The notes beneath the pieces were generated by a model. That model had not been told where the DNA came from. It was given only the letters and a program-made list of their open reading frames with translations, and did no database searches. Both the position numbers and the translations under genes were made by a program. This document shows, piece by piece, positions 1 to 64,000 of a stretch of 64,000 bases of DNA. How positions within the stretch are numbered: the first letter of the stretch is position 1; each line of letters begins with the position of its first letter. This DNA comes from Trichosphaerium sp. ATCC 40318 (taxonomy: Eukaryota > Protista > Tubulinea): NCBI GenBank assembly GCA_038496445.1, contig JALMLS010000455.1:186001-250000 (forward strand), read 5' to 3'.

Positions 1-452
1 ATGCTTAAGAAGCGCAGTTTAAAAATGTACAAGTTCGCAAAAGCTTGTCATCACGGTGACGCAAAAGTAGATAGCCTGAAGAACCACAAGGCTCTAAAGG
101 TAGCTATCGTTTTCAAACATGTTGCATGTTACTAACATTGTATTAAGGTTGCATGTAATAGAAGAGAGTTCAAAGAACGCATGGCTAAGACCCCTCAGTA
201 TTCAAGTGCGCCTCGTGCTTCTACACATGAAGGTTTGTTTTTTTATCATTTTTTTCGTAAAATATTCTTATGCTTGTAGTGCTAGGGAAGAAGAGCGCCG
301 TTGAGGCTTTGCATATAAACAGGCATAGCGTATCTTCGTATTCTACTAAAGCGCCCAACATACAAGATGTACTGAAGGAAAGTGAATCCACCGACAATAA
401 TACAGTGGGTGTATCAATCTACAAATTGAATAGACTTCGTTGTAATAAATAA
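1..452 (+). CDS. Hypothetical basic protein, spliced, possibly 5'-partial
   Basis: Three exons join in frame across GT-AG introns (~100-148, ~233-278) and end at TAA 452. No recognisable family. Confidence 0.4.
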
Positions 453-514
453 AGTTTAAGGCTATTTCGGTGATAAGCGGCTTAAAATGCCCAGAAGTGT
501 TTATATAATCCGTC

Positions 515-1703
515 ATGGCTGCTGAAGCGTTATTTTCTGTTAGTGGGAATGTTGCTACTATAACATTAAACCGTCCTAAACGAGGAAATTCATTAACGCC
601 TGGAATGAGTCAAATCATTATACAGTCGCTAAAAACCGTTGAATCGGATCCTACTATTGGTGTTGTAGTATTGACAGGCAATGGCAAATATTTTTGTACA
701 GGAATGGACCTAGGACCTGACGCACAAGCTAAAATAAACGATGGAATTAAGAACGGCGATGACAGCATGTTTGAGCTCTGGGAAAGCTTCAGAAATTGTA
801 CAAAGCCAATTATCGCCAAGGTAAACGGTCCTGTAATGGGAGGTACGATTTTACCGGTTTTCTAGCGAAGAATTATAATACTGAAAGAAACAAACCAGGT
901 GGTATTGGATTACTATTCCTTACAGATATACGTATCGTATCAAGCAAGGTACACCACTGTTTACCATCTGTCACATTAAAATCTTATTTAACAATAGGCC
1001 TACCTTTGGTTTGCAGAAGGTAATTTACTGCGATAAACACCCACAAACAACTCTGTGATGGAGTTTCAGACGTTTTTTGCTCCACAAAAATTGCAAAACT
1101 TTTCGGTTTTCTGTCCTGCCGTTTTAACTCTAACAACGTCTTTGATCAATAGTAAAACGAGGTATTGCTCCAGCACTTATTTCAGCATACATTGTACCTC
1201 AGATTGGCCAGTTTCTTGCTCTTAACTGGATGATGACAGGAAAAAGAGTGAGTTAACTCACTAATCCGTTTTTATCTTATATCTCACACGTGCGTTCTTA
1301 CCTTAGATCCCTGTAAAACGTGCATATGATCTTGGTATTATATCAGAAGTAGTAGAACCAGAACAATTGAATGAAGCCACTGATAAAATGATAAAAGAGC
1401 TTCTTGGCAACGGACCACAGGTAACCTTTTTGATTTGCAAACAGTCTAAACTTGAATTAACATCAAGAATTTTTTATTGTTTGTTCGATTTTTTTAGTTT
1501 CTCGCTAACACGTGTTTTCAAAGGCAATGAAATGGGTTAAAGAGTTGGTTAAACATGAAGTGAGCAATGGACATGAGTCTAACAAGAAAAAAGCTCAAGA
1601 GATTTTTGGAAAAATGATGAAGAGTCCTGAAGCCATGCATGGTATTTCTTCTTTTATACAAAGAAAAAAACCTGATTGGTCGTCGTTCAGATCAAAGTTG
1701 TAG
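515..1703 (+). CDS. Enoyl-CoA hydratase/isomerase (crotonase family), probably peroxisomal
   Basis: Motifs ITLNRPKRGNSL, GKYFCTGMDL, KPIIAKVNGPVMGG|GIGL; multi-exon; C-terminus ...FRSKL* is a canonical PTS1. Confidence 0.9.
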
Positions 1704-2066
1704 CTGACAAACTACCAATAAACGTTACAGTTTTCGTACTTGTAGTCATCTATTAGCTCAAATCAGGAGACACGCTTTTGTTGTTTTGTTTTAAGGTTCC
1801 TACAAGCAGATCTCCGTCCAAGCGAACGCTAACAACAAGCACTGTTGGCTGATTAGCAGCGGGATCTGCCTACAATTTGCGTTGACAGCGACGTTTTTTA
1901 GCGACGTTTAAGTCGTGCTGGTAGCCAAAAGTCAAATATCGTCCATAAGCGTTTCAACGTCCACTTGTAACGTTTTAATAATCCCACAGTCAACTAGACG
2001 CTATAATACGCGTTAAAACATAAAAAAATATAATACACGAAACTCACCTGATCTATTAACGCTCAA

Positions 2067-3815
2067 ATGGACAAAACAGCATACAACGAGACAATACAAA
2101 AGCTTGTACACATGCCTCGTAAATTTTAACGTCCTAACCGCTTATATTAGTATAAAGCGTCTAGCAGGATGACTACTGCGATGTACAAAGAGCCTCAGTG
2201 GAGGGCGGCTAGATCAAGCGTAAAGCATCCATCAAAACTTATACGCTTTTTTACACCTCTTTTTAGATTGTTATGCAAAGTTTCGCTCATGGAAGCATAG
2301 CCGGGTTATTGGTAGTCTTTCTAACTAGACAAAGTACGTGTCAAACTTTTATTATACTGTTACAGCGTATATCATGTTGTTTGCTTCAATTACAAGCAAC
2401 ATGGTAAGTAAAGCACATTTGGAAAAATCTTGAACCAATAGCGGTATAGTACGCGTATGTGTTAAAAATACGCGTAGTTTAATACCTTTGAGTTGGTTAA
2501 AAGCTGTTTGAACGCTTTTCATGGTTGAAATTTCTCTTCAAAACAAAAAAAGCATCAATCAACAGTCTGTTCTTTCTGGTTTAATGACTTCTTTAGGAGG
2601 ACCAGTTCGTTCATCTTATCTTCTTCCAGTAGTTTGTGGTACGATAAATCAGTTGCCAATTACTTCAAAGGCACATCTTCAACTACAACACTTTGCCTCG
2701 TCAATGAAATTCCACACATTGCAATAACAAAAAATATTGCTCAAAAATATTTCTCCTGTTCTGTCTATGGGCAAAGAGTCAAAGCTCGAAGTAGCAGCCA
2801 GTGATGACCTAAAAATAATTATGATCTTTTTTTTTGTGATTTCGAAAGTCGAAAGCTTTCTTCTAATTGTACTCTTTTCTACAGGTATTGGTTGGGGTAG
2901 TGCTATAAATGTGATCTTAACCAACAGCATGGTAAGTAGATACGTTATTTCTGGTTCACCTTCAGCAAACGAACTACGTAAAGTGTACGGGTTGTTTAAT
3001 TTGTTAATTTTTTTTTGTTCATTCAAAAAAAACAAACCGAGGAACAATGAATTCATTTTAATGTTCATGCTATTTATATAATTACTAAGTACACTTTATT
3101 ATGCAGTACACTATCCCGTACTATTTTAGAAGCTATGAGAAATGTATCATCGAGTGCTGGTGTTGATCAAGACGTAATGGATCAATTTGGAGTTACACAA
3201 GATACTTTCCTTAGAGTGCTTGACAGAGTACGTCAATAACGTTTTGACTCTCCAACGAAGACTGAGAAATAGTGGACATCTAATCTTATGAATCTTAAGG
3301 ATGACGAAGTTTATGGGGGTGACGAAGATGAAGATCTTGTTTTCGAAAGAGAGGAAGTAAATGTTGAGGATAGTAGAAAAGAATACGAGAGTAATTTAGC
3401 GAACTCCAAAAAGAATAGGCTTCCTTTAAGTGAGCGCTTAGAAATTGCTAAAAGAGAAAGAATGGCTTCTCTAGCAGCAAATAAGGTTTTAATTAAGGTA
3501 CCAAAAGTAGTAATAAAAGAAGAAGTAGAAGGAGTAGAAGGAGTAGAAGGCGAAGAAGTCAATACAGAATCAATAGAAAAACCAACAACAAATCAAGTCA
3601 CTGATTATCAATTTGAACGTATTGATAAACCTGTGGCACCAAGGTTATCTTTAAAACAAAGATTGGAAGCAAGAATGAAGAGAATAGAAGAGCAAAGAAT
3701 AGAAAGAGAAGCAAGTATTGGTACTATTGATTCTTCTGAAAAAAGTGAAAATAAAAGTGATGTCATGCCATTTCAAGATGAAGACACAACATGGGATAAC
3801 GAGGAAGAAGATTAG
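2067..3815 (+). CDS. Hypothetical membrane protein with acidic/coiled C-terminal tail
   Basis: Exons join in frame: MDKTAYNETIQKL...IVMQSFAHGSIAGLLVVFLTRQ-TYIMLFASITSNM-SVLSGLMTSLGG...VCGIGWGSAINVILTNSM-YTLLCSTLSR..., then the acidic ORF 3288-3815. Confidence 0.6.
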
Positions 3816-4259
3816 AAAAAAGTTGATCATCTTGGCACTTAATTTTTACACTTTAGAGAACAGCACAGTTTTTTAGATTTTGGTGGTCCCTAACAGCTTT
3901 GGTCTGGTTTTCTCCTATCTATGTTTTTTTTTCTCGCACGTGATTTTATTGTGAATGATTGACAACCCAAAAAACAGTAGTAATAATTATACATTTTGTG
4001 AATAAACTGATAGATATCCACTGTGTTTATTAACAACTGACGCTTGTTTCCAGTACAGTTATTATGCAATTGCCACAGAGGCAATCTCACTTTTATACAG
4101 CTGACAGAATATGGGTAATGGGAGTTGCTCACTTATTGGGTAAATTTGTTTCCTTACCACATATTGATTATATGCTTGAATACTTAGACAGCAGACTGAC
4201 ATTGCATTTGCATAATAAACTAAACGCTGAGATCAATTTCTTATTGATCCTTCGATGTG

Positions 4260-5220
4260 TTGAACTAATAAAATGCTTATTGTCAATTGATATACGATAG
4301 TGGAAAATGCTTTCTTTGATCAGCTATTATATTGTCTGCTGGATTTAGCGCTCTCTGGAAGGTATTACCTACCAGACAGAGTCCCAAAGCAAGTAAATCA
4401 ATGATATTAGGTGCATTTTCAACAATGTTTAAGGTAGGTGCTACCAAGAAAACTGCCTATGGGCACAGACAAATAGTTGGTTTTAATGCTAATAAGGAAC
4501 TATTGCTATTTATGCTACTCTTTGGCAAGTTGTAATGTGTTGTTACTGTTGTTCGATAAGAAACAATTAGACCTGATTTTCGTATAGTCGGTTAGGTGTC
4601 TAAGGCGCACATTTTGGTTTCCTCAAAACACCTGCGATAATGTCAATACTTTTTTACATGAATTTAAACAATTCATATCTGACGTCTCACTTGAGAAGCT
4701 GTTAAGACATTCTATTGGCGAATTACTTTCTTTTTCATGAACAAACAACACGTTGTCACGTTATTTTTCACAAGAATCATGTTGGGTTTGTGACTGTATC
4801 CTAGAGGTATGAGGATACCCTCTAGGACCAAATAGGCTTCAACAAGCACGTTGATTGTATCATAGCGCTTATTGTAAGGACAGAGTGCCCAATGCACTCA
4901 CCTCTTTGTCTTTGCCTTGAAAGTACAGTTTGTATTCCCCCCATTATGTGTACATCTCTGTAACCCACTGCTCAAAAGAAAAGTTTACCTTGATGTTTTC
5001 AGGCGCAATAGCAAGCAATTGTTTTGCCATGCTAACAATACTTGGTGTTTTGGGTTTTGAGCAGTATCCTAGGGGTATGAGGATAGCCACTGATACTAAA
5101 TAGGTTTTATAATAACTACTATTGTCTCTTCTTGCTTATCATGACGATAGAGAGGGTCCATTGCAGCACTCAATTCTTTATCAGTAAATCGTAAAAGAGG
5201 TAAATTACACGTACTAAGGC
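4260..5220 (-). pseudogene. Degraded coding remnant with an internal diverged duplication
   Basis: Minus-strand frames are broken by stops and frameshifts. Two homologous ~125-bp segments (~4782-4905, ~5050-5180) both encode YLV...ILIPLGY..KP. Confidence 0.35.
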
Positions 5221-5735
5221 TGGTAGCGTTTCTCTAGAGAGATGATAGTCAGCTAGGCTCGGTCAGAAATAAGAATTCTAGAGGTGTTGTTTCAATAGAT
5301 TAATTTGACGTTTTCTAAAGTGTAAGTTGTTACACGTGAAGCGTGATTGTATATTGTGTGTACCCTCTAGTCATACAATTAAATAATTATGCCGATGCAG
5401 TTGCTTGTATTAAATGTTTGACTTGAAGGGTACACAATAACAAGAATTCCCCTAAGGTTAAATAGTATTTTATAATTGAACGTGAAGCATTGTTTTTCGC
5501 ACAAGCTTGAGCTTAAGTGAGCCAAAAATTTCATAAGATTGTTTTTCATATGAAAGTACTCACAACTGAATATTTTTTCACGTGCAGACTTACGTTTGAA
5601 AAAAAGCATTCTTAAAAAGCATTCTTAATGTCCATATCATTCAAGTTTGTAATAGGTTTGCAAAGTATCAAAGTAACTAATGAAGTCCGTTGGAGTAATG
5701 GTAAGATACGAAACTAAACAGTGTTTAAAATGTAT

Positions 5736-7378
5736 TTATTTCCATGAACACCGCCGTATTTTTGCAATTTGCAACTTGTGCCTACCAACAATTACTACTT
5801 CCCAACGCTCCATGCAAGCTTTGCGTTGTAATAATTCTGCATACATACTTTCAACTTCGCGGTTAACGTCTGTAAACGCAAAGTGTATCCTCAACTGATT
5901 GGGCAAAAGTAGCAACCAGTAAGAACTTGTAAAACAAAAATTCTGTCTTATCGGTAGCTGACTTTTTGTAACCGACATCACTTTGACCAAAACAATACCC
6001 ATCTATCTTCTTTCAGGTGTAAGAGTGTCAGCTGCGTTGATGTTTTGCTTGCCCAGCTTTTGACGCTTTGTATATTTCTACTATGTCCTTATCTGATTAC
6101 AGAACCCTTTGTTAATGACTTTGTAGCATTCAATAGAAACCTAGAAGTTGAAATTGGTAAATTAGTGCCTCAAAAAAAACCTAAAAAAGTACCTTTGTTG
6201 TGCTCGCCTTGTAACCAACACTGTATGAAAGACTGACCAGTCCCAACGTATTGTAGGATGCAAAAGTGACAGGCTATATGGAAAACTCTTACGTGCTGTA
6301 CTTCCAAGCATTTCTGATACTTGAGTAGTCGAAACACGATACCTGGTACAAAAAATTAATAAATCAGAAAAAAATGAGAAAAAAAGTGTCAAATGACATT
6401 TTGTAGAAGATTTCATTTTTCCAAAGAACTTACCACATTTCTGGTTCTCGAATTTCTAAACTTTTTTCTAGATGAATAAATGCTTCAATTACCTTATTTT
6501 TATTTTTCCAATAGCCATTTGGCACTCTCCTAAGTCATATAAGAATTTGACTAATTAGTCAAAAAAAAAAAGTACTGTTACCAAAACAGTCTTGTTTGCC
6601 AATCAAACTTTGGGTACAGCGCTTCAAGTGTTCTACGAAAAGACTTTCCATACCTAAGTAATCATTAATAAAACTCTTTCCACTCAAAGGACGTACTTTA
6701 CTAACGTTCCTCCAGCACCACGCTCAAGTACATCCTTAGAGCAAACGTTGTACCAATCTGCACAAGTTTTAACGTTTAATTGCTTTGCAATGTCATCAAA
6801 TATTAGTCTTTGATGCTCTACTTCGTTCCAATAACCCATAGGCACGCATCTGTACTATTATTTAGATTTGCTGTAAGAGTAGTCGACGAGACGTGCTTAA
6901 ACTTGTGAGGAACCCATGTTTGCTCAGGGTAAAGCGCAGAGAGAATACCCAACAGCGAACCGTTATATCTGTTGCGAATTAGCTTTTTTGTAGCAATTTT
7001 GTGACATACGCAGTTAATATGCTTCCAGCGCCACTCTTAAGTACATCTTTCGTTGTGACAGCGTACCAATCTGAAGGATTTGTGATTTTAAGCTGTGGTG
7101 CGACATTTACATCAAAATAGCGCCTCTGGTTAGCTACAGATGCCCAATGATTTGCTGGCGCGTTTTCTCTTCTTGTAGGTTTGGTGTAGCCGCCTACGCG
7201 CGGTTGATAATAGCAAAGCACAAAAAACGCATCAGAGATGTCAAACACAATATACCTTGGTATTTATTTTGTTGAATGTTATTCCTCCGTTTTAGAGCTC
7301 GAATACTTATAGACGCCATGGCCTGTACTCTTCCGTATACTTGATTATGCTATAAAGCTGAAAAGACGTTGACTGCAT
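5736..7378 (-). CDS. Uncharacterised Trp-rich repeat protein (P-x-G-Y/H-W...QR..FD....QL.....DWY.V...DV...GAG..L)
   Basis: About three ~65-aa repeats across spliced exons, e.g. NHWASVANQRRYFD..., GYWNEVEHQRLIFDDIAKQLNVKTCADWYNV, GYWKNKNKV...WYRVS. Both ends are approximate. Confidence 0.6.
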
Positions 7379-7415
7379 TCAAGAAAAGTAAAACAACCCA
7401 CAAACCAAACTAACC

Positions 7416-10400
7416 ATGGCAACGTGCGCTGTACAAGATGATATCATCGTTGGAGCACAAGATAAACGAAAATACCAAGTAATGACGCTTGATAACGGTT
7501 TACGCTGCCTATTGATTTCTGATCCTGCTACAGACAAGGTACAGCTACTAAATAACAATAAAACATGAAAATTAATAACCAAACAGGCAGCTACCGCAAT
7601 GAACGTACACGCTGGGTTCTTTTGCGATCCAGAAGAGCTACCAGGCGTAGCTCACTTTTGTGGTACAAACAACAAGTGATTTCGAGCCTAATCGACCTAG
7701 AACACATGGTTTTCCTTGGAACAGAGAAGTACCCTGAGGAGGATGAGTATATCACGTTTCTTAACAAACATAATGGCCAGCACAATGCTTTTACAGGCGC
7801 TGAGGACACCAATTACTTTTTTGAAATATCTACAAGCGGTCTTCAGGTAATTTGTAAAAAAACCGATTCTTACCTCTTAACACCCACTAAGGGCGCTTTG
7901 GACCGCTTCTCACAGTTCTTTATATCTCCTTTGTTCACACAAACAGCTACAGAGAGGGAAATGAAGGCTATAGATTCAGGTAGACGCTAAAAGATTCAAC
8001 CGGAAAAAAAAAAATACTAACACATGAGCAGAAAATAATAAAAATCTTCAAAGCGACGCATGGCGATTGGAGCAATTGCAAATGTCCACAGCTAGTAAAA
8101 ACCATCCATATCATAAGTTTGGCACAGGTGAGGACTATACACATTTGACATCAACCTGTCAGGAGACCAATTCCTTTCGCTTAATACATCTAAAACCATC
8201 AGTTTTTCTTTTTTCTAAGTTTGCATGTTTTAGGCAATTTGGAGACTTTGAATAAAAGTAATGTTCGTGATGCACTTATGGCATATCATTCCAAGTATTA
8301 CTCAGCTAATTTGATGACATTGGCTATTCTTGGTAAAGGTACACAACAGTTTCAAATTAATGTTTAAATTCAATTGTGTACTTGATTAATTCGGGAACAT
8401 AGAGGATCTAACTACTCTTGGTAAATGGGTTCAGGAATACTTCAGTGCTGTACCTAATAAAAATGCTGAGGCACCAAAATTTAATGGTGTTCCATTCGAG
8501 CCAGAACACTTGCAGGCACGCAACAACTTTATACTTCGGTGCTGTGAAGGTATTAACATGGTTCTTTTTACAGAAACAATTTAAAGTTGTACCTGTCAAA
8601 GACCTTCGTCGTGTAACACTAACATGGGCCTTACCTCCACAAAAAGATAATTACACATCTAAACCGTCACACTACCTTGCTCACTTGGTTGGTACGCTTC
8701 ACATGTTGTTGTTATTTTCAGAATTAGGATTTGTCATTAACACGGTAAAAAAGGTCATGAAGGTCCTGGTAGTCTGCTCTCATTGTTGAAAAACAAAGGT
8801 ATGAAATTACTATTAGATTGTAGCTAATAGATCTTAGGATGGGGTCTCGAACTGATGGCTGGTGCGGATCATAGACTTGATGGGTTTCAGAGCCTTGTAT
8901 TGCAATACTTACACTAATAAGGCGAATTCCGTGGATGTGATGACTTTACTATATGGAGCATTGTTATTGATCTTACCCCAGAGGGCTTAGAACATACTGA
9001 TGATGTTATTTCAACTTGTTTTCAGGTAGTAAAGCTAGATGGTGTTGTTTAGTAACCTTCCTTGTAGTACATCAAACTTGTGCGTGAACAGGGTATTCAA
9101 AAATGGATTTCAGAAGAAGTAAGTGGAGATATTTTCACGTGTATTTATCACGGTGATTTTAATTATTAACTCAATACCTGTTAGCTTCAAAAAACATCAA
9201 AAATGAACTTTGATTACCAAGACAAACAAGGAGCAATGGGTTTTGTCAGTAAAAAAGCTGGTCACCTATACGTATGTACCTTCACTCCTTAGAGTAGTTG
9301 AGTTAACTTGTAATATATAGGAGTACCCTGCAAAACAAGTACTCAGTGGACCTTCAGTAGTCGATGCTTTTGATGAAGAATTGCTAAAACAGACAATTTC
9401 TCACCTTACTCCTGAAAAAATGCGGTTCGTGCTTACTTTGTTACTTATGAGGAAAGAAAAGTTGACATCTCTTTTTAGCGTTGTGCTCATTTCTAAGGAC
9501 TTCGATGGTGTTACAGATAGGTATGTCGATTACCATTCTATTTACTTGTAACTTACTTACGCCATAGTGTATCACCGTGGTATAGCGCAAAGTATTGCGT
9601 TGAAGACATCCCACAATCAAAAATTCAAGTACTAGCCAAAAAGATTTTCTATATGACTTATCTTCGGCTTTAGGCGTGGGCAGCTGTAGAGCTTAACTCT
9701 GGCTTAGTACTCCCAGAACCTAATCCATTCGTTCCTGATGATCTCACAGTCAAAAAGGCACCTGAGGTACGTAGTGAGAAGTAGGAGATACAAGGCTATA
9801 GTTTGGTAGTAACTTTCTTTTTTCTTTTAGGAGACTACTATTCCTAAGATGGTTAGAAACTCAGAAATATCTCGTTTATGGCATCTCCAAGATAGTACTT
9901 TCTTACTGCCAAAAGCTGTCGCTTCATTTTCGATAACAACACCTCTGACGTACTTGGTACGATAAACCTCTTTTTTCAACCTCTTTTTTTTTTTGGTTTT
10001 TCCTCATTGTTCCTTCGTTTAGACTCCAGCGAATGTAGTAATGGCAAAAATGTTCACAAAGCTTCTTGCTGATTCTCTAAATGAGTTTGCATATGCTGCA
10101 GATATGGGTGGTTTACAATACAACGTCATTCCTTCCATCGAAGGTCTACAGGTACACTCCAAAAAAACCTAGTTTGTTGTCACTATCTTACGCTCCTTTT
10201 TAGATGATTATTAACGGATATAATTGTAAACAATCTGTTCTTTTGAAGAAAGTATTCGAGAAAATGGTGTCATTAGATGTCGTTGAGAATAGATTCGTGG
10301 ATATCAAAGAAAAGGTACTGAGCAACTTAAGAACTTTACACTTTTACTTGTTTTTCAAATTCATCCTTCCACAAAAAAAAACATGTCAGTATCACCTGGG

Positions 10401-12190
10401 ATATCTACAATGGCCACAGTAGTCAAGAAATCTGTTTGAATATAATTTAAGGCGAAAAGCTAAAATGTTAAAACATGTTAGCAAAGAATCTTAACTTTAT
10501 TTTTATTTCTAGGTTTACAGAGGATTATTGAACTTTCGTAAAGACCAACCATACTCACATGCAATTTATAATACATCAATGTGCATTGAAGTACCTCGTT
10601 GGAATAATGAAGAGTACATTGAGTGCTGTAGCAGTACGTAAAAAGTTCAGGACTAATCTGTTATTTACTTTTCACGTTTTTACTTCATACTCACTTACTG
10701 TTTACTAGACATCACTATTGATAAACTGAAAGCCTTCATACCGGAGTTGCTATCAAACCTATTTATTGAATCATTGATGGAAGGTAACATTACTGAGAAA
10801 GAAGCTCTAGAGACTATGGATATTATTGAAAGTATTCTTAAACCAAAAAAACTTTATAACAGGATCCCTGAGCAACGTATTGTTCAGTTTGCTCAAGGGA
10901 AAGACTACATATATAGAGTCAAAGGTAATAATTTATAAGTCCTTAATTATACTCACTTACCATCAATAGGAACCGACCCAGACAACGAAAATTCAGCAAT
11001 TGAAAACATTTACATAGTGCGTTTATCAGTTTTTTTCCTCAGTGTCAACAGTTTTTAACAATTTTGTTAGCTTGGTGTTCATACTATTAGAGACTCCGCT
11101 ATACGTGACCTGTTCTGTCAAATCATTCAACCTGCTTGCTATAATGAACTTCGTACTGTACAACAACTTGGATATATTGTACACAGTGGCCCTAGAAGCG
11201 ATAATGGTGTTGATGTAAGTGCAATATTACTGAAAAGTATTATGATTTATTTTGACAATTATTTCTCTAGTCTCTTCGTATCATCGTTCAATCTGCAACA
11301 AAGAGTCCAGATCACCTAGATAAAGCTGCAGAGACATTCTTCGAATCTGTAAAGGTACAGTACCCCTTGCTTAAACAATCACTCGAATTTTTCGTATATA
11401 AAAGTGACAAGACTTGATTTCTCAATGTCGCTTACCTAACAGAGAGAAACCCGTGGTATTTTTTCGGCTAACAGTCAATGATTTAGCTTGAAAAGCTTGA
11501 TATCTGTCATTTTTAATACGTTTGAAATGATTGTTTTTGCTAATTCTGTCTTGTTGTAGTTATTATTAGAAGAGTTAACTGATGAACAATTTGATAATTA
11601 TAAACAAGCTACTATAGCACTAAAGCTTCAAAAAGATAAGAATTTGGGAGAGAGAGCTTCTCGTCATTGGGCGCAAATTGTATCACCAAGAACTTATTGC
11701 TTTGATAAAGGTATGTCATATATCTCTTCACTAACAAAAACCCTGAACATTATTTTGCTTCTATGTACTTACAATGATATTAGCTGAGCAACAGGCCGAA
11801 GTATTGAAAGGTAAGACTTTGTACATACCGTGTAAAGTCATGAACTTTGTTTAAAAAAAAACTCCATCTCTTTTTTTTTTGTTGTCTTTTGAAGTTGTTT
11901 TAAATGTATTGTTTTAGGTCTAACCAAGGATGATATTATTGATTTCTATAATAAATACATTGCTCCTAAATCTGAAACAAGAAGGAAATTATCTTGCCAG
12001 ATATGGGGTAAACTGTGTGACATTGAAACAGCAGAAGATTCAAAAGATACTGTTGTAATTTCAAACTTTAGAACTTTCAAACACAAAATGCCACTGTACG
12101 CCTATTTCATTATATCTTGCTATTCATTAGATTATCTACTAATTCCTCTTTAGATATGAAAGAGTTAGTTCATTCTATCCTGGACTTTGA
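7416..12190 (+). CDS. IDE: Insulin-degrading enzyme (insulysin, peptidase M16A)
   Basis: Inverted zincin GVAHFC|EHMVFLGTEKYP; also HNAFT, ALDRFSQFFISPLF, HPYHKFGTG, ELRTVQQLGYIV. More than 25 exons. Confidence 0.95.
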
Positions 12191-12600
12191 AAGATGTAAT
12201 ACGTTGAAAAAGGCACTCAAACGTCTTCGCCATCTAAAAAACAAAAAAAAAAAAGAAGAATGAAAGTCTTGCCACAAAAAGCTTACTTTAATTGTTCTAC
12301 CACCAATAAACCTAATGAATTTGAATGACATCATTTATCTATAAGAGACGTACTACAGGGAAGAAAGAACTTGGAAAAACGGAATGAACAAAACACCTAC
12401 TTACTTTGCACGTGCAAAACAATTGTTTATCGATTAATGTTCAAGTGGAGTAGCAATTCTAATCAGGTTGATTCCATACCTCATCATCAAGGCCCCGTAA
12501 ATAACAATTATGCTCACTGAGTGGAGACAATGCTAATTGCCTCCAGTACTAAAAACCTCCTTCATTAACTTAAAACTACATTGTGGTTTTTTGGTTTATT

Positions 12601-15600
12601 TTACTTTCTGCTTCCACGACGGTTATATCGCTTCTTGAACATGACTTCTTGTAACATTTCATTCGATTCTCTGTTACTATTAGATGTACGTCCACTGCGA
12701 TGTGTATTATTATTAGCTCTTTGTTTCATCTTATTACAAAGACCCATCAACTAAACACATTAAAAAAAACTAAAGAACAAGGCAAAAAAACTTGGCTGAA
12801 TAATCAAGCTAAATAAAGTGAACAAAAATGACACTTCAGTTTGTAATACTTGGATTCTGTCATGCATTTCATGTTTTGGCGAGATTGACGTTTTTGATTG
12901 TGGGTACTTGCGCACTTTTTTTTTCATGCAAAAAAAGAACAATGCACTTAAACATACTTGCTGTGGTATCTTCACCCCTGAACTCAGTAGCATATCTGCA
13001 AATGCAATAGATACTCTGGAATCTTCACCATTTATAAATGTGATCGCCACTACAAATTAAGTGTTAACACCTCAGGCTCAAAAAAAAACAAAATAACAAT
13101 CAAAAAATAGTATAATTTTATACTACGGTTGTTGAAACAGGATATAATTAACGTACTCCCTGGAACGCCTAATCTTCCTGTACGACCTGCGAAAAAATAA
13201 GCGTGATTATATTTACTGAAGGGAGTGTTCAAGTTTTTTTTTCACGCAAAGTAACTACAAAAAAAAGCTAGCGATGCTGCTTTGGTACCGATTCTATGAA
13301 TGTACTCTTTTACAGATTTGGGCATATCAAAGTTTATTACTTGTAGAACATTCTTTAGATCCAATCCTCTATTGTAACAAGAAATCAGCTTGATAGAGAT
13401 ACAACCAACATAAAAAAATTGATCTCGGTAAAAAAATTTAATAAAAAGCTTCAAGTATTCGTTTACCTTCCTACAAGTGACGTTGCAACAAGAAGAGGAA
13501 ATTCGCCACTAAGGAATGAATTCATAACATACATGCGGTCATCCATCGTCCCTTTAAAAATGAGCAATTTGTAGCACAAAGACAATAAGATAATAATAAA
13601 CATGACAAATCAAAAATAGTGTTTGTTGCCAACCAGATTAATGCAAATTGTTGGGGTTTGTTCGTACTATCTCCGTGGATATACTTTGCTTCAATTCGGA
13701 GTTTCTAAGCCCAAGGTTAGTATTATGTGGAACAATGGTTACTAAGCAAGATGAAAAAGACAAAAAAAAGTTACCTTATTGATTGACTTACAAAGCATCT
13801 CTGCACCTATTTTACTTTCTACAAACACAACAGCAGGCGGCATAAATTTATTAGACTTTAAAATAGAAAACAATCTACAAATGAGGTTAAAAACACAAAA
13901 AACCAACACGACGTGAACAAACTGGTTTTCGGATTTTGTTTTTGAAGCTTGATTTATTTCTTGGAAAGCACTTCAACGTTCAGTGTTATGCAGTACCTCT
14001 TTGTCTTTTGATTTGTTTCAACCCATACAACTATCTGAGATATTGCAGTATTTACAGCACCAGGAGATCCAACTGAAATATATACAGGATCTCTTGTTAT
14101 TATCTTAGCAATCTCTTCTGTATCCTTTGATATAGTAGCAGAACATAACAACACTTGACATGTAGGTAAGTCTTGAAGAATATCTATGTGACTTTAGCAA
14201 ACGGGTCAATTTGGTGAACGAAAGTACACGTGAAATAAAATTGCGAAAAAAGTAAGAATAGAAAGTTTTACCAAGAACTTGGTTTTCAAAACCCATTGAT
14301 AACATTTGATCCATTTCATCCACAACCTGTACAAGAAACAGGCTATTTTAGTAATATGTTGTAAAAAAACATGGCAAATGTAGCTGTACTCATACCACCA
14401 TTCTTATTTGATTCAACCTTTTAACAAACAGTCAACCAACTGTTTAAAAAAAAATCGTACTTTAGTTCTGACTTTTCGATAAACATAGCTAACCTCCCTG
14501 GAGTAGCTACAATAACATTTACTCCCTATGAGGGTGAGACTTACATCTAAAGAGACTAAATAGTACCTGTTTAATTCTATAGAGTTGTGGTGGTGCAGGG
14601 ACACCGCCTATCAATAATGCTGATAAACAGTTAATGGAGATACCGTTGACTTACAAAAAAGGTTTTACCTGTTTTAAGAGGTAAACCCCATGACAAGTTC
14701 TTTAACTGATCTTCTATCTGTATTGCCAACTCACGTGTAGGACACAATATGAGTGCTGTCGGATAATGAGTTATAGCGAGATGTGTTACATTAATAACCA
14801 AAGGTAACAAATACGCAAGACCTTAAAAAGCCAAGTAAGCATAATAGAAAAAAAAGTTAAACTAAACAGATTTCTTTTTCTTGACTCGTACTCTTTCCAG
14901 AACCTGTCGCAGCACAAGCAATAATATCTTTACCAATAAGAGCTGTTGGTATGACTTGCATTTGAATCGGTGTTGGCGTCGTATAACCTTGTGCAGCCAT
15001 GTTTTTTGCGACTGAAAAACAATGCTTAATTGACTAAAAAATCCTGTTCTTGTTAGAACGTACGCTTTGGGCTCATGTCACAGTGCTCAAATTTAAGTAT
15101 TGGTGTTACTTCTTCGCCTTTAATACGAATCTCAAAGTGTTCTCTTGTTTCCTTTACTTTGTTCTGAGACATGTTCACAACATCTGGGTGCTCTTTATAT
15201 GTAAAGTGGAATCCTCTATCCTTGACATTGATCAGTTTGTGACATTTTGATAAAAATTACTCGTAATGGTGTGAAGTGTACTTTATTGGCTTGCTTTGGC
15301 GGTTGGTGAGTCAGTGCCTTTTTAGGTTGAGGTTGTGATTCTAAGTTAACGGACGCTTTGCGCTTTCCTAATATTGAAGGTGCTAAAGGGTCCAGAGGGT
15401 CGCTTGTTTGTTTTCCACGCGTAGAGATGCCTTTTAGGTTAATTTGCTTGCATTCTTTTGAGCATACATCTTTTTCGGTTGAGTCGCATATCTACGCACA
15501 CTAAGCACGTTTGCAAGGATTTACGTTAATTTTCACGTACATATTTACCATACCTCCCACAAATACAACATACAGGTTCTCCGTCGCGTGGCCACCTAGC

Positions 15601-15708
15601 ATTCCGCGCTAACTCTATAACAGGAGAATCTGAATCCTAATATTGTTAACGGACTTGCTAAACGCATGTCATTACCGATTCTGAGTCGCTTTGTGCGTTA
15701 TTTTCCAT
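12601..15708 (-). CDS. DDX59: DEAD-box RNA helicase with N-terminal zf-HIT (DDX59/RH41 type)
   Basis: [34 protein letters not shown] zinc finger; Q motif PTPIQMQ; ATGSGK, PTRELA, DEMD, SAT, YIHRIGRTGR. Confidence 0.9.
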
Positions 15709-15787
15709 TACATGTCATAATGGAACTAAGCTACAAAAATGTGAAGTCATCACTTTTCTAAGAGTGTTGTATTCAGCCTAATCTACA

Positions 15788-17003
15788 ATGGACAAAGGTC
15801 AAACAAACCTTCCAGCTATTTTAAAGCAGTTTGGTCAACATGGCCGACGCTATGGCCCAATCGCCGCTTTAGCAGGTACGTATTTAATAGAAATCAAAGC
15901 ACGACGCTCATAAACGTAAAGGTATCGGTTTTGCTGCATTAACGATTATACCTGCTTGTATATTCAGAGTCGACGCTGGTCACCGCAGTGTAGTATTTAA
16001 CAGATTCTGGGGCGTCAAATCAAGGGTTTACGGCGAGGGAACTCATTTTAAAATCCCATGGCTTGAAAACCCGTATATTTACCTCATACGCCCAACGCCA
16101 ACTACCATGACAACAAGAACTGGCTCGAAAGATTTACAAATGGTTAACATATCTCTTCGCGTTTTGACAAAACCAGAAGAAAACAGGCTTCCATGGATGC
16201 TTTCACGCTTAGGACAAGACTATGAAAAACGCGTTTTACCTAGTATTGTAAAAGAAGTATTGGCATCAGTGGTGGTACGCTTAGTTTAGTTGCAGAGCCA
16301 GTTTTATACATTTTTCAGACAGGAAGCGTTACTACCGTACTAACACCTTTTTTAGGCTCAATTTAATGCTCCTCAGCTTGTAACACAAATCCAAGATGTC
16401 AGTACTCTAATGTCCGACAGACTAGAGTCACGTGCTCATGAGTTTGGCATTGAAATGACTGATGTTTCTATTGTAAGTGAAAAACTTTTCGATACTTGTC
16501 ATCAGCCATCCTAACTTTTATTTAGACTGAAATGACTTTCAGTCCTGATTTCAAACACGCTGTAGAGCTAAAACAAATCGGTATGTACGAACAGATGAGA
16601 AGTGATAACTTTTTGTCCTTTTTTTTCCTGAAACTCACTACACGTTATCACACCTAAGCGAGCAGCCATGTCATTCGCTTGTACTTTTATTATGAACCTG
16701 CTAACATTTTTGTTCTCTACAGCTCAACAGGATGCCGAGAAAGCACGTTATATGGTAGAGCGTGCACAACAAGATAAACGTAGTGCTATCATTAAAGCAA
16801 AGGGTGAAGCTAAATCAGCAGAAATGATAGGTGAAGCTATTAGAACTGATCCTACATTTATTACACTGCGTAAACTAGAGGCTGCAAGAGAGATCTCAAC
16901 TATTCTAGCTTCATCATCAAATAGAGTGTATTTGGATTCTGAGGCTCTTATGATGTCAGTTATTCGCGAAGACGCTGATAAAACAGATGAAGCCAACTGG
17001 TAG
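15788..17003 (+). CDS. PHB2: Prohibitin (PHB2-like)
   Basis: VDAGHRSVVFNRF, GEGTHFKIPW, TGSKDLQMVNISLRVL, RVLPSIV, AQQDAEKARYMVERA, LRKLEAAREIS. Confidence 0.9.
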
Positions 17004-17242
17004 ACTGCTTTCAAGCATAAAAAAAACCAACAAACGCTTTACGTTATAAGAAATACGCCATTTTAAAGTGTTTTGGCAAGGATTACCGAAGTGTCACTCT
17101 ATGTAATAAATCTCGTAGAGAAGAAAATAGTTGAATTTTGCAGATTATGATATTTTGTGCTATTTAGTATCAATTACCAATAACCCACCTTTCGTGAGCA
17201 ACTTATCCACCTGTTACGTTAATTGAGTTAAAATAAACCACA

Positions 17243-19729
17243 ATGGAATCAAATACGCCTATAGAACAAGTGAATGTGCCTGAAACCGTAGAAGAAGAAG
17301 AATTAGACCTTGGAGAAGACCTTGAACCATTACGTACGAAAAAACTTATTTACCAAAAGACTAACTTTACATTGAAGCAGAGACCGCCGAAGAACCACAA
17401 AAACCCACAGAACCTACGCAAGTAGAAGATAAAATTACACAAAACACAAACGAAACTGAAGAAGTAGCCGCAAATACCGCGGAACTAGAACCTCTAGACC
17501 TAGGAGAGGATGATATTGAGCCACCACAGCAAACTAATGAAACTGCGGCAGCAATCGACACCAAAAACGATCTAGAAGAAGAATTAGACCTTGGAGGTGA
17601 TGAAGATGTTGTAGAAGATGAAAAACCAGAGCAAAGCGAAAGCAACGCAACTTCACAACCAGAAACTACCGAAGATGCTCAAAAAGAAGAATTAGACCTT
17701 GGAGACGACCTTGACCTCGGAGAAGACTCACCTGCCCCAGCAGAGGCAGCAGCCACCACCGAACAGCCAAAAACTGCTGAACCAACACCAATAGATGAAG
17801 ACGAGGTTTTAGACCTTGGAGACGATGATGATGTTAACGCTTTGGAACTTGCAGCGGCTAATGCCGTTACAGCAATGGAAACCGAACTAACCGAACAAAC
17901 AGAACAAACACAACCAGAAAACAAGGAAGAAACACAACAACCTGATAATATAACAACAAAAGAAGACGCAGAAGCAGCTGAATCAGCTCGACAAGCAGCA
18001 GATTTGGCAGCTCTTGTAGCTGAAGATGACGATGTAAACATGACTTCAGCATCAAAAGAAGAAGAAAACGCCCAAGAAGATGGAGATGTAACTATGACTG
18101 AAGCAAAAAATACCTCAGGAGATGAACCTGAGGTTGATGCTGAAACAGCACAGTTAGATAAAGAATTAGAAGCATTGATTGATAAGAGTGATGCTGGTTC
18201 TGAGGTATCGTTTAGTAGTGACTCTGACGTTGAAGTAAAAGATTCAGAGGTACAAGATTGATGAATTCTATTTCTTGATTTTTTTTTTTGGATCTTTTTT
18301 TTCTAAACTTCCTTGATAGATTTATGGGCTTGATGATGATGATTATGAAGAACCTGCTGAAAGAAACCGACTTAGAAAGCGTAAAGCACCAAAAAGTCCA
18401 ATTGTTGAGCGTCCAGCCAAGAAAGGCAAAGTTGAAGAAGAAAACTTGAGCCCAGAAAAACAAGTACGTCTCTTTTTTGTGAGACAGATCCAAAAAATTA
18501 TTTTCCTCGTTTCCATACACATTAAACGCGCAATGCGGTGATTTTATTCAAACCCAAAGTGCACGTGAGAGAAAACGTTGGAAATTTTTTTTCACGTGGC
18601 TTTGTTGAGTATGTTGGTTTTATTTTTTTATTAAGTCTCTTTTTTCAAGGCTGCAAAAGAGTTCGATGAATTAACAAAGAGGGCTCGACAAAAATCAGCT
18701 ACAGATATTGGAGATACAGCTATTACTTCTATTTGTTCAGAAATGTCAGTACTAATGGAAGATGCATGTGTAGCAGATATGGAGTGTAATAAAGCTGGAG
18801 AATTGGCCATCAACAAACTAGCACTACTTCCTCGCGTTGAACACTATTTACAGAAGTACGAATTGGTTTTTTGTGTTCTTTCTCCCTTTTTTTTTGTATC
18901 TGAGATGATGAATGCTTACTCTCTACTGAAAAGGATTACAGTATGGCATGATGCGATGGTAAATCATGGTATACTCCAACGTTTGAGCGAGTGGCTTTGT
19001 CCACTCCCAGATGGATCTCTACCTAACCTTAAAGTTCGCACAGTTATTCTAAAAGCACTTCGTTCGGTAAGTTGTTGAGTCGTCCTTCCTTCTTTCTTTG
19101 CTTTTTTTTGGTTTATCCCTCTTTGTATTCTTTGTTGTTTCTTACCTCTTTTTGTTATTTAGTTTGGAGAGGAAGTTATAGATAAAGACAGTTTAGCTAG
19201 TTCTGGGTTGGGTCGAAAAGTGAATTATCTCACAAAGAGTTCAAAGGAAACTAAAGCAAACAAAGTTATCGCTGCAGGGCTTATTAGAAAGTGGTCCAAG
19301 ATTGTCTTTAATATAAACAGCTCTTACCGTGGAGCATACGGCGAAAATTCAGCATTTGTACCAAACCCACAGTACGTTAAAGAAAACGACTTTTTATAGT
19401 ACCTGTCATCTAATTTTTTTTTAAGGTCGGGTGTTACACCAAGTGGTTTCAGGCGAGGCTCAAAAATGGTGCAGTTTTCTCCGCATCATGCCAGTGTACC
19501 TGAAAAATCCGCGTTTGATTATACCACCGCACCTGAGACCAAACCAAGTCTTAAGGGTAGGCGTGGTACAAAACGTACTCCTTCAAGGTAAGTGAAAACA
19601 ACTTTTTTTTACTTTTTTTTTTTGTTTGGCTTCTCGTGCTGATGTTCTTTTAGGCTTGCCTCGATGGGTATCAGCGGTAAAAAAAATAAGGATTCTTCCC
19701 GTCACGTAACAATGTCAATCAATAAGTGA
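17243..19729 (+). CDS. IWS1: IWS1/Spn1 transcription elongation factor
   Basis: Long acidic disordered N-terminus, then MEDACVADMECNKAGELAINKLALL...WLCPLPDGSLPNLKVR...SGLGRKVNYL...LIRKWSK (TFIIS N-terminal domain) and HASVP. Confidence 0.85.
17303..17830 (+). repeat. Six copies of an acidic LDLG peptide motif in the IWS1 N-terminus
   Basis: LDLG encoded at ~17303, 17494, 17584, 17692, 17710 and 17809, each flanked by E/D residues. Confidence 0.8.
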
Positions 19730-20135
19730 GCGGTTGATGTTGTTGAATGTTCTCTCTTGTCAGCGTTTTTGTTTTGGTTGAAAGGAAAAAAAAAATTACC
19801 TACACCTTTTTGCCTGTTTTTTAAAATTGCTTTGTGTTTTTTTCGTTTGTTTGCTCCCCTTTTCCATTTCAAAAAACAAAATCTACCAGTAGTTTTTATT
19901 AAATTAAATGCAAGCTTGTACTTATAGCATCATAATAAACAGAATGTTAACTGTAATCTTTTTTTTTTGTTTTATTATTATGTCTCCTACAAATAGTTAA
20001 TCAAGCACGTAGTTGCTACACGAGTAACGACTTGAGTGCTTTGATTGTTAAGAAAATGTAATAGGATTGCGCTTGTGTATCACATGTTTGACTGTGATTT
20101 GACCACGTGCAAGTTTTGAGTTGAGTTGATCGCAT

Positions 20136-20980
20136 ATGTTTGGTGTATCGCTTGTAAATCAACATACAATACCTTGTGTTGGTACATTATAGTTAATATC
20201 GTGTTCTTACGTTAAATTAGTATTGGACTGTATTGAGTGGCTAGAAGCATACGGTACGAGGCATTCTATTAGTACTAATTATTTATCTTCATTAAATAAG
20301 CTAGCCACAAAGCTGCTTTATTTCGTATATCTTCTGTACAAGGTGTTGATATAAGACTGAAAGTGCTTCAGTTTAAAGCACTATATGATAGTGGTATTAC
20401 GCAGAACTGACAATCGAAACTATTTAATTGTTGGAGTAGGTGCTGTAGTAGAATTTGTAACAGGAGATGACTTGAAATCATATGACATCATCACCATGGC
20501 AACTCTTTTAAAGACTTACTTTCGTGAACTACCAGTTGCGTAGCAAGAACAAAACTTTCGTTTGCATTACTTAATTTGGCTACAGGAGCCACTGTGTACA
20601 CTTGCATTGTACAATGATTTTCTCAAAGCAAGGCAAATGGATACATCTAATGCTATTGTTCACTTAAAGGCAACTACTCAGAAACTGCCTGATATCAACA
20701 AAGCCATGTTGTCCTTACTTATAGGATATCTACATCGTTTTTCAGAGTACAGACCGACAGTTTTTTTTCTTTCAAACAAAACTTTTGTTTAGCATTTTAT
20801 TTATCTATCAATAGAAACAGTCACGTGCACTTTATGGATGCTAAAAATTTATCCATAATATGGAGTTCTTATTTGCTTGAAAATCCAAGCATAGAAGTAT
20901 CACAGATGATTAAAGGGATCGTAGATGCACAACATGTTTTGACAGTTATGATAGAGAACTACGACGAAATATTTTGCTAG
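20136..20980 (+). CDS. Stand-alone RhoGAP domain protein
   Basis: MFGVSL...IPCVVLDCIEWL...ALFRISS (Arg finger)...ATLLKTYFRELPEPLCT...MDAKNLSIIW...LTVMIENYDEIF. Confidence 0.85.
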
Positions 20981-21363
20981 TTGAGCTTAATGTGGTACTC
21001 CCCATGTTTATTAAACGAACTAAAACTTGGCGTAACTGAACCAAATACATTGCGGTAATGTTCATGGATCTTGAGGCGTAACGTGAATAAAGTACTTCCA
21101 ACCTTTTGGTGTAACAGTGCATCCACTCTGAGTTGGTGTCTTGTCAAACATGTACACGTATGTAAAGCAAATTGTATTGGCTTGGTTTAGCCTTCGGTTT
21201 ATGATTTGGTGAATGAGGGACCAAAGAAGTTTCCAAAAGCACTTTCGTTTAGGTATTATTCATTGAACCTTCAAGACCGAACATCAAAAAAGACCTCAGT
21301 TGACAAACTGCCATTCTAGCAAAGCATCACGGTAGTAGCAACGCAACCATACGAGAACAAGCA

Positions 21364-22551
21364 ATGGAACATTCAATTATACCTCTAGAAGTGATAGAGA
21401 AGTATATTTTGCCTACTTTGCTTTGGGAGCGTTGGACTTTGACTATAAAGCCTGCATTGGAAGTAGGTTTAGTCTGTAAGCAACTACACAGTCTACTTCT
21501 AGGAGATGGCGCCTTAGAGAGGAAAAAAGCCATTTGGCTTCGTGTCCTTGACGGATCGCGTCGAGAGATTCAGTATGGTGCTATGGAGAACAGACAAAGA
21601 ATGTCAATACCTATGAAGCTCATACAGTCACTTTGTAGTAAAACCCAAACTTACCAATCATTTCCGAAGATATTAGTAAAGGAGAAAGGAATGATGTTCG
21701 TTCTCAAGTCAAAGTTCAGAAAACACTGGCCAGGAAGGATAGGACCTGTAAGAAGCCTTACACCGATGCTTTTATGCGAAGCAGAATGCGAGAAACCAAA
21801 CACACCTGGAATTCCTTGTGTACAATCAGGCATGGGATGTTATGTTGATGCTAGAGGTAGATACGGTGAAGGTGAACTTGATTATGCCCTTATGACTTGC
21901 AGAAACTGGATGGGTATGCGTATGTATATCGCCAATTGCAAGTTGAAGCGTGGGTTAATGGTGTTACCTGGTGGTACGGAGAGTTTCTTGTTTTCTTCCT
22001 TTTTTTTTTCTTTTCTTGTTTCTTTCTTTCGTCGATATTTCTTTCTACTCGACTCTAAAACGCTTGGTCATATCAACCTTCAATTGTATCACTCAAATAT
22101 CGTCGATACTCAGCTAATGTGTTTTGTTTTCTCTAAAACTCCACCGAGCAGAAATCTTGGAAGTTTTTTTGTCTGACTTTTTTTGAAAGGTACATTGGTT
22201 GAAGGAAAAATGGGAAATGAGCTATTGGAAGGTTCTAGAACTTACAGTAACGGTATTGTAACTGGGAAATGGAGTCTTAAAGTTGATGAAGAAAAGGAAG
22301 TGTACGAATACACTAAGCTTGAGGACGGAGAGCTTGTATTGTACGGAGACGGAACAAAAGCAAGAAAAGTTTATACCCTTCCAAAAGAGATAGAATTGTC
22401 TGGTATATTCGACTCTCCAAACCCATTGGATCGTGAATGTAATGATGATCCTGGTCCTATTATGAATGGCGTTGATCTTGATGGGAAGAAGAAGAAGGTG
22501 TTTTGCAATAACAGGAAAAATGTAATAGTAGTTTCAGATGTTGAAGAATAA
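21364..22551 (+). CDS. F-box-like protein with unknown C-terminal region
   Basis: N-terminal IPLEVIEKYILP...LVCKQLH is F-box-like. One intron (~21974-22189) joins ORFs 21364 and 22183. Confidence 0.55.
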
Positions 22552-23554
22552 AATAAACAGTCTACTTCTCCTCATTACCAAGTGAATTCGGTGTTAATGC
22601 TATTAGTTGAGAAAGGTAAACCAGATCATATCTTATGATTACCTTTACAACGTAGCTTGGTAAAAAGTGCAAAGATATATTTTCATCACGTGGTTTGCAA
22701 TAAACGTCAAGTAAACAGTTGCTTCTAATTTTCCACGTAAGAGTCATTTGTATGCCAATCATTCACGTTCATAGTACCTGGTGAAAAATACGCGATACAA
22801 CTTGTTAAACACGGCAAAAACCAACAAGTACTTCAGTGTCGTACAAGGTATTTTACGCTAAAACAAACTCAAAAAAAAACATAGTTTGGGATTATGAGTA
22901 TTATAAAACGTGTCCCTACGCGTAAACAGCGTATTGGGAGTACTCACAGAGGCTACAAAAAATGGCTTACATCGAACATTTCTTTTTCAAAAAAACTCCG
23001 AAGTCGCCTATTTTCCAATGCGCAAACAATAGCTTCGAAAATAAATCCCTAGACGCGTTCAATAATTTAGTACACAGACCGTTTTGGTCGAACCGTCAAC
23101 TTTAGTAAACAAATCACGTGATTAGACTAACCACAATAGCAAACGCGGTATATTGGTTTGAAGCTCTTATTCAAGGTACACTTGAAAATTTAAACACTTA
23201 TCTTCGTCTTGTGGTTTTGCGTGGTTTAGTTTTTTAGAACTCTGTCGCGCTTCACTTCTTGTTACGTGGCGGGCGATGCAAACTCCATTCTGACGCTCTG
23301 TAGGGTTTTGGCGTATATATCCTCACGTGACCAACTTAGACGCTTTGAACGTACGTACAAGCATTTAAACACATCGTTTTACTATGTACAAGTTATTTAG
23401 CCAGCGTTGGAAACGACTTTTTCTTTTTCGTAAACGTTCACGTGCACATTTATTTTTTGTGAAAGTTTTTTTCGGCTTAGCTAAACGTTTTTTTCTTTAG
23501 CGAACTACAAAGCACAATCAGTAGTTTTGTGTTGTTTGCGGTTGAGCGTAAACA

Positions 23555-26500
23555 ATGGAAAGTAAATCCGCGTGTGGCGATCTTTTGGTTTTTGGTAAGC
23601 GGCTTTTTTTTTGAAGTTGTTAGTTTATCAATAGTCATTATGTAGGTAAAATATTCATTCTGGATGAAGGTTGTTTTTACAAAGGGACTTTAAAAAATGG
23701 TATCAGACATGGCAAAGGCGAACAAACATGGTATGGTGATAACGATGTTAGTGGTAAGAGAGTGTTTTTTGTGATGATTACCAACAATACATAGGCTATG
23801 AAAATGGTACCAAATACATCGGTGACTTTGTGGATGGCAAAATGACAGGAAAAGGAGAGCTTTATTGGTCAGACGGTGACAAATACATCGGTGACTTTGT
23901 GGATGATAAGAGAACAGGAAAAGGAGAGATTTATTGGTCAGACGGTGACAAATACATCGGTGACTTTGTGGATGATAATATAACAGGAAAAGGAGAGCTT
24001 TATTTACCAAATGGTACCAAATACATTGGTGACTTTGTGGATGGCAAGACAGCAGGAAAAGGAGAGATCTATTGGCCAAATGGTAACAAATACATCGGTG
24101 ACTTTGTGGATGGCAAGAGAACAGGGAAAGGAGTTTTATTGGCCAAATGGTACCAAATACACTGGTGACTTTGTGGATGATAAAAAAACAGGAAAAGGGG
24201 AGTATTATATGCCAAATGGTACCAAATACATTGGTGACTTTGTAGATGACAAAAGAACAGGAAGAGGAGAATTTTATTGGGCAAATGGTAACAAATACAT
24301 CGGTGACTTTGTGGATGGCAAGATAACAGGGAAAGGAGATTATTATTTGCCAAATGATGATGGCAAAAGAACAGGAAAAGGAGAGATTTATTGGCCAAAT
24401 GGTACCAAATACATCGGTGACTTTGTGGATGGCAAAATGAGTGGAAAAGGAGAGTATTATTGGTCAGATGATACCAAATACATTGGTGACTTTGTAGATG
24501 GCGAAAGAACAGGAACAGGAGAATTTTATTGGCCAAATGGTAACAAATACATCGGTGACTTTGTGGATGGCAAGAGAACAGGGAAAGGAGAGTTTTATTG
24601 GCCAAATGGTACCAAATACATTGGTGACTTTGTGGATGGCGAGATAACAGAAAAAGGAGAGTATTATTTGCCAAATGGTGTAAAATACATTGGTGACTTT
24701 GTGGATGACAAAAAAACAGGAAACGGAGAGTATTATTGGCCAGATGGTACGAAATACATCAGTGACTTGGAGTGTGACAAAAGAACAGGAAAAAGAGAGT
24801 TTTCTTTGATAGGTACCAAATACATCGGTGACTTTGTGGATGGGAAGTTTACAGGAAAACGAAAGTATCTTATGCCAGATAGCGTGTACATTGGTGACTT
24901 AGTGGATGGCAAAAAAACAGGAAAAGGAGAGATTTATTGGCCAAATGGTGACAAATACATCGGTGACTTTGTGGATGATAAGAGAACAGGAAAAGGAGAT
25001 TTTTATTGGCCAAATTATACCAAATACACTGGTGACTTTGTGGATGGCAAGATGACAGGAAAAGGAGAGTATTATTGGCAAGATGGTACCAAATACATTG
25101 GTGACTTTGTGGATGGCAATATGACAGGAAAAGGAGAGTATTATTGGTCAGATGGTGACAAATACATCGGTGACTTTGTGGATGATAATAGAATAGGAAA
25201 AGGAGAGTTTTATTGGCAAGATGGTACCAAATACATTGGTGACTTTGTGGATGACAAAAGAACAGGAAAAGGAGAGTATTATTCGCCAGATGGTACCATA
25301 TACATTGGTGACTTTGTGGATGACAAAAAAACAGGAAAAGGAAAGTATTATATGCCAGATAATACCATATACATTGGTGACTTTGTGGATGACAAAAAAA
25401 CAGGAAAAGGAGAGTATTATTTGCCAGACGGTGCCAAATACATCGGTGACTTTGTGGATGACAAGAGAACAGGAAAAGGAGAGATTTATTGGCCAAATGG
25501 TGCCGCATACATTGGTGACTTTGTGGATGACAAGAGAACAGGAACAGGAGAGTATTATTTGCCAGATGGTACCAAATACATTGGTGACTTTGTGGATGGT
25601 AAGTTTCTTAAGCTGGCAGATACCAAGATTTCTGACGAACCCAATCAACACTCTTTTTTCAAAATGGCAAAAATTTGCACTAAAAGTACATCCATGTACA
25701 TTGAAGATGTGGATGTATATTCAGAAGATATGAAGTATTTCAAGAAGCTGAATGACTGGTTTGTAACTTCCACGTTTATTACTCCAAATGACAGTTTCCA
25801 AATATCACATCAAAGATCCTTAATTGTTGAGATCCTTTCAAGACACATGTTCGTTCAAGTTGTTAAGCGGATAAAACAACACAACAAAAAATACAATTCA
25901 TTGTGTGATGTGGTATTTGTTTATGATCTATGTTTACATGATCCTGAGATATCATTATATCAAGGTACATACCAATAACATGTCTTATGTATCAATATGT
26001 GCTCACATTAATAACTTAGTTACAACTCTAGCACGTGAGATTCCAGGGGCACGTGTGATACCAATAAAGATGAAAGACATTACAAAGGAACAATTTCAAG
26101 CTGAATATTACAGATCGTTGTCCCCTCAAAAAAAGCCATCAACTATTGCTTCCGGTATGGATCATACAGAATATGAATACATAAAGCAACTGAACGCAAA
26201 ATTGTTGGTTGTGGGTCATGGAGGATCAGGTACAATAAAACTTTGTGTTTATACATTTACATAAATTTAAGGTAAGACAACTTTAGTAAGGAAGTTGTCA
26301 GGTGAAAAAGATGATAGCGTTGATTCAACAATTGGCTTTGATACCTCGTCTCTATTGTGCGTTTGTTTGATAACAATATTAAGATGTTATACTTACCTTT
26401 GTAGATATGGCGATTTATCATTCACTGTGTTAGACTTTGCTGGACAGATGGAATACAAAGGACTTCACAAGTATTTTTTCACTAAACAATTTGGCGTTTA

Positions 26501-29500
26501 CATCATTGTTGTAAGATCCTAAGAACACATCACTAACACTTTCTTATCAATATATTATTTTAGATTGACTTATCATTATCAATTATGGAGCAAAAGAAGC
26601 ACCTTAAACACTGGGTTCATACCCTTAGTAAGTTTTTGCGTGGCCAAGACGCAAAACTCTACTCAGTGATAGTATATGGATCCAAGTTGGATGTTCATGC
26701 AGGAGACTTAGAAGCTACTAAAAAAGCGCTTTTCTCCTTCAATAAGATGTCGTCAATGTACCTTACATTTTGCTTTGATGGTACTTGATTTATGTTAAAC
26801 TAAGCAAGTCTCTAATGCCGTTTTAACAGGTGTTCCCGATCTTGTGAAGAAATTGAAGCGTCAGGCAAAATACATGAAGTCTCAATACCCAAAAGTACCA
26901 ACCTTTTATTACGAAGTACAAAAAGCCTTGAAGAAAGCAGTTGTGAACAAAGATAGATTGGAGGGTAACATCATATCATTGTACGTTGATTGTATTTACA
27001 GAAACGCTGATGAATAACATGAAATAGTGAACAAGCCATCAAACTATTGCCCAAGACTTGTAAAATGGCTCCAATTGAGTTGGTTGCCTCGTTAAATTAC
27101 CTTCACTCTATTGGTAGCATTATGTTTGATGAGGTACTTCTGCTAGCCTAAAACCGTTTTTCTATGAGCTTGAACTTGATTTAATTATCTTCTAGTCATC
27201 ATATATGTTGTGTTTAGACCCTCCGATTCTATCTCGTATTATGAGTGTCTTTGTTGCTCCTACAGAACATTTGAGTAGACTGCTGAATGATGAGTCGCGA
27301 AATCACTGTGCTGTATTCACAGATGCAGAGGCCCATTACCGCATCTCTAAGGTATTTGAACTGTGTACAAAGGATGAAAAGAAGCAAATGAAGCAAGTGA
27401 AGCAAGTGATGAGATTCTTGGTTGAACTGTCGTTTTGTGTTTGCTTGACAAAAGAAGAAAAGGTAGCACTTTGTAACATGTTTATTGGCGCATTATTTAC
27501 TTACTGTGGTTAGAAAGTTTATGGCTCAGACGGATACATCATAATTTCGTTATTGCCAAAAGCTGATATGTTATACTTTCCGCCTGTGACAGAAAAGGAG
27601 TCCAGTATCAATCTTGTTAAAAAAGGAAACAAGGAATTATCCACATTTTCTGAAGTGTTTTACTTGAGCAAGTTGCCAACAGAGTGGAGGTTGCTATCAT
27701 TCATACCTAAAAAAGATGATAGCTTTGAGACCAAGACGATTGAAACAATCAAAAAAAATCCAAATACCCAAAAAATAGTACGTTTGAAACACGTGTTCTC
27801 TTTGTCTTTTCTCAATTTTTTCTTTGTTTTCTTGTTTATTGTTAGTATTGCTAACCACCCTTTTTAGTCACTTCCTGACATATATGAGCACCTATCAACC
27901 ACTTCAAAGTTCTTAGCATACCAAGTCAGCGAAACTTCCATAGACGTATTTAATAACTTGCAAACAAGATTAAGAGGTAAGCACCAAAATAACGTTTTAG
28001 CTATACTAACAAAATATCTAGAGTTCCGAAACAAAGAGTTTCGCCTATTTTCGAATCTGATTGTATTGAATGATTTTTATGGTAACACAATTGTGCTGTA
28101 CTACAATAACATTGCCATAAATATTGTCATCAGAGGCAAGGTGCCGTGGTTATGGAAGGTACGATAGCACAAATATCATAGTTAAGTATTGAAAATATTC
28201 ACATATGTTTAGAAATGTATTGGTTCGTACTTAGCACCATTGGAAGGTAAACCAGTACAGCTATGCCCTGTTAGTATTCAAAACGGCCGTGTTGTTGAAG
28301 CTTCAAAACCTCCATATACGTTTGAACAAACAGGTAACCACGAATTGAAGGTCAACTATACTTACAACAATCTGATAGGAGATATTGTCACTGCCTCTCA
28401 CTTGAAAAACGGCTTTCCTGTACTGCCAATAAGCCACAATAGGTTGTGGAGCAGTCTTCATGGCGAACAATTTTTAAAACAAGGCGATTGGAAAGAGAAT
28501 AAGAAAAAGTATCCAGGTTTGAGATGGACTTCTCTCACAAGCCACGAAACAACCAAAGTATGTCTGACACCTTTTCCAACTTGATATTATCTTTACTGAC
28601 TGATCTAAACAGGAGCGTTGTGACGAGTACTTGAGAGCTCGCAATATGTTCTACAAGTTTATGGGTACTGAGAGTGAGTCGTTCTTTACACTGGAAAAGA
28701 TTGTATTCTTTGACAATCAAACGCTTGAAGCTGCATTCCAAAAAAAATATGAACAGCTTGTTGCTAAAGTACTTCAATCTAAATCTTCAGGTAAGTGATA
28801 GAACATTTTATAGCAATTCTTATTAATCCACCATTTAGATATTAGCGATAGCAAATTGAATACAGTCGATAAAGATAAACTTGAAGCACAAGAACGGACA
28901 ATGAACCATTTGAAAAACTATATTCTCCTTGTTTCTGGTAATGAGCAAATCAATCTCATTGGTGGGTTTCATGGCGCAACAGAGGTACTATCATCATATT
29001 AAGTATTCCACTTATACGCATACATAGGACATCAGTTTCTTAATTGCGACCCACAACTTTAGAGAGCCAGGAAAGTTAAAAGACCAGAAAGATCCAGGAT
29101 TCTTTGGTACCAACATTTAAAATACCTTTTGTTTTCATGTACATGTTTAACTTACTGTGTTTCCAAGGGAAGGGTATCTACTTTACACAATACCCAGACT
29201 ATGGTACGTGTCTATAGTCATGTGATTGAAGTTAATAGAGCTGTTGTAGGAAAGGTGTTTGCTGAGTGGCACAAGACAGATACTCCTTGTATGTTGATAT
29301 CGTGGGTGATGATGGGAAAACCCTATCCAGCTACCGAAGTTCCAAACCCTAGTGATCCAAACAGTCTCTGTGGAAAAGGATGCAAGGTAATCCATTGAAA
29401 TTACCCATTAATTAGGCTAACAATGTAAAAATAGGATGGATACGATTCACACTATGCTATTGTTAAAAAAACAACTAGTGCTCGCAATTGCCATCCTTGT

Positions 29501-30161
29501 AAAAAAACCGAAAAGCCAGACTTTGATGAGATTGTTGTATTCTCCAACAAACAAGTACTAATTTGCCATAAGTATTATTTATTTAACTTTTTTGATAAGA
29601 TTCTCCCGAGATACCTTGTTTATTATCAAAGCACAAATACTATTAATCTATCACAGTTCAACACCAAGTACAGAGATGCAAAATGTCTCATCTTATGGGT
29701 TGATGATAACGTCTCTGACGAGAACAAAAATATTGTAAAGCTATTAAAAGCTCGGCCAAGGAAAACAGAGGTACAAAGAAATATAATATGTTGAAGGTTG
29801 ATAACACTCCAAAAGGTTATAGAAATGAAATCATCCTCAGAGGTATTGGCATGGCTTCAAAAGTTTAAAGGATATTGTAACAACAGGCTACGTATTATAA
29901 CAAACAGGTACCGTAAAGGTGATGGAGATGAGAATGCAGCAGAGCACTTGGTGAAAAGTATAATTAAGCAAAATAAGAAATGGAGTAAAATACCTATTCT
30001 TGTGTTTTGTGGTATGTGTGTCACAAAACTTGATTGCATTGATGTTAAACATTGCTCATATTTTGAATCTAGGTAACAAAGCGAGTGTCAAGTTTCTCAA
30101 AAAGAAATACAAGAATGTTTCAGTCACAGAAAATCCTGCAGACGTGTTAGCATTGAAATAA
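23555..30161 (+). CDS. Roco-family protein: MORN repeats - Roc GTPase - COR - PARP-like ADP-ribosyltransferase - receiver-like domain (one frameshift in the repeat array as assembled)
   Basis: MORN unit GKGEYYWPNGTKYIGDFVD. Roc: KLLVVGHGGSGKTT, STIG, DFAGQ, GSKLD. COR: VPTFY...LNYLHSIGSIM...LDP. ART: GFHG, GFFGKGIYFTQY, GYDSH, DEIVVF...ILPRYLV. REC-like: ILWVDDN...IITNRYR...IPILVFC. Confidence 0.85.
23800..25600 (+). repeat. Tandem 69-bp (23-aa) MORN repeat array, ~26-27 near-identical units
   Basis: Recurring aaatacat(c/t)ggtgactttgtggatg at ~69-bp spacing; one truncated unit near 24355. Confidence 0.95.
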
Positions 30162-30814
30162 GTGAGTAATCTACTAAACACAAAGATCACAGCTCATTGC
30201 AAATTCACTAGACTTTTATGCTACCACTCCCCTTCATTGAGTACTTACTATCTTGTCAGGATTCGAACCAGACAACAAATAGCCATGTAAAACTTTATAA
30301 AGCAAAGTCTTCGTTTTAGCTTTGCTTTATTTTTTTGTTTGGATTCGTGTTGAAAGTTCCCAAAAAAAAAGGAAAGAAACTCCCTCAACAAAAGAGTACT
30401 ATCGTACTTGGCTCCTTATATTGTTATTCTTGGTATACGTTATTGCATATTTAACCTGTACCAACGCAGTAGAGTGGTTCTTTACTTTCACCGACAAGTT
30501 CCGTATTGAGTTGTTTTGGTCAATTAAGGGTTGACCCGGATTATCTTTTTTGTTTCATTGTGGGCATTTATAGCACGGTTGTAACAACCAAGAAATATTT
30601 AGTTCAATTGCTGGCAATCGCCATACAAAGTCTAAGGTATGAAAATGGATTTGGCTATAAGGCTATGACCAATTTTTCGATAAGCATCCGTTATCTTTTT
30701 GAAACAAGTCCGAAAACTGCTTCTTTTCTAAAAAAACTCGAGTTGAAAGGAGTGTGAAAACGCTTGTCTTTGAAACTTGGTAGTAAGTGTGTAGTCTTAG
30801 GATATCCGTGTTTA

Positions 30815-32332
30815 TTACAAGTTGCATTTAAATACAGGTTTTCTTTTTTGAAAGAAAGCCATACTTGCTTCAGTAAGATCATCTGACATGAGATGAGTAG
30901 TGTTCCACATAGCAATATGATTTAATCCGTCTTCTGTAGTATGTTCTTGTGCGTAGTTCATTACAATTTTTGTTCCTTGAACAGCCAGTGGAGAATGAGA
31001 TGCTATGACAGTGCAAATCTGCGAAAAAAAATTAGTGTTATTGGCTGAAGTTTAATGAAATTGAGAGACTATTCAACTCTCGTGATTGAAAAATATCACA
31101 AGGTAGTCAAAAAAACAAGGTCATACAACTCTTGCAATCTCCTCCGGGAATCGAACCCGGGTTGGCAACGTGACAGGCTACCGTGCTAAACCACTACACT
31201 AAGGAGGATGTGTGTATAATTAGCTAGAGCTCTACCATCGTCCGCTCGTGAAACGGCATGGATGTTACAAAGAGTGTAATGCATGCGAAGTCTTTTCTTT
31301 TGAATAAAAAACCGAAAAAAAAAGGCATCTATCTTACCTTTAATGCTCCTTTAAGCATATCTTCCTTGTTCTCATATACTTGATTAACAAATCCGCTACT
31401 TAATGCTCTACCAGATTTGAGTGGTGCTGCAGTAAACGCCATCTCGCGTGCGAGACCCTTTTAAGAAAATTGAGTTAGAGATTTTCAGTTCTTACTATTC
31501 TTATCATCAAGAAACACGTGTTTACCTTTGGTACGACTTTTTGTATGCGTTGAAGTGTACCCAAATCAGCAACCATTGCAATAGCTGTCTCCTTTATAGA
31601 GAAGTATGCATCCCTGTTTTAAAACGTTATGTTAGAATTCACTCTTTGACAACTTACAAAAAACTAAGAAACTGGTTGAACTTACTTTGTACAGACTCTA
31701 AAATCTGCTGCGCAAATGACATCAACAGCACCACCAATACATGCGCCATGAATAGCAGCAATTACTTAGAGATCACAGTTAGTAACAGGCTTAAAGACGG
31801 TACTTTTGGATGGCAATACCTGGTTTTTTACACTTTTCAATGGATGATACTGCAGCTTGCCAGTTCAATATGTGAGTGTAAAGCTGATGTTTTCTAATCC
31901 CAAATGCGCCCATGTCGCTTGTCGCTGCTGCCAAGTCCAATCCGGCACAAAATAACTTGCCGTTCGCGTGGAGAACGATGGCACGTACCTAGGAGTTTTT
32001 GTAAGTGTCAGCGCACAAGTATTCGTTGTTTTAAGCGTAGAGACGGGCGCTGATGGCGACGTGGAACGGGAAACTGTATTTTACCGACTTTTGGTTTATT
32101 TCGTACGTTGATATCGTCTGCCAACGTGTCAAAAGTACTCCTGATCTCCATAAAGAGCTATTCCGAGTTAGTTTAAATTATCACGTTTAAACAAGCGTAT
32201 TTTACCTTGTGGTCCATCAAGTTAAGCTTTTTAGGCCTGTCAAGAATCTACAAGTCGTTATGAATGTACTTGCGTTTAAAACGTTACCACTTCAGCGATA
32301 TTGTTAGAAATTTTTACGGTTAACCTCTCCAT
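30815..32332 (-). CDS. ECH1: Delta(3,5)-delta(2,4)-dienoyl-CoA isomerase-like crotonase
   Basis: LDRPKKLNLM, VRAIVLHANGKLFCAGLDL, SIEKCKKP, AIHGACIGGAVDVICAAD, SPLAVQGTKIVMNYAQEH, IAMWN. Confidence 0.8.
31137..31208 (-). tRNA. tRNA-Asp(GTC), intronic in ECH1, with an imperfect acceptor end (possible pseudogene)
   Basis: TCCTCCT TA GTGT AGTGGTTTA GCAC G GTAGC CT-GTC-AC GTTGC CAAC CCGGG TTCGATT CCCGG AGGAGAT; T7 run ~20 nt downstream. Confidence 0.8.
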
Positions 32333-32615
32333 AGTGCGTTTACTAGATTTATAAAGTCAATTGACTTATACAGGTAGTTTTTGAGCTTTATGTGAATTCT
32401 TGACTTGAGTTGATAGTTTGTGTGGTGCTATGTACTGGAGACGCTCTATCGGTGTATCACAACGTGTAGCAGCTCAACGTTATAGATCTCGAGGCATAGG
32501 ACAGACAACAGACCAAGTACAAACCAAAATCCGCTTAAAACTCCAAAATCGCTCTTGCAGATATACACATACACTACCGACAGTCGAAAACACACAAATA
32601 AAAGAATTTGACACA

Positions 32616-35600
32616 ATGGCCGCTCCTGAACATGAACTTGTGGCAGAAACTCCTGATTGGAAGTCAACGTTAACTAGGTAATATTTCATTTAGTACACTG
32701 ACGTTTTAGTCTGTTTATTAAATGCTGACGCGTGTAGCATCATCCCAGCAGTGGTGGCAATGAAATTCTCCACTGTGAGAACTTTTGAAACGTCAAAAGT
32801 TGGCAGCGCGGCAGCTACAGGTAAGCGACGCTTCCGTTAGTGTTATTAACTACGTTGCAGGGTTTGTAGTTGACAAACAACGCGGAATCATACTTACGAA
32901 TCGCCATGTAGTTAAAACTGCTCCAGTAGTAGCGGAGGTGCGTCTAGTATAACCTAGTTAGCTTTACTCTTTTCGTTCGTTAAACGTTCTTGGCTGTACT
33001 TCATTTAATTATCCTGTACCGCCAAAGCGAAGTAAATCATGTATAAAAAGAGTTGCAACTTGTTTAAAATGCGTAGTGTTCTCTTGTTTTTTGTGAAACA
33101 TTGTTTTGTACTAACGCATTTTTCTTTAGGCTATATTTTTAGACCACGAAGAAGTTAGTGTAAGCAACATTAAAATACTTCGTTTTTATCTAATTTTTTC
33201 CTTTGTAGGTGTATCCCATTTATAGGGATCCAGTGCATGACTTTGGGTTTTATAGGTACGTGTGCAATCAAAAATAATTTATCACAAGAAAACTTTTCGG
33301 GTATTTTTTTTTTTTGATACAACAAGTGTCATATTTGTAATCATTCGCTTGATTTTTCCGAAAACAACGACGCAAGCGAAACTATACACTGTTTTCTTAT
33401 GCGCAGTGGCACTTTGAGAAATATTTCTTTTATTGTTATTCCAAAAACGCTTTTTTTTTTTGGACATGTTTTGTTTTTTTTGATCAAAAAAAAAGGTTCG
33501 ATCCAAAAAAAGTAAAGTTCATGGAGGTAACGGATATTCCACTTGCACCTCAAGATGCTGAAGTTGGTATGGAAATTCGTGTAGTTGGTAATGATGGCGG
33601 AGAAAAGCTATCTATTTTAGCTGGTGCGCTGTTTTTTCTGACTTTTTGAATAATTTACAATAAAAAGCTGAATTTGGAATGAACTTCGAACAATTTTGTT
33701 TTGTAATGTCTGACGTATTTTATCTAGGTACACTGGCAAGGTTAGATAGAAAATGCCCGAAATACTCTTATTACAGTGATTTCAACACATTTTACTATCA
33801 AGCAGCATCAGGCACATCTGGAGGGAGTTCAGGGTTCGTTTACTTGACCTCATCTCTATGAGAAGTCCACAAGTTGATAAAAAATAATAGATCACCTGTG
33901 GTTAGTATAAGCGGTAACGTGGTTGCAATGAATGGTGGCGGTAAGTATCACCTATTCTTTTTAGATGTCAGAATCCTTAAAACCAAACTCTGACAACAAA
34001 ATGGCTTTAGGTAAACGGTCTACAGCTGCATCTTTCTACGTACCACTTCACCGTGTGAAGAGATCACTTGAGTTACTACAAAAGGGAGAACCAATCCCAA
34101 GAGGAACATTACAAACAACGTTTTTGTAAGTACACTTCTTTTTTCTTCAAATTTTCTTCCGCTTTAGTACTATCGCTTGAACGATAACTTTGTACTTATT
34201 GTTATCTCATAGACATAAACCTTATAATGAACTTTCACGTCTGGGACTAGATAAAGAAACTGAGTCGTTTGTAAGAGAAGCAAAAAAGAAAGAAAATGGA
34301 ATGTTGGTCGTTGAAACTACTCTTCCAAAAGGCACGTGTTTATTTTTTTTGGTCCTACACTCACCAAAGAAATTATTGACTATGGGGATTAACCTACTTC
34401 TTTTAGGACCTGTCGATGGAAAAATTGAACCGGGAGACATCGTAATGTTTGTCAATGGAGAACTCGTCACAACTTTTTTGAGATTGGAAGAAATCCTTGA
34501 TAGCGCTGTTCATAAAACCATCAGCTTAGAAGTCCTGTACGATTAAATTAAGCTATAACTATATGTATATATACGCTAACAAGTATGAACTAAAGGAGAG
34601 GATCAAAGAGATTAACAGTTGAAGTAACAGTTGGTGATTTACATGCTATAACGCCTGACGAATTTATCCAAATCAGTCGCGGTATAGTTCACCAGATGTC
34701 ATATCAACAAGCAAGGCTATACTCGTTACCTATTGAAGGTGTTTTGGTTGCTAGCGAAGGGTATATGCTTTCAAAGGCAGGCATCTCGAAGGGTATAAAG
34801 GCCAAGTTTCTTCCTTTCAGTCATTCGCTGATTTACATAGATAATATTATTCTTTCTATTGGTTCTACACCTACGCCTGATCTTGACTCATTTGAAAAGG
34901 CAATACTATCGTTACCAGATGGAGAGAAAACGCCTATCCGATACTTTAGCGCCAAAGATAAGCATAGAAAGAAGGTAAACGTAAAAGTTGTTCATCAAGA
35001 ATATCAACTAATTTCTTTTTTAGGTATCTGTTCTAAAGGTACGTGACGAGTTATTTTTAAACAATTTTTGAAACTTGTTATTTTAATCAACCATCGTAGT
35101 GTGATAGAAAATGGAGTCCTATGTTACGATGGAAGAGAAATGATGCAACTGGTATTTGGGATATTAAGTACGAACTTACTTGAGTTTACAATGGGCTGCG
35201 TTTTGTATTTATTTAACTTCTTTAAGGACATGTGCCCCGCCTCCTGCGCCAGTACAACCTAAAGCCTTTGCTATTCCACCGTACTCATTAAACACAAAAA
35301 TTGGCAAAGACGTCACAGCTTCTTTGGTAACTGTGGCTTTTTGTTTCTTTCAGCTTTTCTATACTTCTCTGACACTCTTTAAGGTAACTGTGACGTTTGA
35401 TATGCCTTACATTATAGATGGAGCAGTAAGTAGTTCTTATATTGGGACTGGTAAGTCAGTCTTCACGTTGAGTCTTGGTGTTAAATGGTTTATGATTTTA
35501 CTAATATCTTTATCTCTAGGTGTTATAGTCGATGCTGAAGCAGGTTATGTGATTGTAGATCGAAATACAGTACCTAGTGCATTAGGTGATTGTGTTATCA

Positions 35601-37527
35601 TTTTTGGAGGAGCTGTTGAGGTACACAGTTTATTTTTTGTGTCGAGTTCTAAAGAAGAGTTTAGCTTGCCGCTGATGTATTTTATGTTGATCCAATACAT
35701 AATTTTTCTATCGTAAAATATGACTCTAGCTTGCTTATAAAGAGTGAGTTTAAGAGTATAGCTACTTCAAACAGTAGTGTTAACCCTGGCGATGTGTTAT
35801 ATTACATAGGTATAAACACAAAAAGAAACGTATGAACACCACAAAAAGGAAACAAAAAGTAGCAAAGTATTAATTTCTTGTAGCCTTTTTGGCAGAAAAC
35901 AGTTGTTACAAAAGTCGAGCAACTTTTCATTGGGGAGAGCTCAACTCCAAGGTTTAGAGCTATAAATGAAGATGTGATTCATTTGGAAAAAGCTCAAACA
36001 AGTGATGGAGGGGTTCTAGTAAACGAAGAAGGGTACAAAGAAAATACTCTTTTTGTTGACCTTTCTTAATTATTTACTCATAGAGCTGTTGTTGCTTTTT
36101 GGTCTTGCTATTTATCTACAAGTGGTGGTCAAGACGCACAGCTATTCCGTGGATTACCTGTACGCGTTGTTCTTGATGCTCTCGAGGCAATAAAGCAGAA
36201 AAAGGCACGTGAAGAATAACTCATCAGCCAGTTTTTTTTAACTCTTCAAAGGCTTTGAGGTCACTTGAAACTGAACTTTGGCCTATTACTCTCGATAAAG
36301 CCATAGGAAGAGGTCTTCCGCAAGATTGGGTTGACATATTTGCTGCCAATCCTCGTCGTAATGTGTTAAGTATGTCTAAAATGCTACACCATGTGAGCTT
36401 TACCTTTTCTAATGAACTTGGTGTGTAGGCATACGAAGAATTATTGCTGGCACAGCATCATCAAAGCTTCTAAAAGATGGCGATTTGTTATTGGCTATTG
36501 ACGGTAAACCAGTAAAGAATATTAGGTCCGCAAACAGCTAATCTACTTTGAATGTTATTGTTTTTTCCCCTTTGACAATATGTTTGTTCTTAGTTTTAAA
36601 ACCATTCTGACTTTGTTTTGAAATAGGGATGTTGAAGAAGGAACCCAAAAACCAGTTGTATCTTTATCTGTTCTTCGTGATGAAAAAATATCAACAATTG
36701 AAGTAGAAACGACACAATTGGATGGTTCTGGAACATCTCATATAGTATTTTGGTGTGGTGCACTACTTCAGGACTCTCATAGAGGAGTAGCACATAAAGG
36801 ATTCTTACCAAAAGGCGTTTACATATGGTACAAAAAAACTCTTTCTCTTTTTTTGTGGATTAGCTGTTTTCTATCCACAAAAAGAACTTCAACTATTTTT
36901 ACACCCTAAAAATACAATTGAAAGCATCCTTGTGTAAATTTTTTGATAGATAATTATACGAGAGTGTAGCCACAGTGATGTTTCAGAAAATATTTTGAAA
37001 CTAAGGAAGATGAAGCTTCTTTTTTCTTTGCAACTTTTTTTTGTCATTTTTTTTGATTTTATTCACTAGTCGATGGTTCTATGGATCTCCTTCTCAAAAA
37101 TATGGTCTTCGTGCTTCTTGTTGGATAACACATGTTGATGATACACCTACACCAAACCTAGAATCGTTTTTAAAAGTGATTCAAACACATAAGAATGGTC
37201 AGTTTGTCCGCTTGAAAGTGATGAGTTTTAAAGCAAATACACGTGTTCTGACATTAAAAGTTGATTACCATTACTGGTACGTAGATTTCTGAGCACATAA
37301 AAAAATGATACAAAGTCAATGAATGTACTAAAGTTTTTAGGCCTTCGTTTGAGCTCAGAAGAGAAAACTGTTCGTGGGTTCTTCACGAGATTGCCCTACA
37401 AGATTCTGAAGAGCCAAAAGCATTAGAAGAAAATGATAACCCTACACCAGAAGAAAATACCACCGTTACCACTGATGAAATGGCTAAAAAGGTGGATATC
37501 GCAGAATCAATAAATAATGACAAATAG
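32616..37527 (+). CDS. NMA111: Nma111/Deg7-type HtrA serine protease (duplicated protease-PDZ architecture)
   Basis: [73 protein letters not shown]; second pseudo-protease [19 protein letters not shown]. Confidence 0.93.
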
Positions 37528-37593
37528 AAAGAAATAATAAAAAACAATCTTGGCATTGCCATGGTTATTTATTCATTTTTACAGCAATGTTGT

Positions 37594-39658
37594 TTACTTC
37601 TTCATCATTTTTGATAACATCTGAGACATACCCAGCTTATTATGAAGCATTGACCTGTTCATATTTGGTGCTGAGTGACCTTGCCTCCGTACATTCTTCA
37701 ACATTTTACCCATCATCTAGTTCTTTATTTAAAAAAACGTTCAAGCAAAGATGTATTAACTGCGTACTTTATACTGATCAAACAACTGTTGTACTTCCTG
37801 AATTGATCTTCCAGAACCTTGAGAAATACGAGGATACCTCTCTTTTTTCACAAGAGATGGTTTTGCCATTTCTAGTTCGTGTAAGTTCAAATGTTGGGGT
37901 TTTTTTCCACTGTTGGTACCTTGATCTGTTAAAGAATCCATTACAGTGAGATGCTTCAAAAAAGCTTTAGAAGAATCATCAGGAAATTTTATATTATTGA
38001 ATCCAGGTAAGTCTCTACACACTACACAAAAAAGTCAATTCCGCAAGTACAACACGTGACAAAGCAGCGTTTTTTCTCCTATGTTTTTCTTGGATTTTTC
38101 TGTTTCGAACTTACTTTGACCCATGTTACCCATATCCATCATTTGCTCTAACATAGTACGCATAGCATACATGTCCCAATCGCCAGTGACAGCGTCACTC
38201 ATTGCCTGCTGTTTTGCTTTTGGAACTTGATTGAAAATCTTGGCAGCAGATTTAACACTTTGCATACCTAATAGCCTTCTTGCAAAGATATCCGCCTTTA
38301 AGTTTTATTAGTTGAAAACCATGTGCTTTAAACGGCCCTACATCAAACAATTCTATTTCTGTGAGCTTTTCACCGTTACCAATTGCTATTATTTGTGAAT
38401 CAGTAGCTGCAACCCTACGCTACTGTTAACGATAAATGGCCCACAACTAAAGTGTATTTGTACTTACGCGCTCAAAGCTCCTCCGCCTCTTGATGTGCCG
38501 TCCATCTTGGAAATAATGATGCCATCAATATGTAATGCGCTCTAACAAAACACTAAGAAAATATAGCATCACCTGTTTATCATTGTTACCTTAAAGGCAG
38601 CTGCTTGTTCGTAAACCATTTTACCCATGTTACCTTCCATAACCATAATTACCTTATCTGGTGTCTACCCTTACGCTTAGGATGATACGGGTAGTTGTAA
38701 ATAATAACGTACTATTGAAGCATGTATTTCTTTCATTTCTTCAATCAATTCTTCTGCTTGCATGTGTCTTCCTGACGTATCAATAAGAATAACCTCAAAA
38801 CCTGCTCCCTTGGAGAACTGTTAGCACTAAAAATCAGAATCAATCATTCTTACCTTGAATAAGTCAACACCTCTCTGGCATACCACAACAGGATCACGTT
38901 CATATTCACTACAGTGAAAGCGGTTTGTAAGGTTAAGCTGTCAACGAAATAGTATACTTACATTCCAAAGAAGTCTACTTTTGCACGTGCTGCATTTTGT
39001 TGTAATTGAGCGTATGAACCAGCGCGGAATGTATCTCCACATATTACAGCAGTACGTTTTCCTTGCTGACGGTATTTGTTTGCCATCTTTGTGAGTGTTG
39101 TAGTTTTACCAGCACCTGTAATCATTAGTTAGCATTCTAAAGAAATAGCTGCGCTTTATCGAAAGCCTTTTGTGAAAGCAAAAAACAACATTCATCAACC
39201 TCAGTTTTTACAATGTAACCAGGCAAAGTGCTGCTTGTTAGGTACATTCGCACATGGAAAAAAGTAAATCGGCGCACCTTGTAACCCTACAAACATAATC
39301 ACTGTTGATCCGATTGGATTCAACCTAAACTTAGGTTCTGAAGATTCGAGCATACCCCGCACTTCTTCCAGAATAATCTACGGTAATATGTTAAGAAGGA
39401 CGGAACAAGGACTTGTGTTAGTTTCCAACTTACTTGTTCTATTATTCGTCGTCGTGAAACAGCCTTTGCCATGTTATCAAGCTTGAGACGACCTTGGAGC
39501 TTCTTTCTTAGTTTTAATGTTATATCCATAGACACATCAGCCTCTAGTAAAGCGTTGCATATATCACCGAGGAGTTTTTGTATAACATCTGAGTTAATGA
39601 TTGTTGCCATTCTCATGTTATCGAAAGCCTTGTGTAATTGTGTTTTTAAAAACTCCAT
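37594..39658 (-). CDS. SRP54: SRP54-like signal recognition particle GTPase (divergent)
   Basis: ICNALLEADV, IMFVGLQGAGKTTT, DTFRAG, DTSGRH, SKMDGTSRGGGALSA; Met-rich M domain with RISQGSG. Confidence 0.85.
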
Positions 39659-39764
39659 GGTTGTATTGTATGTTGTATTGTTAACGTTTTGTGAAAAGGA
39701 AATACGTTGAAGAGGTCAAGTCAAGGACAATCTGGTCAGAAAACTGGTAGTTTTTTACATAAGT

Positions 39765-39825
39765 GATTACGTCATTTTTTATTTCGCCGTAATCGCAACA
39801 AGTCAAGTCACGTCACGTCAAGTCT
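39765..39825. promoter_or_regulatory. Cluster of CGTCA/GTCA motifs upstream of the SRP54-like gene
   Basis: ttacgtca and aagtcaagtcacgtcacgtcaagtc lie ~110-165 bp upstream of the ATG and resemble bZIP/CRE half-sites. Confidence 0.3.
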
Positions 39826-40521
39826 TCTACAATAAACGAAATTGTGACTAATACCGGTTGGTAATCACGATAAAGCCTGGTTAGATATATACACCACGGC
39901 TTTTTTATCAGTAAAAATAAGCCAAATATCCACGAAATTTCAACGGAACTTTATGCCACTTAGGATTAGGCAAAATTTACGTATACACGAATATAATTTA
40001 GAGTACGTATACTACCTGGCGGTTGAGTGTAAACTGTGAGCATAACATGTTCGGCACATAGTACAAATTTATTCATTTGTCTTTTTTACGCTAAGCTCAT
40101 TCAACAGCATTTCTTGCCTTTTTCTCAACTTTTCTCTTGAGGACCTAAAGCTGTTCAAAGGAGAGAACAATGCTAATGGAACTAGCGAATAATTACAGTT
40201 AGAACGTTGAATCTAATGGACCGATTACACAACCTCCATTTTTACTAATGTTTACTTTTACGGCTTGGCGCTTTTCTAGCGCCCTTTACATATCTGTGAT
40301 AAAAAACTTTGGTTAGAGTCTTTTTGAATTGTTGAGCCAAGTATCAAAGAATGGAGAAGCGAATCCTATTCATAAGAACACGTGTTAAAAATATACACCT
40401 AACGAATCATAAACCACAATTTTTTTCAGAAATAGCTTCTTCGGTTTTTATATCAAATCTTGACAAGAATTGACGAGGTGCTCCAATGTCAAACTGCCAA
40501 GCAAACAGTATCCTCTTCAAT

Positions 40522-40566
40522 AACTCTCCAAAAGTTGTGGCCTCGGTTCGATTCCGGGTAAGCACT
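40522..40566 (+). tRNA. 3' half of a circularly permuted tRNA, anticodon CCA (Trp-decoding)
   Basis: AACT CT-CCA-AA AGTTG TGGC CTCGG TTCGATT CCGGG TAAGCAC T. There is no D-arm upstream, and TAAGCAC pairs perfectly with GTGCTTA at 40645. Confidence 0.8.
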
Positions 40567-40568
40567 CC

Positions 40569-40642
40569 GTCATCTGTGGTGTAACGGTCAACATATCCAT
40601 CTCTAGCATTGAAGCTTCCAGTTCGACTCTGGGCGGATGACA
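40569..40642 (+). tRNA. Complete tRNA with anticodon CTA (amber), nested in the permuted tRNA spacer
   Basis: GTCATCTG TG GTGT AACGGTCA ACAT A TCCAT CT-CTA-GC ATTGA AGCT TCCAG TTCGACT CTGGG CGGATGAC A; full cloverleaf with one C:U mismatch in the anticodon stem. Confidence 0.75.
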
Positions 40643-40644
40643 TC

Positions 40645-40672
40645 GTGCTTATGGTGTAGTGGCAGCACTCAA
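40645..40672 (+). tRNA. 5' half of the circularly permuted tRNA(CCA)
   Basis: GTGCTTA TG GTGT AGTGGCA GCAC T CAA: acceptor 5' strand plus a complete D-arm, followed by AGAGGATACT, which is complementary to 40507-40516. Confidence 0.8.
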
Positions 40673-40756
40673 GCAGAGGATACTATGAACTCAGTGCTAG
40701 ATCTCATAACTCTATAACACAGAGATTCAATTTGCTGGCTATGACTCAATCACCCC

Positions 40757-40764
40757 TTTTTTTT
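40757..40764 (+). terminator. Pol III oligo-T terminator of the tRNA locus
   Basis: T8 run; the first long T run downstream of the 5' half. Confidence 0.6.
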
Positions 40765-40961
40765 GTTCAATGCTTTAATCTAGCACGCGCCAACACTGTT
40801 TTTGTGAATGGTTAAACTAAGGGTTGGTGAATTGGTACAAATCAAATAAAGGAGGCAGCATAACAGATAGAACAGAACTCCTGTAATACCTCTTTCAGCA
40901 GCAATATGAGACAAATGCAATGGTTTCAAAAAAAAGCAGAATTTGTGAAAGTTTCATTCTT

Positions 40962-43900
40962 TTATTGTTGACGTTCATATTCCCCTTCAAATACAGTCTC
41001 TCTATCCGTTTGTATATCAATGGTAGAAACATCTGTGTATTTAGCTAATTCCATATAAGTATAGTGAATCAATTACTTGGTAGTACTACTTACTTTGATG
41101 TCTATTTGAGTAATATGGGAAAACCTTATTTCTTAATGGTGGAATTAAAAATGTCAAGAATAATATGATAATACTCAAAGCAGCAACAGATCCTACTACA
41201 ATACCTACTATAGCACCAGTAGATAAATTAGTCTGATGTGCACATATATCAGCGAAGAAGAATACTACAATGAAAGAAGGTGAGAAGAGACAGGGCAAAC
41301 AACTACTTTGAAAGAAAAAAATACAACATCGCGATTTAAATACTAGCTAGTATACTCCGTAAGGGTTGCCCTTATTTTTGCGCAATGAATAATATAGAAT
41401 TCATAAGACAGGATTTGAAAAGTGATACAATCAATTATCACGTGTCATCAGCGAGATAAATTTCAATGAACAGTACCCAACAAAAGAGAACAGAGAAGCA
41501 CTTGCCTGAGTAGTAATGAGGTGGCTGGCGTGTTGTATAGCTACTACATTTATCAACTTCATCTATAACCATAAGATTAATCTTCCCTGAGCATGTTGGA
41601 TCCTTGCTCCCGTATTTTAACATGTCCATACTACTATCAACTCCTGTGTCAAAGACTTTTGAGAAGTTGATATTAAATACAACTTCATCAAGGCAAACTG
41701 ATCCTAATCGTTTTTTCCTTTGTTAGAAACTATGTTTAACGCTAAAAAGAAAAACCTGTTATGTGTATTATCGCATCATCTGATGAGAAAGTGATGCTAT
41801 TATTGAGTATGATATCACCAGTTATGATCAAAGGCTCTGATATGACGACTTTGATATCGGGAAGAGTTCTCGTTTCGTTGACAAGACAAGTCACTTCATA
41901 TGCGCCGTCTTCATTACACATTGCTCCCTTTATAATACGAATATTAGAAATAAAAAAAGGGCATAAGCGTACAGCAATGAGTGGAGGTGGAGAATCACAT
42001 TTACAGTTGTGCCCATACTTGTTTGGATTGCCAAAACATGCTGTAAAAGAACATTACAAAGATGTACATTTTTCTGTTATTTACGTAAACATCCGACAGG
42101 TAAACCCACATTATAGTACTGTACTGTATTATTCACTGGACAGCATACTTGAGTATCAGTTAACATGCTATAAATAAAAATGGTAAGATAGACAAACTTC
42201 GGAATAGAAGTAATTATTGTGAAAATATACAAAAAAAGTCCACAAAAAATTAATCAAATCCATCAAAAAGGCCAACTTTTGTTAAACCTTGATACGCACA
42301 TGCTGATATCAGACTCCACCAAGAAATCTATCACAGTTGTTAATGTGAGAAACAAAAATAAAAGGGAGATATCTTGTCGTGAGTGATTCTATGTAAAACA
42401 ACAAGAAATAGCAATGTTGCTCACTCGCATGATTTGTTTTATCACGAAGACTTGAAATACCCAAAAGTGAGAAACGAACTTGAATTAAATTGGCTTTACT
42501 CGCCAAAAAGAAACTTATGTAGTATTTCTTCATCAAGAGCTTATAAAGTCTGAAAATGGATAGACCATTTGGCTAAACTGGCTATTTTTTGGGAAACAAA
42601 TTTTTCACAATTCTGCTTTACAATCTCTTATGTTTGTACCTGTTTGACCACCAATCATTTTGTTACCACCAAGAAATATTGTTCCCTTCGCTTCTAAGAA
42701 GTAAGGCAACATTGATTCTGTCAAAAAATCAGTGAGATTATTGTTGTTCAAGTAAATAGCTGCGTCATTCTGAAAGATCTCTAGAGGAATTTTTCCATAA
42801 AACTGATTGTGGTCCAATGACATAGAACCCCCGTATCCAAAATTAATAGAGTGCCAATCCTGTTTTGTCAAGTCACCAGTAAGATTGTTGAAGCCAATAT
42901 TACTAGTCGTTTTTTTAAGCGCTTAACCCACCAGTTGTTTTTTCATTGAAAAAAAAACCAGAAAAAAACAATAAACTTTTTTGGCTGAAAGTATTGCTAC
43001 CTCCTGAAAGATTTTGGAGACAGTAAAGATGTCATCACCACAAGCAAATCTTCATTGTTTGATCAACAAAAATAAATTGTTTTGAGAACGTACACACTTG
43101 ATACATTGAATTTGATAGATCTTGCAAAGTTATCAGGTAATTCTCCGCTAAACAGGTTTCGCCGTATTGAGCTACAGTAAACATCCGTTTAATTACATGT
43201 TCGCGATAGAATAGGTTTATACTTACTATATTGTGAGGTTTTGTAGGCCCAGAGGAGTCATAGGCAGGGGTCCTGATATCCAATTGTCATACAAAGAACT
43301 TACAAAAAAAAGGTGAGCATTTTGAATAGAGCAATTTCACGAGGTAGTATATCACGTGACGCACAATAAGGTAAGACCATCCATGTGACTAAAATCATCT
43401 GTGATACTTGTAAATTGGTTCGAATCCAAGTGACTATAGAGGTTGTAAGCTTAAACAAAAGAAAAACACTTGAGAACAAAACACGAATTACACTTACAAA
43501 AAAATAAGAACTGACGATTCAAACCGTGGTATATGTCCTGTAAAGTTATTTGCACGTAGATTGAGTATTTCCAAATTAGGTAATTTGGCTATTGGTGTAA
43601 TATTTCCACTTAAGAAGTTATTGGCTAACAACCTAATAAAAGTAAGGGGAAGGCAACTTAAACACAAACGTACAATACTGTTAAGTTATGGAGCTGACTA
43701 ATGGATTCTGGGATTTCTCCACTCAATTTATTCCCACTAAGCTCCCTAAACTCATTAGTGATATAAGGTTTATCCTACAGTACAAGTAGTCGAGGCTGCG
43801 TAAGTTGCTCAGATCAGGAAAAATGCTATCAATGCCACATTGAGACAAATCTCTTTTTTCGAAGTTAAGGAGACAAAAAATAGTCTTATCAAAAAGAGTA

Positions 43901-45265
43901 ACAAAGGATACAACTGCTCTAGATTTCTCAAATTTAGCATGTTATCTAAAGTATCTGGGCTCATTTCACTTTCACATCGCGAAAAACTGAGAACCTAGTA
44001 AACTTAAGTACAAACAAACAATCGTAAAATCAAATTCTAAAATTGATCTATTGCTTTTCCACAGCGCTTGATATCCACGGTACCCGCAGAGATGGTAAAT
44101 CCAGAGAAGGAATTGCTGTTATCGAATTACCAGCTAGAGTCCTACACGTGGTACTTAGCAACAGGGCTTACTTTGTTGGGGTTTTATGAAATATAACGTA
44201 CAATATCTCCAGAAAAGCTCCAGAAAGTACTGGCATTTCTGTTAAAAAGCAATCATCGAAGTGCCTGTAACAATACTTAGCGCGTGACAAAATATACAAT
44301 TCTCGAAAAAATACGTACAATTCTATAATCGGCTTCCACTCAGCTTCTAATACTGTGTTTCTTTTGAAAACTCTGGGAGTAGTTGGTCGCATAGTTGGAC
44401 GCATTGTTGGTGCTAAGGGCGCTGAAGGTGTTGTTGAATTTGAAGGTGCAATAGGAGCTAGTGGTGCTTCTGTAGGCGGATCAACAGGCGCTTCAGTTGG
44501 AGGATCAACAGGCGCTTCAGTTGGAGGTATTGGCTGCTCTGTAGGAGGCATGGTTGATGGCACAATCGTAGTTGTTGGCTCAACTGTCGTTGGCTCAACT
44601 GTTGTTGGTGCCACAGTAGGTGGTAATGTTGGGGCTCCTTGTGCAAGTGTCAAACGTATCAAACCATCAAATCTGACACCTCGAAATGATCTAAAATACG
44701 AATTAGAGAAAGTCCCAAAAATACACGATTAAAAAAAGAGAACGTACACGATAGTGAGAAGGGGAACGTTTGTAAGGAACTCTAGGTCACTTGAAATGGG
44801 AAAAGTATACCCAATAACAGTTCTACAAGCATTAGATAGTTACAGGAAGCGCGTGCTTCGTACAATGATGTCAAATGTTTGAGAAAGCGCAAAGAGGATG
44901 GAAGCGCATATGGAGGTTCAGTAGGATCAAAAGGGCATTCATTGCTTTGTAAATTCAAAATTCTAGAAAAGATTAGAGTTTTACTGGAAGTTACAATATC
45001 GTACAATTCTGTTACTGCGCCAGTATCATTACACGTGACCTAATAGTAAAATTAACAAGTCACGTGATTTTAAATAAATCGAGGTTGGTTTTTATTATTG
45101 TAAATTGGATAAATGGCGTCGTACTACTGTATTGTCGTTACAAGTAAGGTTATAAGGTAAACATAATGAAGCCGATAATGTATCAAGAATATCCTGATCT
45201 CTTGCGACACAGGAGAGAGTAAAAAGGCTAAAGATAATAATAAGAAGAAGCGACTCCTTATTCAT
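40962..45265 (-). CDS. LRR-containing type I membrane protein with a Pro/Thr-rich insert
   Basis: Signal peptide MNKESLLLIIIFSLFTLSCVA; PTTVE/PPTEAPVD repeats (~44400-44630); LRRs (NLEQLDLSQCGI, LSGNKLSGEIP, LNLRANNFTGHIP); TM GAIVGIVVGSVAALSIIILFL; short cytoplasmic tail. Confidence 0.75.
43853..43911 (-). other. U12-type (minor spliceosome) GT-AG intron
   Basis: 5' site GTATCCTTT; branch point TCCTTAAC shortly before the AG; removal restores LRNLEQL|DLSQCGI. Confidence 0.85.
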
Positions 45266-45416
45266 CTTGTTTTGACATAAATCTTAACGGGAGTTTTTGA
45301 CAGCCAAAAACTTTGTTGGTCTGACTCGTTTAACAAAACGTCTTAAGGTTTATCACTTCAGAGTGGATGATGTTTATTATTTAGGTTTTGTACACCATTG
45401 TCGTTAAGACTTGAGG

Positions 45417-48020
45417 TTAAAAGGAAGACCAGTTTGGCGTTCCCTTATTTTTCTTTTTTTTAGTGGCAGCTCCACTAACTGAACCAAAATCAACCTTTCT
45501 CTTATTCCCTCTTTTCTTTGTTCCTGCTTTTGCCATATATTTACCAACGCCAGATCCAGATGAATTTATGCTTGGAGATGGATTACTATACCACGTGCCA
45601 ATCTCTTTCTAAACAAGGAAAATTAAAAACACGCTACAGAAAAAAACGAAAAACATACTGTTTGAACTGTTGGGTTTTCAAGCTCTTCCTTTTCAGCTTT
45701 CTCTTTATCTAGCTCTTCCTTTGTGAATGGGTTGACGAAAACCTTTGTATCAACTATCGTAATATCTTTCTGTAGTAGCAAAAGCAATTAAAATCAACAT
45801 TGGAAGATATCCAAAATAGTACGTACAACTGGTCTGTCATCAACATCTGTAATAACGGCTTCCATCTTATTAAGAACTTCCATACCACCAACTAACTCAC
45901 CAAATATTGTGTGCTTTCTGTTAAGATGTTTACATGACTTGAAAGTAATGTAGCTACGGAAGACGTCAGTCAGAAAAAGCTACAATATAGCAAAAAAAAT
46001 ATATGAACAAAAAGCAAGTTGTTATTTCTCTTAGGCTCAAAGCGTGAATCATTTTTGTCAATGTAGATGTGCGTACAATTGAGACTTATTTGTATTTTCA
46101 CCACTATTTGCCATACAAATTAATCCACGTTTGTGGTGGCTCAATTTTTCTACTTTAAACTCATCTTTAAACGGTATTTTCCATATAGATTCACCGCCTT
46201 TACCAGTGCCTGTTGGGTCACCACCTTGGATCTAGACGTAAAAATAAATAAACAATCAAAATCACGTGAAATATTTGAACCCAAAACCAGCTCTGACGTA
46301 ATAAAAAAACAAGTGTTAAGTTTTTGCGTGGAAAAGAAAATTGAACATGTTCGTACCATAAAGTATTTTATACTTCTATGAAACTTTGTATCCTTATAGT
46401 ATTTATTCTCACAATGTACCAAGAAATTCTCGCAAGCCAAAGGAGTCTAGAAAATACAATGAGAAAAGGAATAAACAACCAGGAACTAATTTCTTTTCAC
46501 AAAAAAAAAATCGAAAAGGAGACTCATATCACAGTTCTAGTAGTTCACAACTGCTTTTTTCCCCACCCACAGAAAGCAATTACTGTATGTCTTATTCGCT
46601 TATAAGCGTTAAAAACCAAACAGTATTTTCAAAGGGGGTGGGGAGCAAAAAAGCGAAGAATTTGAACGATGTGAACTGGAACAGTCCTAGTGATCAGATT
46701 GAGCTCCGATTTCTTTCTATTCACAAGAAAAAAAACAATGATCAACGTACAATGTCACAATGTAGCTTAAAGTTCAAAGCACCAAAATTAGTAATAAGTT
46801 GTGCATAACCCTTCTTTGACGTCTTCTTAGCATGTATGATATCTTTTTTTAAATGACGTGCATCAAAAGCACTTGATGTGAATCCAGCAGAAGCATACTT
46901 GTTTTGTATCTCCTTTGAAGGTACTACATGTTCACCTAGCTTTTCTCTATCTGTCTGTGCCATCTTTTCTTCATCCATCTTAGCCATCTCACGGAATACT
47001 TTCTCTGTGAGTCTCGTTTTAGTAATATTTGTTCGTTTGTCTTTAACTGGCGCTTGGTGGTTTTTAATATGCCAGAAATGAGATGCATTGCGTGCTACTG
47101 TATTCTTAGGATCCTATACGTATCGTTAACACGAATAAAGCTTAAATGAAGCAAGATAAAGTCAAAAAAATGAAAAAAATTGCGCGGAGCATTTCTCGCT
47201 TGTCAAACAAGTACAATTCGCACAACTGCGTTAAAAAAATACTAGAGGTATATGCATACCTGTAGGTGAATAATATCGCTCTTCTCGAATGGCTTTTCAG
47301 TAAGTAAATCTTTGTAATTTTTTGTTTTAATGTTGAGTGTTAACACGGCCTCGTATGAGTATACATTTCCTGTTGTTTTGATTGCAACAATATGTGTACT
47401 CTTTGTGAATACTTTAAAGGTCATAGGACAGTGATTCTCACCTATTGACAGGCGTCAGTTATTAAAAAAGTTAAAGCGCCAAAAAGAGCTAGGGTCGTTG
47501 TAGTTGTAACGAAAGTATCAAAGGAACCCATTTTAGAAACAGGAGTTGCCTTTCGCTTTGCATTTTACCGTTTTTGAAGCAGAATATTTAAAACATGACG
47601 TATGCGCGTAGATTAGCTAACAGCGTTTGTTGCGTACCTTGAGCATTAGTTGAAAAATGTAACTTTACTAGATCGCCCATTTTCATTTTCTTGCCGCTTG
47701 TTGGGTCTTTCTTATATTTTTGAAGCCAAGGAACGATGGCGCTAATAATATTAGAGGTTTACACGCAAACTGATTACAAACTCACACAATATCGAATATG
47801 ATACCATCTGGATTACACACGGGGTCTTGCCATGGCTGTAGCGTCAAAGCACAGTGATCGTATGGTAAAAGTTGTATTTTTTGTTCTTTTACGTCTTTTT
47901 TACCTCCAAACTCATTTACCCACTCAGAGTAGGTAATATAACTAATTTTTACATAAGATTCCGTTTATACTTCTTTCTCTTGGCGTACTTTCTATTCTGC
48001 TTTTTACCCTTGCGACCCAT
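45417..48020 (-). CDS. PPIL2: U-box cyclophilin (Cyp60/PPIL2)
   Basis: [80 protein letters not shown]. Confidence 0.93.
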
Positions 48021-48115
48021 TATTAAATAGCAGTTGTAGAGCAATGGAGAAAGACAAGAAGCTCCGTGACTTTAATTGTCGTTTTCAGGCTTTTCACATG
48101 AGCAATAGTTGGAAC

Positions 48116-49393
48116 ATGGAATTATACAAGTCTGATGAAAACGCTGACGACGTAAAAGCGTTCATTAAAGTATTTGATAATACTGACACTTCTTTCACTT
48201 ATTACTGTACAGCTAAACCTTGTTGGTGATGCTGGTGTTGGCAAGACGTGCTTACTACAACGCTATGGTATTTTATAGAAGTACTTCTACCAACTAATGT
48301 TGCTGGCAGTAAATGATACGTTTATGGAGGCGTACAAGGCCACCATTGGCTCTGATTTTCTCTGTACCAACATAACAGTCGAAGACAAAAGTTACACGCT
48401 ACAACTGTGGGTAAGTTGATTAGATATACTCCGTACTTATAAGTACACCATTCTGTGCGCCACAACTGACTTTTGTTAAAGGACACAGGTATGAACTTTC
48501 AAATAGGTACAAAACTAACTCTACTTCAATAAGCTGGCCAAGAGCGATTTCAGAGTTTAGGTACGAAGTGTTTTAGAATTGAAACATCGAAACTATATTA
48601 CTTAAGCTTTTTACTCCAATTTAACCCTTCCAATGAACTAAAACACGCGTCTCGAGTGTCTATAGTCACTTTTAGTGCTTGTATCTTGTACTCGCTTATT
48701 TTTACGACATTTCCAAATTACAAAAGTTGCTGACAGCTCAAAAGGAAAACACTTCTACCGTGGATCTGACTGTGGTATACTAGTATACGATGTAACCAAT
48801 GCCAAATCTTTTGAGGTACAATTTAATGGATACTCCAAATTATAATGCCACGTGATTAACTTTATATTTAGAACCTAGAGAGGTGGAGAAACGAATTTTT
48901 ATTGCGTGTATGTACAGTTTTTATAACTCTTTTCTTCCTTCTTGTGTCGCCCACTTTGTCTCCTGTCCTTGGCTGATAGATTTTTTTAGGCAAACGTCAC
49001 AGATCCTACTCAGTTTCCATTTGCAGTTATAGGTAATAAGGTTGATAGAGTAACAGAGCGTAAAGTCCCAGAAAGCAAAGCAAGAGATTGGTACAATCAA
49101 ACATTTGAGAAAAAAAATAATAGTGTATTTTCCGGAAAACAAAATTGTTCAGATTTCTCCGTTAGCGTCTTTAGATAGCTTCTCGTTTTATTTCTAATAT
49201 CAAAAATAGGTGTGATAGATGCGGATTTGACTATTTTGAGACAAGTGCCATGGACGCTGTTGGTGTTAAATCAGCTTTCCAAAAAATTGTAGAGTTGATG
49301 CCAAAACCAAGCAACTTGGTTGTTAGTAAAGACTCTGATGTAATTAAAGAACTCAGCAAACCTGTTGTCACAGAGAAGGGATGTTCATGTTAG
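48116..49393 (+). CDS. Rab7-like small GTPase
   Basis: GDAGVGKT, YKATIGSDF, WDTAGQERFQSLG, FYRGSDC, FPFAVIGNKVD, ETSA; C-terminal CSC prenylation motif. Confidence 0.88.
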
Positions 49394-49772
49394 TGTAGTG
49401 AAAAATATTGTACAATAAATCTCTTTTTTTTTTGAAATCAAAGTTCAAAAGAAAACTATAGTTGAAAATAAGGAGCAAAGATAGATACGAGATTTATACG
49501 TTGCATCATTATTGGTTGATGTACCAGTACCATTGATGAAAGTACTAAGTGCCACAAGATGAATTAAAAAATCCAAGGTATAATGTAAATAACCGTAAAC
49601 TGAAATCGAATGACATTTTCAATGCAATCTACCTGTTCTCTGACAGTGACAATCACGCTGAAATAACAAATTTTATTTTACCAACGATATGCAAACAATT
49701 GAAGAGTTGGAACGTAGTGTAATTTGTAATTTTTATGTACATTTTTCTGTTATTACATGAGCCTTTCTAAGC

Positions 49773-50600
49773 CTAAGCTGTATTCCTCCTACTGTTACGA
49801 TTTGTCTTAAATACTTGTCTATAATGCCATTTCGGTGGTTGTAAAGGAGACACACCATGTGTATAAGTAATGGCATACTCCAACTGCCCATCAAAATGCC
49901 ATTTTCTATACTCTCCATGAAGTTTGTTATCCAAAAAATTAGAAACAACGCAAGGATTCCCTGTCTTATACCACTGCTTAGATTCACCTTGTAATAAACC
50001 GTCCTTATAGAATTGCTTCGATTGTAAATTACCATTGGGATACCACTTCTTAGCTGTACCATCAAGTTTACCAGACTTACAAAAAGACAAACTTATCAAT
50101 TTACTAGTAGGTGTAAATCTTTCCCAAACTCCTTCTTTCTTCCCTCCTTCATAGAAACAGCGTGAAGAGCATCTTCCATTAAGATGATAAGTAAAATAAG
50201 CGCCTTGTCTTGAACCATTAATATATTCACCACGTGATAAAATCTGGCCATGAGGAGAATGGAAAGTCTCAAACGGTCCGTTTTTTTCACCGTTTTTTAG
50301 AGTGTATCGATGGAGTATTGCGCCATCATCACTCCATCGCTTACGTATTCCGTTCTCTAACCCTGATACGTATTGACGTTGTTCCACTAATGTATCGCCA
50401 CACCAACGCTTCCAAGTGCCGTTTTTTTCAAGTGAGTCGTTGAATCTAGAAGACGAAGCCATCGCCCGACAAATTAATGGCCAAATCGAAAAAACTTGTC
50501 TGTCTTGATCACATATTTCGAAGTGTAATTCCAGCGGTAACTCCAAGAGTGGACTACTAAACAGGAAATAAGGAAAGGTAAAGTTTTTGTAAAGTGACAT
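49773..50600 (-). CDS. Intronless F-box-like plus MORN-variant (YwqK-like) repeat protein
   Basis: LLELPLELHFEIC...ICR N-terminus; repeats such as GKLDGTAKKWYPNGNLQSKQFYKDGLLQGESKQWYKTG. Confidence 0.75.
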   Translation of the reverse strand: MSLYKNFTFPYFLFSSPLLELPLELHFEICDQDRQVFSIWPLICRAMASSSRFNDSLEKNGTWKRWCGDTLVEQRQYVSGLENGIRKRWSDDGAILHRYTLKNGEKNGPFETFHSPHGQILSRGEYINGSRQGAYFTYHLNGRCSSRCFYEGGKKEGVWERFTPTSKLISLSFCKSGKLDGTAKKWYPNGNLQSKQFYKDGLLQGESKQWYKTGNPCVVSNFLDNKLHGEYRKWHFDGQLEYAITYTHGVSPLQPPKWHYRQVFKTNRNSRRNTA

Positions 50601-51333
50601 TTTTTATTTTGTAAAACCCAAAGCGTGTTATTTTTGAGCGCTATAGCGACCCAAGTGAAGCAAACACGCTAAACCGCGGAAATTTAAAAAACCAAATCGG
50701 TTTACGCTCAAATTACTGCCACTGTCTAAAATCCACCATAATCGGTGCTATGGCATGATTTATAAGCAATGGTAACCTTTTTTGCACCAGGTTTTACGCC
50801 GTTAAACTAAATTTAGCCGGGAAAATAAAATGACACTACAGTTAGAAATGAAGAGTGTAGTTGAACAACTTTTCGCAATAAAAGTCCTTTACTGACGAGA
50901 TAATTTACGGGCAAATTGCAGTTGTCATAATAACGTACGGTACATGCGCATCTACCATTAGAGCGATATGTAGCGAGTAATCAGGTTGAAATGAATAAAT
51001 TTGAGTGGAAAACAATTGTAAGCGATTAAAACGTGATCTTATTTATCTCCGACGTGAAGAGAGGCTACCAACGTCTTTGTTTGATCGTTTTAGATTTTTT
51101 ATTGACTTTTTTGCTCAAATCAGTTTAAAAAACCCACAAAACCATATAAGTACTGCGCACGTGACCACAAGGTCGATGGTGTAAACAACCAACCAAGAAT
51201 TCAACGGCCTATTCACGCACATTTAAAATCTAAAATCCTTCACGGAGATGTTGAAGTAAACATCCATTCCTCCGGCGAAGCAACAAAGCATGTTCGGGTT
51301 TTTTCTAGACAGTCGGTTTAAATATCTTTTTGA

Positions 51334-53183
51334 TCATTGAACCAATCTTTGGCACTCTTTTTCAAAGGCCCTTGTATTGCTTTCCAGTTAGCTCCCCTAT
51401 GGGTGTTGTTAAGAGCGATTTTTGAGTCAAAGATTACAATGATTAATCCATTTAAATACTCACTTTGGTTCAAGAAATGACTTCATCTCTTCGTTCAATT
51501 TAATATCCTCGTTCACTGCTCTCATGAACACAGCCAAATTCTTCTTGTAAAATTCTTCAATCCCAGCTTCAGTGCACAGTCTAACGAAGCGTTAAAACTA
51601 ATAGTAATAACACTAGAATGTCATCCATTCCGAGTGTCAATCAAAAAGTTATTTTAGATAATGAGTTGCTAACTCCCTTAACTCTTTTTTTTTTTGTTTT
51701 AAATGCACAATGTAATACGTACTTTGAAAAGTATTCTTCAACACTAAATTTATCCATAAATTCCTTTACCTCCTCCTTAGAAAGCTTAGAATTAAGTTTA
51801 TCATATTTTTTCTGTTTCGGCTTATTTCTTGTTAAGATTACTTCCCAATCTCCCTCTTTCATTGTTTGTGTACCATATAAGGTAATCTCAAACCTTACAA
51901 GCTGCTTCATAAACCTAACAAAAATAGTAAACAAAAGTTATCAATGGTACAAAAAGTCTCATAATAAAAACAACTTACCCATCATTTGGTTGAATTAAAG
52001 GTCGACATTTTTTGACATGATCAAAAGCTTCTCTCATTGTCATTTTATGACACTTCATTAAATAAGCAATGACCATAGAGGCAGACCTAGATTTTCCTAT
52101 AACACTAAAGACCATTAAGAAACTAAAAATGAAAATAGGCTTTATAAACTTACCAATGAACTAGTATATTTTGTTTATCTTCCAAGGCGCCATTTATAAA
52201 TTTGAATCCAGGTTCAAAAGACTCCAATATATCTTCTTCGATATCATCATCCAAGAAACCATTGTAATATTTAAAAGCTTTTGTATGGATATTAGGCCAA
52301 TCCTATTATTATATAAACAACAGAGACATGAACAACTAAAAAAAAGCCAAAAAAAGTTGTGTGGATAAAGAATTCTCAAAACTTTCGAACCTTTGCACAG
52401 TTGAATATATGAGTTATTTTCTGGGCTTCTAGACTCATCCTGTCACCAGCCTAACATATAATTTCGTTACTCTAGGTATCTCCAAAACCATAAAATGTTA
52501 TTGTACTAAAGCGTAAATGTAAAAAAAAAAATTTAGACTCACGTCTACACCACTGCCCAAATATAAACCAGGGAGTATTTCTGATATGCCAACTGGAATA
52601 TTACTTCGTTTATTGCCGTACACCTTGCCCTGGGAGTTCTGAAAAGGCAATTAAAATAGACACCAAGTGTCAACATTTCTAACGTACGGCTGGGTGCCCA
52701 GGTCGTGTAGGAGCACGTAGCAAGCGAATAACGCGCTTTTCGTGTTCTCCTAATTAAAATGTCAAGCTGACAATTGCCAATTTCGATTATGTACCAGAGC
52801 TCTTAGATGAGAAACCCATGCGTGAACTTTGAGAGTGTACAAATGCGCGATGACCTTTTTGCAACGCAGCAGGGAACAAATACGTCTCCTCCTTGTTATC
52901 TCTAAACTCTATAAGGCGCTCCCATATCCATTGGTATAATGCTACGCTACAAATTAGTTTATTTGTCTCAAACGCTAACAGGCGCAATATATGACGTTTT
53001 GAGAGCGTAGGTGCATGTTTACACAAAATAAGCGAATAATTTACAGTTACGCACTAAAGCGCTCTTTATTGTATCAAAGCGCCTTTACAACTGTTTCAAC
53101 AGTATCGTGAGGAAGAAAAACTTAGTTGTAGCATACGGACCTTTATTATCTGTTGGTATTGGTTCAACGTTATTTTCGCTCAT
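51334..53183 (-). CDS. Dual-specificity protein phosphatase
   Basis: ISEILPGLYLGS, ITHIFNCA, ILVHC|VIGKSRSASMVIAYLM (HCx5R), CRPLIQPNDGFMKQL. The 3' end is approximate. Confidence 0.85.
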
Positions 53184-53307
53184 AGTTTGATTGGAAACAC
53201 AATTGTAACTGAACGACTTTGGCTGTTACAACTCACACGACTTTGGTGGTCAATATTGGAGCGTTCGTTTGTTCCCAACTTTTTCTGCTGGCATACAACA
53301 AATCACC

Positions 53308-56300
53308 ATGGAGCAACCACCAAGAGGTTTTTAAGCGTTTATTTATGTAAAATATTAATCTCTGTACAGATATGTTCAAAGAGCTCTCTAAAATCCTAGA
53401 TGAGCGCGTAATGATCATTGATGGTGCCATGGGCACTCAAATTCAATCCTTCAGACTCAGTGATGAAGACTACATCGGTATGCTTTGTACAATTAATTAC
53501 AAACGCTCCAGAACTCCTAGATGTGTATTTTACGCACTAAAGTAACACTAGCCTTTCTACGTTCTTAATTTGTGAAATAGGTCAATTCGAAGGACACTCA
53601 AGGGATTTGAAGGGTAACAACGAGATCCTTACACTAACACGACCACACATTATTCACAAAATTCACTTGGTTAGTAAAGTACTTGAAATTGTCTAAAATT
53701 TACGCCATGTAGCAATACCTTGAAGCTGGCGCTGATATTGTTGAAACTAACACATTTGGAGCTAACTCTATTGCTCAAGCCGATTATGCTATGGAGCACC
53801 TCGTACGTCACTCAAATATGTTTTCTAAGCGTAATTTGCCTTTCAAAACGGGTTCCCATTCTTACTAAAATGATCGCTCGGAAACCTATTACTTTATAAT
53901 ACAACTTCATTACTATGGCTATACTCAACGCCGTAAAAAAAAATACGCGCCGTAGAAACCGGCCAAAAACGCCGGCCAGTTTCCGTTTTGGAAAAGTTGT
54001 TTTTCTTGATTTTTTTCTTACACGTTATATAAAACAGGCGTACAAGCTCAATGTTGAATCAGCACAACTCGCACGTAAAGCTTGTGATGAAATCACTGCA
54101 AGGGACCCATCACGCCCCAGATTCGTTGCTGGCGCAGTAGGTCCTACAAATAAAACAGCTTCAATCTCTCCTAAAGTTGAACAACCTGAATTTCGTAATG
54201 TCAGTACGTACAAGAGCGCTGTTTGAAGCCTTTTCGAGCCTTCAATTAATCTAATTTTTTCCTTTCTTCTTTAGCTTTTGAAGAGCTTGTCGAAACTTAT
54301 ACAGAACAAATGCATGGTCTTCTAGATGGTGGTGTAGATTTATTCCTCATTGAAACCGTTTTTGACACATTGAACTGTAAAGCGGCTATATATGCTGCCC
54401 TAGAGGTTCTAGAAGAAGAGAAATATAAACACCTAAAGGTGAGGTTCTACGCTTACATTTTGTTTTACAAAATGAAGTCATTGTTTTTTTTCTGATAATT
54501 TTTAAAGGTTCCTTTGATGATTTCTGGTACTATCGTTGACAGATCTGGCCGTACATTATCTGGTCAAACAACAGAAGCTTTCCTTACATCTATTGAGCAA
54601 GCAAAACCATTTGCTGTTGGTTTGAATTGTGCTCTTGGAGGTACACTATTTTTTTTATTTCTCCCTTGTTTTTTCTTTTCGTTCTTTTGGACTTATTTGC
54701 TTCTTTAGCTGATTTGATGAGACCTTTTATTGCTCGTGTCGCTAATGCAAGTTGTTATACACTCGCTTACCCAAATGCTGGTTTACCAAACGCTTTGGGT
54801 GGTTACGATCAGAGCCCAGAAATGATGGCTCCTCAGGTCAAAGATTTTGCTGAATCTGGATTTGTAAACTTGCTAGGTGGATGCTGTGGTACTACACCAG
54901 CACATATCAAGGTACTAGAGACGTTTTTATTAACTTAAACGAGATTAATTAGCCAATTATTGTTTTGTTAACTATTTCTTTGCAAAGGCCATTGCAGATT
55001 CTGTAGTTGGTGTTGTACCAAGAAAACCACAACCAGCAAGCGATTTATTAACTCTCTCTGGACTTGAACCACTAGTCTTTACAAAAGATATGAACTTTGT
55101 CAATATTGGCGAACGTTGCAATGTCACTGGTTCTAGACGCTTTTCTAAACTTATTGTTGCTGAAAAATATGAAAGAGCACTTGCTGTAGCAACCAAGCAA
55201 GTAGAGAACGGTGAGTAGACGAATTTTTTTTTCTCGTCCTACGTTGACAGTAGAGCTAATATTTATTGTAGGCGCTCAAATACTCGATATTAATGTCGAT
55301 GAGGGTATGCTTGACTCTCCAGCTGTTATGAGTAAATTTCTCCGTTTACTCGCTTCTGATCCAAAAGTATCACGTCTACCTCTTATGATTGATTCATCTA
55401 ACTGGGATGTTATTATTGCTGGTATGAAAGTAGCTCAAGGAAAATGTATTGTCAACAGTATCAGGTAACTCTTATTTTCTGCATAAAACCACTGACTGTT
55501 GTTGGGTAGTTTGAAAGCTGGTGAAGATGACTTTATTGCAAAGGGTAAAGAAATTTTGAAGTATGGTGGTGCAGTTACTGTTATGGCTTTTGACGAAGTA
55601 AGCATCATGAATTGAGTACTAAGTGTTTAATTAAACTTTTTTCTTCAAGGTTGGTCAAGCTGTTGAAGTAGACAGAAAAGTTGCTATTTGTCACCGCTCT
55701 TACAAGCTATTGACAGCTATTGGTTTCAAACCACAAGATATTATCTTTGATTTGAATATCCTAACAATATGTACCGGTATTGGTACGTATCTTGATGCCA
55801 ATTGCTTTTAAAAGAGCAAACAGCTCATTACAACCCGAAAAAAGTGCTTTTTGGTAAAATACTAACTTTTTTGTAGAGGAGCATAACCCTTATGCACTCA
55901 ACTTCCTTGAGGCTATTAAAAAGGTAAAAGAGTTGATGCCACTCGTACACATTAGCGGAGGTGTTTCAAATCTTTCATTCTCTTTCAGAGGTTTCAGTTA
56001 CTTGCGTGAATGCATGCACAGTGTCTTTTTGGTACGCATAGTCAACCCACAATGAGCTTTAAAAGCAAAGCGTCCGGAATGTTTTTTTTTTTTGAAGATG
56101 TTTGTTCTAATACTGTTGTTAGTATCACGCTAGTAAATATGGTATGGATATGGGTATTGTAAATGCTGGTGTTTTACCAAACTACGATAAAATTGACAAA
56201 AAGCTTTTGGCTATCATTGAAGACGCCATTTTCAATCGTGATCCAAACTCCACAGAGAGGCTACTCGAATTTGTACGTATTACATTTCTAGGAGATCCTG

Positions 56301-58637
56301 GAGGATGTGGGAGTGGAATACTAAGTGATTTGTTGTAGGCAACAGCAACAAAAGGTAGAAAAAACAAAAAAGAGAAAAAAGTTGATGAGTGGAGAAGTCT
56401 CCCAGTAAAAGAGCGCTTAGCGCACTCCCTTGTTGAGGGTATTCATAAATACATTGAAGCTGATACAGAAGAAGCAAGACTTCTAGTATGTAACCGGTGT
56501 TTTTTTTCGTTGTTTTCTAATGGTTGTTTTTTCTTAAGCTTAAAGTACCACTCAAAGTCATTGAAGGTCCATTGATGGATGGTATGACTATTGTCGGTGA
56601 TTTATTCGGATCTGGAAAGATGTTTTTGCCTCAAGTCATTAAGAGCGCTCGTGTCATGAAAAAGGCTGTAGCACATTTGATTCCATTCTTGGAGGAAGAA
56701 AAAGCTAAAAACGGTACAAGTGGTACAGATGATGACTCTCAGTACGCTGGAAAGGTATGTAGCAGTAAATGAGGTTTAAAATTACGTCTAACAAGCGCTA
56801 CAGATCTTGCTGGCTACTGTCAAAGGTGATGTACACGACATTGGTAAAAATATCGTGGGCGTCGTTTTGGGTTGTAACAACTACAAAGTTATCGACCTTG
56901 GTGTCATGACACCTTGTCATGAAATCCTTGAAGCAGCTCAAAGAGAGAATGTTGATATTATTGGTCTTTCTGGCTTAATCACACCTTCTCTTGATGAAAT
57001 GTGTTTTGTAGCTAAAGAGATGGAACGTATGGGTATGAAGATGCCACTATTGATTGGTGGAGCTACTACTTCCAGAATCCACACAGCAGTTAAGATCTCA
57101 CCTAATATAACTACTCCTTGTGTTCATGTTGTCGATGCATCAAGAGCTGTTGTTGTAGCAGGAAACTTGTTGGATCAAGATGAAGAAACCCGTGAAGAGT
57201 ATATTGAAGATGTTAGTATGACTTACGAGGAGTTACGCGAAGAACATTACGCTAGCTTGAAAGATAGAAAGTACCTCACTTTGGCTAAAGCCCGAAGTAA
57301 GTGTTTGAAGCTTAAATGGAGCCAAGAAATGCTTCCTACAAAGCCTAATATGCTTGGTGTACAAGTATTTGACGTACGCGTAGATAGAAGAGAAGAAAAA
57401 GTTTGAATTTAGTGACTTATTGACTGACTTTTTTTTAGGACTTTTCTTTCGAAGAATTGTTACCTGCTATTGACTGGAACCCTTTCTTCCAAGTTTGGGC
57501 TTTACGTGGTAAATACCCTAACAGAAACTACCCAAAGATCTTTAATGATCCTGGTGTTGGTGCTGAAGCTAAGAAAGTATTCGATGAAGCTCAAGTATTA
57601 CTCAAACGTATTATTTCTGAAAAGAGGTTGACTGCTAAGGGTATTGTTGGTATTTTCCCTGCTAACTCTGATGGTGATGATATCATTGTCTGGAAGGATG
57701 AAAAACGACAGTACGCAACATAAACAAGCACTCTACAAAAACCTGTTTTTCCTCATTTTTCTTTTTTGTAGAGAACCACGCGCACGTCTGTTTGGTCTAA
57801 GACAACAATCACAAAAGGAAACTGATCACCCTTACCTTTCTTTTGGCGATTTCATTGCACCTGTAGAGACAGAACTTAAAGATTACATTGGCATGTTCGC
57901 TGTATCTTCTGGATTCGGTTGTGAGGAATTTGTAAAAGAATTCCAAGATGATAACGATGACTACAACGCAATTATGGCAAAGGCCTTGGGTACGTAGAAG
58001 AAAATGGAAAACACGCTACGCGTGAATGTTTTGTTTAAAAAAATCATTACTTACTCCTTTACTAGCTGATCGTCTTGCTGAAGCATTTGCTGAAGTATTG
58101 CACGCTAAAGTAAGGCGTGAAATTTGGGGATACGCAAGGAACGAAGCTTTATCTGTAGAAGACTTCCTGAAGGTTAAATACCAAGGTATTAGACCTGCTC
58201 CTGGTTACCCTTCACAACCTGATCATACTGAAAAATTGACTATGTGGGACTTGATGAATGTTGAAGAAAAGACTGGCATCGTGTACGTTTTCACGTTTAT
58301 TTTTTGATTACAGCGGCTGTTGTTGCTTTATGAGTCTTTTTGTTAACCTAGATGCTAACTTTATTTGTAGTCTTACTGATCACTTGGCAATGAACCCAGC
58401 TGCTTCAGTATGTGGTCTATATTTTGCTAATGCAAAGAGCCACTACTTTGCTGTCGGTAAAGTACAAAAAGACCAAGTGCGTAAAACTATTCTAATTTCT
58501 AGTTTTTTTTCTCTATTACCCGTACTTGCTTTGTACTTATACTTTTTTTCCAGGTTGAGGATTATTCACGCAGAAAGGGCATGGATGTTGCAGAATGTGA
58601 AAAATGGCTTTCTTCTCAGCTCGCCTATGAGCCATAG
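53308..58637 (+). CDS. MTR: Cobalamin-dependent methionine synthase
   Basis: [27 protein letters not shown]12 motif [13 protein letters not shown]...SGLITPS...[26 protein letters not shown]. Confidence 0.97.
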
Positions 58638-58914
58638 ATGATAATTTTTAAAGGCATTTAAATCATTTACGTTATAATAATTTTTGAGCTCTGTGTTTGG
58701 GTGTAGAACACGAAAGTTTTTGAAAAAATAAAAGGATCTTGTACAAAAATCGTCTTGCTATTTTGCTTTGCACATGGATCCTGTTTATACCCGGTGCTTA
58801 AAGACGTTAAGTCAGGTTATCAGCCGAAAATTTCTGCGTTTTTCGTCTAAACATAGTTAGCAAGAGAATATTTTCAAGCAACGCTCACACTCTCGAGGCG
58901 CAAACGAACCTACC

Positions 58915-61465
58915 ATGTCATCGGATACAGAGGTATTAAAAGAACGTAGCGCTTGTACTGACTGTAATAGCTTCCAGAATACAAATGTAGCCGTCCTGCT
59001 ATGTTATTACCCATCTTACAAAATAACACCGACACAAGTACGTTACAATTAACCACAAGGAACTTAGTACGTGTTAAATCTCTTCAGATGTAGTGCATAA
59101 GCGCTCAGGGTCGCACGGTGAGCTTACTTTAGTAACCTTTACCCTTCGAACGTTGTTTTGGCGTCCTCATGACGACTCATGGATAAAAGCAAACTACAGG
59201 CGTTTTGGTCGCGGAGGGAAAATCCCTTTTGACAAGATAGAGTACGTAAAATACTTTACCACGTGATATTGCTATTGGCAATGTTTCACCGAAAGTAATT
59301 TTGATTAGTTTTGACGACAACGAATCGAGTATGGGCTACAAACGAGTTAAGAAAGTGTTGTATACTCCAACACCAGTCACAGATATGAACGAAGTAGTTA
59401 AGCATCTTGAGGTCCTACAACACGCTTCAGAGGTTGATAAAATGGTACTCATTGGTTCAAGAGCTGTCAATCATCACATGGAAGATATTGCTGTAATAGC
59501 ACCAGATGTACGCAACCTCACAACTGTATGACCTTGGATTTGTTTTCTAAGTTATTCATTAGACTGATTGGGATATCATCTCTTCACCACGTGCACTGTT
59601 GTCTTTTTTAAAGGAGCACAAAGACCTCATTAAAAAACTTGAACTCTTTACTGAGAAAGGGACTTTTCTTCATTGTGTAATAACTCATCCACTCTACCCT
59701 GAGGATGAGTTAAAGTGTGACTTTGAGGTAACTGAAAGAAAAAATGACTCAGCAAATATGATACTGGAACTATCAAAGAGTGAAGTGTCCGGACAAATAA
59801 CTTTCCCTTCAAGTCGTATTCTCACTGTAGCACCTTGGGCAGTGCTTCTCTCTATATGCCGTTCACACCTTAAATTCTCCATTAAATGGCAAAAGCACGT
59901 GCGAAGGTATCATTGCATGAAGAATGCAAGAAAAGAGGATAATGATGATGCAGACAAAAATAAGCTCATGCGGATGTTTGAAACGCGCCTTAGAGAATCA
60001 CTGAGTATTCATCATGACAACATAAAATTGAGTGACTTAAACATGTACGGAAAGAAATTGAAACAATCAGAAATGAGAAGAAACAACTAATGGATTTTTT
60101 TCTTGTTTTTTCTATTTATAGTGCTTTAACATACTGTCTTAGGATCCCTTTGAGTATTCTTGTTTGTGAAGAAGATATAAACGACTTTAAAGTATTGGTA
60201 GATGTTCCAGAAGAAGATAACTTTCTTAAGAAGAACTGGCTTTGTATGCTAGTTACTACACAACAAAGATTCAAAGCTGCAAGTTTCCTGATTAAATATA
60301 TACAAACGTCACATCCAGTGCTTAAAGACTGCAGTAAGGAAAAAGCTATAGAATGGCTAGTAACGTATGTATCTAAACACGTAAAAGTAAAGTGCTTAAT
60401 AATTGTTAAGGTGTGGACCTGCTGAGTGGATAAGCGACTTTTTAATTGATTCTTTCATGGATATTATAAACGAGAAAACATACAAGGAAGAAAAACAAGT
60501 CACCCCTATTTCTTTAGAGAATGTTGATGTAGAGCTATTCTCAAACCTTCCAACAGAGTTAAATATTGCTATACTATCGTGGATACCTGTTAATATCCAT
60601 GACACTACTGTAAAGTACGTCTGCAAAGCATGGATGGCGCTTTCCTCAGAAGATAAAGTTTGGCAGTTGATAGCAAGAACAAAGTCTTCAAATACTACTC
60701 TGGTAGTATCAAGTGGTTGTTGGAAGCTTCTTTGCAGATACAAAGAAGTAATACCTGTTGATAAACAAAGCCAAAAGAGCTTTGATCATACAGTATCCAT
60801 ACAAACCTTTGACTTGATAAAAATGTTCAACACTGCCAAATCATGGATGACAGTTGCTTTTCGTTTTGCTGACTTGAAACCTTTGCCGTTCGAATCATTG
60901 AAACGGTTTCATGTTGTCATCAAGTCATTGTTCATAGATAATGATGGTAGTTACATGTTTTATTTACCTGAAAGAAACCAAGGTGATCCTTTGAAGATGA
61001 CGATAAGTATGAGAAGTGGTGAGTATGGTTCAAGGTATAGCTATCATAGAAAATTGGTTACAGTTTCGACAGATTTTGGGTTTTCAACTAGTTTTGATGG
61101 CGCTGGTATTTGTAGCAGGGAATATAGCTATTCTACTTTGCTTTCAACTGAAATTGGTACAAAGATATGGTCAAAGGTACAACACAATGATTTCAAGAAA
61201 ACCATCTTGTTCCGCTCTTTTTCATTGATTCTATTTTTTTTTTGAACCTATGCGAAGTACCTACTCATTAGCTTTTATGTGTATCATGTATTGGTTTTTT
61301 TTTCGTTTTCTTGTTCTCTCTTTCTTGTTTACTGTGTTGTTAACTTTTTTGACATAGGAGGTTATTCCAATTTTACAGATTCCAAACTGTCTGTTGATAT
61401 CATTAGTTATAAGTACAATGGAAGATAGTGCATCATTTCTTACACATGTAAAAAGCATGCTTTAA
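58915..61465 (+). CDS. Nucleotidyltransferase-like domain plus F-box protein
   Basis: VLIGSRA...PD|TDWDII, then ICRSHLKFSIKWQKHVRRY; F-box FSNLPTELNIAILSWIP...VCKAW (~60540-60635). Spliced. Confidence 0.6.
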
Positions 61466-61584
61466 AATTATTGTACCAAATTTGAAATAAATCACGTGTA
61501 GCTTTCCTAAATACACCAGATTTAGAAAACAACTAAAAATACAAAAATCATAAGACTATCTTTATTCGGGTACTTCAAACATTT

Positions 61585-62719
61585 CTACATGTGCGCCTTT
61601 GTTACTCTGATACATTCATCTGTCACTTTAACCATGTTGCTAAGTTTTATTTTACGAACACCTTTAAGAGCAGCAATACCTTCATCTGTCACGTTTTTAA
61701 GATGTGCAAGTATGATAGTATGTACACCACAAAGAGCAGCAATGCCTACATCTGTAACTTTACTCAATGCCTCAAGATGTATTGTGTGAACACCTGCCAA
61801 AGCACTTATCCCATCATCTGTTATACGGTTACGCAAAGCCATTGAAAACAAATAAATCATTTGAACACCAGCAAGTGATTTAAGCCCTTCATCTGTCACT
61901 GAAGTTTCTCCAAGGCAAATTGTATGAACACCTGATAGGTGTTTAACACCTTTATCTGTAACTTGACGACAAGCATGAAGACTTATTGTGTGAATACCTG
62001 AAAATGACTCAAGATCTTCATCTCGAATATTTGTGTAACATAACTCAATTGAATGTACACCAGAGAGTACTCTAAAGCATACAGGATCAAGATAAGTGCA
62101 ATGTTGTAATGACACTTCATGAACACCTGCAAGTGCTTTAAGACCCTCACCTGTTATTCCCTTACATAAGGTAAGGCTTATTTTATGTACTCCAACAAGT
62201 GCTTGTAGTGTAGAATCATCAATAACAAGGAAGCTAAGATCTATTGTATGTAATCCATCCAAGTGTGCTAGATATTCACCACCAAGAGTTGTACTATCCA
62301 AGATATGAGGAAGGTAAGAAAGGTCAATATTTTTAACACCAGATAGTTTGATGAGATGCTCCTCTTCTTCTAATTTATACACTATCTTTGTATGTCTTAG
62401 AACACCCTTGTATTGTGATATCTTTTCAGCGTGGGACGGCTTTGTTATGGCGGCTTTGATGTAACCGATATTGTGATGAATAATGTCTGATAATAGATGA
62501 TTTATTGGTGATAACTTGTATCTAATGTCATCTCGAGAGGTTTGAGCAATAAGCGTTAATAGTTCGATCGGAAGGTCCAATATATTGTTACATATAGCGC
62601 TTCTATTAGTAGAAGGACTCTGTATACGTTTTGGTACGTTATATTGTCGCTTTTTGCTACTACAAGTAAATTGCGTTTAGTTTAGTTGTAGCTATCGCCA
62701 AGACGCACCAGTGTTCCAT
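61585..62719 (-). CDS. F-box/LRR protein (AMN1-like Cys-containing LRR)
   Basis: ILDLPIELLTLIA F-box; LRRs such as GVHTICLGETSVTDEGLKSL. A short first exon (MEHC) is inferred. Confidence 0.8.
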
Positions 62720-62865
62720 CCTTGGTTAACAGTTGGCGACAAATGTAAAGTCAATAGAAGTATGTTGACTTTGGAAATGATCCTTTTGTACAGTTGTCAA
62801 TATCAGACAGTAGCTATTTATTTTGTAGTTTGCAGAAGCTATCAACAACATCATACGTTTGATCA

Positions 62866-64000
62866 TCAGCAGTAAATGTTTCCAAATTGGAAAAAAGTGC
62901 AAAGAGGTTGTATTGTAGTGCCTTTGATTCCATTTCGTAAGCCACCTGTAGAGTGCTCTTGTAGTGCCTTCTTACACCTTGTATTTACTATCGCACAACC
63001 ATCTTTGTGGTAGCATTTATAATATATATAGTATAGTTGTATTCGTAACAACAACAAAGTGCTATCAACTTTTTTTTTCACTTCATACTAAGTTTATTTA
63101 CATTTTACAATAGTTTTTTTGATTTAAATCGTGTCTTGTCTACCACCTAGAGGCCAACAAAGTTGAACACGTAATAACCTAAATTCACCGCCAGATATTT
63201 GATTTTTATAAAGTCTTGCCATTGTTTTCAAAGTACCCCATCTAATAATAAAGTTCGTAAACCAAAAAAACTCAAAACAACAAAAAAAAAATCATCAACA
63301 TCTATAGATAGTCGTTACCTGATATGATGTGTAGGATTCTCAAATGTCGGTGGTGCTTTACGTATATTTATATTATCCAGTAAATCTTGTCTACACATCA
63401 TCACACGCATCTTTTGTACTCTAAAAAAAAGCTATGTTAGAATCATGATAGAGTGTCACTTTTTCTTATTGTGACAGATTGCGAACCTTACATCTTCAGC
63501 TTGTTCAAATGTTAAGCCGAAATAATACCACTCTGTTTTACATGGAACACCCATATCCCTTGCAAGAAAGCCAGATCCATAAGACTAAAATAAAACGAAA
63601 ATAAGCAATTAATTAACTAGCACGTTTCTTCTCAAAAAAAACCAGATAAGCTAAGGTAAAACTGATTTTGCAAGGCAAAAGGGTATTGCTAGATTATTGT
63701 ATTCGTACCTCTGAGATAGCATTTAGTATTGAGTTCAGAACTTGCCATAAATCATCCTTATCTTCCATCTGAATAAACGGATCTTCTCTTGTTGTTTTTG
63801 AACTGCCTATGAGAACCTCCCTAAAGAACAAACAACCTTATTAATAATCCACATATCTACGTCACTATCAACCCACTGTCTGGGCGACGAGAATAAAAAA
63901 AAAAAAGAACCAAGCCTTTTTTGTACAGAGTGCTTTTAGTTCTTTTAATCATTACCTTACTGCTGTAGAGTTTGGTAGTATGGTATAAATATCACGCTCC
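62866..64000 (-). CDS. Hypothetical spliced protein, 5'-partial
   Basis: Exon-like segments bounded by GT-AG (GSHRQFKTTREDPFIQMED..., SYGSGFLARDMGVPCKTEWYYFG...). No family recognised. Confidence 0.45.

Follow-up and report, generated by a model that had tools for sequence, protein, structure and literature searches.

To our knowledge, characterised eukaryotic Roco proteins all signal via a kinase or without enzymatic output. Within the window analysed here, a whole stretch of 64,000 nucleotides from Trichosphaerium sp. ATCC 40318 (contig JALMLS010000455.1), a first-pass annotation had read positions 23555-30161 as a Roco gene of another kind, in which MORN repeats are followed by Roc, COR, a PARP-type ADP-ribosyltransferase (ART) and a receiver-like domain, and had interpreted its product as an NLR-like innate-immunity or self/non-self receptor. 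Is this region a single gene, does it still encode a full-length protein, and which role could such a protein play? The MORN repeats and the Roc and ART motifs were all recovered where that annotation had placed them, with COR assigned indirectly; the answers to the three questions differ in strength.

Gene model and transcript support

The predicted gene (23555-30161, plus strand, as are all its parts) comprises 22 exons separated by 21 GT-AG introns of 41-90 nt each and runs from a predicted ATG at 23555 to a stop codon at 30159-30161. All 21 introns are phase-consistent and follow a GTA...[TA]AG pattern. Three of them (26230-26271, 26357-26404 and 29204-29249) are confirmed by spliced RNA contigs with GT..AG joints, and an RNA contig runs unbroken over 25519-25669. 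Exons 1 and 2 (23555-23594 and 23646-23753) contain the start codon together with an initial MORN-like unit that is weak, with hand-derived GT-AG introns at 23595-23645 and 23754-23794; Pfam, with which the window was searched exon by exon, scored MORN at 23624-23791 with 20.8 bits, under the cut-off of 22.5. Exons 15-22 are tiled junction for junction by P0001, a protein from the Trichosphaerium transcriptome, at 86-94% identity.

RNA contigs of this copy, for which coverage is sparse, span neither MORN to Roc nor COR to ART, and a word search with the window's linker gave no match and thus no transcript linking MORN to Roc. Since the bridge from COR to ART is absent from single RNA contigs and P0001 begins just before the ART, one could argue for two genes, with the ART and receiver exons being transcribed apart from MORN-Roc-COR. 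P0001, however, resembles a 5'-truncated contig, and from COR to ART neighbouring exons lie just 43-90 nt apart with the phase kept. Roc and PARP are moreover found in one ORF in each of P0008, P0022, P0036 (Mastigamoeba balamuthi) and P0069, and the spacing is fixed in 30 of the 33 COR-A loci of the genome, where the same strand carries an ART exon 2.2-3.4 kb downstream. We hence regard two separate transcripts as very improbable. A single gene is supported at the sequence level by the phase-consistent introns, the junctions seen in RNA, the tiling by P0001 and the single-ORF relatives.

Roc-COR region

The Roc GTPase (26020-26980) is distributed over five exons. Its P-loop GHGGS/GKT (26214-26229 and 26272-26279) is split by the RNA-confirmed 42-nt intron and is followed by switch I STIGF (26325-26339), DFAGQ (26433-26447) and SKLD (26681-26692), so that the Roc domain with G1, G3 and G4 motifs, by which a Roco is recognised, is present in the window. 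On Pfam Roc (PF08477), one exon-level piece (26271-26519) scored 27.1 bits, just above the cut-off of 27; the Roc domains of relatives scored 48-61 bits, and that of the window is collinear with Roc of P0008, P0022 and P0069. Upstream, a non-repeat linker (25600-25964), which matched no Pfam family, shares its exon with the MORN array, the open frame running on from the latter.

The assignment of 27028-28158 (four exons) as COR, with putative COR-A at around 27028-27462 and COR-B at around 27514-28158, is indirect and comes from the collinear relative P0008. Single window exons gave no Pfam match to COR, while 27196-27498 aligned with residues 401-503 of P0008 (31% identity, E 2.5e-10). The Roc-COR model of P0008 matched the RocCOR structures of LRRK2, LRRK1, M. 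barkeri and C. tepidum in both domains, with E 3e-15 to 1e-9 over 384-627 columns and with LRRK2 and LRRK1 as best matches; its COR-B part has a pLDDT of only 50-64. COR-A/COR-B clusters were obtained at 0.89 in a protein-language-model search. By Pfam, COR-A in P0038 scored 32.5 bits, under the 35.3 cut-off, and COR-B in P0022 gave E 0.009. Neither P0022 nor P0008 COR parts matched solved structures in phmmer, and P0008 itself was the only match in a word search with its Roc-COR part. The linker exon between COR and ART (28213-28557) was placed by alignment with relatives and by tblastn with P0069; it could be given no family, and the CxxC...C..GH motif that relatives carry is degenerate in this copy.

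ADP-ribosyltransferase and pseudo-receiver domains

The predicted PARP-type ART occupies seven exons (28613-29629). An intact H-Y-E triad is present exactly at the positions given by the first-pass annotation, with His at 28970-28972 in FHG (28967-28975), Tyr at 29179-29181 in GIYF (29173-29184) and Glu at 29528-29530 in DEIVVF (29525-29542), and aligns, via P0016, with the PARP4 motifs HG, GIYF and DE[FI]VV. Single ART exons of the window had no match in Pfam, and the stop-free ART read-through of a paralogue reached PARP only at E 0.057 and matched no solved structure in phmmer. P0001, of which residues 1-209 are tiled by exons 15-20 at 81-100% identity per exon, scored 38 bits on Pfam PARP (PF00644; E 1.6e-9, cut-off 26.7), and relatives scored up to 48.7 bits. 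Among solved structures, PARP4 was matched by sequence (E 5.6e-6), and a word search with the P0008 ART part found five proteins. The annotation had proposed a check for the ART fold, which was indeed found: in a Foldseek search with the AF2 model of P0001 (pLDDT 88), the best 50 matches were all PARP1-4 with a probability of 1.00, and VIA gave Z 11.1-11.4 to tankyrase 2, PARP1, PARP2, PARP3 and PARP4. The Pfam matches of P0001 and relatives, the structure matches and the modelled fold together support the prediction of a PARP-type ART. Across the family, Tyr (36/36) and Glu (37/37) are invariant and His is conserved in 22 of 34 members; since it is replaced in the other 12, some members may lack activity.

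The last domain and the stop codon (29630-30161) lie on exons 86-94% identical to P0001, residues 178-302 of which match response-regulator receivers with Z 11-12.7 and rmsd 2.1-2.6 over 103-119 residues. The entry 3ilh gave Z 12.7 and rmsd 2.6 over 119 residues; PorX, DivK, FixJ and CheY were matched as well. In the window, WVDD is found at 29696-29707 and IITN, with Asn at the phospho-acceptor position, at 29894-29905. Asn occupies the acceptor position in 17 of 25 family members and Asp in none, and the position of the conserved Lys holds Asn, Asp or Glu. As both the phospho-acceptor Asp and the conserved Lys are absent, we refer to the domain as a CheY-like pseudo-receiver.

The MORN array and its reading frame

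The MORN array (23795-25599) consists of about 26 units of 69 nt. Read separately in its two frames, it matched Pfam MORN (PF02493) with E 2.1e-29 at 23758-24165 and 7.6e-94 at 23984-25975, in 5 + 19 matched stretches, and TRF detected the 69-nt tandem period in the DNA with 8.1 + 18.1 copies and 82-84% matches. One unit, 24078-24144, has 67 instead of 69 nt, and the frame of the array changes at 24133, a shift that would close the reading frame at around 24166. This 2-nt shortfall had been overlooked in the first-pass annotation. We also considered an intron in place of a frameshift; all 30 GT..AG candidates, however, either departed from the GTA...[TA]AG pattern that the 21 introns share or broke the repeat, and the least bad ones, of 70 nt (24133-24202) and 37 nt (24083-24119), were rejected as well.

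The shortfall reflects either a genuine frameshift or a fault in the assembly, and this copy may therefore be a recent pseudogene. In that case, the 2-nt deletion would be real and about 190 codons would be translated from the annotated start. Such decay is suggested by the single 67-nt unit among 69-nt repeats, by the failure to find a credible frame-restoring intron, and by two other close copies whose arrays are likewise split across two frames. The comparison with the closest duplicate, L033, which is 96% identical outside the array, adds to this: non-synonymous differences affect 60 codons and synonymous ones 31, a ratio that points to weak constraint and is compatible with decay. On the other hand, about 4.9 kb of coding sequence downstream are all open and phase-consistent, the downstream exons are transcribed and spliced, and an indel in an array with 82-84% self-similarity could be an assembly error. 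The published assembly was built from long reads and polished with short reads (PMC10521059). On balance, we consider loss of the full-length product a serious prospect, if one falling somewhat short of an even chance.

Family and relatives

The annotation had suggested a search for expanded paralogues and for Roc-COR with PARP in other protists, and both exist. The 70-Mb genome holds about 50 ART loci; ten loci of the family lie on this contig, seven of them within 872-1004 kb. An intact paralogue is located at 872-882 kb of contig C3. MORN repeats precede Roc in all nine paralogues tested, namely those with a long upstream ORF, and single-ORF Roc-COR-PARP relatives occur in Mastigamoeba and other public assemblies. 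On a related contig, ankyrin repeats replace MORN before Roc-PARP. In bacterial and archaeal genomes, one match of 36 residues was obtained, in a MAG of Oscillospiraceae. The order MORN-Roc-COR-ART-pseudoREC is borne out by family scans, transcripts, fold matches, paralogues and other organisms alike, and its recurrence in at least 30 paralogues, together with the tiling by a transcript protein that passes the PARP threshold, places the predicted architecture far beyond chance. No description of this combination was found in the literature searched.

Arrays differ markedly between duplicates. Close copies have MORN core counts from 2 to 25, and the MORN exon of L033 is shorter and forms a single ORF of 645 aa. 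Outside the array, the exons of the two genes are 97.2% and their introns 95.4% identical.

Proposed working and possible roles

We propose that the gene is one of about 50 Roco genes in which the kinase output has been replaced by a PARP-type ART, followed by a receiver without phospho-acceptor. The N-terminal MORN array would direct the protein to a membrane or a partner protein, or bind a ligand there, and the Roc-COR tandem would act as a GTP-dependent conformational or oligomerisation switch, one state of which might free the H-Y-E ART for the transfer of ADP-ribose from NAD+, either onto itself or onto targets. Regulation or dimerisation may be the task of the pseudo-receiver. Control by GTP, the activity of the ART, the part played by the array and the biological role are inferred by analogy, the working being modelled on LRRK2 and bacterial Roco, and we lean towards it by a small degree over its negation. 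LRRK2, LRRK1 and the Dictyostelium Roco kinases resemble the predicted protein in having N-terminal repeats, Roc-COR, a catalytic output and a further C-terminal domain; they differ in that the output is a protein kinase rather than a PARP-type ART, the repeats are ANK, ARM or LRR rather than MORN, and the C-terminal domain is WD40 rather than a CheY-like pseudo-receiver. Among PARP catalytic domains (PF00644), the nearest by sequence are PARP4, ZAP/PARP13 and PARP12. The ART has their fold, their GxGIYF and YDS motifs and the H-Y-E triad of PARP1-5, but comes without a WGR, regulatory helical, macro or zinc-finger context and is instead fused to Roc-COR and a receiver-like domain.

But, what would a marine amoeba such as Trichosphaerium use some fifty such proteins for? 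The number of copies, their clustering in tandem and the rapid change of their MORN arrays somewhat favour a role in conflict or immunity over ordinary signalling, though each of the two holds less than half of our confidence and a remainder stays unassigned. The interpretation put forward in the first-pass annotation stands as regards architecture, its receptor role being conjectural. By membership, the protein is not an NLR: the switch is a Roc GTPase rather than a STAND NTPase, and Roc was the sole NTPase found by Pfam and by the matches of the P0008 model, with no NACHT or NB-ARC ATPase among them. The logic of sensor, NTPase switch and effector and the expansion of the family are shared with NLR/STAND receptors as an analogy only, since their switch is a NACHT/NB-ARC ATPase and the one found here a Ras-like GTPase.

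In its strict form, an NLR-like immune or self/non-self receptor would recognise an invader or non-self cue with its MORN repeats, be triggered by Roc-COR and kill or arrest the cell by NAD+ depletion or by ADP-ribosylating essential or invader targets. The lineage-specific expansion to about 50 loci in tandem clusters would fit, as would MORN copy numbers that vary between duplicates 96% identical elsewhere, the weak constraint against L033 and the swap of ankyrin for MORN. We know, however, of no case in which MORN serves as a recognition module or pathogen sensor. A giant-virus origin or partner was also considered and set aside: two pattern scans of viral contigs, a weak test, yielded no relative and thus no visible arms-race partner. 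The expansion on its own would also fit signalling families in an amoeba that is multinucleate and passes through a complex life cycle, and we rate the strict receptor as rather unlikely.

Precedents for a conflict role exist elsewhere. According to the accessible part of Kaur et al. 2021 (PMC8195603), bacterial AP-GTPase (Roc)-COR proteins combine variable repeats with at least 24 C-terminal effector domains and are read as conflict systems; they resemble the Trichosphaerium family in linking a repeat sensor through a Roc-COR switch to an exchangeable effector and in having many paralogues per genome, but are prokaryotic and use LRR sensors in place of MORN. The effectors named in that part are TIR, DRHyd, caspase, trypsin, FGS and GT4, with PARP not among them, although the full set of 24 may differ. 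Brown-alga ROCOs, proposed as immune receptors in the accessible parts of PMC3341825 and PMC11378527, likewise show a lineage-specific Roc-COR expansion and fast-changing repeat arrays, their modules being LRR/TPR repeats varied by exon shuffling where the window gene has MORN.

Alternatively, the family might belong to ordinary signalling and, as LRRK2 or the Dictyostelium Roco kinases do, control membrane traffic or the cytoskeleton, MORN tethering the protein to a membrane and ADP-ribosylation standing in for phosphorylation. MORN repeats are best known for membrane or protein tethering, and exons are better conserved than introns in the comparison with L033. Characterised eukaryotic Rocos have trafficking and cytoskeleton roles, as reported in the accessible parts of PMC3128523 and PMC6337361. 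For a housekeeping pathway, however, it would be unusual to have fifty copies with variable arrays and with the catalytic His so often lost, and this option appears rather improbable, too. More speculative still, and in our view doubtful, is that these genes constitute an undescribed class of intracellular immune receptors of Amoebozoa, in which Roc-COR stands in for the STAND NTPase, sensing, possibly of giant-virus factors, falls to fast-evolving MORN or ankyrin repeats, and the ART is the executioner.

A Roco with PARP-type output would unite two intensively studied families, the LRRK2-type GTP switches and the PARPs, in a single polypeptide, and the Roc-COR-ART family would offer a natural system for studying how Roc-COR controls a downstream enzyme. 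If it is a defence system, it would represent an equivalent, in eukaryotes, of the Roc-COR conflict proteins of bacteria, and in protists serving as hosts to giant viruses ADP-ribosylation would join the outputs of receptors that pair repeats with an NTPase.

Results and discussion

On the + strand of the 64-kb window, a chain of short exons, visible as stop-to-stop frames, runs from 23.5 to 30.2 kb. The assembly comprises 70.3 Mb in 642 contigs (published Trichosphaerium assembly: 70.87 Mb, 37.7% GC; PMC10521059). Exon junctions were placed manually and checked by a script that follows the reading frame; exon 3 was handled there as two pieces because the frame changes inside it. The resulting model has 22 exons with a coding sequence of about 5.5 kb, and its ATG (23555) and stop codon (30159-30161) are those of the first-pass annotation. 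All 21 introns are GT-AG and 41-90 nt long, 20 of them starting with GTA; between COR and ART, exons are separated by gaps of only 43-90 nt with the reading phase kept, which favours a single gene. The short segment directly past the stop codon, 30240-30290 (+), includes a T-arm-like GATTCGAACC motif; no tRNA was called there by ARAGORN or by Rfam. A tRNA-Asp (GTC) follows about 1 kb downstream of the gene at 31134-31209 (-), found by ARAGORN and Rfam (46.4 bits).

Transcript data bear on the model in two ways. RNA runs labelled with the same species contain no more than a few percent of the words in this gene, and no RNA contig bridges the whole gene; the contigs from these runs include spliced pieces, which skip the introns at 26230-26271 (splitting the P-loop, GHGGSG / KT), 26357-26404 (within Roc) and 29204-29249 (within ART), all on the + strand. 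These three joints are GT..AG and agree with the exon model. Secondly, P0001, a 302-aa protein from the transcriptome MMETSP0405 of Trichosphaerium sp. ATCC 40318, is tiled end to end by window exons 15-22 (residues 1-28, 29-54, 57-66, 68-112, 113-152, 153-209, 210-274 and 276-302) at 81-100% identity per exon. Its alignment with the window is independent support for exons 15-22, the 3' part of the model. In the exons compared, P0001 is identical to a paralogue at C3:957.5 kb, on the window's contig.

Sequence searches were made with single window exons or with natural proteins. The first-pass annotation read the gene as a Roco protein in the order MORN, Roc, COR, PARP-type ART and pseudo-receiver, and most of this reading holds. 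MORN repeats were recovered from window exons (PF02493, E 2.1e-29 and 7.6e-94), and in the DNA they form an array with a 69-nt period (8.1 + 18.1 copies). The Roc GTPase is likewise borne out by one exon-level piece (PF08477, 27.1 bits) and by the presence in the window of its G1, switch I, G3 and G4 motifs.

For ART, single window exons gave no Pfam match; the exons are too short for Pfam, and the query used against a library of 1.84 billion proteins was therefore the ART of a paralogue, read through without a stop, which yielded 56 relatives. Several of these pass the Pfam PARP threshold (P0016 48.7 bits, P0008 47.9, P0004 38.9, P0001 38). Among solved structures, P0016 matches PARP4 (E 5.6e-6), ZAP/PARP13, PARP12 and PARP2 by sequence, with the HG, GxGIYF, YDS and DEIVV motifs lining up. 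An AlphaFold model of P0001 (pLDDT 88, built on a 40-sequence alignment) returned PARP catalytic domains only among the best 50 Foldseek matches to residues 1-165, and VIA-align gave Z 11.1-11.4 against tankyrase 2 and PARP1-4. The His, Tyr and Glu of the proposed triad are all kept in the window copy. Across the family, Tyr and Glu are invariant and the catalytic His (column of P0001 His24, alignment A1) is replaced in 12 of 34 members (Trp in seven, another residue in five), so that some members may be inactive or differ in activity. Residues 178-302 of the P0001 model match response-regulator receivers over nearly the whole domain (Z 11-12.7, rmsd 2.1-2.6 Å; VIA-align). At the acceptor position, 17 of 25 family members have Asn and none has Asp, hence 'pseudo-receiver' is apt, as first proposed.

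COR is the least direct domain assignment of the gene: single window exons have no Pfam match, and COR pieces of relatives found no solved structure by sequence. Much of the case for it comes from P0008, a relative of 1131 aa encoded in a single ORF, whose 3.9-kb contig is mRNA-like; it is collinear with the window over Roc, COR, pre-ART, ART and receiver. The model of its residues 135-735 has pLDDT 70 overall: most of Roc and COR-A lies at about 75-95, one part of Roc drops to 57-70, and COR-B is at 50-64. Its best 21 Foldseek matches are LRRK2, LRRK1, M. barkeri Roco2 and C. tepidum Roco (E 3e-15 to 1e-9 over 384-627 columns); plain small GTPases ranked lower and covered only about 200 columns. 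Among other relatives, P0038 scores 32.5 bits on Pfam COR-A, under the 35.3 cut-off, and P0022 has E 0.009 on COR-B. A language-model search with P0008:330-720 led to COR-A/COR-B clusters. Between COR and ART, the relatives P0008, P0036 and P0069 share a CxxC...C..GH motif (alignment A2), possibly a small zinc-binding insert, whose Cys/His positions are partly lost in the window (28213-28557).

Within the MORN array, the repeat unit at 24078-24144 measures 67 nt, which puts the array into another frame from 24133 on. The first MORN frame stops at about 24166, and everything downstream of the shift is still open. We found no credible candidate for an intron repairing it. The short unit may be a real shortfall or an assembly error. 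Two further close paralogues, at C3:1003300-1004824 and C274:3700-9500, have MORN arrays split over two frames, reflecting either recurrent frameshifts or recurrent assembly indel errors in such arrays. With about 26 units, this copy's array is the longest seen among the close copies compared; a crude count over eleven close copies gave 2 to 25 MORN cores. The closest duplicate (C3:872-882 kb, - strand) is 96% identical to the window gene between the linker and the 3' end (97.2% in exons, 95.4% in introns). Of the codon differences, 31 are synonymous and 60 non-synonymous. Its MORN exon is shorter, a single ORF of 645 aa, and reaches only about 85% in alignment.

The gene belongs to a large family. 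The ART exon matches the genome 73 times, at about 50 loci, of which ten lie on the window's contig. The COR-A exon has 35 matches (about 33 loci), and at 30 of these loci a same-strand ART exon follows 2.2-3.4 kb downstream. MORN repeats precede Roc in all nine tested paralogues with a long ORF there. In three divergent paralogues (C41:174400-181400, C25:233900-240900, C19:17200-24200), an ORF of 155-177 aa without Pfam match takes the place of the array. Outside this genome, a single ORF encodes both Roc and PARP in P0008, P0022, P0069 and Mastigamoeba balamuthi P0036. On a 14.5-kb contig (ENA ERZ15610571), adjacent same-strand ORFs of 737, 693 and 860 aa encode ankyrin repeats, a faint Roc and PARP, respectively; SRR1 and GILT, both eukaryotic genes, lie next to them. 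These ORFs are probably one ANK-Roc-COR-PARP gene of another eukaryote.

Further ORFs in the window encode MORN_2 repeats (49776-50600, -; E 6e-17), a B12-binding domain (56807-57403, +; E 5e-18), an F-box-like domain (60403-61242, +; 21.1 bits, under cut-off) and LRR_6 (61588-62580, -). Among the putative transfers from giant viruses listed for the Trichosphaerium genome, MORN and F-box domains are the most frequent (PMC10521059).

A full-text literature search, including PMC4245714 and PMC9334734, found no paper on Roco and PARP or ART in one protein. In expansion, clustering, array variability and weak constraint the family resembles conflict families and echoes the brown-alga ROCOs; its traits also echo bacterial Roc-COR systems (PMC8195603), whose effectors are swappable. 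Such resemblance does not prove an immune role of the NLR-like or self/non-self kind first suggested. What goes beyond domain identity we infer from LRRK2 and bacterial Roco proteins: the protein would be a GTP-switched ADP-ribosyltransferase, with the MORN array targeting or triggering it.

Follow-up and report, generated by a model that had tools for sequence, protein, structure and literature searches.

An abundant amoeba RNA with a permuted tRNA-like module around a second tRNA-like cloverleaf resembles a stable tRNA mimic more than the precursor of two functional tRNAs

A locus of Trichosphaerium sp. ATCC 40318 yields a discrete, abundant, unrearranged plus-strand RNA of ~257 nt (40499-40755), in which the two halves of one tRNA-like module, in permuted order, enclose a second complete tRNA-like cloverleaf. 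It is closer in character to a stable tRNA mimic than to a pre-tRNA with two functional products. Positions refer to the window, the whole 64-kb stretch of DNA that was analysed, and all features of the locus lie on its plus strand. With 36.6% GC and short introns, the window is in keeping with the GC content published for Trichosphaerium (37.7%); a protein search with a 275-aa ORF yields a single distant hit. Along the locus, a tRNA 3' half (40522-40566) is followed by a whole cloverleaf (40569-40642) and then by the matching 5' half (40645-40672), with a perfect 10-bp helix flanking all three. These parts, together with an upstream TATAT and a downstream T8 run, had been described in an earlier note on this DNA, and we confirm each of them at the same coordinates.

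Nearly all canonical tRNA features are retained in both modules: an acceptor stem of 7 bp, U8, G18G19, the T loop, and an anticodon loop of 7 nt that has U33 and, in most copies, a purine at position 37. Rejoining the outer halves gives a 71-nt product that ARAGORN calls tRNA-Trp(CCA), which bears out the proposal that the halves form a cloverleaf. The product is identical for cuts at 27/28, 28/29, and 29/30 because of an AA ambiguity; the predicted permuted junction would link the last bases of the D-arm half with the first of the anticodon hairpin, ...GCACTCAA -> (A)CTCTCCAAAAGTTG. The anticodon-like hairpin of this outer module, which occupies the V position (40520-40538; loop CTCCAAA), is closed locally by 6 bp (40520-25 with 40533-38) and does not need the 5' half. 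It is followed by a T arm (40542-40558; loop TTCGATT) and by the 3' strand of an acceptor-like stem, TAAGCAC (40559-40565), which pairs with the 5' strand GTGCTTA (40645-40651) ahead of a D arm (40654-40668; GTGT / AGTGGCA / GCAC). T-arm-like fragments also occur elsewhere in the window, and a conventional tRNA gene, tRNA-Asp, lies at 31134-31209. The discriminator base of the outer module is U, unlike the A73 of eukaryotic tRNA-Trp.

The sequence linking the outer acceptor strands (40567-40644, 78 nt) is itself a tRNA-like cloverleaf. ARAGORN calls the inner element (40569-40642; anticodon CTA) as tRNA(CUA), and it scores 39.4 bits on the Rfam tRNA model RF00005, against a gathering score of 29. 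The spacers beside it are 2-3 nt long, varying with the register chosen for the inner element, and sit exactly at the places where RNase P and RNase Z would be expected to cut. The earlier view of the intervening segment as, in essence, a second tRNA with 2-3 nt spacers therefore holds. The A and B boxes of the inner element are in normal order. Its acceptor stem has 8 bp (or includes a G-1:C73 pair), and its anticodon stem contains a C.U mismatch.

The permuted order is real. In X5, a 2024 public run that is presumed to be an RNA run, a 295-letter contig near-identical to the window spans 40499-40755 colinearly, with Illumina adapter letters abutting both ends. A second independent public run, X1, carries a diverged paralogue in the same order, and the neighbouring exons in X1 are identical to those in the window. 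These RNA-derived contigs refute the reading of the permuted order as an assembly artefact, to which we attach practically no weight.

The X5 contig has a word depth of 562.8, against 3-7 for the spliced mRNAs of neighbouring genes; this makes it ~100x deeper, as a mean k-mer depth that paralogues with a common leader and trailer can inflate. Its adapter orientation is that of the minus-strand neighbouring gene, which, assuming a stranded library, places the RNA on the plus strand. One plus-strand transcript takes in the leader, the 3' half, the inner cloverleaf, the 5' half, and the trailer. It stops 2 nt ahead of the T8 run (40757-40764), a Pol III-type terminator, and this end fits a Pol III unit. 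Thus, of the single Pol III transcript proposed earlier, the spanning RNA that ends before T8 is observed, and RNA polymerase III is the probable enzyme. Upstream, a block at 40449-40498 contains TATAT (40449-53), TTGACAAGAAT (40460-70), and the 22 bases that precede the RNA 5' end; judging by its sequence, it may serve as the promoter. The locus has both an upstream TATA-like element and a T run, as described for algal permuted tRNA genes. No T4 run occurs inside the RNA, which is not informative because 81% of shuffles are also without one.

The predicted fold is a three-way junction. MFE and centroid structures give an identical architecture, in which the RNA ends pair as P1 (AGCAAA, 40500-40505, with TTTGCT, 40731-40736), AGTATCCTCT (40507-40516) pairs with AGAGGATACT (40675-40684) as P2, and the trailer forms an irregular hairpin, P3 (40686-40729). 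These three elements meet in a junction because the 44-nt P3 hairpin separates the helices on the 3' side. A pairing of 40496-505 with 40731-39 had been read as a one-bulge extension of the 10-bp helix. It is not a plain extension of that sort: the hairpin intervenes, and GCC at 40496-98 is outside the RNA, which begins at 40499. P2 opens onto the permuted module, with its extra hairpin, T arm, 7-bp acceptor-like stem, and D arm. In place of a loop, the second complete cloverleaf, with its own 8-bp acceptor stem, closes the acceptor-like stem. A single-stranded 3' tail (40737-40755) follows P1. The fold is not more stable than those of shuffles (z = -1.15), which is uninformative.

The P2 strands are the sole perfect 10-nt inverted repeat in the region, and a repeat of this kind turns up somewhere in ~7% of dinucleotide shuffles of 40400-40800. 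By itself, the repeat is poor evidence, yet it brackets the module exactly. An 11-bp pairing of the inner anticodon region (40602-12) with the trailer (40691-701) is present in the window copy; we dropped it because its variable positions are uncompensated in both the X5 variant and the paralogue.

The flanks of the RNA are far better conserved than its tRNA-like parts. The comparison covers three family members, two of them reconstructed from difference tables. Between the window and the paralogue, the tRNA-like modules (151 nt) have 20 differences, and the leader and trailer (106 nt together) have 3 (Fisher p=0.0035). The 5' strand of P1 and the 3' tail are identical in the paralogue, and P3 has a single change, at the unpaired position 40721. 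The identity extends upstream of the RNA through 40477-40498; farther upstream, the loose end of the paralogue retains TATAT and TGACAAGAAT and is otherwise divergent. Such conservation of the leader, trailer hairpin, and 3' tail is the opposite of what would be expected for a pre-tRNA with discarded flanks.

Substitutions within the modules preserve pairing. All 10 paralogue substitutions in stems are transitions, pairing is kept in 9 of them, and one pair is fully compensated. Among the 8 unpaired substitutions, by contrast, 5 are transversions (p=0.0065). The tRNA-like helices are therefore under selection and more than a chance occurrence. In the outer acceptor stem, the terminal G-C becomes A-U with both sides changed, and one C-G becomes U-G. 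A U.G in the outer T arm becomes U-A, the sole change in the outer D arm lies in its loop, and P2 has one pair changed to U-G and another to A.C.

The anticodons are not conserved. The outer anticodon-like loop changes from CTCCAAA to CTCAAGA in the paralogue, with its stem retained through a U-G pair, so that the outer "anticodon" is CCA or, in the paralogue, CAA (on a class-I body that has no long variable arm). The inner "anticodon" is CUA in the window, CUC in the X5 variant (whose contig reads CTC-A), and a UCG-like triplet in the degenerate stem of the paralogue. There, the inner anticodon arm as a whole is degenerate, while pairing in the acceptor, T, and D stems is as good as in the window copy or better. 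A decoding tRNA should combine a conserved anticodon and body with freely varying flanks, and this family does not. In particular, the anticodon arm of the inner element is not conserved, its acceptor stem is not of 7 bp, and it lacks a code-compatible anticodon.

These substitution patterns bear on the possibility that the locus is a functionless transcribed relic, that is, a rearranged tRNA-derived cluster or repeat that was duplicated and uses tRNA-type promoter elements. Several diverged copies with mutated anticodons, inner A and B boxes in normal order, and the T-arm-like fragments elsewhere in the window would all be in keeping with a relic. Structure-preserving stem substitutions, a nearly invariant leader, trailer, and upstream block, and a very abundant RNA with discrete ends would not, and we regard this origin as distinctly unlikely. 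A tRNA-derived SINE would have unrelated flanks between copies, an A-rich or LINE-derived tail, and an internal promoter at its 5' end. It is rejected, since the copies have a promoter-like block in common, including an identical upstream 22 nt, and a T run, not such a tail, terminates the unit.

Searches of the 64-kb window with 40440-40790 (blastn-short and nhmmer) return this locus alone, nor does the window contain another good match to the upstream motif. A conserved 21-mer from the leader is without a match in public metagenome contigs. An 18-mer from the start of the inner element has 58 metagenome matches, several of them in human-gut assemblies. All are unrelated and apparently protein-coding, with ~29% ungapped identity beyond the seed.

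The locus shares its gene order with permuted tRNA genes but differs from them at the junction. Such genes are known from Cyanidioschyzon merolae, green algae, a nucleomorph, and Thermofilum pendens, and 1-74 bp of sequence links their 3' and 5' acceptor ends (PMC3978253). As in those genes, the 5' half comes after the 3' half, the acceptor strands are linked, and the leader pairs with the trailer. In contrast, the linker here is 78 nt and a complete cloverleaf, while known linkers have not been reported as tRNAs. The locus also departs from them in that its junction would fall inside the anticodon stem, its anticodon varies among copies, and its flanks outdo the tRNA parts in conservation. 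The contigs of four runs, which could hardly show short, modified tRNAs, include neither a junction nor a circular RNA. No permuted tRNA is described in the literature for amoebozoan-like protists.

We scanned all pairs of cut sites for a bulge-helix-bulge, and none combines 4/4 central pairs with a helix on either side. When the 10-bp helix is taken as the outer one, 2/4 central pairs form and the inner helix is absent; at most, 2-3/4 central pairs are reached, again with no inner helix. The bulge-helix-bulge proposed earlier at the junction is thus not found. A junction within the anticodon stem also does not fit the ruler mechanism of eukaryotic splicing. Maturation into two tRNAs through circularisation by the splicing endonuclease, as the earlier note had envisaged, is unsupported, given this missing motif, the varying anticodons, and the more conserved flanks.

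A genuine nested permuted tRNA gene, with the 257-nt RNA as the precursor of tRNA-Trp(CCA) and of an inner tRNA, is in our judgement unlikely. The leader and trailer would be taken off and the ends joined via a circle, or a two-piece complex would remain after release by RNase P and Z. The inner product would be Glu(CUC) in the X5 variant and would bear the amber anticodon CUA in the window copy. ARAGORN's acceptance of the rejoined cloverleaf, the compensatory change in the 7-bp acceptor stem, and the 2-3 nt spacers all favour such a gene, as does the single transcript with an upstream TATAT and a T run, an arrangement seen in algal permuted genes (PMC3978253). Apart from the missing bulge-helix-bulge, it is opposed by the paralogue's CAA, whose tRNA body has no long variable arm, the broken inner anticodon arm, the better conservation of leader and trailer than of the mature parts, and the discriminator U. 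The full-length form is also highly abundant, and no back-joint contig is present in four runs. This absence counts for little, since short, modified mature tRNAs escape contigs and ordinary libraries. We are slightly more doubtful of a true permuted tRNA-Trp precursor around a second tRNA that matures without a canonical bulge-helix-bulge. For example, RNase P and Z could free the inner tRNA, leaving the split halves held by the acceptor stem and P2; the two-piece split tRNA might then be trimmed and ligated.

There is a slender chance that the RNA is a precursor with the inner tRNA as its sole mature product, in which case the outer module and closing helices would be a processing or stabilising scaffold. 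The inner element lies above the Rfam tRNA threshold, the loop of the X5 variant (CUCUCAC) is typical of tRNA-Glu(CUC), and the RNase P and Z sites are well positioned. Set against this are the 8-bp acceptor stem (or G-1:C73), the C.U mismatch, the amber anticodon, and the degenerate arm of the paralogue, and the compensatory upkeep of the outer module would be left unexplained. The neighbouring genes give no sign that UAG is reassigned: the SRP54 exons in the window are free of in-frame stops, and the frame of the other neighbour terminates at TAA. An abundant working amber suppressor would thus be unexpected.

We give about an even chance that the locus belongs to a small family of abundant, stable, ~257-nt Pol III-type tRNA-mimic RNAs. 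Under the tRNA-mimic reading, the RNA would be stable, would have protein partners, and would decode through neither module. RNA polymerase III would probably transcribe it from the upstream promoter and stop at the T8 run. The two ends would then pair as P1, forming the P1/P3/P2 three-way junction, with P2 carrying the permuted module capped by the inner cloverleaf. The folded RNA could act as a tRNA mimic or scaffold, whose two tRNA-shaped elbows might recruit proteins that read the shape of a tRNA and not its anticodon. Candidate partners are RNase P or Z, the CCA-adding enzyme, modification enzymes, and a Ro-like or other tRNA-binding protein. The strictly conserved leader, P3, and 3' tail may carry a specific function.

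The order of elements in the RNA matches that of bacterial YrlA. In YrlA, a hairpin, a T arm, a closed acceptor stem, and a D arm lie within a stem formed by the RNA ends, and RNase P cleaves the YrlA of Mycobacterium smegmatis, whose acceptor stem is 7 bp long (PMC4201824). Here too, the RNA ends form a closing stem around a V hairpin, a T arm, an acceptor-like stem, and a D arm, and the nucleotides of tRNA tertiary contacts are retained. Unlike YrlA, the RNA has a eukaryotic host and about twice the length, a second, complete tRNA-like domain closes off its acceptor-like stem, and it adds a three-way junction and a 3' tail. The bacterial consensus of the Ro60-binding motif, GNCGAAN0-1G, is absent from the RNA. 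An Rfam search of 39500-41800 at E<=10 returns the tRNA family plus three weak snoRNA/sRNA matches, with neither Y_RNA nor YrlA among them. These weak matches fall upstream of the RNA, show no RNA depth, and are sub-threshold noise.

Thus, a stable mimic is favoured by the discrete, abundant, colinear RNA, its fold, the conserved flanks, the selection on paired stems, the unconserved anticodons, the absence of a bulge-helix-bulge, the YrlA-like order, the want of any sign of UAG reassignment, and the discriminator U. It is disfavoured by the canonical tRNA features of both modules and by the spacers at RNase P and Z sites; ordinary RNA-seq contigs are blind to mature tRNAs, so processing could still take place. 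Depth may be inflated, the type of the X5 run is presumed, fold stability is unremarkable, and the comparison covers only three family members. The GNCGAA motif and any Rfam match to Y_RNA or YrlA are absent.

As a mimic or as a precursor, the RNA would be new for eukaryotes outside algae. If it is a stable mimic, it would be the eukaryotic equivalent of bacterial YrlA, with the architecture doubled through a second, nested tRNA-like domain. It would also add an abundant RNA to an amoeba lineage that has hardly been studied, and the tRNA-binding machinery that it engages would become a testable question. If it is a true precursor, it would be the first gene for a permuted tRNA, and for a nested one, in Amoebozoa; its nested layout would be without precedent, and it would mature without a canonical bulge-helix-bulge.

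The gene next to the locus encodes SRP54. It lies head-to-head on the minus strand, ~840 bp away (Pfam SRP54_N, 1.2e-10; GTPase domain, 3.5e-11); a search with its first-exon ORF for independent genomic contigs found none on record. This neighbour, together with an SRP-RNA-like size and abundance, raises the possibility of an SRP-associated tRNA-like RNA, or of an SRP RNA with its Alu domain replaced by tRNA-like domains. We consider both very improbable. Gene adjacency in eukaryotes seldom reflects function. No Rfam SRP family matches at E<=10 in 39500-41800 or at gathering score across the whole window, and inspection of the trailer by eye reveals no GNAR-capped hairpin of the helix-8 type. 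A precedent comes from trypanosomatids, whose SRP includes a separate tRNA-like RNA, sRNA-76/sRNA-85, as a non-decoding component of a stable RNP (PMC2800229). Like it, the RNA described here is a tRNA-like protist RNA for which a non-decoding role is proposed, and its gene adjoins SRP54. Unlike it, this RNA is permuted and nested rather than a single molecule of 76-85 nt, and any link to SRP is conjectural.

The RNA also has a partial parallel in transcripts that carry two units. Yeasts and plants have dicistronic tRNA-tRNA or tRNA-snoRNA transcripts, in which conventional genes stand in tandem and the precursor is short-lived. The RNA resembles them in being one transcript, probably of Pol III, with two tRNA-type units a few nucleotides apart; its units, however, are interleaved rather than tandem.

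The depth, adapter-bounded ends and adapter orientation of a single contig show that the locus produces a discrete, abundant plus-strand RNA of about 257 nt. Four public sequencing runs were aligned, as Logan contigs, to positions 39000-42000. One of these (X5, from 2024, its RNA type being a guess) contains a 295-letter contig with a mean word depth of 562.8 that follows 40499-40755 colinearly, and Illumina adapter sequence abuts 40499 on the 5' side and 40755 on the 3' side. Spliced mRNAs flanking the RNA gene reach depths of 3-7 in X5. Compared with a contig of the minus-strand neighbour gene, the adapters are arranged in mirror image, as TruSeq adapters would be for a plus-strand RNA in a stranded library. 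The RNA starts 3 nt inside the outer helix of the earlier note, and its 3' end lies 2 nt short of the T8 run; this supports that note's proposal of one Pol III-type transcript over the whole locus.

The RNA contains two tRNA-like modules, one nested within the other. On the plus strand, the 3' half of the outer module (anticodon-type hairpin, T arm and TAAGCAC; 40522-40566) lies ahead of its matching 5' half (GTGCTTA and D arm; 40645-40672), and a whole cloverleaf lies between them (40569-40642), as first described. The inner cloverleaf is called as tRNA(CUA) by ARAGORN and scores 39.4 bits against the Rfam tRNA model (gathering score 29). Rejoining the outer halves at any of three equivalent cut positions gives one identical 71-nt product, which ARAGORN calls as a cloverleaf tRNA-Trp(CCA). 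The X5 contig has the same order, ruling out an assembly artefact as the source of the permutation. Its only listed differences from the window are two adjacent changes in 257 nt, at 40605-06. With these changes, CTCTAGC in the inner loop (anticodon CTA, amber, and G37; 40603-40606) becomes the tRNA-Glu-like CTCTCAC (CTC; A37); they could reflect allelic or strain variation, or a third paralogue. That the transcript serves as a precursor of the inner tRNA alone is quite improbable.

Minimum-free-energy and centroid structures agree on the predicted fold. The 10-bp helix P2 (40507-16 / 40675-84) has no mismatch, as claimed. A perfect 10-mer inverted repeat arises somewhere in 7% of shuffles of the surrounding 400-nt region; P2 is informative through its exact bracketing of the tRNA-like module. 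It opens onto a predicted five-way junction with the anticodon-type hairpin, the T arm, a 7-bp acceptor-like stem and the D arm. In place of a loop, the acceptor-like stem carries the inner cloverleaf as its cap, and this has an 8-bp acceptor stem of its own. The further outer pairing (P1, 40500-05 / 40731-36) is real, but it does not simply extend P2: a 44-nt hairpin (P3, 40686-40729) parts the two on the 3' side and thus creates a three-way junction at the base of the molecule, followed by a 19-nt 3' tail. Since the anticodon-type hairpin closes locally through 6 bp (40520-25 / 40533-38), the primary transcript needs no rejoining to form a complete structure.

The junction lacks the splicing motif expected of a permuted pre-tRNA. 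We scanned all cut-site pairs for a canonical bulge-helix-bulge (a central strand of 4 nt, a 3-nt bulge cleaved behind its second base, and flanking helices). With P2 as the outer helix, two of four central pairs form, as the earlier note had cautioned, and the inner helix is absent. A shifted register gives three of four pairs only at the expense of P2, and yields a product that is no longer a tRNA. The motif fails. No contig with the back-joint expected from a permuted junction was found in the four runs, although short, modified tRNAs could escape both contigs and ordinary libraries.

A diverged copy of the gene indicates that tRNA shape, rather than decoding identity, is conserved. In a second run (X1), the spliced neighbour contigs are identical to the window, so this run is from the same organism. 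A 656-letter X1 contig aligns to 40477-40763 (22 substitutions, 6 gap positions) and has different flanks beyond. It is a paralogue of the RNA gene, which may have been captured within a longer transcript or as DNA. The loose upstream end retains TATAT and TGACAAGAAT, and the 22 nt ahead of the RNA start are identical to the window. Comparing the window with a paralogue sequence rebuilt from difference tables shows that changes concentrate in the tRNA-like modules (20 in 151 nt) relative to the leader, P2 3' strand, P3 and tail (3 in 106 nt; Fisher p=0.0035), the opposite of what is expected for a pre-tRNA with discarded flanks. All ten stem substitutions are transitions, and base pairing survives nine of them. 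At the terminal outer acceptor pair both sides change, turning G-C into A-U, and U.G becomes U-A at three pairs. In contrast, five of eight substitutions at unpaired positions are transversions (p=0.0065, versus stems). This pattern indicates that the helices of both cloverleaves are under selection. That the locus is a transcribed relic appears improbable. In the outer loop, CUCCAAA is replaced by CUCAAGA, placing CAA within a body without a long variable arm, while the inner anticodon arm has indels and two mismatches. The three copies have CCA or CAA as their outer anticodon, and CUA, CUC or a UCG-like triplet as the inner one. The conserved parts are the acceptor, T and D arms.

The locus resembles the permuted tRNA genes of algae (PMC3978253) in its gene order, its TATA-like box and its T run. 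However, the bulge-helix-bulge and conserved decoding identity of those genes are not matched here, no junction RNA was seen among the contigs of the four runs, the flanks are conserved above the modules, and the anticodons differ between copies. We consider a genuine nested permuted pre-tRNA unlikely: the transcript and the order stand, while maturation into two tRNAs is unsupported. Our best reading, held with roughly even confidence, is that the locus belongs to a family of stable tRNA mimics of Pol III type, whose core consists of two nested tRNA-like domains. [quoted passage not shown] The predicted fold has exactly this order inside its end-formed stem, but lacks the GNCGAA motif, and Rfam gives no Y RNA-type match to the locus. 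Our literature search found no reports of permuted tRNA genes or tRNA-like Pol III RNAs for Amoebozoa, Physarum or Trichosphaerium, and the Trichosphaerium genome paper, with which the GC content, intron sizes and run years are consistent, does not mention tRNAs.

Two minus-strand genes flank the RNA gene, which stands alone in the 1.26 kb between them. Of these, one encodes SRP54 (39000-39700; exons for the N and GTPase domains, with 56- and 162-nt introns) and lies head-to-head (divergent), ~840 bp from the RNA gene; the other is membrane-protein-like. At 41264-41506, one intron of the neighbouring minus-strand gene has GC..AG ends (CT..GC on the plus strand) and is spliced in three runs. 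SRP54 beside a tRNA-like RNA is suggestive, given that trypanosomatid SRP includes one (PMC2800229), but we find no support for a link here. Because Rfam detects no SRP RNA signature at the locus or in the window, an SRP-linked RNA is very improbable.

Upstream, 40261-40339 (plus strand) gives a weak C/D-snoRNA-like match (sn2343; 22.8 bits, gathering score 60) with no RNA depth in four runs, and is probably noise. Just past the terminator and outside the RNA, TTCAATGCT and ATCTAGCAC (40766-40786) show complementarity both to the inner anticodon region (40605-13) and to the trailer (40694-702), with a TCTAGCA core common to all of these repeats. The B-box / T-loop motif GGTTCGAATCC occurs four times in the window (0.7 expected by chance), once within a tRNA-Asp gene and once within the RNA locus. 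The two further exact copies, at 30259-30269 (minus) and 43417-43427 (plus), have short flanking stems and no tRNA call, and may be tRNA fragments.

Follow-up and report, generated by a model that had tools for sequence, protein, structure and literature searches.

A tRNA gene whose anticodon reads the stop codon UAG raises the question of whether its host decodes that codon or whether the anticodon is a property of one gene copy. In the 64-kb window, the whole stretch of DNA analysed here, ARAGORN found two tRNAs, and one of them was called at 40569-40642 (+) as a 74-nt tRNA with the anticodon cta. A local Rfam scan placed RF00005 over 40570-40641 end to end with a score of 39.4 bits (gathering score, 29; E, 5e-7); the alignment spanned positions 1-71 of the 71 in the model and the score exceeded the gathering score, so that the module qualifies as a canonical cloverleaf. 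The same tRNA had been overlooked by the whole-window Rfam scan with fast filters.

The acceptor stem of this tRNA is formed by UCAUCUG and CGGAUGA with one G-U pair, U8 is present, and the D stem (GUGU/ACAU) encloses a loop with G18G19. The anticodon loop in the window reads C32 U33 C34 U35 A36 G37 C38, the variable region has 4 nt, and the T arm consists of UCCAG/CUGGG with the loop UUCGACU. The CUA loop with U33 and a purine at position 37 (G37) and the C29:U41 mismatch, all described in an earlier note on this DNA, were confirmed in the sequence, by ARAGORN and by Rfam, whose local alignment flagged the 29:41 pair as non-standard. G40569 and C73 (40641), if paired, would give an acceptor helix of 8 bp; this part of the earlier description stands as a possible pair, and the His-like reading attached to it has nothing behind it beyond that one pair. 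The window-form cloverleaf was computed at -13.6 kcal/mol, compared with -20.0 for the MFE fold, in which the anticodon arm is open; modifications and tertiary contacts lie outside this model. Because the anticodon stem is predicted to be thermodynamically marginal, even in the CUC form that is described below, decoding by any copy of the module is not certain.

As to its class, the body of this tRNA has U1:A72, a D arm of the GUGUAACGG type, four nucleotides in the variable region and the UUCGACU T loop. We take U1:A72, the GUGUAACGG-type D arm, the 4-nt variable region and a CUCUCAC loop to be features of cytosolic tRNA-Glu, as in yeast and human; the YUC anticodon with A37 that belongs to cytosolic tRNA-Glu is absent from the window copy, which has CUA and G37 instead. 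ARAGORN labelled the module tRNA-Pyl, a label that follows from the anticodon alone. tRNA-Pyl has a 6-bp anticodon stem, a 3-nt variable loop, one base between the acceptor and D stems and a small D loop without G18G19; in contrast, U8 and G9 both separate the stems here, GG is part of a D loop of 8 nt, the anticodon stem is 5 bp long, and a 4-nt variable region and a canonical T loop complete a module whose architecture is not that of tRNA-Pyl. A tRNA-His was rejected on the anticodon, which is CUA (CUC in RNA) and not GUG despite the possible G-1:C73 pair. A tRNA-Sec was also rejected, as it needs a UCA anticodon, a long variable arm and a 9/4 or 8/5 fold, whereas this module has CUA, a 4-nt variable region and a 5-bp T stem.

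TAG is used as a stop codon in the window. The earlier note had named four genes in which TAG is a true stop, and this held for the crotonase, PHB2 and MTR, while the family of the RhoGAP was not confirmed, as the exon concerned (TAG at 20978) had no Pfam match. In particular, the enoyl-CoA hydratase domain found by Pfam ends 6 residues before the ...SKL-TAG at 1701; the alignment of prohibitin-2 extends to 285 of 299 residues and leaves 10 query residues before the TAG at 17001; and in methionine synthase, whose TAG lies at 58635, the alignment of the last 27 residues comes within 2 residues of the C-terminus of solved chains. The hydratase gene (1509-1703, +) has -SKL, the peroxisomal targeting signal type 1, directly before the TAG, and its next in-frame stop is a TAA 5 codons on; UAG readthrough would thus bury the peroxisomal targeting end. 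TAGs with a long open frame on both sides occurred twice in the window, both in a Roco gene and both as the ...TAG acceptor ends of short in-frame introns. No sign of TAG as a sense codon was seen in the window's long open frames outside introns, and the sense use of the cognate stop that would mark a stop-codon-reassignment tRNA was not found. The earlier view that TAG is not globally reassigned is therefore well founded, as TAG ends three conserved genes and the in-frame TAGs are intron ends. The Roco introns (27455-27513 and approximately 27790-27867, +) are stop-free bar the terminal TAG, and together with their flanking exons they form 323 codons that are open but for two TAGs and could be mistaken for amber readthrough.

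The amber-type tRNA occupies the gap that separates the two acceptor strands, 3' and 5', of a circularly permuted tRNA almost exactly, with spacers of 2 nt and 3 nt (Table 1). Joining 40645-40669 to 40521-40567 gave a clean cloverleaf, called Trp(CCA) by ARAGORN for the window sequence; the 3' part lies upstream of the 5' part and the two can be re-joined to a cloverleaf, which is the hallmark of a permuted tRNA gene. The junction lies near position 26/27, where the sequence and its inverted repeats indicate a 10-bp helix followed by an internal loop of 3 x 5-6 nt. No bulge-helix-bulge motif was found at this junction; the helix and internal loop occupy its place. Back-joints, which would denote circular RNA, were absent from the RNA contigs, although contigs are no reliable display of them. 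The leader and the tail had no Rfam family match. By folding, the leader (40477-40520) and the tail (40685-40756) are predicted to form a long interrupted terminal stem, and the tail a separate hairpin. There was no second copy of the nested body or the tail within the 64-kb window. The upstream motif TGACAAGAAT showed no enrichment in the window and was missing upstream of the tRNA-Asp gene, and scans for bacterial-type promoters and terminators, which are irrelevant to this host, returned nothing. An origin of the tail as an antisense remnant of the 5' half of a tRNA with a CUAG loop is not claimed: the local alignment had a shuffle p of ~0.04, and the 11-mer alone drives the score.

Table 1. 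Features of the transcribed unit and its borders (window coordinates).
Feature	Coordinates	Strand	Basis
TATA-like box TATAT, ~30 nt upstream of the first transcribed base; putative promoter element	40447..40451	+	Sequence; same in the paralogue flank
Transcribed unit: both tRNA modules, leader and 72-nt tail	40477..40756	+	RNA contigs X8, X9 and X2
Closing helix, 5' strand, 10 bp	40507..40516	+	Perfect inverted repeat I4 with 40675-40684; present in the MFE fold
Outer tRNA, back part: anticodon arm, variable region, T arm, 3' acceptor strand, U73	40521..40567	+	Un-permuted join folds; sequence
Outer anticodon: CCA in the window, GCA in RNA contigs X2 and X8	40528..40530	+	RNA comparison; ARAGORN Cys for the G form
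G at position -1, pairing with C73 (40641) possible	40569..40569	+	Sequence; within the ARAGORN call
Nested tRNA module, probably Glu-type, positions 1-73	40570..40641	+	Rfam tRNA, 39.4 bits, full length
Anticodon CTA (amber-reading)	40603..40605	+	Sequence, ARAGORN, Rfam alignment
Variant dinucleotide AG (A36 G37), CA in X2, X8 and X9 RNA	40605..40606	+	RNA contig comparison
Outer tRNA, front part: 5' acceptor strand, D arm, position 26	40645..40669	+	Sequence; join; acceptor strands form inverted repeat I1
Closing helix, 3' strand	40675..40684	+	Inverted repeat I4
3' tail	40685..40756	+	With the leader, best-kept part between paralogues: 1 listed difference in 72 nt
Part of the tail that is complementary to 40602-40612, the loop and 3' stem strand of the nested tRNA	40691..40701	+	Inverted repeat I5: 10 Watson-Crick pairs and 1 G-U in the window form
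T9 run, Pol III-type terminator	40757..40765	+	Sequence; three RNA contigs stop at 40755/40756
Perfect 9-nt inverted partner of 40605-40613, just past the terminator	40766..40774	+	Inverted repeat I7

The closing stem with a complete tRNA in the acceptor gap, both on one very abundant transcript, is a more valuable observation than the CUA anticodon. We found no published report of a permuted tRNA with a complete tRNA lodged between its acceptor ends, and our literature search returned no paper on permuted tRNA genes in amoebae. This nested and permuted arrangement bears on how permuted tRNA genes without a bulge-helix-bulge motif are processed.

Contigs of four public runs (X1, X2, X8 and X9) were compared with window positions 38900-41400. 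X1 represents the window's own strain, and X2, X8 and X9 come from three other studies with other organism labels; X8 and X9 are recorded as RNA-seq, and X2 was taken as RNA from its spliced, adapter-carrying contigs. The contigs that cover the unit spanned 40477-40756 in X8, 40499-40755 in X2 and 40529-40756 in X9, and in X8 and X9 the unit was the only part seen of the 2.5-kb stretch. The X2 contig is bounded by Illumina adapters at both ends, at 40499 and 40755, and therefore represents a discrete insert; its depth was 563, compared with 7-13 for neighbouring mRNAs (~50-fold). The orientation of the adapters, compared with that on a minus-strand neighbour gene, placed the unit RNA on the plus strand. 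In X2, X8 and X9, what accumulates is the whole unit, from which the nested tRNA has not been cut out. Either this unit or a near-identical twin is thus abundantly transcribed as a Pol III-type RNA that retains the nested tRNA. The earlier proposal of a tRNA nested in a permuted gene was borne out, and the RNA contigs show both modules co-transcribed. Ordinary RNA-seq libraries lose mature tRNAs, so that a missing excised 72-mer is uninformative.

The RNA starts ~93 nt upstream of the nested tRNA and ~30 nt downstream of TATAT, which argues against the earlier suggestion that the nested tRNA serves to supply promoter boxes. TATAT also opens the upstream flank of a 92% paralogue; this flank is otherwise unlike that of the window, and it shares TGACAAGAAT too (X1 record 3). 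The 5' ends of the RNA differed, being at 40499 in the abundant X2 RNA and at 40477 in the X8 contig, where homology to the paralogue also starts. This difference may reflect 22-nt 5' trimming or a reverse-transcription stop within the terminal stem.

The X2, X8 and X9 contigs were identical to the window over 228-280 nt except at three bases. All three RNA contigs have C for A at 40605 and A for G at 40606; the nested loop thereby becomes CUCUCAC, with the anticodon CUC and A37, and ARAGORN called the nested module with these two bases tRNA-Glu(ctc). At 40528, G replaces C in both of the RNA contigs that reach this base (X2 and X8), which changes the outer anticodon to GCA, and the outer module was then called tRNA-Cys(gca). 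U73 is the universal Cys discriminator. The outer body is thus Cys-type, as the expressed GCA anticodon matches U73, and the window copy has a Trp anticodon (CCA) on a Cys-type body. The CUA form is known from the window DNA only and was not found in RNA among the contigs of the four runs, although contigs drop minor variants. The earlier note had held that reads with a different anticodon would count against it, and this is partly what we observed: otherwise identical RNA in three libraries has CUC and A37. X1, from the same strain, had no contig of this unit and contained only the 92% paralogue; its spliced contigs of both flanking genes showed zero differences from the window over ~775 nt. 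X2 differed from the window by one base in a neighbouring mRNA and hence represents another strain. Because neither GCA/CUC DNA nor CCA/CUA RNA was seen, an allele, a paralogue, editing and an assembly error are all compatible with these comparisons.

All three differences between the window and the RNA fall in the two anticodon loops. If two neutral events fall on 257 sites that are all equally free to change, the chance of this is ~1 in 1000, and with change restricted to loop and linker positions it is a few percent; the clustering hints at selection or at strong constraint everywhere else. Misreading of modified bases by reverse transcriptase was rejected as a source of the differences, as the changed bases are the sole contig-consensus bases in three libraries and yield canonical loops. 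Metagenome contigs gave no match to the nested body with N at the anticodon or to a degenerate acceptor and D-arm pattern that fits both paralogues. Additionally, exact-product look-ups of three ORFs in or near the locus were blank, and a word-based homologue search with a 275-aa MORN-repeat ORF 9 kb away gave no match at E 1e-10.

The sequence around the terminator offers a mutational route to the AG dinucleotide. In the window form, the tail is complementary to the nested loop and 3' stem strand, and the CUC form loses two central pairs of this complementarity (40602-40612/40691-40701). In the inverted repeat that reaches past the terminator, the 40605-40613 side begins at the two variant bases. 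With the CUC form as the initial sequence, we enumerated all 2502 possible tandem substitutions in the unit, a test that was designed after the repeats had already been seen: 1.7% of the substitutions created an inverted repeat of at least 9 nt across both changed bases, and 0.36% also created a second one of at least 7 nt. The change from CA to AG does both and is the best among 9 alternatives at its own site. Judging from these repeats, the AG most likely arose by one-step template switching (a quasi-palindrome mutation) at nearby imperfect inverted repeats; with one templated mutation, selection for an amber anticodon would be unneeded. For the outer G34-to-C change, no inverted repeat accounts for the substitution, and complementarity falls. 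TCTAGCA or its reverse complement TGCTAGA occurs three times in 190 nt round the terminator (40602-08, 40695-40701 in the opposite sense and 40779-85), and 40694-702 and 40778-86 form a perfect 9-nt inverted repeat (I8) that spans the T9 run.

The 92% paralogue (X1 record 3, X2 record 7) was rebuilt from contig difference tables. Its nested acceptor, D and T stems are intact, although three G-U pairs have become A-U and an A-U pair of the nested D stem has become G-U, and its outer acceptor is kept by a compensatory change from G1:C72 to A1:U72. The nested anticodon arm is broken by 4 indels, with 3 pairs left, and the outer anticodon is CAA with G37. The leader and tail together showed 1 listed difference in ~112 nt, whereas the 164 nt that make up the tRNA modules differed by 17 substitutions and 5 indels. 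By this pattern of differences, the nested 'top half' and the terminal domain are constrained between the paralogues and the anticodon arms unconstrained. The pattern leaves room for a reading of the nested cloverleaf as a structural cap or as a handle for RNase P/Z. The outer anticodon was different in each known form: CCA in the window, GCA in X2 and X8 RNA and CAA in the paralogue. In X1, the paralogue lies in a 656-nt contig that aligns to window positions 40477-40763 and extends ~316 nt past the T-run; the paralogue may be subject to read-through or lie inside a longer transcript.

Our favoured explanation, to which we give about even confidence, is that a dicistronic Cys/Glu tRNA gene is present in the window as a copy or allele with shifted anticodons, CUA being a by-product of one templated mutation. 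The coherent ancestral gene was presumably a permuted tRNA-Cys(GCA) capped by tRNA-Glu(CUC). The nested body appears to be Glu-type, and on this explanation CUA is a derived two-base variant of one copy or strain and not the sign of a changed genetic code, because the otherwise identical RNA in three data sets has CUC. In the mechanism that we propose, a Glu-type cloverleaf would occupy the gap between the acceptor strands of a circularly permuted Cys-type tRNA, and Pol III would make one RNA of ~260-280 nt, with a TATA-like box near 40447, a start near 40477 and a stop at T9 (40757). In the usual expressed RNA, the outer module would read Cys GCA and its nested partner Glu CUC/A37; in the window copy, the tandem change from CA to AG in the nested loop (giving CUA and G37) would have arisen in one step via template switching at imperfect inverted repeats, and the outer G34-to-C change would be a separate event. 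The window copy is probably transcribed, as every other base of the expressed form is kept in it, and release of its modules by RNase P and RNase Z may be possible. In E. coli, GluRS reads positions 34-37 and the Glu identity elements include C36 and A37, so that a released CUA tRNA would be expected to be a poor GluRS substrate. The CUA product would be, at most, a weak and tolerated suppressor.

An explanation that is unlikely but carries appreciable weight is that the nested module is non-decoding in all copies, either within a stable structured ncRNA or within a precursor of the outer tRNA only, and acts as a cap or RNase P/Z handle while its anticodon drifts. The accumulation of the intact unit, at a depth ~50-fold above that of neighbouring mRNAs in X2 and as the sole stretch seen in X8 and X9, speaks for this explanation, and the paralogue agrees with it, having lost its nested anticodon arm (4 indels, 3 pairs) while preserving the acceptor, D and T stems and the outer acceptor. 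The distribution of differences (1 in ~112 nt of leader and tail, 22 in 164 nt of the tRNA modules), the unfavourable nested anticodon stem in both the CUA and CUC forms and the variation of the outer anticodon (CCA, GCA, CAA) also fit. However, the abundant form consists of two coherent tRNAs, GCA with U73 and the Glu loop CUCUCAC, which would be unexpected of a mimic; the leader and tail belong to no Rfam family; and the lost 72-mer says nothing in its favour, as standard RNA-seq drops mature tRNAs. We give little credence to the idea that the CUA tRNA is a selected, working amber suppressor which is released by RNase P/Z, is charged with Glu or Gln and causes low-level or regulated UAG readthrough under a standard code. 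The Gln synthetase reads C34 U35, and A36 is usually accompanied by a modifiable purine 37 (m1G in Leu- and Phe-type tRNAs); here, A36 arrived together with G37. The copy is identical to a highly expressed unit save for its anticodon-loop changes, and the restriction of differences to the anticodons is contrary to what neutral decay predicts. There are also precedents in the Glu-bodied CUA tRNAs of Blastocrithidia (PMC12153298) and in the tolerated amber suppressor gene of Dictyostelium (PMC2661138). Nevertheless, no CUA RNA was present in the contigs of the four runs, TAG ends conserved genes, one of them with the -SKL end that readthrough would bury, and the window's long coding stretches have no in-frame TAG; the anticodon stem is weak and mismatched, the simultaneous outer change to a Trp anticodon on a Cys-type body is left unaccounted for, and the AG change has a purely mutational explanation. 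The earlier note had named as readings a natural amber suppressor, an edited tRNA and a non-decoding mimic that supplies processing sites and promoter boxes, and its interpretation is supported in part. For the suppressor there is the CUA in the DNA, while the CUC/A37 of the RNA, the apparently Glu-type body and the wrecked anticodon arm of the paralogue speak against a dedicated amber tRNA, and the amber-suppressor interpretation is less likely than an anticodon-shifted copy. More speculative still is an abundant Pol III RNA family of permuted tRNAs capped by a complete tRNA (GCA/CUC, CCA/CUA and CAA/degenerate), whose copies would vary little outside their two anticodons, in which variable anticodon loops would be selected and an RNase P/Z-released, Glu-bodied UAG reader would serve programmed low-level readthrough.

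RNA editing would have the gene encode CCA/CUAG and the RNA be altered after transcription to GCA/CUCA, restoring coherent Cys and Glu tRNAs. The only DNA seen is indeed CCA/CUAG and the only RNA seen GCA/CUCA, and the three differences are exactly those that make the incoherent modules coherent. However, C to G, A to C and G to A are not deaminations, the chemistry would be unprecedented, and we know of no such anticodon editing; moreover, the RNA runs come from other strains, with other labels and, for X2, the one-base difference in the neighbouring mRNA, and X1 lacks a contig of the unit. We therefore regard editing as highly improbable. An assembly error at the three bases, with GCA/CUC as the true sequence, seems just as hard to credit: it is at exactly these bases that the window departs from three independent, mutually consistent RNA data sets, but the differences are three substitutions with no indels and none in a homopolymer, unlike long-read errors, and the same-strain contigs of the flanking mRNAs match the window with zero differences over ~775 nt.

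The anticodon-shifted copy that we favour belongs to a documented process in nuclear tRNA genes, for which predictions of a 'possible suppressor' are included (Rogers and Griffiths-Jones 2014, PMC3923123). As in those copies, the body is kept and the anticodon substituted, and stop-complementary anticodons are among the outcomes; unlike them, the change here is tandem (positions 36 and 37), a second module of the same transcript is shifted, and the gene is nested in a permuted tRNA. Peritrich ciliates read UAR as Glu. Blastocrithidia has Glu-bodied tRNA(CUA) and tRNA(UUA), of which the CUA tRNAs arose from duplicated tRNA-Glu genes, and this is a eukaryotic system able to use Glu-CUA tRNAs (PMC12153298). 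The window copy shares with it a CUA anticodon, on what is probably a tRNA-Glu body, whereas UAG is sense throughout coding sequences in Blastocrithidia and the ciliates; in the window, TAG terminates conserved genes, and the long open frames are free of in-frame TAG outside introns. In Dictyostelium, according to PMC2661138, which cites Winckler et al. 2001, an engineered amber suppressor tRNA gene is tolerated, and amber-mutant CbfA is at ~5% of the wild-type level. That case is similar in being an amoebozoan cell with a CUA tRNA gene beside the standard code and with partial suppression, and it is different in that the gene was made in the laboratory, while the copy in the genome assembly is known from DNA only. 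An expressed and charged CUA copy would represent a natural amber suppressor in a free-living eukaryote with the standard code and a snapshot of the first step to a UAG-to-Glu reassignment, as in Blastocrithidia and peritrich ciliates; the evidence points the other way.

Permuted tRNA genes were reportedly described by Soma et al. in 2007 in Cyanidioschyzon merolae, some green algae and nucleomorphs. The unit resembles genes of the C. merolae type in that the 3' part lies upstream of the 5' part on one transcript, with an intervening sequence for removal by RNase P and RNase Z; it differs in that the intervening sequence is a complete tRNA, the junction is at ~26/27 with a 10-bp helix and no bulge-helix-bulge, and the host is amoeba-like. 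Permuted tRNA genes are also mentioned in PMC4494063. We also compared the unit with YrlA and Y-RNA-type RNAs, which are similar in being of Pol III size, in having their ends paired in a long stem and in containing a permuted tRNA-like domain. Here, in contrast, the anticodon arm is still present, a whole tRNA rather than a loop caps the acceptor end, and there is no Rfam match.

The unit is flanked by a minus-strand SRP54 gene (Pfam SRP54_N and SRP54) and by another minus-strand gene, a downstream one of LRR type, both of which are spliced and expressed as judged from the RNA contigs. A tRNA-Asp(GTC) gene at 31136-31208 (-) scored 46.4 bits in Rfam. The top of its acceptor is mismatched, with T1 opposite T72 and C2 opposite A71 (TCCTCCT against AGGAGAT), and the gene would appear to be either a damaged copy or a tRNA that requires 5'-end repair. 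Directly upstream of it lies a TATA-like ATTATACACAC, and a T7 run is found ~20 nt downstream.
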